A DNA stretch of 64,000 nt, from assembly GCA_963823665.1 (NCBI GenBank), contig CAWGMQ010000006.1, positions 1,088,001-1,152,000 of the forward strand. The letters run 5' to 3'. This DNA comes from an uncultured Planctomycetota bacterium. Lineage in GTDB: Bacteria > Planctomycetota > Planctomycetia > Isosphaerales > Isosphaeraceae. The notes beneath the pieces were generated by a model. The model saw only the letters and a program-made list of their open reading frames with translations. It had not been told where the DNA came from and searched no databases. This document shows positions 1 through 64,000 of this stretch, in pieces; the first letter of the stretch is position 1, and every line of letters begins with the position of its first letter. The translations under genes and the position numbers were made by a program.

Positions 1-3000
1 TGGTGATCCCCTCCGCGTTGTCGTAGACAGTGTTGCCGATTGCTTCGTAGACGTTCGTGAGGTTAAGCCCAACGCTTGATTGTTCGTAGACGAAATTCTG
101 CGAGATCAAGAGGTTGCCGGAGCCAGCGATTCCGGTGCTGTCATCGAAGACGGTATTGGCCGTGATGGTGGATGCCACGGTTGAGCCCACGGCGGAGATT
201 CCCGTGCCGCTGCCAAAGATTCGATTGCTCGAGATCATGGCACCGTTGACTTCGTTGCCCACCACGATGCCGGTATTCGATGTGTCATAGATCGTGTTGC
301 CACTCACGGTCACGCTTGAGGTCGTTACGTTGCCGTTTGCAAGAACGATTCCCATTGATTGTTGAATGTAGGCGCTCAGATCGAGCTGGCCGTACAGAGA
401 ATTATTGATGACCTGTGCGTTACTGTCGCCGGCACCGATCTGAATTCCGTCGTCGTCATTGTCGTAGATGGTGCAATTCTTGATCGTGAGGCCGGTGCTC
501 CCGGAGTAGGCAATGGCGTTGATGCCGATCAGGCCGCCCGTGACGGTCAGGTTTTCCAGTGTCAGGTTGACCGCGCCGTTCACGTCGATGACGTCGCTGG
601 AGAGGAGGCCGCGGTTGAAGACCGTGCTGATATTCGGATAATTCGGGCCGTTGTAGCCCTCGATGATGATGCCCGATGCGTTTGCGCCCAGCGTGAGGAT
701 GCTGCTGAGATCGTAGGTTCCGGCGTCGACCATGACCGTGTCGCCGGCGTTCAAGTGGTACGCCGCCAGTACGCCGGCGATCGAGGCCTTGGGAGTCGCG
801 GGCGTGAGACCGTTGTTGCTGTCGCTGCCCGGAGCGGTCGTCCAGCCGCCGGGGACCACGGTCCCACTGTTGATGTAATACGTGGTCACCGCGCCGGTGA
901 TCGTGAATGGCTGGGCGCTTGTGCCGGAGAGGCCGCTGTACTGCACGCTCTGGACCTCGACCAGATAATTCGAGCCTGAGGGAATCGAGCTGGGGAGCGT
1001 CCAGGAGTACTCGCCGCTGTTGGGCACGGCGCTGGCGATCGTGAGGACGGGTGTCGTGCTACCCTGCTGGAGCAAGAGAATATTGACCGTGCCGGCCGGT
1101 GGTGTCGCGCCATTGACGGGCGCCAGATCGAAGCGCCAGGTGATGTTGAAGGTTTGTCCCTCGGGCCAGATTTCGCCGCCAGAGCCGGGCCTGGTGACGA
1201 TCAGATACTGGAGCGAGCTCAACGAGGCTTCAGCGGTATTGCCATAAGCGCCGATATTGATGTAACCGCCGTTGGGCGCAGGTTCATTCGAATAGCTGTC
1301 AGTCGGGTCGCCCATGTCGATGGCAGGGGACTCATTGGCATCGGCCGTCAAGGTGCCCGTGGGGAAGACGGGCAAACCGGTCGTCGTGCTGACGACCGGA
1401 GCGAGCGAGCCGCCGTGGTCGCTGCCTTGCAGGCTTTGCTCGTGGAAGTCGTTGTCGCGACCGTCGTCGGTGGGGGAGATGTATCCCGCGACGCCCGCGG
1501 ATCCGAGCGGATTGACGAACATCGGGTTCAACGCGAGGCTGTCGGCGTCGGTGAAGTCGGCGTCTTGCAAGGCGGCCAGGTTCGGACGGGCGATCTGGGC
1601 CCAGAGGCCAACCTGGCCAGTGCCGGTGGCGTAGAGGATGTTAAAATCGCTGGTGAAGCCAACCTCGCTGTCGGCAGTCACCGAGATGTCAAAGCCGGAC
1701 TCGACCCAGATAATGTTGTTGCGGAGCTGGATGTTTTTCGATTGATCCAGAATGTCGATCCCGTCGCCTTGCGGCTCGTAGATCGTGTTATTCACGATCT
1801 GCACGGCGCCAAGCTGGCCACTCTCGGCCAGAATGCCCCGACTGGAATTGGCGTAGATCAGATTGTTAGTTGAGCACGGCTGAGGAGCCAAACTGAAGCG
1901 CGATGCCGGTCCCGCTTGAATAGATCACGTTGTCGTAGACGGGCGAAGCGCCGGTGATCGAAATTCCATCGCCGGAGTTGTCATAGACCCGATTGGCGTA
2001 GACCGCGCTGTTGCCGTTAACGGTCACGATGCCGCTCGCACTGGCATAAACGTCGTTATTCGCGGCCTCGGCGTCGTCATCGAGGTAGATTCCCACCGAC
2101 TGAGACCCGGTGCTGCCGGAGACGACGTTGCCGGCCACGAGCACATTGCCAACGGCGTAAATGCCGTCGGCAGAATTGTTCGCCATGATGTTGCCCAGAC
2201 CCTGCGTCAGATCCAGATCGCCCACGACGGATTGAGTGCTGCCCGACTGGTTGACCACAATGCCCGAGCCGGCGTTGTCGCTCGACGTGCAGGTCTCGAC
2301 CAGAGTGCCATTGGCATCCGCCAGATTGATGCCGTCGGCGCCGTTGTAGGTCGCGATGCAGTCCACGACCAGCGGGACGCCGCTGTCGACATAGATGCCG
2401 TAGCTCGAGTTGCCGGTCGCCGTGATCGAATTCATGGCCAGAACGTTTGATGCGGTGAGGATCCGGATGCCGGCCCCGCCGTTGTCGAGCGATTGGTCGT
2501 TCTCAAGCGTCACCGCGGGGCTGTTTTTCACGAGCAAACCATCGGACGAGTTATGCGAGAACGTCAGATTGGTGGCGACGAGATTGGTACTGTTGTCCTC
2601 GGCCAGCAAGCCGTTTGATCCGCCGCTTAACGTCAGGTTCTCCACCGTCATGAACGCCGCGTCATCGAGCGTGATCACCGGCGCATCGGCAAGCGGATTT
2701 GCCAGCGTGAATGTCGCCGGCAGGCCTGCGCCGCCGGGGCCGGTGATCGTGAAGCCGCTCTGGCTTCCATTGCCCGTGATCCCGGAGACCACCAAGGGCG
2801 CCACCAGGGCGTAGTTGCCGGCATCGACGTCGACCGTATCACCCGGGCCGAGCGTGAAGATGTGCAAGAGGTTGTTCACATAGGGCACGGGCTCACTGGG
2901 ATTGGTGCCGTCGTTACGGTTGCTGCCAGGGGCTGATGTGTAGATATCGCCGAACGTACCGGCGTCGTTCACATAAAAAGTGGTTGAATTCTCGGGAACG

Positions 3001-6000
3001 GTGAAGTCTTCGGTGCTGCGGGCGAAGACGCTGGGGCTGCCGACCAGGGAAATCTGGATCCGCAGGCCGTGCGTTCCGAAGTTGATGCCGCTGTCGGCGG
3101 CGATCCACTGATACACGCCTGTGTCGGGCGTGCTGGGAGTGATGTTCATCAAGAACTGCGGACCGTTTGGTCCGTCTTGATACAGATCGATGCGCACCGG
3201 TGCATTCGTGGTATTTCCCAATGATTCCCAGCGGATCGGTTCCTGGACGGTATCCAGCCAGTCGGTGTAGAGATCGGGACTGATGAGCCGCAGCGTGGGG
3301 GTCTGGGTTGCGCCGATCTGGACGCGGACGGCGCCGTAGGCGCCCTGATCGAGCGCGGCGGAGTCGGATTGGACGTAGACGAACGCGGCATCGAGGTAGG
3401 CGTCGTTGGTCGAGCCGCTGTTTCGCACGGCGGTGAAGCGGTATCGCGCTGTGCGTGCTCCGACGGGAATGTCGACGCGGCCGCCGACGAGCTCCCAGCG
3501 AGTGCTCAGGTTCTGGGCATCTTCGGTTGTGGTGGAGATCACATCGCCGCTGGCATCATAGAAGGTGAGACTGATCGAGCCGGCGTCGGGAGGAGTTTCG
3601 TTCGCCGAGCGATCGCGGCCACCGAAGATCAGGGTCTCATCGCCGGAGTCGATCTCCGCATCGGTCAGGCCGGTGGCGGTGAGGTTCACGGTTTGATCGA
3701 GCGTGACGACGGCGTTGGGGCCGGCGAAGAAATAGTCGGCGCCTGTCCAGGGAGCGGGGTTCGCGCTCTGGGTTCCGCCGCTGGGGGTTGCCGTCCAGCC
3801 GGAGAGGCCCGACGAGAAGTCGGGATTCGTGAGGAGATTCTGGTAGACCGCGGGCAAAGCTTCATCCGTGATCGGGTCGGCGGCGTTGATGGTCGGACTG
3901 CTGCTTCGCAGGGCGGCGAAGAGACCAATCACCTGGAAGTCATTGATGGAAAGCCCGGCGAACCGCGGCTGATTGAGCGTGGGATTGAGCGAAGTCGTGC
4001 CTTCGGAGTGGAGATCGAATTCATCAACGTCATCCTGCCAGTCGAGGATGTCGGTGAAATCGATGTCCCAGTGGACCAGCTTGCCGGTACCGCTCGAATA
4101 AAGGTCGTTGTAATCGCTCGAGTATCCGGTCTGACTGTCGTTGGCGACGTTGATGTCGTAGCCCGACTCGGCCCAGAAGATGTTGTTCAAGATCTCGGTC
4201 TGGCTGGAGCCGCCGGTGATGTCGACGTTGTCTCCAGTCGGCGCGAAGAACGTGTTGTTGACGATGCTCACGGCCGTCTGGCCGGTCACGGCGACGCCGG
4301 ACTGGATGTTGTCATAGAACACGTTATAGGCGATCAACTGGCCGCTCGACGCGCTGATGCCGATGTTCTCCCGGGTGATCTGGTTAAATTCGATCGGGCC
4401 AGTGAAATTGACGGTGACGGTGTTGGCGGCGAGGACGTTGGGATCATCGGGATTGCTGCCGCCCAGGAATCCGGAGCCGCTGACGCCCACGGCGTTGTCG
4501 TAGATGTCCTGGTTTTGCATGTTGGCGTCTTCGAGATTGACGCCGGTTTGATTGTCGAAGATTTGATTGGGACCGGTGCTGCCGACGAAGCCGAAGCCGT
4601 TACTGGGATCGAGCACGGTGCTCTCTACGCCGGTGACATTGTCGTGAATGCGGTTGTCGCCGAGGGCTGTTGCTGCTTGATAGTTGATTCCCACGGCCGC
4701 GTTGTAGATGTCGTTGGAAGTAATCGCGCCGGTGAATGCGGCGGCGATGCTCAAGCCCATCGCGGCCGCGGTGATCTCATTGCCACTGATTGTGCCGGCG
4801 GCCGGGGCCAACAGAGCGATCCCTGTTCCGGCACCGCTCAACTGATTGTCTTGCACGTTCAGGCCGGTGGTGCCGGCGGCAGCGATTGAGATATCCGCCG
4901 CGGTTGATGAGATCGAATCATCATCGATCGTGACGTTCGTGGCGCCCCCCTGAACCGTGACCGCCGCTGCGCTCGTCGTAATGCTGTCGTTCAAGAGCTC
5001 AAGCCCCGAGCCGCCGCTGAGTGTCACGCCTGATCCTGAAACGGTGTCGCCGTAGAGGGCGGCCTGGGTCGCATTCGTGAACGTCACGCCGCCGGTCAAG
5101 TCGAGGTTTTCGAGCACGGTCCCCGACATGCCGGTGCCGGTGACGGGGACCGGAGATCACGGTCGAGCCGGTGGTCGAGCCGACGATCAACACGCCCGCG
5201 GGGATCGACGAGAGGTTGACGGCGCCGGAATAGGTGCCGTTGTCCACGAGAATCACGTCGCCGGGCTTGAGCGGATTTGTGGTGTTCGACAGGACGGCCT
5301 GGAGCGTGAGCATCGGGCTGGCGGGGGAGAGGCCGGCGTTTGAATTGTTGCCCGGAGCGGTGGTGTAGATATCGCCATTTGTGCTTGAGTCGTTCACGTA
5401 ATGGATTGTGCCCAGGCTGAACGTGTTGCCGAGAACGACGATCTGCGAGCTGCCCGAATCGAGCGCGCTGAAGCTCACGAAGGGATGGCCGCTCGGGTCC
5501 ACGGCCAGGGAGGGGGACTGCACGATGCCGAGACTGCCGGTGATGCCGTCGAAGCTCGCGTCGCCCGGGAGCTGCGCCGACGAACGCCGAGCCGGTCCAG
5601 GACTTGACGTAGACCGTCGCGCCGTTGGCCGGGGCACTTGGGAATTCGTTGTCGATCCAGGCGAGATACAATTGGCCGTCGTTGCTCGAGAGCACCGGCT
5701 GCGTGGCCGGCCCGCGGCTGGAGGATACACCACCTGAGGAGGTCGCGCCGGCTCCGGCTGGCGACCACGAGCTGCCGGTGTACATCGCAGCGTAGATCTG
5801 GTCCACGCCGCTTGAATTGTCTTGCCAGGCGGCGAAGAGCGTACCGTTGTCGAACGCCAGGGTGGGCGACGTGGCCTGCGCGGTCGAGTTGCTGATTCCG
5901 TTGCCGGAGGCAGAGCCTTTCAACTGCTGCCAGGAACCGCCGGTGTACTCGAGGACGAAAAATCTGCTGCGTGGAATTGACGGTCTGAGTCCAGGCCACG

Positions 6001-9000
6001 GCCACGTTTGCGCCGCTTGATGCCAGCGCCAGATTGCTGACCGAGCTGGACGAGGCCGAGACCCCATTGCCGCTGGCAGCACCGGTGCCGAGAGCGACCC
6101 AGTTGCCATTTGACGAATTGCTTGACGTAAACATTGGTGACGCCGCTCGTCGTGTTCAACCAGGCGACGACGGGGCCGGTGGACGTGCTCGGTGATCACG
6201 GGGTCAGTCGCGCCGCCGGTGCCGCTGATGCCGCCGCTGCCCAGGGAGCTTCCGAGCGCGACCCAGCCACCGGCTCCGCTGTTGGCCGTCGGACTGTATT
6301 GGGCCACATCGATGTCGCTGGACGTGCCGTTAAAGACGGTGTAGGCGACGACCGGCTGGCCCGAGGCGTTCAAAGTGATGCTGGGCTGTTGCGCGCGCCA
6401 GGAGCGTTGCTGATGCCTCCTCCCTGGCGCTGCCGGCGAGCTGGACCCAGCCTGAAGACGTGTGCTCGGCCACGTAGATCTGGTACTGGCCGTCGCGCGA
6501 ATCGGACCAGGCGACGTATTGGCCACTGGGACCGGCGACAACGCTGGACTCGATCGCCTGCGCCGGACTGTTGCTCAAGCCGCCGGCAAAAGCCGAACCG
6601 GAGAGACCCGTCCAGCGGCCTGGAGCCAAAGCGCCGGTGGGCAACGTGGCCGCCGAGTCGACGAGCGAGGGGGGCCAGTCGGGCGGAGTCGGGATTGCTC
6701 CCGGCGACGGCAGCGCCACGGTGCCTGCGGCCACGGTGTAGACTTGCGTGCCGGCGGTCGCGCCGGTGATCGTGTTCGTGCCGCCCTGGTTATAAATGAT
6801 GTCGTTGCCCGCGCCGGCGATGATGTCGTCCTGGCCGGAGCCGTAGATCGTGTCGACCGCGGTGGCCGTGCCACCGCTTTGACCATTGGCGTGGATCACG
6901 CCCGAGCCGCCGTCGAAGATGAGGTCGGTTCCAGTGCCGCCGTAGATCGTCGCGGCGCCGGTGCCGCCCACGATCGTGTCGTTGCCCGAGCCACCGGTGA
7001 TGTTATCGTTGCCGCCGCCGCCGTAGATCAGATCGTTGCCGGCCGCGGCATCGATGACGTCTGCGAAGGGTGAGCCGTAGATGGTCGTGTCGCCCGAGCC
7101 GGCGATGAGCGTATCGCCGGAGCCGGTGGCGCCATTCAGGATGTCGATGCCGGCGCCGCCGACCAGGCAATCGTTGCCGGTGCCGCCATCCAGGTAGTCG
7201 TTGCCGGAGCCGGCGAGCAGTGTGTCGTTGCCGCTGCCGCCATAGAGCCAGGCGGTGCCGGAGAAGCCGGTTGAGTCCAGAGTCTCGTTGCCGGCGCCGC
7301 CGCTCAGGATGGCTGAGGCGATTCCGCTCAGACGCAAAGCTGGCTCCGTTTGAGCGGGTGAGGCAGCGCGTTCGTCAGCACGGCGCTTGCGTCGACGGCG
7401 GAGACGATCGTGTCGAGGCCGCCGCCGCCGGTCAGTGTTGCGCTGCCGGTCCAGCCGGAGACGTCGAACGTGTCGTCGGTTGTGCCGGCGGTCAAGATTG
7501 CTTGCCCGATTCCGCTCAAGCCGATTAACTCGCCGTTGGAGAGATCGAGACTTTGATTGGTGAGCGTGAAGTCGACGTCGGCGGTGACGGTGATACTGTT
7601 GGTTCCGGCGCCGCCCTCGAGCATCAAGGCGCCAGTGATCGACCTGGTCGATCGCGCCGCGGCGGCCGATGTACCGCCCACGACGAACGCGTCGCTGCCC
7701 GAGCCGCCGGAGACGAGCAGGTTGCCCTCGGTGGCCTGGATGTCGAACGAGTTGGTGCCGGCGCCGGCACTAATCTGCGTGCTGCCGGGACCTGTGCCCA
7801 GGACCGTGACCTGGTCGCCGCCAGCGCCCAAGGAGAGTTCAAGTGCGGCCAGATTGCTGTAGGTGATGCCGTCGGGCATGTCGAGGCCGGTGAGGGAGGT
7901 CGATGTCAGCGTGACGACTTCCTGAAGCGTGCTGCCGGTGGCATCGACGTTCAGGATGTCCATGCCGCTCGCGCCGACGATGGCCAGCGGCGCGCTGATT
8001 CCGGAGAGGTTGCCGCCTGACTGAGGCGACTTGCTGCCGACGTTGATGACGTCCTGGCCATCGCCATTGACCGTTGTCGCGCCGCCGATCGCCTGGATGT
8101 TGACGGTGGTGACGGCGCGTTCGCTATTCACCGTCGTCACGCCGCCGGTGGATTCGATGTTGATGAGCGCCGTTCCAGAGCCGGCGTTGAGCGTGGTGGC
8201 GGCGCCGGTGGAAATGACGTTGATCGTGTCTGAGCCCGAGCCGTCGGAGACGGTCGTTGAGCCCAGCGTCGATTGGATGTTCACTGTGTCGCTTCCGTTA
8301 CCGTCTTGCACGGACGTTGTGCCGGTGTGCGTGCTGGCGATGCTGAATTGAATCGTTCCTTGGCCGAGGAAGGCGCTGACGGAAGCCATGCCGTTGTAAG
8401 TGATCCCGCTGGCCATGCCCAGTCCGGTTATCGTGTCGGACGTGAGAATGCCGGTCTCGGTACCCGTGCTGCCGGAGTCGTCGGCGACCAGGGAGTTGAC
8501 GCCGCTGCCGCCGGAGACGACGAGGGGGGCGGCGATGGTGGCGAGCACACCGCCGGAGGTTGGTTCCCTGCTGCCGACGTTGGTTATCAAATCGCCGGTG
8601 TTGCCCAGGATTGCGGTCAAGCCGCTGATCGATTGCACGTCGATCGTGTCGGTGCCGGTACCGGCGTCGATGGTGGTCGTGCCCGAGTCGGTGCCTCCGA
8701 CGGTCAGGGTGTCATTGCCTGAGCCGAGGAAGATGTTGAGCGCGGCGATGTTCGTGTAGTCGATGCCGCCGGTCATCCCGAGGCCGGTGATCGCGGTTGA
8801 GGTGAGCGTTCCGGTGCGGTTTGCCGAGGAGCCTGAGTCATCGACGTTCAGTGTGTTGGCCCCGGAGCCGGCGTTTACGGTGAGCAGTGCGCCCATCGGG
8901 CTCAAGGACCCGCCTCGCGCCGGGGAGAGGCTGCCGACGTTGATCGTGTCATTTCCCGTGCCGCCGGAGATGGTCGTCGGGGCTCCAATCCCTTCGATAT

Positions 9001-12000
9001 TCACCGTGTCGTTGCCGGAGCCGGTGTCGATCAGGCCGGGCGTCGTGTCGCTGCTTGCGTAAGTGAAGACGTTGTTCTGGGATGAGCTGCCCGAGAGTGT
9101 GACGAGCGGCGCGAGAATCGTGCCCAGGATATCCAGATAGGTTCCCGCACCGGGATTGTCGTTGTTGTAGTCGCCATGGATCACGACGTTGCCATGCGAG
9201 CTGATCGTGCTGCCGGGCGCTGCGAAGATGTTGTTCTCGGCGAGGAGTGTGATCGTGCCCGCAAGTGCGCTCAAAACGGCAGTGCCGGGCAAATCGAGGC
9301 TGTCGCGCCCCAGCGCCAGAGAGCCGGCGGTGAGGACGATGTTTCCGGCCGTCGACGTCACCGCGCCTGCGATGAGTGGACCGCCGGTCGCAATCACGTT
9401 GATGTTGCCTAGCGCCGTGGCGTTCAACTGCACGGGATCGAGGTCGATCAAAATTGGACTCCCGGCGCCGATGGAGCCCTTGCTCGCCGTCAGAGTCACA
9501 GTCGCGGCACTGATGAGCTGGGCCGAGCTGCCGCTTGAGATGTTGCCGGCCGAGGTTGAGATGGTTGAGGAACCGGCTGGGCTGCTGATCAGGCCGCTCA
9601 GGACCACATTGCTCGAGACGGCGGTGCTCGAGCCAGCGGTGATCGTGATGTTTCCCTGGCTGGCGGTCACGTTGCTAACGGTGATCGTGTCTGCCGTGGA
9701 CGAGCCGCCGGACTGGCCGTCCTCGAACAGGAGGCTCACGTTGCCGCTCGAGGAAGTGACGTCGTTGAGCGGCAAGTTGATCGCACCGCCACCCTGTGAC
9801 GTGGGCGTGACAGCGAGGAAAACGCCGGCGAAGCCGATTGCTTCGGGTAGGCTGGCCGGCATGCCGGAGGTGAAAAGGGGTACCAGCGGAAGTGGAAGCA
9901 GGGCCGTGCCGATGCTGCCCGCGTCGGCTTCGAGCTCGAAGGTCGCGGCTTCGAGGGAGTCGCTCGCCGCGGCGGCGAGTATGCTGCCGCCGGCGCTAGT
10001 GATCACGGTGTCGCCCAGCGGGTTTGTGATCGTTCCGGTCAGGTGGATGTTCCCGCCGGTCGTGTTCGTGCTGGCGATTTGAACGAAGCCGCCACCGACC
10101 GAGGTTGACGTGATGTAAGTCCAGTTCGCATTGGTCGCGGTATCGATGACAGTCGGTGTGCCGCCGGCGCCCACGACGTTCAAGGCACCGACGTAAAGGT
10201 CGTTGGAAGAGGCATTCTGGATGACGACTGTTCCGTTTGATTCGAAGTCGATGCTCGAGAAGCCCGACGTCGTTCCGCCCGGGGCTGAAACCGTGAGCGT
10301 GCTGGCGGTGCCGGTGGTGAGCCCGGTGACGTCGATCTGGCCGGTCGAGTCGGTTTGCCCGACAGCAAGCGGATTGGTGCCGTCGGTCACGGCGAGGCCG
10401 TTTTCCGTGGTCACCATTCCGGCGGGATTGACCGTCAATGTGTGGGCGACGCTGCCGGTCAAGGTGATGTTGCTGTCGAGTGTGACGGTATTCGTGATGA
10501 CTTCCGACCCTATATCGTTCTGCGAGCAGCCGATGCCGGGGTTGAGTGAGGCGTCTGTCTTGTCGGCGTTGACGACGTAGGTGCTGCCGCCGGTCATGAG
10601 GGGCCGGGCCGCGACGATGGAGATTTCGGGGGCGGCGAGAGAAGATCCGGAGTCGAGGTCGGCTTCGGTCGTGTCGAGTTTATAGCTGCCGGCGGTTGAA
10701 TCGTAGATAGCGGCCGCGGCGATGACGGTGGTCTTGGAATACGAATTCGTTTCGTCGTTCTCAGTCTGTGCCAGGACATTCAGGTCTCTTGCCGACGTGA
10801 CGGTCGACCCGCTGCCGATGTGCGCCTTGGCGTCGGTGATCTCGTCGGCTTCGGCGGTGGCATTGTCGGCTACGCCGCCGCCGTCAGATTCGGTCTTGTC
10901 ACTGACGACCGCTTGCACCTGCGGGTCGACGGCATCGAGGTCGAACTGACCAACGTTCACGTCATCGTCGGTGCCGAGCTCGGCGAGGGTCTGCACCGGG
11001 GTCGAGGTCGTGCCGGCAGCGGCGGTGGCATCTCCGGAGTTGGTTTCGATCGCACCTATGGTCGTCTGGTTCAAGGTTGCAGAGAGGTTGTTGCTCTCTT
11101 GCGCGAGGATCACGAGCGAGGCGCTCGGGGAATTGATCGTGGTGTCATCGCCCAGTCGGGCCTGGGTCATCGCGCCGTCTTGGGGCTCGACCAGGTTGAG
11201 CGTGAGACTGGCACCGCCTGAGCCGACGGCGCCGCCGCCTGATGCTGCCATGGTCGGGTTGCCGTTGTCGATGGTCGAGCTTGAGATATTGATAAGCTTG
11301 CCGGCGGAGAGCACGGTGGGGGCCGAGCCGGTTGCGTCGTCGGTTCCGGCGTCGGTCTGGCTGGTCATGGTGAGCGTGCCGAAGGCGGAGCCCTGATTGC
11401 CGAAGCCGCCGGCCGTACCGTCGACAAAACCACCGGTCTGGTCGAGCGAGCTGGAGATCACGTTCAATTGCTGGCCGGCGGAGATAACGTCGCCGGCGCC
11501 GAACAAGGCGCTCGTGATGGAATTGTCGGTGACGTCGATCTGGGTACCCACGGTCGCTTCGAGCCCGCCGGCGGTGGCTGTCGCCTTGGAGTAGGCCATG
11601 CGCGACGTATCGGGCGTGCCGGCTTCATTGGCGTTATCGTATGCGAGGATATTCACGTTACCGCCGGATTCGAGATCGGTGCCGGGGGCGACAAAGGACT
11701 GGATGACCGGGGCCCACGACGCCACGGCCGCGGACGTGCTGACCTGAATGGCGGAGCCGCCGGCACCCTCGGCGTCGGAATTCGAGCTGCCGAGTGCCAG
11801 CCCTTCGATGGTGGTGTTGCCGGTCACCGTGACCGGACCGCTACTGCCGAGTGAGGCGGTCACGGTGGGTGAATCCAGGGCGGACGCGGAGGATCCGTCG
11901 ATATTTACCGCGCCGCCGCCGTCGGCCGTCGCGTCCGCGGTTGTGGAATTTGTTCCCATCGCGATCGCGCTCAAGTCTCCGCCGGCGACCAGACGGCTCA

Positions 12001-15000
12001 AGCCGCTCAGCGACGCGTTGCTCAGGCCGCCGGACGTTGAGCTCGAGGCGACGCCGCCGTAGCCGACGACTCCGAATTCGAGGATGCCGGCCGAGCTGTC
12101 GGCGGTGTTATCCGACTGCGAAAGGAGCGATACGTTTCCAGCGGCGATGATGGTCGAGGAGGGATCGACCTGGGCGAAAACCTCTGCGTCGGCCGTTGCA
12201 GTTGGGTCGAGCGAGTTGATGGACACGACGCCCGCATCGACGCTCTTGTCGCCGCCGGCACCGGAGGCGCTTGCGGATGCATTCATGTTGGGAATGAGAA
12301 TGCCGTTGGAATCGTAGTTGTGCAGCGCGACAAGCGAGACACTGCCGCCGGTGCTGTCGACGGTCGAGCCGTTACCGATCGAGCTCTCGACCGTGGGCGA
12401 GAGGGTCGCGGTTGCCTGGACCAAGCCCAGGGCAACGACGCCGTCATCACCGCCTGAGGCAACGGTCGAGGCGCTGTCGATTGACTGTGACGTGACGGTT
12501 ACATTGCCGCTCGAGAGCACGGAGGCTGGAACGGAGTCGTTGCCGATTGACGCTTCGGTGGTGGGTGTGACGGTGGTCTTCGTTGTCACGCCCACGCCGC
12601 CGATCAAGCCTGCTTCGCCAGAAGTTCCAGTGGAAGAGCCGGAGCTTGTGCTCTGCGCGGAGACCGTGACCGTAGCGGCGCCCGTGATGGTTCCGTCCAT
12701 GTTCACCATGGTCTGGCCGGTGATCGTGGCGGTCGAGGTGCTGGTTCCGGCGCCGAGCACGCCGCCGAAGAATGAGTTTGCGGTAGAGGTCGCCTCGTTG
12801 TTCGAGATGGTTGAGAGCAAGATATTCCCGGCAGCACCGAGGCTAGAGGCGGGGCTTGCGTAGACGCTCACGGCGGCTTGGGATGTCGCACTTGGAACGG
12901 CGCCGCCCTCGCCGACGACACCGCCCGTCGGCGCGTCGGCGATCGCGGTCGCCCCTCTGCCAGTGGCGATGTTATGCCCGCCTTCGACATCGATGTCGCC
13001 GCCCGAATTGATCTCCGAGCCAGCGCCCACATACGCGTTCACAGTCGGGGAATCGGTGGCGTAGGAATAGCTCGGCCCTGCCGTGATAAGCCCGCCGCTC
13101 TCGGCGACGACGTCGGAGCCAGCGGTCGTCTCGGCGTCGGCTGTCACGCTCACTCTGCCATTGGCGCCGATGTTCGATCCACTGATCCATGCGTCAGTTT
13201 CGGGTGACGTGGTCGCACTGGCCTTGTTGTTGAGGGCGGAAAAGAGCAACCCGATCGACAGACCGTATGCATAGGCACTTGTGGCGTCGGTTCCCATGGA
13301 AGAGACAGCAACCGTGCCACCTGCGGTGATCGTGGCCCCCACGATGTCGGCCTGGGTCTTGCTCTGGACGGTGGCATTCGAGGTGACGCTGCCGTGCGAA
13401 AAGAGGCCGAAGTTGCCGCCGGTGCCGTCGATGCTCTGCGGGAGCTTGCCGCCGTTGGCCGTGGCGGAGTCATTCGACGTTGCGCTCACCGTCGCGCCGG
13501 CGTTCAAGACGATGACCGCGGCACCAATGTCGGCCTGGGTGTCGACGTTGACATCCGACTCGGCGTCGGAGCTCGCGCCGGTCTCGACGCCGGTGCCGAA
13601 GGCCTGCGCATTGGCCGTTGCCTGGTCGGTCGAAGCGGCGATGACGGACAGGCTGGCGGCTGAAATGTTCGCGCCGTCTGCAATGCCGGCCGTCTGCGTT
13701 CCGGAGATCTTGGCGGTCGGCTCGGAGGCGCCCTCTCCGACGACGATACCGGGCGAGACCTCGCTGCTCAGGGAGTTGATTGATTCGTTTGACGTCGCGC
13801 CTGCGGTGACAATGCCGGTTGACTGCACACTTGCGGCGCCAATCGACGCTGAGCCGGCGAGGGCGATTGTTCCGGTCGAAGAGCCGTAGCTGACCGCGCC
13901 CACGGCCCCTGAGCCGACCTCCGCCGAAACATTCACGATGTTGCTCGTCGTGGTTGTGACCGAGAGGTTGCCGACCGGAGCTTGCGGGGTGCCGATTGTG
14001 GCGGTGTCGCCGACCGAGGCGCTCACATTGGCCGTGACGTTGGCCGTCGTGTCCACCACGCCGACGGCGACGCCTCCGCCCGAGTAGCCTTCGCCTTCGA
14101 CCTGGTCATTTCCTTCTTGCGTGGCGGAGACCGTGACCGCGGTGGCACCGGAGCCGCGAATCACGGCGTTGTTCTGGATCTGGGCCGAGGTGTTGCTCGT
14201 GAAGTTCAGCTTGGCCACGTTGGCTTGCGCGACAACGGCTCCGCCAGCGCCTGCGATGCCGGTGATCTGGGTGGGCTGGCTGTCCTGGTCGGTGGCCTCG
14301 ACCGTGATCGGACCGCCAGAGCTGAGCTTGGCAAAGGTGCCGACGGATGCCTGGGTGTTGGTCTGGACCGTGGCCACGCCAATCGCTGCGTCGATGGCGC
14401 CCACGCCCAAGTTGCCGTCGCCAGTTGTCTGCTGAACGCTATAGGTATTATTTGCGTTGATGGTGATGGCACCGGAAGCGGAGATGCTGGCAGCCTGAGC
14501 GGCGTTCGGGGCACTGTCGATGAACGCGCCTGTCACGCGGTCGGTGCCGGCGGGCGCGGTCAAGTCGGCGTCGATGGTCGGCTGGCCGAGACCGGCGACG
14601 GTGGTGCCGGCCTGGTTGGCGGCGGGGGCAGTGCCGCTTGATTCGTAATTGATCGCGGTCGTGAGGCTGGGCGTCTGGATGTTGGCGTCGGTTTGCTGGA
14701 GCAAGTCGGTGCCGCCGCCGGGAGCGGTGAACTGATTCTCGGCGGTCGGGTCGGTGCTGGCGCTCAGGCTGATGACAGAGATGGCGCCTGAGAGTGCCGC
14801 GACGCCGCCGCTGAAGGAGACGACTTCGGAATCGATTGTGCGGTTGGAGGTCGCGGTGACGTTCACAGCTCCGTCGGAGGTGATCTGGGTCTGGGGAAAG
14901 ACTTGAGCGACGGTGCGATTGCGGACTGCGCCCACGTCGATGGCGGCGCCGGCGCCGACCGCGCCGGCCGCGATGCTGCCGGTGTGGCCGTTCAACGTCA

Positions 15001-18000
15001 CATAATCACTGGCGCTGATGGTGATGCCGCCGCTCTGCGGACCGCCGTCCTGATCGAGGATCGCCGGGCTCGTGCCGTTCTCGACGTCGGCTTCCGTGGT
15101 TGTCTGGATCGTGTCAACGGAGACGGCGCCGGCCAGCGCGATGGCCGCCGCGCTAATCGTTCCGGTGTAGGGATTGATCGTCTCGATGCTCGTTGCCATG
15201 ACGTTGATCGAGCCGGCGGCCGTCATATCGCCGCCGAAGACCTGCGCCAGGACGGTATTCTCGATGGTGTTCACGCTCACTGAGCCGGCCACGCCGACCG
15301 CGGAACCGGCCAAAGCGCCGACCGAGGGGTCAATCTCGGCGTTGTCGTAGGCCTCTACCGCCGCTTCGCCTCGCGAGAAGATGGAGGAATCGCGCACGAA
15401 CGCGACCGTGCCGGTGCTGATCGTGGTGACGGCAACGGAGCCGGCGACGGCGATCACGCCGCCGGTTGAGCCGACGACGTCGACTTCGAACTGCTCGCTG
15501 CTGGCCGCGCTCACTTGAACCGATGATCCAAAGACGACCGACGGCTGAGTGGGATAAGGGTCTGTTCCGGTGCCATTGCTGCTGGAGATGAAGGCGCAAG
15601 TCTCGCTGGTGTCGTCGGTGCGCGCCACGGCCCCACCGACCCCGACAACGCCGCCGCTGAGGGAACCGGGTATAATCTTCATATAATCATACGAATTGGA
15701 CTGAACGAATACGCCGCCCTCTTCTTGTGCGCTTGAGTTGACGTGCGAGCTGGCGATGTAGGCCTGTGTAATGTTGCTCAAGCCCGTGACGACCACGCAA
15801 CCGCCGATGCCGGCTAGACCGACGGCGAGATTGACGGCGAAGACCGATGCATCGAGCCCATTGGTATTGGGGGTTTCGGTGGAGCTGGCTACGACGGCCA
15901 GCCCCTTGAAGTTTTCGACATTCTGGCTGCCGCTGCCCGGGTCGGTGTAATCGAGCTGGAAGGATGGCCCCTGCCCGGCGGCGGTGACGGTGGATCCGTC
16001 CACGTAGGCAAGCGTGGTGTCGGCGATCGTATTGATGACGACTGTGCCGCCGATGCCGGCGGCGCCGGCGGCCAGGGTACCGGCGATGACTTGCAGGATA
16101 TCGGTCGATTGGGCGCTCACCAGAATGTTGGCGAAGGCGTTCACGATCGAGCCGACGATAAATGCGGTCACGCCCGACTGGAGCACGTTGACGGCCACGC
16201 TGCCGGCGATGCCGGCGAGGCCACCGCTCAAGCCCGCGGCTGAGGTGTACATCGACGGGGTTGAAATGGCATTGATGTAGACGCTGCCGCCGGTGGAGGT
16301 GACATTCGACGACGAAATATAGGCAGTGATCGTGTTGGCGATCTCGTTGTAGGAGACGGCGGCGCCGATACCCGTCGCGCCGGCAACGGACGCCTGGCCG
16401 GTGAGCGAGCTGTTTGACGAGGTGTCTTGCGCGGTGATCGAGATATCGCCGGTGGAGACGACTGTCGTTCCGCCGGCGATGTGGGCGTCGACGTTATCGG
16501 TGATGTCGTTGATGCCGACGCCGCCGGCGATGGCCACGCTGCCGCCTCCGGCGGCGCCCAGGCTGGCAACCTCGAGCGTCGCGGTCTCGGTGGCGGTTTC
16601 GGTGAGGGAGCCGGTCTGGATCATCGAACCGCCATCGATGTAGGCCTTCACGACGTCGCTAATGTCATTCGTGGCGATGCCGGCGGAAATGGCCGCTGTG
16701 CCGGAGCCGTCCAAGGCGCCTGCTCCTGCGGTGATCGAGGGGGTATCGGTTGCCGTGAGGGAGAGCCCCTGTGATGCCGTGACCGTGGCGCCGCCCGTGA
16801 TGTAGGACTCGGTCGTGTCGTCAATCGTGTCCAGGCCGATGGCTCCCCCGAGGGAGAACGTCCCTGACCCGGCGCCGCCGATGGTCAGGGTTTCGATCGA
16901 CGCCGTCGAGATCGCGCCCAAGGTCACGGCGCTTGAGGTCACGGTCGAACCATCGATGTGACTTTCCGTCTTGTCGCCGATCGTGTTGGTTGCGATCGCA
17001 GCGCCGACAGCGGCCTGGCCCGAGCCGGCGATACCGCCGGCGATCGCCTCGATCGTCGGATTGTCGCCCGAGGAGAGCGTGACGGAATTCGCCGCGGTCA
17101 CGTTTGAGCCGCCGGTGATTTCGGCGTCGTTCGTGTTGTTCACGTTATTGGTCGAGACGGCACCGCCGAGCGCGAAGGTCTGCGCTCCGGCACCGCCGAC
17201 TGTGATGCTCAGGATGCCGCCGGAAACGTTGTCGCCGGTCAGAGCCACCGCGCCCGCCGAGGGGACGGTCGAATCGTCGATTGTGGCGCCGGCGGTGTCG
17301 TTGACCGTGTTGGTAGCGACCGCGGCGCCGATGCCGGCGCGGCCGCCGTACGCGAGAGATCCCGAGATTGCGAATATGTAATTGTTATCCGTTCCGGTCA
17401 GCGTGACGTTATTGGTGCCGGCCGTGATGACCGAGTTGTCCATGATCTCGGCGGTTGTACTGATGCCGATCGAATTGATGCTGACCTGGCCGGCGATCGC
17501 GATGCCTTGACCAGACGTGACGAGCGAGCCGCTAGCGGAAAGGGAATAGGTTTCTCCGGTGGTCGCGGCGTCAACCGTCAGATTGCCGGTCGTCAAGGTG
17601 ACGCTCGCGTTGTCGAGGAAGGAGCTGGTTGCGCCTCCGATGGAGTTTTGAGTGTATGAGCCGGCAATGCCTGAGGACGTGCTTTTATTAAACACCAGCG
17701 CGAACGAGCCGCTGATGGCGATGAACTCGGTCTTGTTTGCCGAATTGACATTCACAGCAGGGGCGGTCACCACGGCATTGTGCAGATATGCAAGCGTCGT
17801 GTCGGTGACCTGGTCGTAGGAAACGTCGCCCGAGATGCCGACGCCATAGGAGCTGTTTGAGCCGGCGCTCGAGCCGGGTGCGACCTTGGAGGCAGCGAGC
17901 GCGCCGGTGTTGACGAAGCCGTTGTTCTGCGCGTCGACGATGATGGGGCCGCCGGAGTGCACCGTGGCGACGCTGCCGTTGCCTGAGGAGGTGCTCGGGT

Positions 18001-21000
18001 CGCCGATGTAGGCCTCGGTGTCGCGAGTCACGGTGTTCACGTCAACGGAGGCGCCGACGCCTGAGTTGGTGCCGGCCATGATCCCGCCCGCGTAATTGAA
18101 CAGGTCGAGCAGGTCGTGCGCCTGGACGATCGTGCTCGCATTGACGGTGTCGGTCGGATTTCCCGAGGAGTCGGTTCCCTTCGTTCCGGACAATTCATTG
18201 TTCAGGATCGCATCGGTCGTGAACGCAGGGATGGTGTTCGGCGGCGTGGTCGGAAGGGGTTCGACGACGTCGTTTGAGCCGACGTCAATCGTGGCGCCCG
18301 AGGCGATCTGGGCGAGGGTCGTGTCGTTCACATCCACCACGCTCAAGACGCCGATGAAGCCGAAATTATTGGAGGTGCCGCCGGAGATCATGATCGAGAA
18401 GTTGAAGACGGCGGTCTCGGCGTCGACATCCAGACTGTTGGCAAAGAGATTCACGCCGGAGTTGATGGTTGCGGTGACGTCGTCAGTGTAAAGCACGAGT
18501 ACGAACGCGGCTCCGACCGACGCATCCGAAGCCTGGACGCCAGCGCCCGGCTTGTTCAGGCCGATCTGGTATTCCATGTTGCTGCCCGAGAGGCCGGGCG
18601 TTTGAACGCTGCCGCCGGCGTTCAAAGAGGAATTGGTGCCGGTGGCCAGCACAAAGACGCTTTGCGTTCCAGTGCGGTAGGTCGGGTCGGTATCCTGGTT
18701 GATCTGGGCCCCGGAGGCGATGGACGCGTTGCTTGTCTGGTTCAAGATCTCGCAGGTGAACGAGCCCGCGACGGCCACCGGGGTATTACCATTCGTGCTC
18801 GTCGACTGGCTCCAGGTGTCGAACAGGTTATTATCTTGGCCGAAGCTGTTATCGAGATACGTGTTGAAGTTTCTGAGGAAACTGAGTCCCCTGTATTCCC
18901 ATCCGGGACCGAGATCGGTCCAGAGGCTGGTGTTCGTGTAGTTCTCGGTGGTGAGGTTGGCGTTCGGGAGCGTCCCGCCCAGGTATTGATACCAGTCACC
19001 CGCGTTGCCCATTTCACTGCCGCCGGGTCCGTTCTCGACGATGTCGTTGGGATTGAGCGTGACGTCGGTTGAGCCGGGCTGGCCGGCTACGAAGGTCGGG
19101 TTTTGCGCGATCGCCGTGTAGAGATTCACGCCGTAGCTGTACTGAAAGTCATTGAGCGCCTCGGAAGTGACGGCGAGCGTCTGCCCGACATCGACCGTGG
19201 CGCCTGAGCTGATCGTGGAGGTGGCGGTGTTGGTGTAGTCGCCGTAGGCCAGCGCCGCCGAGCCGTCGAAATCGAAGTTGCTGTTGGTCCCGCCGCTGCC
19301 GGTTCCGCTCGACGGCTGGCTGACGCCGGAGCTGGCCAGGACGTTGGGCCGATCGTTGGTGTTGGCGTCCAGGCTCAAGTTGCCGGCGACCCGCATGAGC
19401 GCGTCTGTGCCGATCGAGGCAGAGGCTGTGTTTGTTTCAACGTCGATGGCGACCGCGGCCGTGGCCTGGGCGTTGAGCGGTATCTGTGCGGCCGGCCCGC
19501 CTTTCGATCGCAAGAGGGGGATCAAGTTCGTGAGAAACGGTCCGACTACACTCAGGACGGCGCTGGTTGTTGCGCCTTGCAGATTCGTCAGCAAGTCTCC
19601 GGAGTCGTCGGTGCCGACGCCCGTGTTGACTGCGACGCCGGTAAAGAGGTTGGGGAGGAAGAAGAGCTTGGTTCCGTCGAAGCCGTTCTTGGTCTCGCTC
19701 GCTTGAATGAGCGCGTCGCCGCCGACCTGCGCGGAGCCGTTCATCTGGGCGGTCGTGTTGTCGGTGGTCGAGGCGATGGCGACGCCGACGCCGATGTTGC
19801 CGTTGTCACCCGTGGTGGTGACGGCCTGTAGCGCTTTGTTGTTGGTCGTATTGGCCTGAATGGTGAGGTCGCCGCCTGAGCGAATCTGCGCTGTGTTGGT
19901 CGCGATGGCAGAAGCGGTCGATTCTTCGTATCCGATGGCGATGGCCGCGCCGGCGCCGGCCGCATTGCCGCCGGCGTTGGCAATCGCGCTCAAGGTATTG
20001 ACCGCGCCTGCGTCCAGGGTGGTGTCGCCGGTGGTGTTGATTTTGCCGGACGCGGTCAGCGTTGCGGCCGTCTCATCGATTGAGAGCGCAACGCCGAGCT
20101 TGATCGCGATGGGCTTGGTCTCTGAGTCCGAGTTCGCAAGCGCCATGGCGTCGAAGCTGGTTCCGACAATCGAGCTGTCGGGGCCAAGGTTGATCGTCGC
20201 GTCTGCGGTGGATTCCGCCAGGCCGCCCAGAATGGTCAAGTTGTCAATGAAATTGATGCCCGTCTGGATCGTCGTTGGGGTGGACGTGTTGACGTCGGTG
20301 GTGGCGTGCAGGCTTTCGGCGGAACAATTGAACGTGATCGCGCCGCCATACATGCCGCACTGGTTGACGTCGATGCTGGTCGCGGTTTCGTCGAGCTTGG
20401 GAATGACGGGGAAATTATAGCCTTCCCCGCTGCCGGCGCCGGCCATCTCGACCGCGGTCATGGTGATCGTGCCGGGGGTGAACAGAGTGGGGTACTGAGA
20501 GAACGACACGACCTGGCTGTAGAAGTTCGTCGTCTGAATCGGCGGGCCCTGCGCCGGCTCGGTCGTGCTGGTGCCGAGCGTGATGTTGAAACCGGTGAAG
20601 GCGATGTTGCCCGAGCTGCCGATGGACTGGTCGGTCACGGGGTTGTCGGGGACGGAGAAGGTATCGCGGGTGGAGATGGTCTCCGGGACGCCGACGTCGT
20701 TGACGATGATGGTGTCGGCGTAGACGGTCAGGTTGCCGCCGTCGGTAAAGATACTGCCGTTGTTCAGCCTGACCACTCCTAACAAGCCGGGGTTATAGAT
20801 CACGGACGGATTGTTGATTGTGATGTTTCCGCCCATGCTGTTGATGGTTCCTTGAAGCGCGAGATTGTCGCCATTGAAATTCAATGGGGCGTTGAACTCG
20901 GTGATGTTGCCCAAGATCACGCCGGCGTCGTTGGGGAAGTTGAATGTGTCGGCTACATTACCGCCGATACAGTTCGTCACGTCGGTGAAACTGAAGATTC

Positions 21001-21430
21001 CGACGGTCCCCTGATCTGAGCCGGTGATGGTCCAGGTGTTCGCCTGAATCAGTGGAGCTTCCAGAGTGGTGACCGCCTGGCCGATGATGGTGCCGCTTGT
21101 CAGATTCGGCAGTGCACCCGTGTTGAGCTGGGTGAGATCGATCGTTCCACCGCCGGGGCCGGCGGTAATGGAAAGCTGGGTGACGGCGGCAAGCGGGAGG
21201 GGACCGGTGTTGGGATTGGCGGTGTTCACCAGGACCACGCCGTTGCCGATTTCAATCTGAATGTTGTCGGCGGCGTTCGAGCTGATGGAGAGCAAGCCGG
21301 TGCTGGCGTTGAACGTCGAGGTGACGGTGAGTAGTGTTCGTTTTTCCAGGCTGTCAAACTCGAGCCGGCGGGGCAGCGCCAGCGCATCACGGCTACGGCG
21401 TCCGCGGCGGCGCCCCCCTCGGCGAGACAT
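1..21430 (-). CDS. Giant exported adhesin-like protein, >7,100 aa, 3' end beyond the window, interrupted by about 10 single-base indels (probably sequencing errors)
   Basis: ORFs 7328..21631, 6330..7337, 5096..6541, 5475..6134, 4999..5733, 1866..5129 and an open frame from 1867 to base 1 (NNLIYANSSRGILAES...) join into one protein-like sequence after 1-bp corrections. N-terminal RRLEFDSLEKRTLL motif at 21329-21370. Long GA/GS-rich beta-helix-type repeats (about 10.5-20.3 kb), GxGNDT RTX-like repeats (about 6.7-9 kb), W..LG..A.SG.GIS propeller-like repeats (about 5.4-6.6 kb), then repeated beta-helix modules. The start codon is uncertain. Confidence 0.85.
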
Positions 21431-21852
21431 GTTGAAAGACAGCCCCAAGCAGTTGGCGCCATGTTGCCATCTCCTCAAAGCGCATTGCAGCACCGGACGC
21501 TGCCGCGCGGTGTTAATCGTTCGGGAGCGCTGCGCGAGCAGTCTTTTCGGGAGCTCTTCGGAACGGTGTTTCGCAGACAGATTTCGAGCGTCCCGATCAC
21601 CAATGCGCCATCGGGGGACAAAATCCCCCAAAGATTCTTGAAAAACTATTCGAGACGGTTGTGAACGGACAACGACGTCGTTGTGCGTGCTTGCACAGCT
21701 TCATGCTCTGAACGCCAGCGGCGCCACGCGGTTAAGAGATGTTGCGAAGCGGCGCGCGCGGATACACCGCAGAGCATGCCGGCCGGACCGTTCTCGTCAG
21801 CGATGAGCTACGTCGAGGTCGTACGGCCGCTGTGAATTCAATGCGACTTCGT

Positions 21853-23115
21853 TCAAGATCGCCGCAATAACGGCAGCGGCGCGAACCCCTTGCCCACAAT
21901 CGGCTCGGCGGCACAGCCGAGCCAGTCGCCTGCCAGGCTTGCGTACACTCGCCGGAAGTCGGTGTGATGCTTCAAATCACCGTCGTCCAGATCGTCGAAG
22001 CTGGGATGTGCACCAACAAGTCCAGCATTCGCGACCGGCCCGACCAGGAACAGCGGCGCGGCCGCGCCGTGGTCGGTGCCCCCGGATGCGTTCTCCAGAA
22101 CCCGGCGTCCGAACTCACTGAATGTCAAGAGCGCCACGCGGTCACCGTGGCCCGCCGTGCTCAGATCGTCGTGAAACGCGCCGATCGAATCAGAAAGCTC
22201 AAGCAGCAAGGCAGCATGAGTTCCAAGCTGGTTGGCATGCGTGTCAAACCCATCGAGCGATGTGTAGAAGATTCGCGTGCCGAAATCCGCCTTGATGATC
22301 TGGGCAATCAACTCCAGCCGCTTCGCCAGCCCGTAGTTCGGATACTTGGCGCCCCCCTGCCCGCGCTTGGCAAGCTGCTCAAGGCGGCTGCTTGACTCAT
22401 AGGCCGAAAGCGTCGTCCGGCTGATGAAGCCCAGGAGCGGGTCGTCGCTACGGCGCTCCATCGCGGCGAGCTTGTTGAGCGCACCGCGCTCTGCTTGCTT
22501 CTCGGCGTCGGTGCCCGCGAGCTGAAGCTTGTAGCTCTCCAGGCTCTCGACCGACGGAACCCCCGTCTTCTTCGCTCGAAGCGCCAGCGGCAGCGACCGG
22601 TTGCCGATATGCAGCCCGGGAGGATCTTGCCCGGGCTTGCCGCTGCCGGCCGCTGAGTCGAGCGTTCGGCCCAACCAGCCGGTTTCAAGAGCTTTGGCGT
22701 CGTTTTCCAGGCGCCCTGATTCCCAGATCTCCATCGAGCGGAAGTGCGAGCGGTCGGGGTTGGGATAGCCCACGCCCTGAATCACTGCCAGCCGCTTGTT
22801 CTCGAGCAGCTTGGCCATCGCACCCATCGACGGGTGTAGACCGATTTCGGGCGTGATCTTCTGGATTTGCCCACTCGAGAGCCGCAGCAGCCTACGCCCG
22901 CGGTTGTAGCCTTCGATTCCGTGCGGCACGACGGTGTTCAGCCCGTCGTTACCCCCCAGAAGCTGAATGATGACCAGGATGCGCTCGTTCGACTTCGCGC
23001 CTCGAGCTGCGAGTGCCGAGCGGCTCAGAAACGTGGGAACCGTGCTCCCGCCGAGCGCCACGAGGGTGCTTGAGGCGAGCGAGGTGTTCAAGAATCGTCG
23101 ACGGCTCCAGGTCAT
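21853..23115 (-). CDS. DUF1501 family protein with Tat signal
   Basis: SRRRFL Tat motif, GGNDGLNTVVP, PDRSHFRS, GFDTHANQ, SEFGRR..ENASGGTDHG and DFRRVYA motifs. Confidence 0.93.
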   Translation of the reverse strand: MTWSRRRFLNTSLASSTLVALGGSTVPTFLSRSALAARGAKSNERILVIIQLLGGNDGLNTVVPHGIEGYNRGRRLLRLSSGQIQKITPEIGLHPSMGAMAKLLENKRLAVIQGVGYPNPDRSHFRSMEIWESGRLENDAKALETGWLGRTLDSAAGSGKPGQDPPGLHIGNRSLPLALRAKKTGVPSVESLESYKLQLAGTDAEKQAERGALNKLAAMERRSDDPLLGFISRTTLSAYESSSRLEQLAKRGQGGAKYPNYGLAKRLELIAQIIKADFGTRIFYTSLDGFDTHANQLGTHAALLLELSDSIGAFHDDLSTAGHGDRVALLTFSEFGRRVLENASGGTDHGAAAPLFLVGPVANAGLVGAHPSFDDLDDGDLKHHTDFRRVYASLAGDWLGCAAEPIVGKGFAPLPLLRRS

Positions 23116-23130
23116 TTGAAGGCTCCTTTT

Positions 23131-24537
23131 TTATCCAACTTGGTATTCCGGTGATGTCAAAATGAGCCTTACGACCTCCCGCGCGGCTTGCTCGTCGCTC
23201 ATGTTTTTTGCCGACGCCGCTTGCTCGATCTGCTGCCGGGCTTTGGGCTCCAGGGCATCTTGCAACAACAAGTCAATGAAGAATCCGGCGAGGTCGTTGC
23301 GGCGGCCGGAGCCGCGAGTGCCGGCCAGACCCCAGGGGTTGCACCGGCCGCCCAGAGGCGTGTCGCCTTCGGCAAGCAAACCCAGGGCGAGGTTGGCTCG
23401 CGCGAGCATGGCAGTGGAGTTGATCCAGCCGGGCCCGCCGTCCCAGCCCGCAACCGAGGGCGGAGCAAACAGGCTCTGGCCCATGCGCTCGCAAGATTCC
23501 GCCAGCGCCGCGGTCGCAACCGTGGGGTTCAAGATCTCAAGCGAGCGAATCGTGCCGATCGCGAATTCGACCGGCGACTTCACCCGCCGCCGCTGCACGC
23601 TCGCGTCAAAGAACAGATTCGATCGCAGGATCATCTCGACGGGTTTTTCGATCTGGTAACCCGAATCTCGCAGCACCGCGGCGAGCGGTGCAAGAAGGGC
23701 GTCTGAGGGAGCATCGGTCTCACTGATAAAATGACGGAACAGCTTGCGGCAGATGAAGAGTGCACACGCGGGCTGCTTGAGCAGAATGCCGGGAACAGCG
23801 TCGCCGTCGAAGTTTCCGGTCTGGCCCAGGATTGACTTGGGCCCTCCATCGTGCTGCCGGGGAACCTCCTCGAACTGGTCGCGGACGACGAACCATCCGG
23901 TGAACGCCCGCGCGGCTTCCCGGATGTCCTTCTCCGTGTAGTGCCCCCGCCCCAGCGTGAAGAGCTCCATCACCTCGCGGGCGTAGTTCTCGTTCGGCTT
24001 CGCCTTTCGGTTGATCGTCGAATCGAGCCAGATGAGCATCGCCGGGTCTTTGCCGATCGCCCTAACCAGGGCGCGAAAATCTCCCAGCGCGTCCGCCCGG
24101 AACAGGTCGTTCTGGCGCTGCATGAGCAGCGGGCTCTGGACCTTGATGTTCGAGGTGGCGAAGTGATTGTGCCAGAAAAGCGTCATCCGCTCGCGAAGGG
24201 GATGCGGCGTGAAGATCATCCGGTAGAGCCAGATCGCCTGGATTCGCGCCAGGTCGGCCGATGGGGCGAGCTGACTGGCCATCGCCGCCAGCGTTAGCTC
24301 GAGCTCCGAAGCGTCTGTGCCGGCAGCGCTCTTCGCCTCGCCTTTCAAGAGCCGATCGATGCTTTCGGAGGGACCCGCAGAAAGGTCGCGCTTGAGCACG
24401 CCCCAGCTCGGCGCGAACGCGGCGCGGCGATGAAGGTGGGCAACGGTCGCAATCGTCCAGGGCCGCGTTCGCGACGGCTCGAACGGCTTCCATGCCCACT
24501 GCGGGTCAAAAGGCTCACGTGTCTGCGCGGCTCTCAT
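23131..24537 (-). CDS. DUF1800 family protein
   Basis: LRERMTLFWHNHFATS, PNENYAREVMELFTLG, PPSVAGW and terminal SPEYQ motifs; directly upstream of DUF1501. Confidence 0.93.
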   Translation of the reverse strand: MRAAQTREPFDPQWAWKPFEPSRTRPWTIATVAHLHRRAAFAPSWGVLKRDLSAGPSESIDRLLKGEAKSAAGTDASELELTLAAMASQLAPSADLARIQAIWLYRMIFTPHPLRERMTLFWHNHFATSNIKVQSPLLMQRQNDLFRADALGDFRALVRAIGKDPAMLIWLDSTINRKAKPNENYAREVMELFTLGRGHYTEKDIREAARAFTGWFVVRDQFEEVPRQHDGGPKSILGQTGNFDGDAVPGILLKQPACALFICRKLFRHFISETDAPSDALLAPLAAVLRDSGYQIEKPVEMILRSNLFFDASVQRRRVKSPVEFAIGTIRSLEILNPTVATAALAESCERMGQSLFAPPSVAGWDGGPGWINSTAMLARANLALGLLAEGDTPLGGRCNPWGLAGTRGSGRRNDLAGFFIDLLLQDALEPKARQQIEQAASAKNMSDEQAAREVVRLILTSPEYQVG

Positions 24538-24565
24538 CGGGGCGCCAGCCTCCGGGGTCGATCCG

Positions 24566-26392
24566 TCACTTGGAAAGCTTGAAGGTGAGCTCGAGGGACG
24601 TCTTCTCGGGCTCGTCGCGCACGGCCATCCGGCCCGCGCCCAGGTAACGCAGCAAGTCCAGCCCTTTCGCGACCTCGGCCTCGGCTTTCTCCTTGGTCAG
24701 GCCTCGGCCCAGCATGAGCTGCATGGCCAGCCGCGCCTGGTTGAGCTCGAGCAGGCGGGCGAGCTCGGGGCCGTCGGCCTCGAGCACGGCCGTCTCACTC
24801 GACTCCCCTGAGAGCTTCCGTGCGGCATCCGGATTCTTCAGGTCCTTGATGAGTGCCCGCGCCAGGCCGGCGCTGGTGCTCAGGATGAAGTACTTGCCGA
24901 CTTGAGCGGCCGACGGGCTGACGTTATACCGCGCGTCGGGCGAGGTTGGCGCGGGAGAGTCGGATTTGGGCACCATGTATCGCGCGGTCGCCAGCGTGAC
25001 GCCGTCAACCTGTTCCGAGACCAGCTCAAACGGCGGTCCTTTCTTCTGCACAGCATCCACGTTCGAGAGACCGACGAACGTCTGGAACGCAACCTTGAGA
25101 CGCTGTGCGAAATCGGAATCGGGCTCGGTCAGCTCTGTCACGAACGCCAATCCCGGATACTTGACCTCCGGAACCGGCTTGATCGACTGATAATCCTGAG
25201 CGGCCACGACCAGCCGCCAGTGCGGCTCGAACGCGCCCAGCACGTCCGGCCCGAATTCACGAACGCCGAAGAACTGGCCGGCGAACGTGTCGAGCTGGGC
25301 GAAACCTTGCACGGTCTCGGGCGAGAACAGGTCGGCTTTCGATTCCCAGATCGCCGACCAGTTGCGCCAGAACGAAAGCGACCCGATCGTCCCCGGCGGC
25401 CGGATGATCGCGCCTGCGCCTTTTCCCGCGATCGGCAAATATCCCTTGAACGCCGGCGCTCGATCACCGGCCGGCTGCATGAAGTCGACGCTTGCGGCGA
25501 GCTCGGTGTCCGACCAGCGAATCGAGGCCGTCGCCCCGGTCGCCTTGCGAAACGCCTCGTACCAGGAGCCGAACAGCAGCGTGACGCCCGTATCGGGTGG
25601 ATTCTTGTAGCCAAACTTCGCGGGATCGATCTTGCGGAGGCGGTCGAGATCGACGTAAGACCATGCCAGGGCGTCCGGTTTCTGTTTATCACGGATCGCC
25701 TTCCAGCGCGGCGATGCGCCCAGGGCCGCGAGCGCGCCGTCGGCCTTGCCCGGCGCAGGAGCTTTGCCGGAGAGTGCGGCCATCTGGATGCCGCGGTCGA
25801 TCAGTTGCTCGATGTTCTTCACCGAGTTTGTCGCGAGCAGCTTGCCGTCGCCGATGCAATAGGCGAGCCCCTGCGGGCCGCCGAGCGCGGTGATCGTGAG
25901 CCCGCGATGAGTCGACTCAACGGCCGGGTCGGGGTTCCCCTTCTGCTGTGCGTCCTGGCGGGCGAGCTTCAGAAACACCTCGCTCGCTTTTGCGAGCAGC
26001 TCCGGTTTCTTGGCGGTGACGAGCACGTGGATCCGCGGGCTCTGGCCCGGAGATGCCTCGATCTCGGCCAGGACCCCTCCGCCGGTCAGATCGCGCAACC
26101 CCGCTTCCCAGGTCGTGTCAAGCTGCGACGCGATCACCCCCGCGACCCCGCGCAGGTCGGCAAGCTGCTTGCCGCTCGCGAATTTCTGGTATTGTGGAAG
26201 GAGGTTCAGATACCCCTGGATTCGCGGGTCGGTCAAGCGGTCGAGGAGACGCTCCGGATGCGGCAGCTCGAGGCAGACGACGGTCTCGGGCTCGGCGGTC
26301 TTGGCCGCGTCTTTCTTGTCGTCGGCGAGGACCGTCACGGCCACTGTGATCAATGCCGTTGCCGAGGCGCCCGAGAACAGCAGCCGCGCCAT
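24566..26392 (-). CDS. Exported hypothetical protein, probably first gene of the DUF1800/DUF1501 operon
   Basis: Long ORF. The ATG at 26392 gives a signal-peptide-like N-terminus (MARLLFSGASATALITVAVTVLA-DD); alternative start at 26485. Ends 28 bp before the DUF1800 gene. Confidence 0.75.
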   Translation of the reverse strand: MARLLFSGASATALITVAVTVLADDKKDAAKTAEPETVVCLELPHPERLLDRLTDPRIQGYLNLLPQYQKFASGKQLADLRGVAGVIASQLDTTWEAGLRDLTGGGVLAEIEASPGQSPRIHVLVTAKKPELLAKASEVFLKLARQDAQQKGNPDPAVESTHRGLTITALGGPQGLAYCIGDGKLLATNSVKNIEQLIDRGIQMAALSGKAPAPGKADGALAALGASPRWKAIRDKQKPDALAWSYVDLDRLRKIDPAKFGYKNPPDTGVTLLFGSWYEAFRKATGATASIRWSDTELAASVDFMQPAGDRAPAFKGYLPIAGKGAGAIIRPPGTIGSLSFWRNWSAIWESKADLFSPETVQGFAQLDTFAGQFFGVREFGPDVLGAFEPHWRLVVAAQDYQSIKPVPEVKYPGLAFVTELTEPDSDFAQRLKVAFQTFVGLSNVDAVQKKGPPFELVSEQVDGVTLATARYMVPKSDSPAPTSPDARYNVSPSAAQVGKYFILSTSAGLARALIKDLKNPDAARKLSGESSETAVLEADGPELARLLELNQARLAMQLMLGRGLTKEKAEAEVAKGLDLLRYLGAGRMAVRDEPEKTSLELTFKLSK

Positions 26393-26627
26393 TCCGTGCC
26401 GCGAGCGTCGAACCGAATCGAGAATGCGATCGGTCTCGCACGGCGTTTCGCCCACAACGGCCGCCCTGGCGCATCGTCTTCTCATCGTGGTGACCTGCCT
26501 TTCGAGTATCTAACCCAACTTACCCGATCGGATCGACCGAAGTCGCGGGGCGACTCCAGCAAGTCATTACCTCCGCTGGCGATGCCGGGTTTCGGTATTT
26601 TCAATATTCTCTTTAGACAGCCGCATC

Positions 26628-29600
26628 TCAAGACAGGAGAAGACTTGCCAGCTTCGGGCGCAACGCGTCCGGGATCGGCACACCCACGCGCAGCGCGGCA
26701 ACCAGAGCGTCGCGCGCCTCGTACTCGCTGGCCGTGGGCGCGTTTTGGGTGGTGTTGGGGCTAACCCATGAATCCGGGCCTGCGTCCTCAGCGCTCAGAT
26801 CGGCTAGCGCAAGGTCGATGAGAGACGAGCTCGCCGCGGCTCCGGCACCACTAACCGCCAGCTCATCGACGACAACCGCCGCGCTCGGCTGGGCACCCGT
26901 GCTCTCGGTGAGCTTTGCGTCAGGCGCATAGATTTCACCGGTGATCCCCGAGGCATTCCCGTTGATCGAGAGCGTGCTCGAATTGCCATGCGGCTGGAAA
27001 AGCACCACTCCCGCGTACATTCCGGTCGACATCGGGCTCAAGCTAAACGTCCCGGCTCCTCCGAGCGCGATGCTGCCGTAGCTTCCCCCCTGGCTGGGAT
27101 ACTTGCTTCCGGCATTGACGATCATCACGCCGGCCCCGTTCACGCTCGCGTTTGCCGAGACCGAGAAGCCACCCCCTTCGATGATGTACACGCCGCTGCT
27201 CAGCGTGAGCTTGGCATTTCCCGAGACGGCGATCTGGGTGTAGATGCCGGGTTGAATGGTCGCCGCTGAATTGCCGGAGAGCCGCTCGCTACCGCGGTTT
27301 TGCATACCCACTGTGCTCGGCAGCGCCAGTGCGGCGAGCGGGTCGGCAAGGATCGTCGCGCCGGTGATCGGCTTGGGGGTGAGGCTTGCGCTGCCGCTCT
27401 TCTGGACGTTGCCGTGCACATCGATGGCCGCGGCTTTGATCTGCGCGCTGCCGCTGGCCGAAAGTGCCGAAGACGAGCTGGAATCGACATAGATCGCACC
27501 GGGAACCTGAAGTCGGGCGCTGCCCGATGCGCTGAGTGCACCTGAAGCCGAGGGGTCGAGCACGATGATCGACGGGTTCACCGTGGCGGTGTACGCCGCG
27601 GCGCTTTTGAGGAAGTTAGCGTCGCCGCTATATCTGGCCGCAATCATGTTGGTGCCGACGGGCAGCGAAGATGTCTTGAGCGCAGCGACTCCGTGCGCGA
27701 TCCCGACCGTGCCGAGATCGATACCGGTCGTGGCGTCGAAGAAATCGACGCTGCCGGTGGGAGTGCCCGAACCCGGTGGGTCGGCAACGAGCTTCGCGGT
27801 AAACGTGACCGCCAGGCCGAATGACGACGGATTTGCGGATGACGTCAACTGAATGCTGGCGCCGTCGCGATTGACGGTTTGCGAGAGCGAATCCATGCTC
27901 GTGATGAAGCTGCTGTCACCGAGATATGTCGCCTGGATCACGTGGTTGCCCACAGCCAGCGCGGATGTGCTCAGGGTGGCCTTGCCGCCACTGAGCGACA
28001 TCGCACCGAGATCCGTGCTCGTGGTCGTGTCGAAGAAGTCCACGCTGCCGCCCGGCGTGCCGGTTCCGGATGTGTTTGAGCTGACGGTCGCCGTGAACGT
28101 CACAGGCTGTCCGCTGACAGACGGGTTCGCCGAGCTGGTGAGCAACGTCGTCGTGGCCGCTGCGGCCGCTTGAGTCTCGTAAGCACCGATATCAACGCGG
28201 CCGTTGCTGATCCGCGGGAAGCCCGGACCGCGCTGGTCGGTGGCCAGCGGCTGGCCCGTGGTCGGGTCGATGGCGATCAGCGCGTTGCTGCCCGCGTCGA
28301 TGGCGGGGCTGCCCGCAACCAGCTTGATCGTTTCGGTCGGCCCGCCGTTGTTTTGCAGTCCGTTGGGATCGAGCCCCGAATCGACGACGACGAGGTTGTT
28401 CGAACCGGAGAGAGTAGCGGTGGGTGCGTTCTGAAACAGGCAGTAATTCGCGATTCCCGTGCCGGCATAATCGTCGGTGCCGTTTTCGGCGAAGATCGAG
28501 TTTCGGGAGACCACCGTCGCGATGCCGGTCTGATCGACGCCGTCGCCTACGCCACTCGCGCTATTGAGCGCGACGGTGGAGTCGTCGATGTTCATTATCC
28601 CCGCGGTCAGGTACAAGCCGCCGCCGCCAACAGTTCCGGTAGATCCACTGCTGCCCGCCCCGACACGCGAACCGGAGGTGCCCGACCGGCCGCGATAGCC
28701 GGAGGAACCGGATGGACCGCGCGTTCCGCCGGGGTTTACACCGGGTGCCCCCGGCGGACCGCCGCTACCACCTTCGCCTCCCCGGCCGGCGACTGCCATT
28801 CCGAGCTGCACCGGCCCTGGCGAACCCCCGGAGACCGAATTATCTGCGACCGTGACGTTCTCGAGAGTCACCGTCCCGCCAACTTGATAAAGACCGCCTC
28901 CCACCGCCGTTCCGCCGTTGCCGCTGACTCCTGCGGCACCGGCCGTGCCGCCCCTGCCACCGCTGCCACCGTTGCCTCCACGGCCGCCGGGCCCCGGGCC
29001 GGAACCACTGCCGCCGTTGCCACCCACGCCGCCATGGCCACCCCGCCCGCCGGTTCCACCGGTGCCTCCAATGCCGCCGATCCCTCCGTTGCCGCCGATT
29101 GCTTCGTTATTCTGAAGACTGCTATCAACGACAGTGACGGACCCCCCCAGGATGAACACGGCGCCCCCTTGCCCCGCGCCGCCCTGGCCTCCGGTGCCTC
29201 CCGTTCCGCCGGTTCCGCCGGTGTTGCCGTTGCCTCCCTCGCCGCCGTTTCCGCCGCTACCGCCGCGGATGCCAGTTGATACCGGTGCACCGTTGCCTCC
29301 CGTTCCGCCCTGGCCCCCGGTTCCACCGCGACCCCCTTTCGCGCCCTTCGCCCCGGCGCCGCCCCGGCCGCCCTGCACCTTGTCAGAATCAAAAACAACG
29401 TCGACGAGCGTAACCGTTCCGCCGCCGACACCCAGCCCGCCCCCTGCTCCGATTCCAGCCCCGAACCCCGCGTGACCGGTTGGCCCATGTGGCCCCCGTC
29501 CGCCGATGCCGCCGGCTTGTCCCGTTTTTCCGCGACCGGCTCCGATTGTCCCGGTTGTCTTCCCGTAAGACGTCCCCCTGATTCCTGTGCCGGTCGACCC

Positions 29601-30569
29601 ACCTTGCGTGCCGTTTTCCGCCTGGCCGCCAAAAGCAGCATTATCCGTGATCGTTGTCGAGTTAACGGTCAGCGATCCGCCAGAAACGAAAATCCCACCA
29701 CCTTCGCCGATTCCTGCAACACCCCGGCCGCCAGGCTGGGGGCCGACAGAGGTGCCGGTGCTCTGTCCATATCCACCCTGGGCGGTGTCGTGGCTCACGA
29801 CATCGTTGTTCATAATGACGCTGCCGCCTGCCACGTAGAGCCCGCCGCCATGCGCATAGGAATCGGCGAATCCCTCGGCATAATTCCCCGTGAACGCGTC
29901 ATTGGTGAACGTCGCATCCCCGCCACCGACATACACCGCCGCACCATCTGTGGATTGGTTCTGCGTCAATGTGCTGCCCGAGACCGACAGCGAGCCGTTG
30001 TTCGCGATGCCGCCGCCGTTCGATTCCGCGAAATTATGGGAAATCGTGCAGTCGGTGACCGTCAAGTTGCCACTATTGTTGATTCCCCCGCCGATCGTTG
30101 TGTTGCCGCCAGAGATCGTGAGTCCCATGAGGCTCGCTGTTACACCCGAATTCACGCTGAACACGCTGAACACGCTGAACACGCTGCCGTTGTGATTTGC
30201 GCCGATTGTCACCAGGCTCGCACCTGGCCCTGCGATCGTCTCTTCCCCGGGTGTTTCCGAAAGCGTAAGTGAGGATCCGAGTGTAATCACCTGAGGCGTC
30301 GAGAAGACTGTCGGGTCAAACTGAATCTCGCTCCCAGCCGGATCCGAGTTCGCATTTGCCAGACCGACAACATAGCGCAAATCACCCGCGTCAGGACCCG
30401 TGGACGCGCCGCTATCGCTCGTGAGATCAACGGTAAAAATCGTCGCGAGAAGCGTCCGATTCTCGAGGTCGTCGAAGGATCGGGATGCTCGTCGCGGGCG
30501 GTTACTCGGGCGCCCTTTCGCGCGAACGGCCAGAAGCGTGGAGAGTTGAGCATAGAGTTTTGACGCCAT
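26628..30569 (-). CDS. Exported Gly-rich beta-helix protein with choice-of-anchor-Q-like motif, two Ig-like (Big_3-type) domains and a C-terminal domain
   Basis: N-terminal SFDDLENRTLL motif, GGGI.N repeats, PGRS-like GGxGGxGG tract, GGPTETI..GSPAIDAG..DQRG..VDIGAYE, two SSANPS..G..VTFTA..GSVDFFD..Y.GD repeats. Confidence 0.85.
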   Translation of the reverse strand: MASKLYAQLSTLLAVRAKGRPSNRPRRASRSFDDLENRTLLATIFTVDLTSDSGASTGPDAGDLRYVVGLANANSDPAGSEIQFDPTVFSTPQVITLGSSLTLSETPGEETIAGPGASLVTIGANHNGSVFSVFSVFSVNSGVTASLMGLTISGGNTTIGGGINNSGNLTVTDCTISHNFAESNGGGIANNGSLSVSGSTLTQNQSTDGAAVYVGGGDATFTNDAFTGNYAEGFADSYAHGGGLYVAGGSVIMNNDVVSHDTAQGGYGQSTGTSVGPQPGGRGVAGIGEGGGIFVSGGSLTVNSTTITDNAAFGGQAENGTQGGSTGTGIRGTSYGKTTGTIGAGRGKTGQAGGIGGRGPHGPTGHAGFGAGIGAGGGLGVGGGTVTLVDVVFDSDKVQGGRGGAGAKGAKGGRGGTGGQGGTGGNGAPVSTGIRGGSGGNGGEGGNGNTGGTGGTGGTGGQGGAGQGGAVFILGGSVTVVDSSLQNNEAIGGNGGIGGIGGTGGTGGRGGHGGVGGNGGSGSGPGPGGRGGNGGSGGRGGTAGAAGVSGNGGTAVGGGLYQVGGTVTLENVTVADNSVSGGSPGPVQLGMAVAGRGGEGGSGGPPGAPGVNPGGTRGPSGSSGYRGRSGTSGSRVGAGSSGSTGTVGGGGLYLTAGIMNIDDSTVALNSASGVGDGVDQTGIATVVSRNSIFAENGTDDYAGTGIANYCLFQNAPTATLSGSNNLVVVDSGLDPNGLQNNGGPTETIKLVAGSPAIDAGSNALIAIDPTTGQPLATDQRGPGFPRISNGRVDIGAYETQAAAAATTTLLTSSANPSVSGQPVTFTATVSSNTSGTGTPGGSVDFFDTTTSTDLGAMSLSGGKATLSTSALAVGNHVIQATYLGDSSFITSMDSLSQTVNRDGASIQLTSSANPSSFGLAVTFTAKLVADPPGSGTPTGSVDFFDATTGIDLGTVGIAHGVAALKTSSLPVGTNMIAARYSGDANFLKSAAAYTATVNPSIIVLDPSASGALSASGSARLQVPGAIYVDSSSSSALSASGSAQIKAAAIDVHGNVQKSGSASLTPKPITGATILADPLAALALPSTVGMQNRGSERLSGNSAATIQPGIYTQIAVSGNAKLTLSSGVYIIEGGGFSVSANASVNGAGVMIVNAGSKYPSQGGSYGSIALGGAGTFSLSPMSTGMYAGVVLFQPHGNSSTLSINGNASGITGEIYAPDAKLTESTGAQPSAAVVVDELAVSGAGAAASSSLIDLALADLSAEDAGPDSWVSPNTTQNAPTASEYEARDALVAALRVGVPIPDALRPKLASLLLS
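30153..30186. repeat. In-frame 9-bp tandem repeat (CACGCTGAA)x3.8, encoding SVF repeats
   Basis: Exact copies start at 30153, 30162 and 30171, with a partial copy at 30180. Confidence 0.9.
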
Positions 30570-30677
30570 CGGATGATGCTCCTCGAAGTGTATGCCAGTT
30601 GCGCCGACTTGATGCGCAAGCGCACGGATAGGGAACTTGCTGTCGATCGACAGTGATTTCTAAGCGAACGCCTTTGT

Positions 30678-30699
30678 TTCGCCCTTCGCTCCGCGAAAG
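30678..30699. repeat. REP-like hairpin, family CTTTCGC-GGA-GCGAAAG
   Basis: 20/22 match to the reverse complement of 44457-44478; intergenic. Confidence 0.7.
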
Positions 30700-31151
30700 G
30701 CAACTTCCGTCAGTGCCGGGAGAAATGACAGCCGGGCCGATGCAGGCGCGACAAGATCAAGACCGCTGACAAGTGAATCTGTCCAAAGCATTCGACCCGG
30801 GAGGTCGTAACTTACGGCACCGACCTCCCAGCGTTCCTGCCGTGACCTTCCGGCCCGGTGATCGTCATGCCAGCCAGGCTGAAAGAATTGCGTGACCCCA
30901 CCGGAACGTGCACTCCGCTCCAGACAGCGAGCATCACCATACAGGGCGCGAGCGGTCGCGCCAAGTGCGTAGAGTTCGGGTCCCTCGCACGTTTCAGTCG
31001 CACCAATGCTAGCAGTGTGCCGGCGGTGTCTGCCGATCGGATGACGTTGGCTTGGCGGCAGCAGACGAAGTCTCCGTCGTGATCGAAGGCCGTGAGGTTG
31101 GACGAATCAGCGTGGCCGAGATCCTGCCGTAGAGTTGCGCGCGAATTCGGG

Positions 31152-31931
31152 TCACCCGGATTTCTGTCGAACCGCAGCCACGGTTTCTCTGGCCGCTCGC
31201 AGCAAAAGCGAGCAGTCGCCGCCCATCGCCAGCCATTGCACGCCGCGGGCGATCCAGTCGGCGAGCTGGTCGGGGTCGTCGCCGATGCCTATGCCGACGG
31301 GTATGCCTGCCTTACGTGCTTTGACAATGACGGATTCGATCGCCTTGAGCACGTCCGGATGCCTGGGCTGGCCCATCAGTCCCATCGAGCCCGCCAGGTC
31401 GTTGGGGCCGAAGACGATGCTCGCCAGCCGGGGAATGGCGAGGATCTCTTCGATGCTTTCGACGGCCTCGATGTGCTCGATCTGAACGATCGGCATGATG
31501 CTCGCGTTGGCTGCGCGGCAGAATTCCGGGCCGCCCAGCGCGCCGTAGTTCGACGCCCGGCGCGGGCCGAACCCGCGAATTCCCTCCGGTGGGTACAGGC
31601 AGGCCGCGACCGCGCGGCGCGCCTCGTCCGCCGAGCGGACGAGCGGAACGATGATGCCCGGTGCCCCGATGTCGAGGACAGGCTTGATCAAGACCGGGTC
31701 ATTCCACGGAACGCGAACCAGGGCCGTCGTGTCGCTCCCCTTCGTTGCCATCAGATGCGCCTGCACCGTCTCGAGCGACAGTGCGTTGTGCTCCATGTCG
31801 ATCCAGACGAAGTCGAGCACCTGGCACAACAGCTCCGTGACCGTTGCATCGGTAAATGTGATGACCGTACCCAGGCAGGTTTGGCCGGCTGCCAGCTTGG
31901 CGCGGAATCCGTCGGTATGCGGCAAGAGCAT
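31152..31931 (-). CDS. HpcH/HpaI class II pyruvate aldolase family protein
   Basis: FVWIDMEHN, LVRVPWND, YPPEGIRGFGP, QIEH and FGPNDL..SMG motifs; start MLLPH at 31931 chosen over the longer ORF. Confidence 0.9.
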   Translation of the reverse strand: MLLPHTDGFRAKLAAGQTCLGTVITFTDATVTELLCQVLDFVWIDMEHNALSLETVQAHLMATKGSDTTALVRVPWNDPVLIKPVLDIGAPGIIVPLVRSADEARRAVAACLYPPEGIRGFGPRRASNYGALGGPEFCRAANASIMPIVQIEHIEAVESIEEILAIPRLASIVFGPNDLAGSMGLMGQPRHPDVLKAIESVIVKARKAGIPVGIGIGDDPDQLADWIARGVQWLAMGGDCSLLLRAARETVAAVRQKSG

Positions 31932-32065
31932 CGGCTTGGCTCCGAAGAAAGCTTGCGCCAGGATACGGAGCCCCGTCGTCGGGTGCAAGCGAACGCCCGC
32001 CGGGCCGCCGCCGTCGCTCGCAGGTTTCCTCGTTCCTGCGAAGAATCGTTCAAGGCTCGTGCGGC

Positions 32066-32229
32066 TCAGACTTGAAACACACCTGGGTCGACTCGGAAAT
32101 ACCGCGCGAGCGATGTGATTTGCTTGCGGTTGAGTTCTCCTTGCCGTGGAGCACCTCGGAAATTGTCGACATTGATATGCCAACTTCCGCGGAGAGCTTG
32201 GACTGCGTAACGCCGCTCGAGTCGATCAT
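32066..32229 (-). pseudogene. HigA-like HTH antitoxin remnant
   Basis: MIDSSGVTQSKLSAEVGISMSTISEVLHGK joins ELNRKQITSLARYFRVDPGVF across a 1-bp deletion near 32139. The N-terminus is eroded and no toxin gene is adjacent. Confidence 0.65.
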
Positions 32230-32329
32230 GGGCGTCATCGGAGTACTTCGTTGAAGCTTGGCGCACACTCGCGGAGTAGAATGGGTTGCTGTTGCCGTTC
32301 ACCAAACCTCTGACACAGAAAGGGCGAAG

Positions 32330-35300
32330 ATGCCACCCGTCGGTGCCAGCCGTAACCTGCTGTTCGGGCTACTCGCTCTGCAGAATAACTTTATCGATCG
32401 CGATGCCCTGCTCGACGCCTTCAATCGCTGGGTTCACGATAAAGTGCGCCCGCTCGGTGAAATCCTCGTGGATCGAGGTGCACTTGCGCCGGATGAATTC
32501 GCGCTTCTGGGTGCGCTCGTCGCCAAGCACCTCGAGAAGTTCGACAACGATCCCCAGAAAAGCCTGGCCGCCCTCAGCTCGATCGGCTCGGCGCGGCAGG
32601 ACCTTTCTCGCGTCGCCGATCAAGATGTCCAGGCCAGCCTGGGCTATGTTTCGGCCGCGCGGCACGGCCGGGAGGACGAGTCGGCGCAGAGTCCCGCTCC
32701 GACCGTTGTTGGTGGCTCGACTTCGGCCGGAACCCGCTTCGTTGTTCTACGGCCTCACGCCAAGGGAGGTCTGGGTCAGGTCTTCGTTGCTCGGGACACG
32801 GAGTTAAACCGAGAGGTTGCTCTCAAGGAAATTCAGGCTCAGTTTGCCTTCGAGCCGCAATTCCGCTCGCGATTCGAGTTCGAGGCCGAGGTGACCGGGG
32901 GACTTGAGCATCCAGGAATTGTGCCTGTTTACGGTTTGGGCCACCTACCCGATGGTCGTCCCTTCTACGCGATGCGTTTCATCAAGGGGAATAATCTCCA
33001 AGAGGCAATTGCACGGTTCCACGAAGCAGAGAAGCAGCCCAGGCGCGACCCTGGCCGGAGTAGTTTGGACCTACGTGAGCTGCTGGGCCGATTCATTGAC
33101 GTTTGCGACGCCATCGCGTATGCGCACAGCCGGGGAGTGCTGCACCGTGACCTCAAGCCGGGCAATATCATGCTGGGGAAGTATGGCGAGACCCTGGTTG
33201 TCGACTGGGGTCTGGCGAAGGCCGTCGGGCAATCCGAGCCTGAGAGTGCGATGGAACGACCGGAGCTGCCGCTGAAGCCGACGTCCGGAAGTGCGCTCGA
33301 GGGGACATTGGCCGGCTCGGCGATTGGCACTCCCGCCTACATGAGCCCGGAGCAGGCCGAGGGGCGGATGGACCTGCTTGGGCCACGGAGCGACGTCTAC
33401 TGTCTGGGAGCGACGCTCTATCATCTGTTGACTGGGCGTGCGCCGACCAACGCGGAACAAGGTGCCGATGTTGAACAAAGAGCCCTTTCGGGCGATATTC
33501 CTCGGCCGCGCTCGATCAACCCAGGCGTGGCGCTGGCACTGGAGGCAATTTGCCTGAAGGCGATGGCCGCGAAGCCTCCTAACCGCTACGAATCCGTGCA
33601 GACCCTCAAGTCTGACCTTGAGCGTTGGCTTGCTGACGAGCCTGTAGTGGCCTATCCGGAGCCGTGGTCAGACCGCTTGGCGCGCTGGGGGCGGAAGCAT
33701 CAGACCCTTGTGACGAGCGCGGCCGTGATGCTGCTCATGGCCGCGTGCGCGGCAGCGCTCGTTGCTGCTCAGCGGAATTCCCACGCCCGCGACATCGAGC
33801 GTAAGAACGTCGACCTTGCGAGCGCCAATACTGCGCTCGAGGCAGAGCGCAAGAAGGCGACCGAGGGTGAACAACTGGCTGTCGACGCCGTGAAGCGGTT
33901 CCGCGACGCCGTGATTGAAGAGCCGCAATTGAAGAATAACCCGGTACTTCTGGACCTACGCAAGCGGTTGTTAAAGGAGCCGTTGGCCTTTTTTCGGAGC
34001 CTCCGCGAGCGGCTTCAGGCAGAGCATGACACTCGCACCGAATCGCTGGCTCGGCTCGCCGAGGCAAGCTATGCACTGGGAGATCTGATCTACGAGATCG
34101 GCGACAGGCGGGATGCAATGATCGCTTTTGCGGAATCCCTGGCGATCCGGGAAAAGCTGGCTGGGGCCGACCTTTCCGTCATCGAGTATCAGAGCGACCT
34201 GGCGAGAAGCCACAACGCTATCGGCATCGCGCTGAATGAGTCTGGGAAACCGGCCGATGCCCTGAAGTCGTTCAAGGCGGCGCTGGCCGTTCAGACGAAG
34301 CTGGCTGACGCCAACCCATCCGTCAGCAAGTTTCAGAGCGATCTGGCGCTGAGCCACAACAATATTGGCTTACTGCTGAGTGAAACCGGGAAACCGGCCG
34401 ACGCCCTGAAGTCCGATCGGGCAGCGCTGGCGATTTGGACGAAGCTGGCTGACGCCAGCCCCTCCGTCAGCGACTTTCAGCGCAATCTTGCGACAAGCCA
34501 CAACGATATCGGCATCCTCCTGATGCAGACCGGGAAACCGGCAGACGCCCTGAAGTCCTATCAGGCAGCGCTGGCGATTCAGAGGACGCTTGCTGACGCC
34601 AACCCTGCCGTCCGCGAGTTTCGGAGCGATCTGGCGGGAAGCTACGGCAATATGGGCAACCTGCTAAAAGACACCGGGAGATGGGCCGATGCCCTGAAGA
34701 GTTATGAGGCAGCGCTGGCGATTGAGACGAAGCTGGCTGGCGCCAACCCCTCCGTCAGCGACTTTCAGCGCGTTCTGGCAACACTCCATCACAATATCGG
34801 CAGTCTTCAGATTGACGCCGGGAAACCGTCGGACGCCGCGAAGTCCTATCGCGAAGCGCTGGCGATTCGGGCGAAGCTTGCTGACGCCAGCCCGTCCGTC
34901 AACGTATTTCAGCGCGATCTGGGGAGAAGCCACTATAATATCGGCCTCGTCCTGCGTCTCACGGGGAAACCGGCCGACGCGCTGAAGTCCTATGAAACAG
35001 CGCTGGCAACTCAGAAGAAGCTCGCTGACGCCACCCCCTCCGTCACCGAGTTTCAGAGCGATCTAGCGAGAAGCCATCAAGAATCCGGCATGGTATTGGT
35101 GTCCATTGGGCGAACCGCCAACGCGCTGAAGTCCTATCAGGCAGCGCTCGCGATTCGGAGAAAGCTGGTGCGAGAGCACCCGGAATCGGCCGAGTTCGCG
35201 AGCGACCTGGGCGCAACCTTCAACAATCTCGCTCTCATCGACATGAATGCAAAACGCTTCGTTCCGGCCCGTGACGGGCTGCAAAATGCGGTTGGATACC

Positions 35301-35980
35301 AGCGAAGAGCGCTCGCTTTGAACAACGCTCATCCAAGGTATCGTGAGTTCATGGCGAATCACCTAGGAGCCCTGATCGCAGCAAGCCGAGCGCTCGGCGA
35401 CTTCAAGAGCCTCGCTGAAGCGGAGCGCCAGCTTGTGGAGTTTCGCGAAACAGACCCCGCCATGGCCGCCTTCGATAGCCGCTTGAAAGCGGTTGTCAAA
35501 GGCGAGCAACGTCCGAAGGACGTCGGCGAACGACTCCAATTCGCTCAGCGGGCGTACGACTTAACACGATATGCCGCGGCAACACGATTGTGGCAGGAGG
35601 CGCTCGCGGTGGATCCGAAGCTCGCCGACGATCGCCGGGCGCAGCATCGCTACAACGCCGGGTGCGCCGCCGCGCTCGCGGGGTGCGGCAAGGGCAAGGA
35701 TGACCCTCTCCCTTCCGGTGACCAAAAAACCAAGCTTCGACAACAAGCTCTCGACTGGCTGACCGCCGAGTTCGGCGTCTGGGCGAAGTTGCTTGGAACG
35801 GTTAAGAAAGAACAGCGCGGCATCATCGTCAACACACTCGAACACTGGCAGCAGGATACCGACCTCGCTGGCATCCGCGATGACGGGGAACTGGCCAAAC
35901 TGCCCGAGGCCGAGCGTGCGGCGTTCCGCAAGCTTTGGGCCGATGTCGGTGTACTCCTCAAGCAGGCATCGCGACCTTGA
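32330..35980 (+). CDS. Ser/Thr protein kinase with transmembrane segment and 48-aa TPR-like repeats
   Basis: GGLGQV, ALKE, HRDLKPGN, DWGLAK and GTPAYMSPEQ motifs; hydrophobic segment SAAVMLLMAACAAALVAA; repeats spaced 144 bp (34244, 34388, 34532...). Confidence 0.93.
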   Translation: MPPVGASRNLLFGLLALQNNFIDRDALLDAFNRWVHDKVRPLGEILVDRGALAPDEFALLGALVAKHLEKFDNDPQKSLAALSSIGSARQDLSRVADQDVQASLGYVSAARHGREDESAQSPAPTVVGGSTSAGTRFVVLRPHAKGGLGQVFVARDTELNREVALKEIQAQFAFEPQFRSRFEFEAEVTGGLEHPGIVPVYGLGHLPDGRPFYAMRFIKGNNLQEAIARFHEAEKQPRRDPGRSSLDLRELLGRFIDVCDAIAYAHSRGVLHRDLKPGNIMLGKYGETLVVDWGLAKAVGQSEPESAMERPELPLKPTSGSALEGTLAGSAIGTPAYMSPEQAEGRMDLLGPRSDVYCLGATLYHLLTGRAPTNAEQGADVEQRALSGDIPRPRSINPGVALALEAICLKAMAAKPPNRYESVQTLKSDLERWLADEPVVAYPEPWSDRLARWGRKHQTLVTSAAVMLLMAACAAALVAAQRNSHARDIERKNVDLASANTALEAERKKATEGEQLAVDAVKRFRDAVIEEPQLKNNPVLLDLRKRLLKEPLAFFRSLRERLQAEHDTRTESLARLAEASYALGDLIYEIGDRRDAMIAFAESLAIREKLAGADLSVIEYQSDLARSHNAIGIALNESGKPADALKSFKAALAVQTKLADANPSVSKFQSDLALSHNNIGLLLSETGKPADALKSDRAALAIWTKLADASPSVSDFQRNLATSHNDIGILLMQTGKPADALKSYQAALAIQRTLADANPAVREFRSDLAGSYGNMGNLLKDTGRWADALKSYEAALAIETKLAGANPSVSDFQRVLATLHHNIGSLQIDAGKPSDAAKSYREALAIRAKLADASPSVNVFQRDLGRSHYNIGLVLRLTGKPADALKSYETALATQKKLADATPSVTEFQSDLARSHQESGMVLVSIGRTANALKSYQAALAIRRKLVREHPESAEFASDLGATFNNLALIDMNAKRFVPARDGLQNAVGYQRRALALNNAHPRYREFMANHLGALIAASRALGDFKSLAEAERQLVEFRETDPAMAAFDSRLKAVVKGEQRPKDVGERLQFAQRAYDLTRYAAATRLWQEALAVDPKLADDRRAQHRYNAGCAAALAGCGKGKDDPLPSGDQKTKLRQQALDWLTAEFGVWAKLLGTVKKEQRGIIVNTLEHWQQDTDLAGIRDDGELAKLPEAERAAFRKLWADVGVLLKQASRP

Positions 35981-35985
35981 ACGGG

Positions 35986-36037
35986 GAAGGTGTCAGGAAC
36001 CGGACGGGGAAAAGGTGTCAGAAAAGTGTCAGGATCC
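35986..36037. repeat. Cluster of short AA(G)GTGTCAG direct repeats after the kinase stop
   Basis: AAGGTGTCAGGAACC, AAGGTGTCAGAA and AAGTGTCAGGATCC within about 50 bp. Confidence 0.55.
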
Positions 36038-36289
36038 GAAAGCCTGATTTCCATCTGCCCACGCGCGCAGTGATTCGATCGCGACCCTGATTATTGGATG
36101 GCCGGCCCGCTCCCCGAATTGCCCTCGAGTGGGTCGCCGCCACGAGCACGCAGCCTTACCGACAGGCTTCCACGAGCGCACGTTCGATCGCGGTTGAAGT
36201 GACCGGAGGTGGTTCGTCCGTCGTCAAGCTGCGTTGGGCCGTTTACGCGCCGTCGCGCGACGTCGTGGCCGTCACGCCCAAAGAGCCCC

Positions 36290-36745
36290 TCACCTTCTCG
36301 CGGTCGCGTCACCCATGGGGGCGCTGCGGCTCCGAGCCTTCTCAGCTCCGCCTCGACTCTGGCGAGTTGGCGCGGTGGGGCAAAACCCAGCACCTTGATG
36401 ACATCACCTCGATCGTTTCGCGCCAGCCAGTTGCATTTGGCCACGTTGGGCTTGTTCAGGCCTGTCCTGGGGTGGTAGGGCATACGACGACCCCAGTTCG
36501 TTGCCCCATTCCGCAGGGACTGGATGCCGGTCGATCAGTTCATCGAGCTCCTTGTTACTTAGCGCCGTCTTCTCAATCTCGGCCCTGGCAACGGCTTCAT
36601 CGGCTTGGTTGCCCACCTTGGCCTGCAAGACCAAGCGACGGCCGTCAGGCATGACAGCGATCACGTCGAACAGCCGCTTGAGGTCCTCGACCAACTCTGA
36701 GAGCTCGTCGTGCTCAATAACCAGACGGGGCTGCTCGGGAATCAA
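36290..36745 (-). pseudogene. Collapsed toxin-antitoxin pair: antitoxin-like ORF running into the C-terminal half of a PemK/MazF-like toxin
   Basis: 36745-36500 encodes ...LSNKELDELIDRHPVPAEWGNE. Immediately after, in another frame, PYHPRTGLNKPNVAKCNWL...VIKVLGFAPPRQLARVEAEL resembles the PemK C-terminal TGL..S.A.C...IG.L region. The toxin N-terminus is missing. Confidence 0.5.
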
Positions 36746-36818
36746 GGTCCGAAATCGACCTCCTTATCGATGGAAGCCGTGGTTTGCACACGGCCGAAGT
36801 ACCGGTGGCCTCTTGCAC

Positions 36819-36868
36819 TTGACACCGATAGACGTGATGTCTATCATCCCACGTAGACATGATGTCAA
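36819..36868 (+). promoter_or_regulatory. Sigma70-type promoter overlapped by two BlaI-type operator palindromes
   Basis: TTGACA (36819-24), 17 bp, TATCAT (36842-47); GATAGAC-N5-GTCTATC (36827-45) and TAGAC-N5-GTCAA (36854-68), directly upstream of the repressor gene. Confidence 0.85.
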
Positions 36869-36880
36869 TGGAGTTCGCGA

Positions 36881-37255
36881 GTGGCCGTTCCCAAGGCATT
36901 TATCACCGACACCGAACTGGACCTCCTCAAGGTCTTGTGGGGCCATCAGCCCCTCACGGCCCGAGCGATCGCCGGTCGACTGTATGGGGAAGAAAACTCC
37001 TCCGCGATCGGGACGGTGCAAAAGCTGATTCAGCGGCTGGAAGAAAAAGAGCTTGTTGTGCGCGACCGCCGCGAGCCGGTGCACCGCTTCTCCACCCTCG
37101 TGACGCGCGAGGCGGTCGCCGGCATGCAGTTGCAGGTACTTGCGGAAAAGCTCTCGGACGGGTCACTCTCGCCGTTCATCATGCACCTGGTGCAGGCCGA
37201 GCACTTGAGCAAAAAAGAGAAGCAAGCGCTGCTGCGTCTGCTGCGGAACCAATAA
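36881..37255 (+). CDS. BlaI/MecI/CopY family transcriptional repressor
   Basis: ITDTELDLLKVLW, TVQKLIQRLEEKELV and LSDGSLSPFIMHLV..LSKKE pattern; 12 bp upstream of an M56 gene. Confidence 0.92.
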   Translation: MAVPKAFITDTELDLLKVLWGHQPLTARAIAGRLYGEENSSAIGTVQKLIQRLEEKELVVRDRREPVHRFSTLVTREAVAGMQLQVLAEKLSDGSLSPFIMHLVQAEHLSKKEKQALLRLLRNQ

Positions 37256-37267
37256 GAAAACACGATC

Positions 37268-39091
37268 ATGGACAGCTTCCTGAGCACCATCGTCTCAAAT
37301 ACGGCCTTCGCGGGCGCGCTAGCCCTTGTCGCGTTCGGCGTGCAAAGAACCGGACGAAGCCCTCAGCTAGCCCACGCACTTTGGCTTATGGTCCTCCTCA
37401 AACTGGTCACGCCTCCGGTGTTTCATGTTGCTCTACCGGTCAGGTTCGGGTTGTCGGTCAGTGGAGTGGCAGACCGCGGTTCGCCCGAAAACATGGACGG
37501 CTCAAAGACGTCAGTCGTCGCCGAACGGATGCTGCCGCCGATAACGTCGCCGTCGAAACCAGCCCGTCGCGACGGCAAGCCGATTCCTGCCGCCGACCTA
37601 GCGACGGGGGGGCCTGCCGAGATGAGAGCGGAGACAATGTCCCCCGCCCCGCCCGGCGCATCCGCCGTCTCACGCTTGGCGACTGTGCGCGCGGGCCGGT
37701 GGCAAGTTTTGCTGTGTGCCGTCTGGGCGGGCGGCGTAATCGTTGGCCTGGCGATCCTTTTCAGGCGGCTGGGTCAGTTCCACAGACTCTTGATCGAAGC
37801 CGTGGACGGGGATGTCACCCTAACTGACGACGTTCGAGCGTTGGCGAGACGGTTGGGAATGCGGAACTGCCCGTCGATTCGGATTCTTGACGCGCACGTT
37901 CCACCGCTTGTGTTTGCGGCGTGGCGCAGTGTGATTTTTCTGATCCCCGCACGGCTGCTTTTGGGGCTGGATCGCAAGCAATTGCACGCAGTCCTGGTCC
38001 ACGAACTGGCACACATCCGCCGCCGCGACCATCTGACGCGATGGTTCGAAATATTCGTTCGAGGAATCTTCTGGTGGCATCCGCTGGCCTGGTGGGGCAG
38101 CCGTCAGCTTCGACAGGCGGAAGAGGAGTGTTGTGATGCGTGGGTCGTGTGGGCCCTGCCCAATAGCCGGAGAAGCTACGGCGAAGCGTTGTTATGGACG
38201 ATTGAATTCCTCGCCGAGCGCCGCCTCTTTTCGGTCGTTGCCGGAACGGCGCTCGGCGGTTCCCACGTCAAACGGAGAATCGAGATGATCATGAACCAGC
38301 AATTGAGTCGCCGGATGTCATGGGGCGCGCTAATCGCCTTGGTTGTTGTGAGCGCCAGCATGTTGCCGGTCGCGGCACGCACAGGCGCCAACGAAGTGCA
38401 AGGCGCCATTCAAGAGCGCGGCAACGATTCCGTCCCGAAGCCATCCAAGGAGTTCGCGGATGTACTTTCGCAAGCGGTGCCCGAGAAGCGCGACCTCGAA
38501 GCCCGGGTCGAGCAATTGGAGCTGCTCGTGCAGGAATTGTCGAAGATAGTCAATCGTCCGGCCCCTGATTCCAACAAACAGGGACAGATCGAACGCGACG
38601 TGCTGACCGCTCCAAGCACGAAGGACGCAAAAATGCGCCTGTTCGAATCCGATCGGAACCCCGGACGCCTGTTTCCTATGCGTACTCCAGAAAAGGAGGA
38701 AGACCGGCAGCTCAAGGACATTCTTATCGCTCTGGAAAAGGAATTTTGGGACGCCGCCGGCAAGGGGGATTGGAGGGTGTATGAGAAACTGCTAGACGAT
38801 GAACTTTTCAGTTTCTCCGTGACTTCGTCCGGCTCCGCACGTGCGTACAAGGCAACCAGCGTCGCGGCCGTGAAGCGTCGGCATTTCTTCGATGTGCACA
38901 TACGGGATGAAATAGCCAAACGGATCGCCAAGGGCACAGCGGTTCTCACGTACATCTACAGTTGCAAGGTCGAGGAAGCGGGGCACGTTCAAACCTATCG
39001 GGACCACCAGGCAACGCGAGTGTGGACACAGAAGGATGGCCGTTGGGTCCTCAGCTTTTCCGAGGATTTCATCTTGCCCGGAGGAGAATAG
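37268..39091 (+). CDS. BlaR1-like M56 metallopeptidase with C-terminal NTF2-like (DUF4440-type) domain
   Basis: LWLMVLLKLVTPP, HELAHIRRRD, FWWHPLAW, EEECCD and KRRIEMI motifs; C-terminal LEKEFWDA..GD..LLDD..TAVLTY..TRVW..DGRW. Confidence 0.9.
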   Translation: MDSFLSTIVSNTAFAGALALVAFGVQRTGRSPQLAHALWLMVLLKLVTPPVFHVALPVRFGLSVSGVADRGSPENMDGSKTSVVAERMLPPITSPSKPARRDGKPIPAADLATGGPAEMRAETMSPAPPGASAVSRLATVRAGRWQVLLCAVWAGGVIVGLAILFRRLGQFHRLLIEAVDGDVTLTDDVRALARRLGMRNCPSIRILDAHVPPLVFAAWRSVIFLIPARLLLGLDRKQLHAVLVHELAHIRRRDHLTRWFEIFVRGIFWWHPLAWWGSRQLRQAEEECCDAWVVWALPNSRRSYGEALLWTIEFLAERRLFSVVAGTALGGSHVKRRIEMIMNQQLSRRMSWGALIALVVVSASMLPVAARTGANEVQGAIQERGNDSVPKPSKEFADVLSQAVPEKRDLEARVEQLELLVQELSKIVNRPAPDSNKQGQIERDVLTAPSTKDAKMRLFESDRNPGRLFPMRTPEKEEDRQLKDILIALEKEFWDAAGKGDWRVYEKLLDDELFSFSVTSSGSARAYKATSVAAVKRRHFFDVHIRDEIAKRIAKGTAVLTYIYSCKVEEAGHVQTYRDHQATRVWTQKDGRWVLSFSEDFILPGGE

Positions 39092-39096
39092 GGAAG

Positions 39097-39228
39097 CAAG
39101 ACACCCACCCACCCTTTCGTCGGGAATCAAAGATGAAACCGTGCGGGGAAAGGCGCAGCCGGACACGCATTCTCTCCGAGTGATCCATCCATGGCTGCCT
39201 CAAACTCGCCAAAACGCTGGGTGTCTTG
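39097..39228. repeat. 132-bp element bounded by 11-bp inverted repeats (MITE/REPIN-like)
   Basis: CAAGACACCCA (39097-107) and TGGGTGTCTTG (39218-228) are exact reverse complements. Confidence 0.5.
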
Positions 39229-39240
39229 AATCCCCCCGCG

Positions 39241-39680
39241 ATCCGCGACCTGATGGAGCGGTACGTCGACCGGTTGCCCGGGCGCGAGTCGAGGAGAAGG
39301 AGTTCGCGATCGCCTGGCACTATCGCCAAGCCGAGCCCGACCTGGCGGCGCTGCGAGCGCAGGAGCTGAGCGACCACCTGATCGACCTGACCGAGACAAG
39401 CGAGCTGCGGGTCATGCAGGGGCACAAGGTCGTGGAGGTCGGGCCAGCCGGGACGAGCAATGGGACGGCCTGCCAGGCGTTTCTGTCCCGGGACTACGAC
39501 TTCGTGCTGGGCGTGGGGGACGACTCCACGGACGAAGACCTGTTCCAGGTCCTGCCGCCATCGGCCTACTCCATCCGCGTCGGCCTGACACAATCCTACG
39601 CCCGCTACAACGTCGCGGACCAGGCCGAGATCCTCGGCCTGGTCGAGTCCCTTGCCGCCTCCCCACTCGATGCGCCGTGA
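39241..39680 (+). pseudogene. C-terminal fragment of a trehalose-6-phosphate phosphatase (OtsB-type HAD domain)
   Basis: IRDLMERYVDRLPG / VEEKEFAIAWHYRQA, GHKVVEV, GDDSTDEDLF and SIRVG..S.ARY motifs. The N-terminal DxD motif is absent and there is a frameshift near 39285. Confidence 0.8.
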
Positions 39681-40076
39681 CCCGACTGACGTAACGATGT
39701 GCGTAGGGATCACCCCGCACAAGATTGGGACGCAGTTATTCGAGGCACGATACCCGAGCCAGTCTGGCAGGGTTCAAGAGTGCGTCGGCGTGTCGGTCCG
39801 GAGCGATCCTCGGGTCGGTCTGGCGCGATCGCTCGGTGCGAAGCCCGTTCCTTGACACCGGCCGTCGCATGGGTCAACCTCGGATCTGTTACGGTGACCG
39901 TGCTGACTACTGGACGTCGAATTCTTGTTCGGCGGCTCGACTTAACGGACCTTGCTTCGAACATGGCCATCAATGCGATCGGCCAAGCTTCAGTGAAGAC
40001 GGCTGACGTTGGCACGACGCGCGCTGGGCCTCGCGGATTAACTCTTTGATTCGACAACTCTCCAAGGGACAATGCG

Positions 40077-40472
40077 ATGGAGAACCAGCCTGAAAACCAT
40101 CACGGAACACCCAAGGCGTTGCAGGTAATCGGAAAGGTCGCCTGGGTGATTATTTGGCTCACCATGCTCATTTGGGGCTTCTGTGGTGTGAATTTCGTTG
40201 CGGTTGGCATCATTTCATTCCTTGTTGATTTAGGTGAATGGGGGCCCAGGATAAACGGCGGCTTGGTGCAGACGATCATGGGAAAGATTGTGTTTGCCGC
40301 AATTGGCATCACGTTGGGAATGACCAGCGTCGGCTTTTTCTGGCTGGGTTACCGAAAGCGAAATGGCGCCGCCGTGATTTTCTTTGCGGTTGCCCTGGTC
40401 GGCTATTTTGCAGTTGGATGGACTACAGGCGTCCATAGCGTTAGCGGTGGCGTCGGCGGAGCTGGCTATTAA
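40077..40472 (+). CDS. Small membrane protein with about three transmembrane helices
   Basis: 131-aa ORF with three hydrophobic stretches, lower GC, purine-rich sequence before the ATG. Confidence 0.65.
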   Translation: MENQPENHHGTPKALQVIGKVAWVIIWLTMLIWGFCGVNFVAVGIISFLVDLGEWGPRINGGLVQTIMGKIVFAAIGITLGMTSVGFFWLGYRKRNGAAVIFFAVALVGYFAVGWTTGVHSVSGGVGGAGY

Positions 40473-40634
40473 ATCTCGGAACGGAGCGAACAGCGGGCGA
40501 AGCGGCGGCGGCGAGCTCTCGTGTTGCGAAGTGTCACGCGCAGCTTGAGCCCCTAACTCTGTCCCGTTGAAGCGTTTGCCCGTTATCGTGGGATAATCTC
40601 TGTTAGCCTTGACCGGCCTTAGCGGAGAGTCACC

Positions 40635-41048
40635 ATGGCCTCGAAGGAAGAAGTTGTTGCATTCATTACCGCCGAGCTTCCGCAGACCAAGTGCGTTGTC
40701 CAGGAGGTTGGCAATCGCGGATCCACGGTGTCCCACGAAATCGGTCCCAGCGAATTGCGACCTGGAGGAACGGTGGCAGGCCCGGTGCTCATGACGGTCG
40801 CAGACGTGGCGCTCTACGTTGCCATCCTCGGCGAAATCGGAATCGTCCCGCTGGCCGTAACCACGAGCCTGACAATTAATTTTCTGCGTAAGCCCGTCGC
40901 GACCAATCCCATCATCGGCGTGTGCAAGTTGTTGAAGCTTGGCAAGTCGTTGGCCGTCGGCGAAGTTTCGCTCTACTCGGAAAACGACTGCGAGCCCGTG
41001 GCTCACGTGGTGGGAACATACTCCATTCCACCGCGTGTCACATCTTGA
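40635..41048 (+). CDS. PaaI/hotdog-fold thioesterase family protein
   Basis: LRPGGTVAGPVLMTVADVALY, AVTTSLTINFLRKP and LKLGKSLAVGEV motifs; GGAG ribosome-binding site. Confidence 0.9.
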   Translation: MASKEEVVAFITAELPQTKCVVQEVGNRGSTVSHEIGPSELRPGGTVAGPVLMTVADVALYVAILGEIGIVPLAVTTSLTINFLRKPVATNPIIGVCKLLKLGKSLAVGEVSLYSENDCEPVAHVVGTYSIPPRVTS

Positions 41049-41079
41049 ATGGCCGCACAATCCCCAGAGCGGGCGCGAC

Positions 41080-41593
41080 CATCGATGACGACTTCCGCGA
41101 GTACTCGCACTTCCACGTGAACAAGGCGACCGAGCTGCTCCAGCCCCTGCACACGCCGGGGCAGGACCCGCTGCCCGACTTCTCCCAGGCGACCCGCCAG
41201 CCGTTCGAGCCCCAAGCCCACGTGATCGCGGCTGCCGTCAAGATGCTCGACGAGACGCGCCGCGGCATGCTCGTGGCGGAGCCCGGTTCGGGGAAGACGC
41301 TGATGGGCGTGCTGACCATCCACCAGCACGCCGAGCGATCGGTCCGCAAGGGCGGTTGCAACGGGAACTACAGGGCGAGCGTGCTCTGCCCGGATCATCT
41401 CCGCAAGAAATGGAAATCGGAGCTGGAGGAGACGATTCCCGGCGTGAAGGTGACGCTCGTCGATGTCGCCGATAAGGGGTGCAAGTACCTGATCTCGGAC
41501 ATGACCCTGCTGCACGACCGCTTAAAGGGCCCCAGAGGCCGGTGGAGGAAGCCGGAGGGAGCGGAGTGGTATCTCCGTCGGCCTCGCGTCTGA
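41080..41593 (+). pseudogene. N-terminal fragment of an SF2 (SNF2/DEAD-like) helicase
   Basis: RQPFEPQ (Q-motif-like), Walker A AEPGSGKT and motif Ia LCPDHLRKKW; ends before any DExx Walker B. Confidence 0.7.
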
Positions 41594-42261
41594 GCATTTG
41601 GGAACGCCGGTTTCTGGCAGAATCCGTGCTCGGACCTTTCCCGTTTATTCATTGCGATCGTGCTGATCGTTGTCGTCGCTCTGACCCGCAGGAGAAATCC
41701 AGATTTCCTGATCGACAAATAAGCCAATCCACGAAATTCGTCATATAATCTGTTTATCTGAGTCTCGATCGCTGACACCGGAGTCGGCGCGGGGCAACAA
41801 CAACCACCTCGTTCTCTTCGTCCTCATCTTTTTTTCTTCTTCTCTCTCGCCCTCTGGAACCGGGGAGTGATTCATTTGTTCATTCTTGCGCATGCTGAGC
41901 GACCTGCGCGCGTGCTCACCCGCCCCTTGCAGCGGGAACGAAGGGTCGGATTGCGTCTGGAATGGGCGATCGTGGGGCGACGGTATTCCTTGGGGTTTTG
42001 AGCGGAGACGGGCGCGGGACGACCCTGGCCAGCGCTGAGGATGAGTTTTTGCCCGGCGGACCGAGCGATCGTCGAGCGGGATTGGTGACGTTATCCTCTT
42101 TGCTTCTAAGCACTTCCATGCTGGCGAAGGGTGTGTCTGCCAGCCGTCGGACGAAGCCCGAGACCGCAATCGAAATGAGACTGTTTTTGGGCTCTGGAGT
42201 CCCATTTAACGGGTCGAGCCGCGTACGGCCCCCTCACGGCCCGTGAACTTGGGTCGAGTAA

Positions 42262-42415
42262 GGTCTGGCTTGGTTTACCTCATTATGTCGACGTTGCCAT
42301 ATGGCGACGCGCGTCAGTGGCCGTTGGCACGTTGGTGCTCTTAGCCCGACATTTAGCATGGTCCGAGAGGCTTCGACCTTGTCATTGGTGACTTGCCATG
42401 CCGGGTTTTTCCGGC
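42262..42415 (+). ncRNA. Putative IS110 bridge RNA
   Basis: Nested stems in the left non-coding end: TCTGGCTTGGT/GCCATGCCGGG, TTACC/GGTGA, ATGTCG(42285-90)/CGACAT(42347-52), CGTTGCC-ATAT-GGCGACG and GGTC..GACC. Loop segments partly match the flank and donor sequences. Confidence 0.65.
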
Positions 42416-42518
42416 GTGGTATTGATCCCGTTGGGGAGACTATTTCGTTCCCGATACCCCTCTTGGCTCGCGGCGCCTTGTCGTTTCACCACACCTACCC
42501 GCGAAGCGGAGAGATCCC

Positions 42519-43961
42519 ATGCTTGTCCCCCACGAAGAGCCGAAGAAGCCACGCAAGCCCAAGAAGCCGAGCAAACCCAAGGAGCCGACCAACAAGCCGC
42601 GGGTCAGGTCGCTTCCCGTCCCCGTCCCCGCCTCCTCTGCACCGCTCAGTGTCGTGAATCCAGACGCAGCCGGAGTTGATGTTCATTCCGACATGCATAT
42701 GGTCTGCGTTCCCGCTGACCGCGACGTTGACCCAGTCCGCCAGTTCGGTGCCAACACCGCCGATCTTCAGGAGATCGCCGTGTGGTTAAAGAAATGCGGC
42801 GTAAAAACCGTCGCGTTGGAATCCACCGGCATTTACTGGATTCCTCTGTTCGAGCTCCTCGAATCCCAGGGCTTCGAGGTTATGCTGGTCGAACCGGGAC
42901 AGCTTTCGCGTTGTGGCGCACGCCCCAAGACGGACGTACTCGACGCGCAGTGGATCCAGCGGTTGCACTCCTACGGCCTCTTACGTGGGTCGTTCCGACC
43001 TCCGGACTCCGTGTTGGCCCTGCGCGCCTACTCCCGGCAACGGCAGATGCTGGTGCGTTACGCCGCTGCTCATGTCCAACACATGCAGAAGGCCTTGGAG
43101 CAGATGAACGTCAAACTGACGGAAGTCATGAGCGACATCACGGGACTGACGGGCATTTCGATCATCGACGCCATTCTGCGAGGCCAACGCAATCCCAAGA
43201 AGCTGGCCAAACTGCGGCATGGGCGCTGTAATCACAGCGAGGAGCAGATTGCCCTAGCGTTGGAAGGGACATGGCGGCCCGAACATCTCTTCGAGCTGCG
43301 GCAGGCGCGCGAGCTGTACCAGTTCCATCATGGGCAGATCACCGAGTGTGACCAGCAGATTGAAGCCGAACTGGCCAAATTCGAAAACCGGGCGGGAGAG
43401 AAGACACAAACTGGTAAGCCACGCACGCGTGGTCGCAAAAGCAACGATGCCCGATTCGAGGCGACGGGCCCGTTGTTCCAGGCATTGGGTGTAGACCTGA
43501 CAAAAATCGAGGGAATCGGCGTGGGAACGGCCCTGATCATTCTGGCCGAAATCGGTGTGGACGTCAGTCGGTTTCCCACGGAGAAGCACTTCGCAAGTTG
43601 GCTGCGTCTTTGTCCTTCCCAGGATGAGAGCAATAAGACCAAAAGACGTCGCGGTCATCGCCAAGGGAAGAACCGAGTCGCTATCGCCCTACGGATGGCC
43701 GCGCAGTCAGCAGGCAAGACGATGACACCCTTGGGCATGTACTACCGACGGATCAAAAGTCGGATCGGTGGACTTGGAGCCGTCAAGGCGACTGCACACA
43801 AGCTGGCCTGTTTGGTCTACAGGATGCTCAAGTACGGCGAAGAGTATGTGACCCAGTCGATGGAGGAGTACGAGGCCAAGATCAAAGCCAATCTGGTGAG
43901 AGCACTCCAGCGGAAGGCGGCGGCGATGGGCTTCCAGCTCAGTCCGATAGCAACGCTATAG
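42519..43961 (+). CDS. IS110 family transposase/recombinase (DEDD RuvC-like plus Tnp domain)
   Basis: AAGVDVH, ALESTGIYW, KTDVLDAQW, IEGIGVGTALIILAEIG, FASWLRLCPSQDES and ATAHKLA motifs; intact 480-aa ORF. Confidence 0.96.
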   Translation: MLVPHEEPKKPRKPKKPSKPKEPTNKPRVRSLPVPVPASSAPLSVVNPDAAGVDVHSDMHMVCVPADRDVDPVRQFGANTADLQEIAVWLKKCGVKTVALESTGIYWIPLFELLESQGFEVMLVEPGQLSRCGARPKTDVLDAQWIQRLHSYGLLRGSFRPPDSVLALRAYSRQRQMLVRYAAAHVQHMQKALEQMNVKLTEVMSDITGLTGISIIDAILRGQRNPKKLAKLRHGRCNHSEEQIALALEGTWRPEHLFELRQARELYQFHHGQITECDQQIEAELAKFENRAGEKTQTGKPRTRGRKSNDARFEATGPLFQALGVDLTKIEGIGVGTALIILAEIGVDVSRFPTEKHFASWLRLCPSQDESNKTKRRRGHRQGKNRVAIALRMAAQSAGKTMTPLGMYYRRIKSRIGGLGAVKATAHKLACLVYRMLKYGEEYVTQSMEEYEAKIKANLVRALQRKAAAMGFQLSPIATL

Positions 43962-44456
43962 AGGAATCGATCGAGGCCGTCGCCATCGCGCTACAGGCCT
44001 GTCACAATGCTCAACGCCGCGAAGCCCACTTCTCGCATATTCGTTGTTATGGGGGTCTGGGGGAAATATCTGCGCGTCGTTCGCTACAAAATGCAGGAAC
44101 AAACCCCAAATAATCGAGTCATGTTGTTGATTGCTTGGGGAGTTCATGGGGAGTTCCATTCACATCTGCTTATTTGAATGGTGCGATGCGTGTGCCGTGG
44201 GCGTAAGCGCCTAGTGCACGAGGGCGACCCCGCACCCAGCCTTCGGCCGGTAATGCCAGGCACGCGATCAGCGGGGGTGTGGAGGGCTCTTGGCGGAGCT
44301 TGATGAAGGTGCGTGCTTGCTTTGCCCCGCGCAGTTGGGGTCGCGACCGGGATATTTACCACGAGGGCGGAATCGCAATTGGGGGAAACGAAGATTTTTC
44401 GAAAAACTGATCAGCTACTATCATCCTTTATGCGTGCGAGCGAACGAGAAGACGCA

Positions 44457-44478
44457 CTTTCGCGGAGCGAAAGGCGAC
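44457..44478. repeat. REP-like hairpin CTTTCGC-GGA-GCGAAAG-GCGAC
   Basis: Perfect 7-bp stem; second copy at 30678-30699 in the opposite orientation. Confidence 0.75.
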
Positions 44479-44716
44479 ACTGAACGGGTGATACTGGGCC
44501 AACGGCGGGTGCTCGCGGGCGAGATTTCCGCTTCGAGTTAATGCGAAGGCGAGATTCATCGGAAGCGAAAAACGCACGAACGAACCTAGCGGGCTCAGGT
44601 GGCTGGGAATGCATAAGTTGAGGCTCGAATTGTGATTGAATCAGAAAGCGAGAACGCAATGGGGCTTGACAACGTGGCCGGAATTCGCGAACGAACCCGA
44701 GGGGGGGACGAGGGAG

Positions 44717-44737
44717 TTTGGATTTTGGATTTTGGAT
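44717..44737. repeat. Heptamer tandem repeat (TTTGGAT)x3
   Basis: Three exact copies, intergenic. Confidence 0.8.
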
Positions 44738-44898
44738 TGAAGGAGCCAAAGCCCGGGACAAGGGCGCTGGACGGAGAGAGGATCGCAGTGACCGGCTCCG
44801 CCGCATGCTATTCCCGTAATCCTTGTGGCGTAAGGGCGCGCGACGAATATACAAAACGAACTGGCTGTTGGGGGGTGGGGGGTCGAATGTGGAGGGTG

Positions 44899-44946
44899 GG
44901 ATTAGGATTAGGATTAGGATTAGGATTAGGATTAGGATTAAGATTA
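44899..44946. repeat. Microsatellite (GGATTA)x7 plus AGATTA
   Basis: Seven exact copies at 44899-44940, then one variant. Confidence 0.95.
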
Positions 44947-45036
44947 TGAGCAGGAGTAGGAGTGGTGCAGTGAAACGACTTTCAACACGCGGGACGAGCG
45001 GGCCGTGGCTTACGCGTTTGCAGTTTGAGCACGCGT

Positions 45037-45055
45037 TGGGTTGCACCCACCCTAC
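45037..45055 (-). repeat. GTAG-type REP-like hairpin
   Basis: Minus strand reads GTAGGG-TGGGT-GCA-ACCCA. Confidence 0.6.
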
Positions 45056-45667
45056 GATCACGTCGTCGGCACCGTTCTGGGTCGATCGTGCGCACCAAAA
45101 CGGCGCTGGCGGTCGGCCTGATTCACGAGCTCGGGTTCAAGCGTCCCCGGACCCAGGGCGAGACGCCGGGATCTTTCCGGGGGGGGCGGGTCCAGCCGGC
45201 CGCGTGTTCACAATTAACAAAGAAATCGCTCATTCCCGTAAGGTCCTACGTTGCAGCCGTATCAATTGAGTGATTGCACTTTTTTTGGAGGCTTTCATTG
45301 CCGAAAGACGAAACCGGTCGCATATAAGTACATGGGGAGAGTCAGCGGATGCGCGATGCTGGCGCGATGGGCTGGCTGGCTCCCTTTGGTTTCCCACCTC
45401 ATCGTCATCGTCCTCCTCGATCTCCATTCCTCCTGAGAACAGCGCCAAAATTCGCCCCTCAGAGTGCAACCCAATGCGAAATGCTGATCTATTGGCCGCG
45501 GCCGGGCTTGCCTTGGCACTTGCGGGGGACGACCGGGATTCGGGCGTGGGCCAGGTCGCGGGCCGCGCGGCGGGGAGTCTGAGCCAACGGCAGGTGCGCG
45601 CGGGCGAGTTTCGGCTTCGAGCAGCGAAGTGGAGGTGATTTGCTTGACGTACGTCGAATGCGGAGTC

Positions 45668-45689
45668 GTCAGGCTGAAGCCTGACCTAC
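45668..45689 (-). repeat. GTAG-type REP-like hairpin
   Basis: Minus strand reads GTAG-GTCAGGCT-TC-AGCCTGAC (8-bp inverted repeat). Confidence 0.7.
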
Positions 45690-45742
45690 GGGACGTGGGG
45701 CGTTCCCTTAATGCTTACAGAGCAAGGAGCGTCGTCGAACTG

Positions 45743-47473
45743 TCAGTACAGTGCAATGGCGCGCCCGTGCCCACCGTGGCCACCCTGGATTTTCACAGCC
45801 GCGAACAGAAAATACGCATCACGCGGCATCTGGCCGACGTTGGTCAGGCACTCGACCCCGACCATCCCCTTGGCACCCAGGGCCCAGTACGTCCAGAGCG
45901 CACGCTTCGGCTCGACCCCGCCCAAGGTTGGTGCGTCCGTGGCCACGCAGCGCACACCTTTGCCGGCCAGATACACGATCGCATCCGGCCCCGGCGCCGG
46001 CCAGCCTTCGCTCGCGCCGTTGAGCGGGTCTTCCATGAATGCCTTGCCCAGCGGAAGCGGACGCAGGAAGCGGTCGGACCAGCCGGTGTGGAAAACCACG
46101 ACGTCGCCCGGCCGCAGCTCGCCGTGCGCTTTTTCATCGCCTTCAATCATCGCGACGGTGATCTCCGGCGAGACGGGCCACGTCTTCGGGTCGCTCGTGC
46201 ACGCGAGATGCCGCACGTCGATCACCCGCGCCGGTCCGCAGGATTGGGCGATCGGCACCTTGTCGGTCGTGACGCTGCTCGTGCCGCGCGGGCCGTACTT
46301 CTGTTGATAAGCAGCCAGCCATTCCTGGACCTCACTCGAATAAGTGCGGTCGTCGAAGCCTTCGTCCGGCAGCGCGTACGATGGAGGGACCAGGTGAGTG
46401 CCCGAATGGCTATCCAGCATGTGCATGTCAAACGGCAGTCGGGTGTTGGGATTGTAGCCGAACTTGATCGTGACAAAGGGCTGGCGATGATGGCCGATAC
46501 CGGCGCCGGGCCAGGAAAGCGGCAGGTCGTCCGCGAGCGTGACCGAAAGGTCGACGACTCGTTGCGTCCTGGCGGAGTCGATCAGACGCCTGGCGAGCGG
46601 GTCACCGATCACGGCGAACGCTCGCCCCTCACCGTAGGCGCCGCCGCCGTACCTGGGCGAGAGGATGCAGTAGAACGCGCCGGTGGCGGGGAGCGTGCCG
46701 AGCCCGGTGGCGCTCTCTGTCCAGATCATCCCGTGCTTGAGGCCGGCGAAGTGTGTTGGCTCCGCCAGGTCGACGAGGGGGCCCATGCTTGCGCTGTCGG
46801 TGCCCAACGCCATGACCTTGCGCCCGGCCAGGTACTCCACACACTCAGGATCGGGGTCGGGCCACGCCGGCGACTGCTTTGCCAACGGGTCGGCCGCATA
46901 TCGGCGGCCTTGCGGAAGCGGCTGGTAATAAGTGTCGCTATAGCCGCTCATGAACAGAACGATGTCGCCTGTCCCGAGCGGCCGATGTTCTTTCTCCCAT
47001 GTGATCACCCGTTCCTTTTTGATCAGACTGCTCTGGCCCGCGGGTGCATTGTCTCTCAGGTCGCGACAATCGATCACACAGGCTTCGCCGGCGAACTGCC
47101 AGGGGGGAATCTTGTCGGTGTAAGCGCGGCCGAACTCGCCTGCGTTCGAAAAACCCGACTCACGCGGGGTGACCGAGTGCGGCGGCGCGTCGAGCTGCGT
47201 GCCGGTGTTGCCGTCGATGATCAAGATCTCGCTTCGATAGGGACTGAGGCGGCCGATTCGCTCGTAGGGGTTAATCTGAAACGGCGGAAAAGTCGGCCAG
47301 ATGCAGGGATACTCGGAAGAGACCAGGAGTGAGAGATCGACGAATTGCCGCGAGGAATCGCGCGCCTCCTGGCCAAGGCAGCGCCCCGTCGACGTGACCG
47401 CCTGGATACACAGGTACGCGGCGAACGCGATGCGACGAGCACGTCGCATTCCGGCGGAGAGAGGGGGCGCCAT
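45743..47473 (-). CDS. Exported protein with two tandem cyclase-family (kynurenine formamidase/KynB-like) domains
   Basis: Two FVDLS/VVDLS..GT(Q/H)L..P..G.A.VID.R..GD.V.F..G..TD..E...G.GRA units; signal-peptide-like N-terminus. Confidence 0.88.
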   Translation of the reverse strand: MAPPLSAGMRRARRIAFAAYLCIQAVTSTGRCLGQEARDSSRQFVDLSLLVSSEYPCIWPTFPPFQINPYERIGRLSPYRSEILIIDGNTGTQLDAPPHSVTPRESGFSNAGEFGRAYTDKIPPWQFAGEACVIDCRDLRDNAPAGQSSLIKKERVITWEKEHRPLGTGDIVLFMSGYSDTYYQPLPQGRRYAADPLAKQSPAWPDPDPECVEYLAGRKVMALGTDSASMGPLVDLAEPTHFAGLKHGMIWTESATGLGTLPATGAFYCILSPRYGGGAYGEGRAFAVIGDPLARRLIDSARTQRVVDLSVTLADDLPLSWPGAGIGHHRQPFVTIKFGYNPNTRLPFDMHMLDSHSGTHLVPPSYALPDEGFDDRTYSSEVQEWLAAYQQKYGPRGTSSVTTDKVPIAQSCGPARVIDVRHLACTSDPKTWPVSPEITVAMIEGDEKAHGELRPGDVVVFHTGWSDRFLRPLPLGKAFMEDPLNGASEGWPAPGPDAIVYLAGKGVRCVATDAPTLGGVEPKRALWTYWALGAKGMVGVECLTNVGQMPRDAYFLFAAVKIQGGHGGHGRAIALY

Positions 47474-47673
47474 GGTTTGGGTCCTTTCGATCGGATTGGG
47501 GCGTCACATTGCTGCCTATTCAGGCGTATTCCCATGAAAACCACGTCAATGCAAGCACGCAAATCTTGTGACGTTGAGTTCGATGGGTTAGAATACGACA
47601 GCCGGCGCGATTTCGCGAGCGGGGCCTTTCCTTTCCAAGATGGACTCGTGTTGCACGAGGTTAGAGAAAGCTG

Positions 47674-48209
47674 ATGAAGGCTGAGCTGGTGCCCGAGAAT
47701 GGTGATCCGCCGATTCCGATCGTGCGCGACGTGACGGTGATTGGCCGGCATGAGAACTGTGACGTGGTGATCCAGGGGCCGGGAATCTCGAAGCGGCACT
47801 GCGTGATGGTGAAGACCGACGGGTTGCTGGTGATCCGCGACCTTGCAACGACGAATGGAACGAAGGTGAAGGGGCAGCGAGTACGATGGGCAGCGCTTTT
47901 GCCCGAGGACCGAGTGAGCCTCGGGCGGTTACAAGATCCGCATTTATCTGGGCTCGGACGAGATGCCGTCGCCATCGGAGGTTCGTCGCGATCGGGCGCT
48001 GGCGAGCGCTCCGCCCACGGCGTTGCGGGCGGCGCCCGTGAGAGCATCAGGTAATGCCCCGACTGCCCGCCCGGCCCGGGAGGACGGCAACGTGCCGGCG
48101 TGGGGCGGCCGGGAGAGCACGCTGGCGGCGAGTGCCGCAGCCCGAGTTCGGGGAAGGCGGCTTCGAGATCGTCGATGACGATGACGACGACATCATCGAT
48201 CTCGAATAA
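47674..48209 (+). CDS. FHA domain protein with acidic tail (two apparent frameshifts)
   Basis: IGRHENCD, ISKRHC and DLATTNGTKV motifs. An extra base near 47925 restores LGGYKIRIYLG; the tail PEFGEGGFEIVDDDDDDIIDLE* ends at 48209 in another frame. Confidence 0.82.
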
Positions 48210-48229
48210 CCGCTTCGGTAGGCTAACCA

Positions 48230-48254
48230 CGTTCCCACGCTTTGCGTGGGAACG
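48230..48254. repeat. Perfect 11-bp hairpin between convergent genes (REP-like or bidirectional terminator-like)
   Basis: CGTTCCCACGC-TTT-GCGTGGGAACG between the FHA gene and csrA; no poly-T tail. Confidence 0.7.
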
Positions 48255-48335
48255 TTCCTCGTGCCGCGCTGCGGCGTGCCGGCGGCCGAACCGGGAACTA
48301 TTCCCGGCCTGTTCCTCAGGGCCGCCGCGGATTGC

Positions 48336-48605
48336 TCAATCCCCTTCGGGCCGGCGCCGCGGATCACGCCTGCCTGGCGGTGGCGGACTGTGACGGTCGA
48401 TCTGGCGGGCGTCATGAGGCTCGAGCCGGCTCGCCTGGCGATTCTCGCGCTGGATGGCCTCGTACACCTCTTGGCGGTGTACCGAGATTTCGATCGGGGC
48501 TGCGATCCCCAGTCGGACTTTATCGCCGCGAATATCCACGACGGTGATAACAATATCATCGCCAATGATGATACTCTCGTCGCGGTGTCGGGACAGGACC
48601 AGCAT
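48336..48605 (-). CDS. csrA: Carbon storage regulator CsrA with C-terminal extension
   Basis: MLVLSR..ESIIIGDDI.ITV..IRGDKVRLGI.AP..ISVHR.EVY..IQ.EN; Asn55 present; GGAGGAAGGAG leader. Confidence 0.97.
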   Translation of the reverse strand: MLVLSRHRDESIIIGDDIVITVVDIRGDKVRLGIAAPIEISVHRQEVYEAIQRENRQASRLEPHDARQIDRHSPPPPGRRDPRRRPEGD

Positions 48606-48741
48606 CGTTTACGGCTCCTTCCTCCTGCCAGCGAGACCCGCGGCCGCCCCTGATCTGGAGTGCAAGAGCACAGTTCGACCGTGACGGAGCTGGGGGTGGT
48701 ATGTTGCCACTTAGACTCATGCTGCTGTTAGCAAGAGCGGG

Positions 48742-49221
48742 TTACGCCGTCGCTCGCAGCGGTGATGGCCCAGGCAGCAAGGTTGGTGCCGGGGCGTAAG
48801 CATACGTCTCTACAGGATACCGCACGGGATAGCGGCTGGAGGTCAAAACCAGTTGCCGGCCCAGGCGGCGGATCGGATTGAAGACAAGCGGTCCTTGCAG
48901 ATTGACCGTCAGCCCACCCCCTTCTGCCCGGTTCAGAATCACGTAAACGAGCGCGGATCGCTCATCGTCCAGCTCGAGTGCGGCACGGTCACCCTGGCGA
49001 AGCTCGATCCGGTAGTCGCCGACGGCCAGAGGCGGCGGCACCAGCCCGAATGCGAGCTCCGGAGCCGTGATGCTCTGAAGCCATGACAGACCGTTTGCGA
49101 CCGGGTCGGGCAGATGAACGAACTGATTGAATGAGCGGAAGCCCAGCAACCCTTCCGGAATCAGAATCACGTCCGTTTCGCTAGCCTCAATCAGGCCGAA
49201 GCGGGTCGAGAGGATGTTCAC
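48742..49221 (-). CDS. fliW: FliW family protein (CsrA antagonist)
   Basis: STRFG..E, EGLLGF, WLQS..PELAF and TVNLQGPLVFN..GRQLVL..YPVRYP motifs; AAGGAGG RBS before GTG; upstream of csrA. Confidence 0.92.
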   Translation of the reverse strand: MNILSTRFGLIEASETDVILIPEGLLGFRSFNQFVHLPDPVANGLSWLQSITAPELAFGLVPPPLAVGDYRIELRQGDRAALELDDERSALVYVILNRAEGGGLTVNLQGPLVFNPIRRLGRQLVLTSSRYPVRYPVETYAYAPAPTLLPGPSPLRATA

Positions 49222-49552
49222 TCGTTACCTCCTTGATCGTCGCACCGGGCGAAAGCCTTGCGATGCCATGCATCTCCCGGCGCGATTGGGACGTCCTGAT
49301 GGTGAGCGATCTGCCTTTTGCTTGCGAGCACTTTCGCTGGTTCGAGGAACCAGCTTGACCGCCCTTTATATCGTCGCTCGTCTCGAGCGAGATCGAGTCG
49401 CACTCGACGGAAATCCAAGCGCGAGTACGCCTCGCGATGGCTGCGCCAGTCGCTCCGTTCGTAACGGAGGCGCAACGTAACTCCTCGGCCGTTCGCTGCG
49501 CAATTGCCCTGTTGCGCCGGTTGTGGGCCGTCTCGCGGCTCGCCGCGGCTCG

Positions 49553-49843
49553 TCAGGAACGGTAGTTCTCTTCCAACCCCCACAATCGTTGCAGGAAACG
49601 GTCTCGTTTTCCGGGCTCGTAGCGGTAAATCGCCATCTCCTCGATCGTTTCACCCGGAGCGGGAGTGTAGTGCTGCTGCCGCTCGAGCGAATTCCTGAAA
49701 ACGTCGCCCAGATGCTCCGAGCACGCAAAGCCGTAGGTCTTGAGCTCGGCCAGGCGCCCATCCGTCCACCGGGCGGCGATCTTGTACGCGGCTCCCTCGG
49801 TGCATGTCGGATGCGAGCAAGTGACATGAATGGTCTTGGCCAT
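49553..49843 (-). CDS. Small hypothetical protein with possible Zn site (CxxxxC...CxxH)
   Basis: MAKTIHVTCSHPTC..AAYKIAARWTDG..ELKTYGFACSEH; globular composition; divergent from thiC. Confidence 0.7.
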   Translation of the reverse strand: MAKTIHVTCSHPTCTEGAAYKIAARWTDGRLAELKTYGFACSEHLGDVFRNSLERQQHYTPAPGETIEEMAIYRYEPGKRDRFLQRLWGLEENYRS

Positions 49844-50032
49844 GGCCCGGCTGCCTTCACCAGAGGTCACGGGAAATCAAAAACAAACCGCTCTTCGACG
49901 TCACTACCTTAACGATTCCTTCCAGAATTGTTATACCCAAAGAGTCGGAACGACCACGAACATGACGATAAACGCGCCTCCGGCTGCGCTCCGGAGACCG
50001 TGCTACGAGTGATTCGAGAGGATACGCTCATC

Positions 50033-51371
<1,339 letters not shown>

Positions 51372-51572
51372 GCTAGTCCGCTTGAGATACGATTGTACGG
51401 TCGGCCGTGGCAAGCCGGGCAAAAAAGTAGCCGCTAGAATCTTACGGCGCGGACTTCCGGGCAGTAGGATGGTCGGTTCGATGCTCGCCTTGCCGAGAGT
51501 CGACTGCATCTCTTCAATGCGTCCGAACACGACGACGTCCCAATTTCTCCATGTGCTTCAGGGAGCTTCGCG

Positions 51573-52649
51573 ATGTACCGATTGATACGAACAGCGCTGG
51601 GAATGTTCTTGATCTTGCTCATGTCTGGGGGTACGGTCCGCGGCCAGGGCTGGGGCTGGGAAATGTGGGGAGGCTGGTCACAGACGCCGGAAGGTGCGCT
51701 CGCGCAGGGAATGGGGCACTACTACACGGGAGCCGGGATCTTCAACGAAAAGACCGCGATCGCCGATTCGATCAACCTGGACACGCTCATCCGGTGGAAC
51801 GATTATCTCTATCAGGCCAACCTCGAAGCTGGCCGCCGGAATGTCGAACGCCGGCGCGAGAATTCCGCCAATAACCGGACCCAGAACGACGCGATCATCA
51901 CAAGGATCAGGGACAATCCCACGGCGCGTGACATCGAGATGGGCGATGCACTCAACGCCGCGGTCAATCAACTGACCCATCCCAAAGTTTCCAGCTCGGC
52001 CTTGAAGATTGCCGCCTCGGCCCCGGTCGAAGCAAGCGTCATCGCCGATATCCCGTTTCGCAATGCTTCAGAAGCGGTGACGATCGTGCTCAGTCAGATC
52101 AAAGCGGTGACCAGATGGCCGGCAGCGCTTGAAGCGGAGCGATTCGCGGAAGATAAAAAGGCGTTCACGGAAATCGTTGACAAGGCGATCAAGGAAGACG
52201 ATGAGGGCGATATCTCCTCGAGTACGCTGAAAGCCGGGCATGAATTCATCAATGGGCTTCGCGCCAAGCTCGCCGCGCAGCCGCTCGAGGGAGCGAAGGC
52301 TCGTGACGAAGCATCCAGGTTCGTAAAAACCTTCGCGGGCCTGGTGCGGCTGCTCGAGAATCCTGACACGACCGAGGCCTTGAAGCAGTTGCGCATGGTC
52401 CAGACGACGCCGCTAGCCAACCTGATCGCGTTCATGGAGATTTACAACCTCCGGTTCGGCCAGGCCACGAGTCCCAGACAGCGGCTCATCTACCGCGAGC
52501 TGTTCGCGCAAATCGACAAGGTGCGCGACCAGGTCGTCAAGGAAGCCAACCTCCAGGAATCCATAGCGGCCCTTCCCGATCCCGCGGCTGCCACTGACTT
52601 CTTCAGCAAGCTGTTTCTCGACTCCGCGGAGGACAAAGCAAAGAAGTAA
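51573..52649 (+). CDS. Exported helical hypothetical protein
   Basis: 358-aa ORF with signal peptide (MYRLIRTALGMFLILLMSGGTVRG) and GGAG RBS. Confidence 0.8.
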   Translation: MYRLIRTALGMFLILLMSGGTVRGQGWGWEMWGGWSQTPEGALAQGMGHYYTGAGIFNEKTAIADSINLDTLIRWNDYLYQANLEAGRRNVERRRENSANNRTQNDAIITRIRDNPTARDIEMGDALNAAVNQLTHPKVSSSALKIAASAPVEASVIADIPFRNASEAVTIVLSQIKAVTRWPAALEAERFAEDKKAFTEIVDKAIKEDDEGDISSSTLKAGHEFINGLRAKLAAQPLEGAKARDEASRFVKTFAGLVRLLENPDTTEALKQLRMVQTTPLANLIAFMEIYNLRFGQATSPRQRLIYRELFAQIDKVRDQVVKEANLQESIAALPDPAAATDFFSKLFLDSAEDKAKK

Positions 52650-52987
52650 TGGGCGACGCGCTCAATGCGGCGATCAATCAACTCTCCGACCCGAGGATTT
52701 CGAGCTCGGCGCTCAAACTAGCCACGGCTCCCGTCGAGGCCAGGGTCATCCGGGAAATCGCGTTTCGCAATGCCTCCGAAGGCGTCACGATGGTTCTGAG
52801 CCATATCAAAGCCGCAACCACGTGGCCCCGAGCACTCGAGGGAGCGCGGTTCGCCGACCAAAAAAAGGACTTCGAGTTAATCCTTGAGCGGGCGATCAAG
52901 GAAGACGACCAAGGCGACGTCTCTTCGGATACGCTCAAGCTGGGGCATGCGCTCGTCGACGTCCTGCGCATCCGGGCTGCGACGTAA
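52649..52987 (+). pseudogene. Diverged partial paralog of the preceding gene (internal about 110 aa)
   Basis: MGDALNAAINQL..SSSALK..APVEA..FRNASE.. aligns with the segment starting at 51939; the ATG overlaps the upstream TAA. Confidence 0.7.
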
Positions 52988-53116
52988 CGAGAACCGTAGC
53001 GTTGGGCCGGCGATACTTCTACAATTAATGCAGTCCTGGAGTTCCGGTCGGCGGATGTTGAGCGTTCTGGCTCCCATCTGCTCCGTCGACCTGGCTGTGG
53101 CCCTCGCCGCCATCAG

Positions 53117-56100
53117 ATGGCGCGACCCGACTCGCGCGAACATAGTGAGCCAACGATGGACCCGCCCGACAAATCTGGCACCGCCAAGAATTCGGGCCTC
53201 GTCGGCGAGCCGTCGCCGAACACGACGCGAGAGATCCCCGCGAGCCCGTCGCAGCCGGTGAGTGCTTTCGACGAGACAGCGGACCTCACGCCCGGGCCGC
53301 CAACCTCGCCGGCTGTCGCAGAGGTTGCGCCATCAACTGCGGAGCTGGCGGCGCCCCAGCCGATCGCGTTCGGCCGCTACGAGGTGCGGCAAACCCTTGG
53401 GACCGGCGGCTTCGGAACGGTCTACCTCGGACACGACACGCAGTTGCATCGTTCTGTGGCCATCAAGGTCGTCCGCGGCGGCCGTGGCGTGGGGCCGGAC
53501 CGGGCCGAGCTATTTCTGCAGGAGGCCCGCAGGCTCGCTCGGCTGTCCCACCCTGGTATCGTGACGGTCCATGATGTCGGCCTGCACGAGGGTGACGTCT
53601 ACATCGTCTCTGATTATCTCGAGGGTCCTGACCTGGCGGAATGGCTGAATCGCCACGTTCCGAGCTGGCAAATGGCAGCACGCATCGTGGCCGCCGTCGC
53701 TGATGCGCTCGCGCACGCCCATTCCCGGCTCACGGTGCACCGCGACGTCAAGCCGGCGAACATCATCCTCACATCGGACCGCGGCCCCGTGCTCGTTGAC
53801 TTCGGGCTCGGGCTCGATGAGGCTGTCTCGGCCAAGGGCGAGCGTGGTGTGATCTCGGGCACGCCGGCGTACATGGCGCCTGAGCAGGTCGCCGGAGTCG
53901 CGCACCGCATCGACGGCCGAACTGACATCTACAGCCTGGGCGTGGTGCTCTACGAGCTGCTATGCGGCCGCGTGCCGTTCCGCTCGGGTGACCTGCGGGA
54001 GCTGCTGCGGCAGGTTCGCGATGATGAGCCGCAGCCCCCGCGACAACTCGCCCGCGACGTGCCGAGCGACCTCGAACGCGCGTGCCTCAAGGCGCTCGCG
54101 AAGAAGCTGCATGACCGCTACACCACCGCGGCGGATTTCGCCGATGACTTGCGGCGCGCGAGCGGATCGACCTTCGCCGGCCCGTCCGCGCAATCGACGT
54201 GGATCCTTGCAACCGAGCCCGCGACCGTCGAGTCGCACGAGACCGGGCCGGCCTTGTCCCAGCAGAGCGCCCTGGCGCAGACGTCATCGCGCCGGCGTGC
54301 CCGCGAGGCTGAGCGCCGGCAGGTTACCGTCCTGGCTTGCGGTTGCGATATGTTTGAATCCGACGCGTATCTGGAGTATCTCGACGCGGAGGGCCAGGCC
54401 GACGTTCTGAGCGCCTTCCAGCACGCTTGCGAATCGGCTGTGCAGCCGTACGACGCGACCGTCCTCCAGTGCAACGAGCAAGGTTTGCTCTTGTGCTTTG
54501 GCTACCCGGTGGCCCAGGAGGATGCCGCACAACTCGCGGCGCGCACGGGACTGGCCCTTCTCGACGCAATGAAGGAATTCGGCGCGTGGCTGAGGCGCGA
54601 GCGGAAGCTTGACTTCAATCCGCGAGTTGCCATTCACACCGGGCCGGCCGTCGTCGAAACCGTGGACGAAGTGGTCTCGCTCGTGGGGGAAGCGCACAGT
54701 GTGGCCGTCCGGCTGGCGGATGTTGCCGAGCCTGGCCAGGTGCTCTTGACGGCCGCCACGCGCCGCTTGATTCGCGGTGACGTCGAAAGCACCTCCCTGG
54801 GCCACAGAAAGCTCAAGGGTGTGACCCAGCCCGTCGAGGTGCTCCTGTTACAGTCCGTAGGCGACCAGCTCAACGTCATGGAGGCGGCCGAGCACGCGGG
54901 GTTCACGCCGATGCTGGGCCGCGACCACGAGGTGAGCCTGCTCAAGGACCGCTGGGAACAAGCGCAGGAAGGCACGGGGCAGGTCGTGCTCATCATCGGC
55001 GAGCCGGGGCTGGGCAAGTCGCGGCTGGTGCATACGATCAAACAGTATGTTCGCGGGCATGCCGGCGAACCGGGCGGCTCCGCGGCCGCGCGGGCCGGCC
55101 GGCCGGGCTCGGGTGACCCCAAGCCCAGAGAGGCCTCGCCGGTCATCGGGTGGCGCTGTTCGCCGCATTACCAGAACACGAGCCTTCACCCCATCCGCGA
55201 CTTCTTCGAGCGGCTCGTCGGCGTCGGACCGTCCGACCCTCCGCCGGCCCGCTTCGACCGCCTGGTCCGCCATCTCGCAGAGTACGCGCTCGATCGGCCG
55301 GACATCGTGCCGCTCTTCGCGTCGCTCTTGTCCCTCCCTCCGGATGAGCGTTTTCCCCCGCTCGGTCTCCCCTCGATTCGTGAGCGCGAAGAAACGTTTC
55401 AGGCCATGTGCGAGTGGTTGCGCGCCTATTCCGAGCGCCGGCCCGTTCTGTTCGTTGTCGAGGATCTGCACTGGATTGACGCGTCCACTCTCGAGTTTCT
55501 GGGACGGTTTCTCGCCGAGGGCCAGTACGACCGTGTTCTGACTCTTCTCACGTTCCGGCCCGAGTTTCAGCCGTCGTGGCCGGCGGTCGCGCACCAGACA
55601 ACGCTGGCCCTGAACCGCCTCACACGGCGCCAGGTGGGCGAGCTCATCCGACAGAAAACAGGGGAGAAGACGCCGGAATCCGTCGTCGAGCAAATCTACG
55701 ATCGGACCGGCGGCGTGCCTCTGTTCGTCGAAGAATTCACGAAGCTGGTCCAGGAGGCCGGTATCCTCGACCTTGCCGGTGACGACAGCACGCGCTTGAA
55801 AACCATGCTCGCCCACGAAATACCGGCCACGCTTCAGGACCTGGTCGCAGCCCGGTTGGACCGCATGGAGGGCGATCGCGATGTCGCGCTCTTGGCCGCG
55901 ACGCTCGGACGTGAGTTCAGCTACGACCTGCTCGCGGCCGTCGCGACCGTGGACGAGGCGACGCTCCAGGCAGAGCTGGGCAAGCTGGTGGAGGCAGAGA
56001 TCCTTTATGCGAAAGGGCGTCCACCGCGGTGCTCGTATCTCTTCAAACATGCGCTCCTGGAAGACGCTCTGTACAATACGCTCGTGAAGGGGAAGCGCCA

Positions 56101-57502
56101 GCAGTTCCACCGTCGCGTCGCCCTTGCGATGGAGGCGCGGCTGGAGCTGCCCGGCGCCACGCAACCGGAGTTGCTCGCCCACCACTTCACCGAGGCAGGC
56201 CTCCTCGACCAGGCGATCGGCTACTGGCTGAAGGCGGGCCTGCGCTCGCGGGAGCGTTCGGCCGAAGTCGAGGCGATCGTCCACTTGAGAAAAGGGCTCG
56301 AGCTGGTCGACTCCCTGGAGGAATCCCCGGCGCGGGACGCCCGGCGGCTCGAGCTGCTCTCCCCGCTGGGCGTCGCGTACCTCGCGGTACGCGGCTACGC
56401 CGCGCCCGAAGTCGGGCCGGTCTTCCGCCAGGCGCGAGAACTCTGCGAGCACGTCGGCCAGCCTCGCGAACTCTTCGCGCTCATGCTCGGCATCTGGGAG
56501 TGGCACACGGTGCGCGGCGATCTGCGTCTTTGCGGCGAGCTCGCTGTCGAGGGAATGGAATTCGCCCGGCGGTCAGCGGACCCGGGCATCATGATGGAAG
56601 CACTGTTCATGTCGGGTGAGACGATGCTCTATCGCGCCCAGTTTTCGGGCGCTCGAGCGAGCTTCGCGGCCGCCGTTACCGAATACGATGACCGGGATCG
56701 CACGAGATTCTGGGCTGTCCACACCGGCCACAATGCGGGCATCACCCATCGCAGCAATCTCGCGGTGTCTCTATGGCACCTGGGTTACCCGGATCGGGCG
56801 CTCGAGTTAAATCGCGAGATGCTCCAGCTTGCTCGCGAGATCAGCCATCCGTTTAGCCTCGCATACGCCTTGCACCACACGGCCTGGCTCAACCAGTGTT
56901 GCGGGCTCGGGGCCGCGGTCCAATCGGCCGCCGAGGAGCTGATCGAGGTGGCGACCGCGCAGGGCTTCGCTCTCTGGCGCGCCACGGGAACCTTCTTCAA
57001 TGGTGCCGGAAAGCTCTTGCAGGGCCGAACGGAGGACGCGTTGCCGCTGCTAGTGAGTGGCATTGATGCTTTCCGGGCCACCGGTGCTGAGCTGACCCTC
57101 ACATTTCAGCTCAGTACGCTGGGTGACGCGCACACACAGGCGGGCCGGTTCGACGAGGCGCGAGAGGCGCTGAATCTTGCCCTGGCCATCGCGGAAGAGA
57201 ACGACGAGCGCTGCCATGAGGCGGAGCTGTACCGACTGAGCGGGGCGTTGCTGCTAGCCGAAGCTCCCGAACGGAGAAGCGCCGCCGAGGAGTGCTTCCG
57301 CCGCGCGATCGACACCGCCCGGAGTCAGGAAAGCAAGGGATGGGAGCTGCGTGCCACGATGAGCCTCGCCCGGTTCCGGATACGAGAGGGCCGTCGCGGC
57401 GAAGCCCATCAGTCGCTGGCCGCCGTCGTCGCGACGTACACCGAGGGATGGACGACGCCGGACCTGGTCGAGGCCGCAAAGCTGGTGGAAAGCATGGCGT
57501 GA
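53117..57502 (+). CDS. Ser/Thr kinase - degenerate adenylate/guanylate cyclase-like domain - AAA/STAND-type ATPase - TPR protein
   Basis: GTGGFG, HRDVKPAN, DFG and GTPAYMAPEQ; ERRQVTVL..FGYPVAQED..IHTG; GEPGLGKS, VEDLHWID and TGGVPLFVEE; C-terminal ELRATMSLARF. Start may be 53156. Confidence 0.93.
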   Translation: MARPDSREHSEPTMDPPDKSGTAKNSGLVGEPSPNTTREIPASPSQPVSAFDETADLTPGPPTSPAVAEVAPSTAELAAPQPIAFGRYEVRQTLGTGGFGTVYLGHDTQLHRSVAIKVVRGGRGVGPDRAELFLQEARRLARLSHPGIVTVHDVGLHEGDVYIVSDYLEGPDLAEWLNRHVPSWQMAARIVAAVADALAHAHSRLTVHRDVKPANIILTSDRGPVLVDFGLGLDEAVSAKGERGVISGTPAYMAPEQVAGVAHRIDGRTDIYSLGVVLYELLCGRVPFRSGDLRELLRQVRDDEPQPPRQLARDVPSDLERACLKALAKKLHDRYTTAADFADDLRRASGSTFAGPSAQSTWILATEPATVESHETGPALSQQSALAQTSSRRRAREAERRQVTVLACGCDMFESDAYLEYLDAEGQADVLSAFQHACESAVQPYDATVLQCNEQGLLLCFGYPVAQEDAAQLAARTGLALLDAMKEFGAWLRRERKLDFNPRVAIHTGPAVVETVDEVVSLVGEAHSVAVRLADVAEPGQVLLTAATRRLIRGDVESTSLGHRKLKGVTQPVEVLLLQSVGDQLNVMEAAEHAGFTPMLGRDHEVSLLKDRWEQAQEGTGQVVLIIGEPGLGKSRLVHTIKQYVRGHAGEPGGSAAARAGRPGSGDPKPREASPVIGWRCSPHYQNTSLHPIRDFFERLVGVGPSDPPPARFDRLVRHLAEYALDRPDIVPLFASLLSLPPDERFPPLGLPSIREREETFQAMCEWLRAYSERRPVLFVVEDLHWIDASTLEFLGRFLAEGQYDRVLTLLTFRPEFQPSWPAVAHQTTLALNRLTRRQVGELIRQKTGEKTPESVVEQIYDRTGGVPLFVEEFTKLVQEAGILDLAGDDSTRLKTMLAHEIPATLQDLVAARLDRMEGDRDVALLAATLGREFSYDLLAAVATVDEATLQAELGKLVEAEILYAKGRPPRCSYLFKHALLEDALYNTLVKGKRQQFHRRVALAMEARLELPGATQPELLAHHFTEAGLLDQAIGYWLKAGLRSRERSAEVEAIVHLRKGLELVDSLEESPARDARRLELLSPLGVAYLAVRGYAAPEVGPVFRQARELCEHVGQPRELFALMLGIWEWHTVRGDLRLCGELAVEGMEFARRSADPGIMMEALFMSGETMLYRAQFSGARASFAAAVTEYDDRDRTRFWAVHTGHNAGITHRSNLAVSLWHLGYPDRALELNREMLQLAREISHPFSLAYALHHTAWLNQCCGLGAAVQSAAEELIEVATAQGFALWRATGTFFNGAGKLLQGRTEDALPLLVSGIDAFRATGAELTLTFQLSTLGDAHTQAGRFDEAREALNLALAIAEENDERCHEAELYRLSGALLLAEAPERRSAAEECFRRAIDTARSQESKGWELRATMSLARFRIREGRRGEAHQSLAAVVATYTEGWTTPDLVEAAKLVESMA

Positions 57503-57596
57503 CGACAGTGACGTGTAGCCGGAGGTCGGGCAGATCGGATACCCTCAACTTGGCCCGTTGCGGCTTCGTAGTCCCGTTATTCAATTGGAAACGCCA

Positions 57597-57800
57597 ATGC
57601 TGAGTGCACGCAACCAGCTCCCCGCCACGATCAAGACCGTGAAGCTCGGCAACGTGATGGCCGAGGTGGTGATGACCGTGGGGGGAGTCGAGATCGTCGC
57701 CGCCATCACCCGTGAATCCGCCGAGAACATGGGGCTCAAAACCGGAGATTCGGTGAAGGCCGTGATCAAGTCGACTGAGGTGATGATCGACAAGCCCTGA
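57597..57800 (+). CDS. TOBE/Mop molybdate-binding domain protein (molbindin-like)
   Basis: MLSARNQL..GNVMAEV..AAITRESAENMGLKTGD.V.AVIKSTEVMI. Confidence 0.9.
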   Translation: MLSARNQLPATIKTVKLGNVMAEVVMTVGGVEIVAAITRESAENMGLKTGDSVKAVIKSTEVMIDKP

Positions 57801-57839
57801 CCGCGACGTTGTCGATTCCAAGCACGGTTCAGAACATGA

Positions 57840-58367
57840 TCATGCCCGCCCGATCTTGAGCGCGATGACCTGCCGAACCCAGCGTGCGTGTTTCTTTTCA
57901 CCGGGCACGATGACCTGAAGCGGGCCGTGTTTCTCGTCGAGCGCTTTCTTGTCTTTCTGATCGGCGAGCAGGATGATGCGGTCGGTGAAGCCGGGGTCGA
58001 GCTCGGGTAGTGCGTAGACAGCCCGATAGCCGTCGGAGGCTTCGACCACCAAGTAGTTGGCGAGTGCCTTACCGCGCAGGCCCTCGCCGAATTTGAGGCC
58101 CGCGGCCTTCAGCACGTCCACCAGTGCGACTCCATCGTAATCAGCCTCTTTGCCCTCGTGGTCCTTGGCATGGACGCTCTGGCGGGGAAGCTTGGCGAAT
58201 TCCTCTGCCGTCAAATCGAGTGGACGCTCGGCTTCGCCCTTCACACTGAGAAAAGGACGAGGCTCCGCGCTCTTCGCTTTCGGCCGATCCTGGCCCGTGG
58301 CGACGGAATGGTGGGTCAATATCGCCAGGACCAAAAGAAGCCAGGGCGCCCGTGAACGGGTCATCAT
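57840..58367 (-). CDS. Exported molybdopterin-dependent oxidoreductase-like single-domain protein
   Basis: Signal peptide; LPRQSV..YDGVALVDVL, VEASDGYRAVYALPELD and GPLQVIVPGEK..RWVRQV motifs; AAGGAG RBS. Confidence 0.82.
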   Translation of the reverse strand: MMTRSRAPWLLLVLAILTHHSVATGQDRPKAKSAEPRPFLSVKGEAERPLDLTAEEFAKLPRQSVHAKDHEGKEADYDGVALVDVLKAAGLKFGEGLRGKALANYLVVEASDGYRAVYALPELDPGFTDRIILLADQKDKKALDEKHGPLQVIVPGEKKHARWVRQVIALKIGRA

Positions 58368-58696
58368 ACTCGATCTCCTTTGAATGGCGGTCGTCAAAAG
58401 TATTGCAATTGGTCAAGCGTTAATGAGCGAGACGACGGCGCGTCTGCGCCATGCCTTCAGCGTAACGCACGAGCATCGGCGCGACCAGTCATGCCGATCA
58501 GCTCAAACTTGACGCCCGCCTGGCCCAGCTCCTGCGGCATCGCGCCGCCAGAAGACATGAACGAGCGGCAATGAATCTTCATCTTCTCCGGGAACAAGCT
58601 TGGCCGGCCGAGGCGGGCGCAGCGAGCCTTCTCGGATGGTCATGATGTCGCCCTCGATCGAGAAAAGTCAGATTCTTGAAGCTTTGGAAGTCCGGC

Positions 58697-61591
58697 TCAT
58701 CGCTCGATCCGCAGGCCTGGGCACGCCTGCTGGAGCGCTGCAACGCCCGCCGCCGTCACCCCGACGCCTGTGATCGTCAACCGCTTCAGGTTTTTGAGCG
58801 CGACCAGTCGCGCCAGCCCGACGTCCGTGACCCGGGTCCCGCTCAGGTGCAAATGGACGAGTTTGTTGAGACCGATGACCAGCGACGCGAGCGCGGCATC
58901 CGTGACCTTGGTGTTGTTCAAGAACAGGACCTTGAGACCGTGCACGTTCTTGAGCGGCGCGAGATCGGAGTCGGTGACTTCGGTGTTCGCCAGGCTGAGC
59001 GTTTCCAGGCCGTCGAGCGCTTGCAATCGCGCCAGACCAGCGCCGGTGATCGGGAGGTTCTGGAGGTACAGGCGATCGAGGCCGGTCAGCCCGCTGAGAT
59101 GCGCCAAACCGGCGTCGGTCACTCTGGTTCCAGTGAGGTCCAGTGTCATCTTGCAGGTCAGGCCCCTGAGTGACACCAGCCCGGCGTCGGTGACCTTGGT
59201 CCCACCGAGGTTCAGATACAGGGTTTGGAGCCCACTCAGAATCCCTTTCAGATGCGCGAGCCCGGCGTCGCTGACGTCGGCACCGTCGCCCGTGTGGACG
59301 GGCCTGAAATCCTGGGCGATCCCGCGCGGGTCGAGGTTTAGCGATAAATCGCGCAGACCCGTCAGTCCCTTGAGGTGGGCCAGCCCGGCATCGGTCACGG
59401 TCGTCGAAACGATCACCAGGCTCTCGAGGTTCTTGATCGCCCCGGCGCGCGCCAGGTCGGCCTCGGACAGTTTGGCGCCCAGTTCGATATGCAACCCGGT
59501 TTTCTCGGGCTGCAAGTCACCCGCCTCTCTTTCGTTCACGGAATCGGCTTTGATGACCGCGCCGGCCTTCTTCGCAGCCTCGATGAACCTGGCACCATCG
59601 AAGATATCTTTCGGGAACTCGCCGGGCCTGAGAGGCGTGATCTCGATGCGCTGAGTGTACAGCTCGCCTCTGTCTTTGTCGTCCGGCTTCGGGACCATCT
59701 CGGCCTCCGCCAAGCTCCTTTGCCGCCGTAGCTCCCAGGCCGTGACGTACCACGCACCGCTCGCCAACTGCTTGAAGCGCACGGCGCGTCGATCGTTTCT
59801 GTCCCACTTCCCAGCGTTCTTTTGCCACTCCAGATGCCGGACTGCGATGAAGTCCCTCGCCGGGTCGATGGTGAACTCGTCTCGGAAATCTCCGCTCGCG
59901 GTCCTGATCGTGAGGCACCCTGGCGGAGTGTCGGCGAGCGGCGGAATGGCCGACACCTCGCTGCGGTTCCAGTGGGCGGCGGGCCAATCTGCCTCCATCA
60001 GCGCGGGCAGGCTGTCGAAGCCGCCCCGTAGCACCTTGATGCGGATTCGTGGCGGAATGCCCGACCCCAAGTAAGTGCGCATGCCGTCGAAGAGCCTGAT
60101 GTTGTTGGACTTGTCGTACGGGAACCACGCGGCAATCCGGTCCACCGGCAGATCGGATTGGCGGTCGCCGAGGAGGGCAATCTTGACGTCCTGCGGCAGG
60201 TCGGACAGATCCTGATGATCCGCGACCAAGTGTCGGGGACGGTGGTTGTGGAGGTCGAAGGTCGCGTCGCTCGTAATCTGCTCGCTCCAGAGCTGGATGA
60301 ACTCAGCGGAAGCAGACCAGTACTCGAGAAGGAGTCGACCTTCAAAGTCATAGGTCACCGCGCGGAAGTGCCGGGGGAATCGGCGGATCGCCGCGGCCTG
60401 CCCGGCGATCGCGCGCCGGACGTTCTGGGCCTGGTCGCCCCACTTCGACGACCGCTCGGTCTTCTCCTTTTCGACCACCGGCGTCCCCCTGGGGATCCCG
60501 AGGGCGAACAGGTCCCTCGGACCGTCCTCGGGATACTCGAACTCGGTGGTCGCAAACTCTTTCTTGAACTGATACTGAAGGGCGACCTCAAGGCGTTCGC
60601 GACGCCGGAACAGACGCTTCGTTTGCAGATCGAACCAGAACTGTTTCTCCAGTCTCGTCTGGCCGAGCACGTCGCGGCTGTACCGATCGGTACGTCCGTA
60701 GCTGCGGCCGCCGATGGTCTCGATATCGTAGTCCACGAAGGAATTGGTCTTGCGCTCCTGCTCAGTGGCGTGGCGTGGCAGCCCACGATAATAGCTCTCG
60801 TCCACTTTGAGTATGACGTCATAGACCGTGGGAGGAATGAGTCGGCCGTCGCGATCCGTTATGTAGACGTCGTCGGAGTCCTTCGTCTTGACGATCGATC
60901 CCCGGCCTTCATAGGTGTAACGGTCGTGTTTGATGATGTCGACGAGCGATACCTTGTCCGCCGCCTTCGTGAATTGCCGCCCGTCGTCCAGGTTGACCCA
61001 GACTTCCTCGCCGGTGTCGTTCCTGAGGTGGACCCACCGGACCCGAGCGGCGTCGGGCGCGGGCTCGGCCGTTTTCCCATTCGCCCCTGGCCGAGCCTGA
61101 GCGCCGGCCGGGGGGCCGTCGCGCTGGCCGGGAGCGGCGGCCCATGCCACGGTCAGGCCGGCGCCCGCGATCAGGAAGGCCGCGAGTTTCACGTGCTTGG
61201 TCCGTGTCATCGTCCGGAGCACGGCCGCGGCGAGCCGACCGGCAGGCGACGTCACCGGCAGCCCCGTAGCTGTCGCAGCTCGAGTGGCCGCTTCGACCCA
61301 GCCGGCCGGTATGGGACCGGTCCTCACCAGCGGTGTGGCAAGCGGGCCGACTGCGCCCGCAAGGCCAGACCGATCCAGCCGCCTCTTCAGACGCTCGTGG
61401 GCCCCGGCCAGCCGGCGCAGCGTCGCCTCGCCGCATCCCAGCTCCCGCGCCGCCTCCGACTGCGTCAACCCCTCCAGGTCGCACAGGACCACCGCCCGGC
61501 GCATGGCCTCCGGCAGCCGCGCGATCTCCTCGTGCAGCTCCGAATTCCAGCAATCCTCGGTTGCGCCGTATCGTCCTGCGATCGCATCCAT
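58697..61591 (-). CDS. ECF-sigma region-4 / transmembrane / extracytoplasmic / leucine-rich-repeat fusion lacking sigma region 2
   Basis: LHEEIARLPEAMRRAVVLCDLEGLTQSEAARELG at the N-terminus, hydrophobic LAAFLIAGAGLTVAWAAA, C-terminal VTDAGLAHL.GL..L..L.L repeats. Confidence 0.8.
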   Translation of the reverse strand: MDAIAGRYGATEDCWNSELHEEIARLPEAMRRAVVLCDLEGLTQSEAARELGCGEATLRRLAGAHERLKRRLDRSGLAGAVGPLATPLVRTGPIPAGWVEAATRAATATGLPVTSPAGRLAAAVLRTMTRTKHVKLAAFLIAGAGLTVAWAAAPGQRDGPPAGAQARPGANGKTAEPAPDAARVRWVHLRNDTGEEVWVNLDDGRQFTKAADKVSLVDIIKHDRYTYEGRGSIVKTKDSDDVYITDRDGRLIPPTVYDVILKVDESYYRGLPRHATEQERKTNSFVDYDIETIGGRSYGRTDRYSRDVLGQTRLEKQFWFDLQTKRLFRRRERLEVALQYQFKKEFATTEFEYPEDGPRDLFALGIPRGTPVVEKEKTERSSKWGDQAQNVRRAIAGQAAAIRRFPRHFRAVTYDFEGRLLLEYWSASAEFIQLWSEQITSDATFDLHNHRPRHLVADHQDLSDLPQDVKIALLGDRQSDLPVDRIAAWFPYDKSNNIRLFDGMRTYLGSGIPPRIRIKVLRGGFDSLPALMEADWPAAHWNRSEVSAIPPLADTPPGCLTIRTASGDFRDEFTIDPARDFIAVRHLEWQKNAGKWDRNDRRAVRFKQLASGAWYVTAWELRRQRSLAEAEMVPKPDDKDRGELYTQRIEITPLRPGEFPKDIFDGARFIEAAKKAGAVIKADSVNEREAGDLQPEKTGLHIELGAKLSEADLARAGAIKNLESLVIVSTTVTDAGLAHLKGLTGLRDLSLNLDPRGIAQDFRPVHTGDGADVSDAGLAHLKGILSGLQTLYLNLGGTKVTDAGLVSLRGLTCKMTLDLTGTRVTDAGLAHLSGLTGLDRLYLQNLPITGAGLARLQALDGLETLSLANTEVTDSDLAPLKNVHGLKVLFLNNTKVTDAALASLVIGLNKLVHLHLSGTRVTDVGLARLVALKNLKRLTITGVGVTAAGVAALQQACPGLRIER

Positions 61592-61608
61592 CTGAATACC
61601 CCCTACCG

Positions 61609-62961
61609 TCAGCGCGTCTCCGCGCCGGCGAGCGGACGATCGGCCATAAACCGGGGCTCGAGCTCGGCTGGCTCACCAGTCGGCTTCGGCGCGGTGCCGG
61701 GCTCGTAGAGGATCACCAAGCCGTCAACGTCGCGATCCACACGTCCGAGCAATCTCGTGAATGAATTCCGGTCTAGCGAGCGGTTAAGTGCGGAGAGACG
61801 ATAACCCGAGGAGGCGTAGCTACGATCGGCGAACGAGACCCACACCTTTGCCGACGTCGTGGGCACGCCGCGGAGCTCGAAGCGCCCATCGGCATTGACA
61901 GGGCAGCCGATCGAGTCCCAGTTCCAGTCACCCACCCCCACAAACACAACGGCGCCGTCTGGTACCGGCCGGCCGTCGGCGAACTCGATTCGCCCGGCCA
62001 CCTTGTGGCCAGGCTCGACCGAAATGTCACCCGCCTCGACCTCCACGGCGTCGGGGGCGACTTTCACGTGCCGCGGCGGAATCGCTCCGAAATTCTGCAG
62101 AGTCGCCATCGTAAAGAAGAGATCGTACTCGCCGTCTCGCGGGATGTTGTCGAACCGGAAGCGGCCACGGTCGTCGGTGGTTGCCTGCCAGTGGCCGAGG
62201 AATTCCGTTTTAATGGCCACGTCCTCCCCCGGCCGGCCCCGGTAAATAAGTTCCGGGGGGATTGTGCTTGTAGAACGCGGCTTGATGACCACTCCCTCCA
62301 GCGGCCGGCCCCGGTAGAGCACCCGGCCGGACATGGTGCTGCCCTCGTTGAGTCGTACGGAAGTCACCTCATCATTGCGCAGGGGCATGATGCGCGTGGC
62401 CAGGCCGGGCGCCTCCACTCGTATCGCTTCCGGCGCACCCACCAGAGAATCTTTGGCGTTCGACTTCACGACGAAGCGGCCCATCGCGTCGGTTCGTATC
62501 GGTTTCGGCCGCTTCCCACGCAAGCAGAGCGGCGTGACGGTGGCCCTTGCTACGGGTGACCCATCCGCGTCAAGAACCTGACCCGCGAACGTTCGCGTGC
62601 CCGCGGCCTTGGACGCCAGATCCTTGGCGTCCGGCGAAACACCCGAAACGGCCGCCGGCCTGTCGGAGACAGGAACGTTCCGTTCGTCTCGTCCGCCCTC
62701 TGGACGGGCGTTGGCCCAAGAATCGAGCGCCGAGCGCAGCTCCGCGGAATAGCGCAGCTTCTCGGAATGGAGGAGCGTCCCGATCTCAGTCTCGACCAGT
62801 ATCGAGCCGAAGGTGACGGACTCCGATAACGTGTTGACGGCCGCGATGGATTCGAAGACGACTGGGATCGCCATCGCCCCGTCGGGCTTCGCCTCGTCCG
62901 CCCTGTTGGCGAGGCCGGGCGGGATGATGGCGACGAAGGCTAGCACTCCGATGATCCGCAT
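61609..62961 (-). CDS. Exported protein with carboxypeptidase-regulatory-like (Ig-type) domains
   Basis: Signal peptide MRIIGVLAFVAIIP with AAGGAG RBS; repeated G.V.D.DG.PV..A and TD..GRF.F motifs. Confidence 0.78.
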   Translation of the reverse strand: MRIIGVLAFVAIIPPGLANRADEAKPDGAMAIPVVFESIAAVNTLSESVTFGSILVETEIGTLLHSEKLRYSAELRSALDSWANARPEGGRDERNVPVSDRPAAVSGVSPDAKDLASKAAGTRTFAGQVLDADGSPVARATVTPLCLRGKRPKPIRTDAMGRFVVKSNAKDSLVGAPEAIRVEAPGLATRIMPLRNDEVTSVRLNEGSTMSGRVLYRGRPLEGVVIKPRSTSTIPPELIYRGRPGEDVAIKTEFLGHWQATTDDRGRFRFDNIPRDGEYDLFFTMATLQNFGAIPPRHVKVAPDAVEVEAGDISVEPGHKVAGRIEFADGRPVPDGAVVFVGVGDWNWDSIGCPVNADGRFELRGVPTTSAKVWVSFADRSYASSGYRLSALNRSLDRNSFTRLLGRVDRDVDGLVILYEPGTAPKPTGEPAELEPRFMADRPLAGAETR

Positions 62962-63002
62962 CGCAATCTCCTTCTGATGTGACCGCAGCGCCGGCCGGTG
63001 GG

Positions 63003-64000
63003 TCATTCTTGTTCGTTCTTGGTGAATCGCAACGGTAAGTCCCGTGTTTCTCCCTCGGTAAGCTTGACGCGAGCGGACGCCTTGGAATTTCCGGGCGCCG
63101 TCGCGGCGATTTCAATTTCTTCGGCTGGCAGGACGAGCAGCCGAAGTTTCCCGTCGGTCCCTGGCGAGTGAGGTGGCGAAGAGTCGAAGACGACTCCGGC
63201 CGCTCGCATCTCGGCCTCGCGGACGTATCGGGCAGTCACTTTGATCTGTTCCGGGTGCGGCTCGCTCACGATGAACGAGATTGTGGTCATGCGATAGGGG
63301 CGGATCTGAATATCGGGGCGATCGGCTTCCACCCGGCCAAGATGATAGGCGGGACCGAATAGCTCGGGCGACTTCGAGTCGAGCCGGAACCGCTTGACCA
63401 TGTCGAGGACGAGGCCGTCGAGCACCAAGGTTGCGTCAGTCAGCCCTTTGGGCACGCGAACCGTGTACGTACCGGGTCGCTCGGCCGCGGCCGGGAACGT
63501 GTATTGGCTCGCCCATTCCACGCCGTGGTAGCTCCCTTTCACGGCGATCGCCGGCTCGGTCTGGTAGGCTGCCGCCAATGCGGCCGGGGCGCCACGAGGG
63601 GGTCGCACTTGCGCCCGGTCGGCCTCTGGACGGGCCTCGGGCAGCGGGCCGACCAGTGTCGCGGTGAAGCGGACGGACTCCACCGGGCGCAACGTCAGCT
63701 CGCGTACGGTTTGTCCGTCGCGGATGACGACGGGCACCGGTACATAAACTCCCGGCGCATCCTTGACCACGCTCGACGAGTCCTTGCCGTCCTCGGTCCG
63801 GTGAATGCCACCGACCTTGACCAGGTAAGTGCCAGGCGCGAGCCCGTCGCTCGCGAACCGACCCTCGTCGTCGGTCGTATAGACCAAGTTCGGCTGCGTG
63901 CCCGCGTCGGGCGTCGACGGTATGGTCATGCTGATCCACGGCACCGGCTTGCCAAGGGTGTCGACGACGAGGCCGGAAACCTTCTCGCCTCGGTGCACGC
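63003..64000 (-). CDS. Carboxypeptidase-regulatory-like domain protein, 5' end beyond the window
   Basis: VSGLVVDTLGKPV, TTDDEGRFASDGLAPGTYLV and C-terminal VKLTEGETRDL motifs. Confidence 0.75.
   Translation of the reverse strand, partial: VHRGEKVSGLVVDTLGKPVPWISMTIPSTPDAGTQPNLVYTTDDEGRFASDGLAPGTYLVKVGGIHRTEDGKDSSSVVKDAPGVYVPVPVVIRDGQTVRELTLRPVESVRFTATLVGPLPEARPEADRAQVRPPRGAPAALAAAYQTEPAIAVKGSYHGVEWASQYTFPAAAERPGTYTVRVPKGLTDATLVLDGLVLDMVKRFRLDSKSPELFGPAYHLGRVEADRPDIQIRPYRMTTISFIVSEPHPEQIKVTARYVREAEMRAAGVVFDSSPPHSPGTDGKLRLLVLPAEEIEIAATAPGNSKASARVKLTEGETRDLPLRFTKNEQE

Follow-up and report, generated by a model that had tools for sequence, protein, structure and literature searches.

Element, recombinase and insertion site

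The window analysed here, 64,000 nucleotides of an uncultured Planctomycetota bacterium (Isosphaeraceae), holds an IS110 element at 42208-44153 (Table 1). Its left end (42208/42209) and right end (44152/44153) are the same in all eight copies that the genome carries at 97-100% identity. The reading frame at 42519-43961 is an IS110 transposase by PF01548, PF02371 and NF033542 (252 bits for NF033542, with a cut-off of 140), and it joins a DEDD RuvC domain to a Tnp domain with a catalytic serine, the combination that defines the family. S371 aligns to the ESG motif of IS621, but the residue after it in this element is N and not G. The conserved SG motif (window positions 43620-43635) reads SN in the subclade of this element and SA, SG or TG in others. 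The predicted structure of the recombinase (pLDDT 80.5) matches IS621 and ISCro4 best, with IS621 entry 8wt6 as the best fold match (E 8.8e-12). More than 7,800 protein clusters belong to the clade at E <1e-60, and a 45%-identical member is common on plasmids of Citrobacter, Enterobacter and Klebsiella (hits H38-H50, H53). The transposase ORF is unbroken in four of the eight genome copies; in the other four (L003, L006, L007, L008) the frame is broken, possibly by assembly error, and two of these are about 40 bp longer.

Table 1. Features of the IS110 element and its surroundings (window coordinates)
Feature	Position	Strand	Remarks
Host repeat, inverted copy of target unit, outside the element	42173..42182	+	same layout in other repeat copies
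Left half of target, one 10-bp unit of tandem host repeat	42198..42207	+	unit read by slot 2
Left-junction core AA	42208..42209	+	donor-type; TT on minus strand; 8/8 copies
Inner DNA stem-loop of left end	42218..42229	-	would close the proposed donor bubble
Segment covarying with slot 3	42231..42240	-	proposed 'opposite strand' of hairpin donor
Inverted-repeat left arm, offset, subterminal	42240..42249	+	pairs with 44141-44150
Position of -10-like box (candidate internal promoter)	42290..42295	+	first base G here, not T
Predicted bridge RNA, three-way junction	42302..42472	+	consensus fold; ends approximate, as inferred
Slot 1, target guide	42324..42332	+	antisense to core and right flank; LTG in IS621 frame; 5/7 matches here
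Slot 2, target guide	42349..42358	+	same sense as left flank and core, then handshake dinucleotide; RTG+HSG in IS621 frame; 7/7 matches here
Slot 3, donor guide	42376..42385	+	same sense as 42231-42240; LDG in IS621 frame
Slot 4, donor guide	42431..42440	+	same sense as right end and core; RDG in IS621 frame
IS110 recombinase, 480 aa	42519..43961	+	residues D54, E101, D139, D142, S371
Inverted-repeat right arm	44141..44150	+	last bases also read by slot 4
Right-junction core AG	44152..44153	+	target-type; CT on minus strand; 8/8 copies; AG in 51/53 families
Right half of target, next repeat unit	44154..44161	+	unit read by slot 1

In all eight copies the insertion point is an AG between 10-bp units of a host tandem repeat, and the junctions read flank-AA-element on the left and element-AG-flank on the right. 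The left half of the target differs among the copies, while the element itself is constant there. Empty sites with the same junction were found (L010, L104, L112, L114), and contigs of two out of four sequencing runs start at 42208. The element thus behaves as IS110 elements do, being present in several copies, targeting one repeat family and sharing a short core with it without target duplication. Read from these junctions, the core is the dinucleotide AG (CT on the minus strand), with AA at the left junction here. AA on the left with AG on the right is seen in 33 of 53 families, and AG on both sides in 18. The original prediction had put the right junction near 44152, which is about right, and the left boundary at 42257. 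The 50 bp to the left of that boundary are common to 8/8 copies, so the left half-target proposed at 42250-42256 lies inside the element, and the target and donor reconstructed from these ends are not real; the 3-nt GAG core shared between them is a coincidence.

The target repeat has 35 matches in the genome. It is dispersed, well over 100 bp long, and carries one to three tandem 10-bp units (42100-42207 and 44154-44200 here; L104, L112, L114 and L207-L236 elsewhere), with an inverted copy of the unit about 15 bp upstream. Some copies are paired, 350 bp apart, and some have C for A at the unit junction and so lack the core. No shared ORF was found downstream of the repeat copies. Upstream of the host repeat, at 40922-41593, lies a truncated helicase-like ORF with a weak match to PF04851 (ResIII). 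What look like repeats of GGGTCGAG at the left end and of GGGGAGTTC at the right are not kept as repeats in homologs.

A bridge RNA in the left end

For comparison we took in 169 loci (8 copies of this element, 79 from genomes, 80 from metagenomes and 2 from the phylum, where a phylum-wide search added 2 of 400 genomes), of which 125 could be parsed, giving 91 distinct guide pairs. The left end carries a repeated CCG-guide-TGG unit, and the RNA has four such slots. Seven loci of the sister group, 26-34% identical, lack the repeat, with no hit or a single hit each. The repeated unit recalls the box C/D motifs of IS110 and TIGR RNAs described in the available text of PMC12045711.

When 33 homologs were aligned, the consensus three-way junction had 97.3% of its cells paired, compared with 40-46% in slid controls, the consensus structure being derived in part from the alignment that scored it. 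Two-sided changes occur in 13 of its 37 pairs, a score reached by none of 500 shuffles, and the left end thereby has the conserved, covarying secondary structure of a bridge RNA. An outer stem (42310-15 with 42465-70) encloses both arms, its support coming mostly from one covarying pair (10 two-sided changes and 10 unpaired among 33). Rfam returned no match in 41500-44500 at E up to 1. A nested fold differing from that of IS621 had been predicted from the sequence, and the nesting stands, in that the outer stem closes both loops, but the stems named for it do not: pairing in their helices reaches 50.0% of cells, which does not exceed that of slid controls (38% for the outer stem, 52.5% for ATGTCG/CGACAT). 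The words quoted for 42262-42415 are present and the minimum free energy (MFE) fold nests roughly as described, but weakly (z -2.21; -2.42 on the reverse strand). This interval also misses slot 4, and its first 40 bases are probably promoter and not RNA. The words taken for guides belong to the fixed scaffold, with TGGTGC invariant in 33/33 homologs and CATGG and CCTTG near-fixed.

A TAnnnT motif occurs in the tested interval in 67 of 87 families (13.7 in shuffles, maximum 25; 21 for the reverse motif). This -10-like box stands 34-36 nt ahead of slot 1 in most families, and its position points to a plus-strand RNA starting near 42302. A generic scan of the element for sigma-70 promoters and terminators gave no site. 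One metatranscriptome contig spans 42196-42430, though such contigs reveal neither strand nor transcription. In the contigs of 4 of 23 runs we found no right-to-left joint, and neither RNA nor circle was seen; rare forms drop out of contigs, so the missing joint weighs neither way. Overall, we are nearly certain that a bridge RNA with the corrected guide map is present at this locus.

Target guides follow both flanks

Across homologs, slot 1 matches the right flank at 1.89 of 4 positions against an expected 1.03 (z 8.7, n=73), and the identity letter-map ranks first of 24. Slot 2 equals the five bases left of the junction perfectly in 45 of 62 families, while swapped guides reach 2.1 (maximum 10); a left-junction offset of 33-41 was allowed for real and swapped guides alike, because a fixed offset of 37 nt failed for many homologs. 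The match of slot 1 to the right flank is looser than that of slot 2 to the left flank. The last two bases of slot 2, the handshake, track the first two of the element (z 6.6 and 4.0). The target guides of this RNA therefore covary with both flanks, as those of a bridge RNA should. They are also diverse, with 28 distinct versions of slot 1 and 27 of slot 2 among the 33 aligned homologs.

In the nearest relative (L047, L056; 93-95% protein identity), an altered slot 2 goes with a matching altered flank, which is a natural reprogramming. The original prediction of an IS110 bridge RNA in the left non-coding end is thus borne out by covarying guides and a conserved fold. The RNA-guided programmability it proposed is supported by the slots that track flanks and by this relative, and the covariation check that it suggested, once run among homologs, found covarying structure and target guides that follow the insertion flanks. 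Among the eight copies of the element itself, a T/C variant in slot 2 does not track each flank (four exact, two wobble, two mismatched). An A-rich slot 2 is common to many distant members (L058, L076, L080, L082, L084, L085, L173, L174, L202, L205, L206, L281-L291), and several of these are flanked by sequence similar to the end of another transposase gene, so that other insertion sequences may be their targets.

The donor guides and a probable distal partner for slot 3

Slot 4 behaves as a donor guide beside the core, with its positions 2-5 matching the right end in 93-98% (z 4-8). In none of 14 registers does slot 3 match the DNA adjoining the left junction, the best z being 2.3 (n=41). When 306 registers were scanned, its best match was in plus-strand sense and lay 11 nt ahead of the inverted repeat's left arm (z 6.9; the next best register reached 4.6), that is, in a segment about 25 nt inside the left end. 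In this fixed register slot 3 agrees with the segment at 3.82 of 7 positions against 2.49 (z 11.0 for 61 families, 12 of them parsed by a looser rule; z 9.2 for 39 distinct slots). The identity letter-map ranks first of 24 for the segment, and 19th of 24 for the duplex neighbour. With one member drawn from each of 15 clusters at 70% identity, the match was 3.45 versus 1.70 of 5 (p<=0.0033 in 100/100 draws), and the duplex neighbour gave 1.09 versus 1.06 in the same test; clustering at 60% identity leaves 3 clusters and no power.

A held-out set of plasmid and viral loci was also examined, 12 of 28 being parsed (11 distinct) with the arm located under a junction constraint. At the fixed -11 register the match was 2.45 versus 2.03 (p 0.016; p 0.11 with wobble), and when the better of registers -11 and -12 was taken it was 3.18 versus 2.39 of 5 over 11 distinct loci (p 0.0004). 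Two distant held-out loci match at 5/5, which none of 39 foreign slots reached. By eye, several alphaproteobacterial loci of this set match at -13. These data give moderate support to the pairing of slot 3 with the segment. A viral-contig hit, L237, considered as source of the third guide of ISPpu9, was a chance match.

The match is not uniform. At least 4 of 5 positions agree in some register in 36 of 61 families and fewer in the other 25, and in this element slot 3 makes three Watson-Crick and three wobble pairs (42232-42237). From the pattern of covariation, we consider the distal segment to be the probable partner of slot 3. Both donor guides, slots 3 and 4, pair with the minus strand, at sites some 25 nt from each other.

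Stems in the DNA of the ends

The left arm of the inverted repeat could pair with the right arm as an outer stem. Positions -10 to -6 of this stem are paired in 53/53 families, partly by construction, as a match at -7 to -10 was a condition in locating the left arm; compensatory swaps are seen at -7 and -6 (C-G/A-T/T-A and A-T/C-G/G-C/T-A). At -5 to -1, the part that slot 4 has to invade, the pairing is loose. Between the junction and the slot 3 partner sits an inner stem; in 47 of 53 families it has at least four Watson-Crick pairs here (10.4 in shuffles, maximum 19). The wobbles of the inner stem fit the minus strand in seven cases, the plus strand in none, and are of other kinds in five (p 0.016). 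At position -5 of the outer stem, the wobble favours the plus strand (T-G in 24/53). The inner hairpin is not unusually stable (median energy z -0.9; 17 of 53 below -1.64), and the MFE folds of the joined ends often depart from a clean bubble. With the register that the inverted repeat gives, the first core base faces the eighth base of slot 3, just as it faces that of slot 1.

Relation to characterised elements

The element resembles IS621 (PMC11208160, PMC11208158, as far as their available text goes) in its DEDD and serine residues, its left-end RNA and the guide order within the RNA; read on the minus strand, its core and handshake are the 2-nt CT core and handshake dinucleotide of IS621 (PMC11208158). 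It differs in several respects. The recombinase has 480 aa and that of IS621 326 aa. The recombination sites of the element lie inverted with respect to its gene, so that the 5' guide does not fall on the gene-sense left target nor CT on the gene-sense strand. In place of a 5' stem-loop and two successive stem-loops, the three-way-junction RNA has an outer stem closing both arms. A donor loop reading both duplex strands that flank the core was not found. For the third guide the partner is a distal segment, on the strand that the fourth guide also reads, and in IS621 it is the adjacent opposite strand. Donor and target cores also differ (AA and AG), unlike those described for IS621.

IS1111-group seekRNAs (ISEc11, ISPa11, ISKpn4), as covered in the available text of PMC11187229, share with this element a top-strand match that precedes the bottom-strand match and subterminal inverted repeats, which here are offset, with the left arm 32-37 nt inside the end. 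The guide order on the gene strand is that of IS1111, but the RNA lies upstream of the gene and theirs downstream. We found neither the long downstream non-coding RNA region nor a transposase of 330-350 aa, the size in that group.

The closest likeness is to the ISPpu9 cluster (ISPpu9, ISPsy35, ISWpi13, ISAzo22, ISCARN20), whose transposases of about 440 aa have the same motifs, the grouping resting on motifs compared by eye; ISPpu9 is classed in the IS110 group and not in IS1111. The available text of PMC12288879 reports for ISPpu9 an AG core, an upstream bridge RNA, a 43-bp left 'A box' with an inner palindrome and an internal promoter, each with its counterpart here. By eye, the A and B' boxes printed there hold the same offset inverted repeat with the same spacing (AG core, inner palindrome from +10, offset arm at +35), although the target repeat of ISPpu9 is a different one. 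In that text no guides are mapped, the group is treated as lacking inverted repeats and the role of the palindrome is left open.

Several relatives have composite ends. On a Nostoc plasmid (L201:2020-2330), a second unit resembling a left end with a bridge RNA, but with different guides, follows the element directly, which recalls either a second insertion in tandem or the orphan MITEPpu9/ssr9 arrangement. L203 and L028 (L027/L028) show an insertion in tandem, into or next to the element's own end, and L142 has four stacked copies of the right-end motif. At L204:200-620, a reading frame that by eye looks like a reverse transcriptase fragment stands in place of the left end.

At integron attC sites and the ends of IS200/IS605 elements, a folded single strand is the recombination substrate, and one exchange is followed by replication. 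These substrates are read by tyrosine or HUH enzymes, and attC is not known to use an RNA guide. Their likeness to the donor proposed below is in how it would work only.

A single-stranded hairpin donor as the preferred explanation

Taking the boundaries, the target, the guide covariation, the inverted repeat and the stems together, the best explanation in our view, at a probability of roughly 0.6, is a donor made of the minus strand folded back into a hairpin and inserted by one-strand exchange; that the donor is a single-stranded hairpin at all we hold with about the same confidence. An internal promoter in the left end would drive the bridge RNA. As covariation shows, its slots 1 and 2 choose the AG junction between units of the host repeat, and its slot 4 reads the right end. 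Because the recombination sites are inverted relative to the gene, the exchanged strand would be the minus strand. After joining of the ends, this strand may fold back, with the offset inverted repeat as outer stem and the left-end palindrome as inner stem, leaving a mismatched bubble of about 10 by 11 nt that would present the core on one side and the slot 3 partner on the other, and so mimic an opened duplex donor. Only the minus strand would be cut after the core and exchanged, and replication would complete the insertion, a copy-out and single-strand paste-in process. A minus-strand cut after the core leaves donor-type AA on the left and target-type AG on the right, as one-strand exchange predicts and as is seen in 8/8 copies and 33/53 families. 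Were both strands exchanged, one would expect the mismatch to be scrambled and a wrong sequence to be joined on the second strand.

Published work bears on the hairpin donor from both sides. IS621 is reported to be excised as a single strand (10.64898/2026.08.31.748434), and for CazIS110-1 both excision and insertion of the top strand are reported (10.1101/2025.10.25.684509). Both resemble our proposal in excising one strand, and CazIS110-1 also in inserting one; the available text of neither describes a fold-back donor or a distal guide partner. Against the hairpin donor, CazIS110-1 preferred a duplex donor about 20-fold at one junction (10.1101/2025.10.25.684509). Also against it, an ISPpu9 mutant of the left-end palindrome gave wild-type circles by end-point PCR, and a mutant in the bases adjoining the left AG shifted the site (available text of PMC12288879, whose authors suggest that the palindrome may act in integration). 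The open-access text examined from the IS110 and bridge-RNA literature (including PMC11213020, PMC8450116, 10.64898/2026.03.19.712850, 10.1101/2025.05.14.653916 and 10.64898/2026.08.14.744561) describes neither a fold-back donor nor a donor guide with a distal partner. The deviant bridge RNA structures to which the available text of 10.64898/2026.10.21.760802 refers in Fig. S12 may include the RNA of this clade.

The same guide map would hold if the donor were a supercoiled duplex circle with no free single strand, in which the recombinase extrudes a cruciform or bends the DNA into a loop, bringing the distal segment within reach of slot 3. All of the slot 3 covariation fits such a structured duplex equally, and the plus-strand wobble at -5 and -12 and the duplex preference of CazIS110-1 favour it. 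Extrusion past a 10 by 11 nt mismatched bubble would be costly, however, and the inner-stem wobbles fit the minus strand only, which leaves this alternative rather unlikely. It is also possible, but improbable, that slot 4 and protein contacts to the inverted repeat suffice, slot 3 being vestigial and its likeness to the segment a product of shared ancestry or weak selection. Recombination on half a match is reported in the accessible literature, the palindrome mutant of ISPpu9 still circularises (available text of PMC12288879), and slot 3 matches weakly in this element and in 25 of 61 families. A vestigial guide hardly accounts for a letter-specific match held in one register across 15 clusters, or for the agreement at 5/5, attained by none of the 39 foreign slots, in two distant loci of the held-out set.

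The usual geometry of the IS621 type, in which a duplex donor is read to either side of the core, would suit the common fold family and catalytic residues, the guide order and the CT core in the minus-strand frame. It is very unlikely in view of slot 3, which is unmatched beside the left junction by every measure (best z 2.3 in 14 registers, n=41; rank 19 of 24; 1.09 against 1.06). Scarcely any chance remains for the model with its boundary at 42257, a 3-nt GAG core and GCGTC, TGGTGCTC, CATGG and CCTTG as guides: the words exist and the MFE fold displays them, but 8/8 copies contradict the boundary, the guide words are scaffold, and the proposed helices are 50% paired. We return to the hairpin donor. 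Extended to the widespread IS110 clade that includes ISPpu9, the proposal that a bridge RNA acts on a fold-back single-stranded donor, with both donor guides pairing to one strand and the hairpin supplying the missing partner, seems to us slightly better than an even bet.

Implications

Whether IS110 elements move by duplex cut-and-paste (PMC11208158, PMC13626964) or by single-strand copy-and-paste (10.1101/2025.10.25.684509, 10.64898/2026.08.31.748434) is disputed in the available text of these reports. The clade described here carries a genomic signature for the single-strand side, which can be tested with few base changes in ISPpu9, an element already working in the laboratory, and the hairpin reading, if true, would explain the palindrome of that element. 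In one recent survey, according to its available text, donors are reconstructed from 25 nt to either side of the core; with the slot 3 partner at +24 to +28 here, standard pipelines with windows of this size could miss the guide. Should the hairpin reading fail, a well-mapped bridge RNA subtype with inverted sites remains, which is useful but not surprising. If it is true, this would be the RNA-guided equivalent of recombination at integron attC sites, made for cargo in single-stranded form, and a new way for the programmable recombinases of the IS110 family to recognise what they insert; a recombinase that accepts single-stranded hairpins as donors would be an insertion tool of a different kind.
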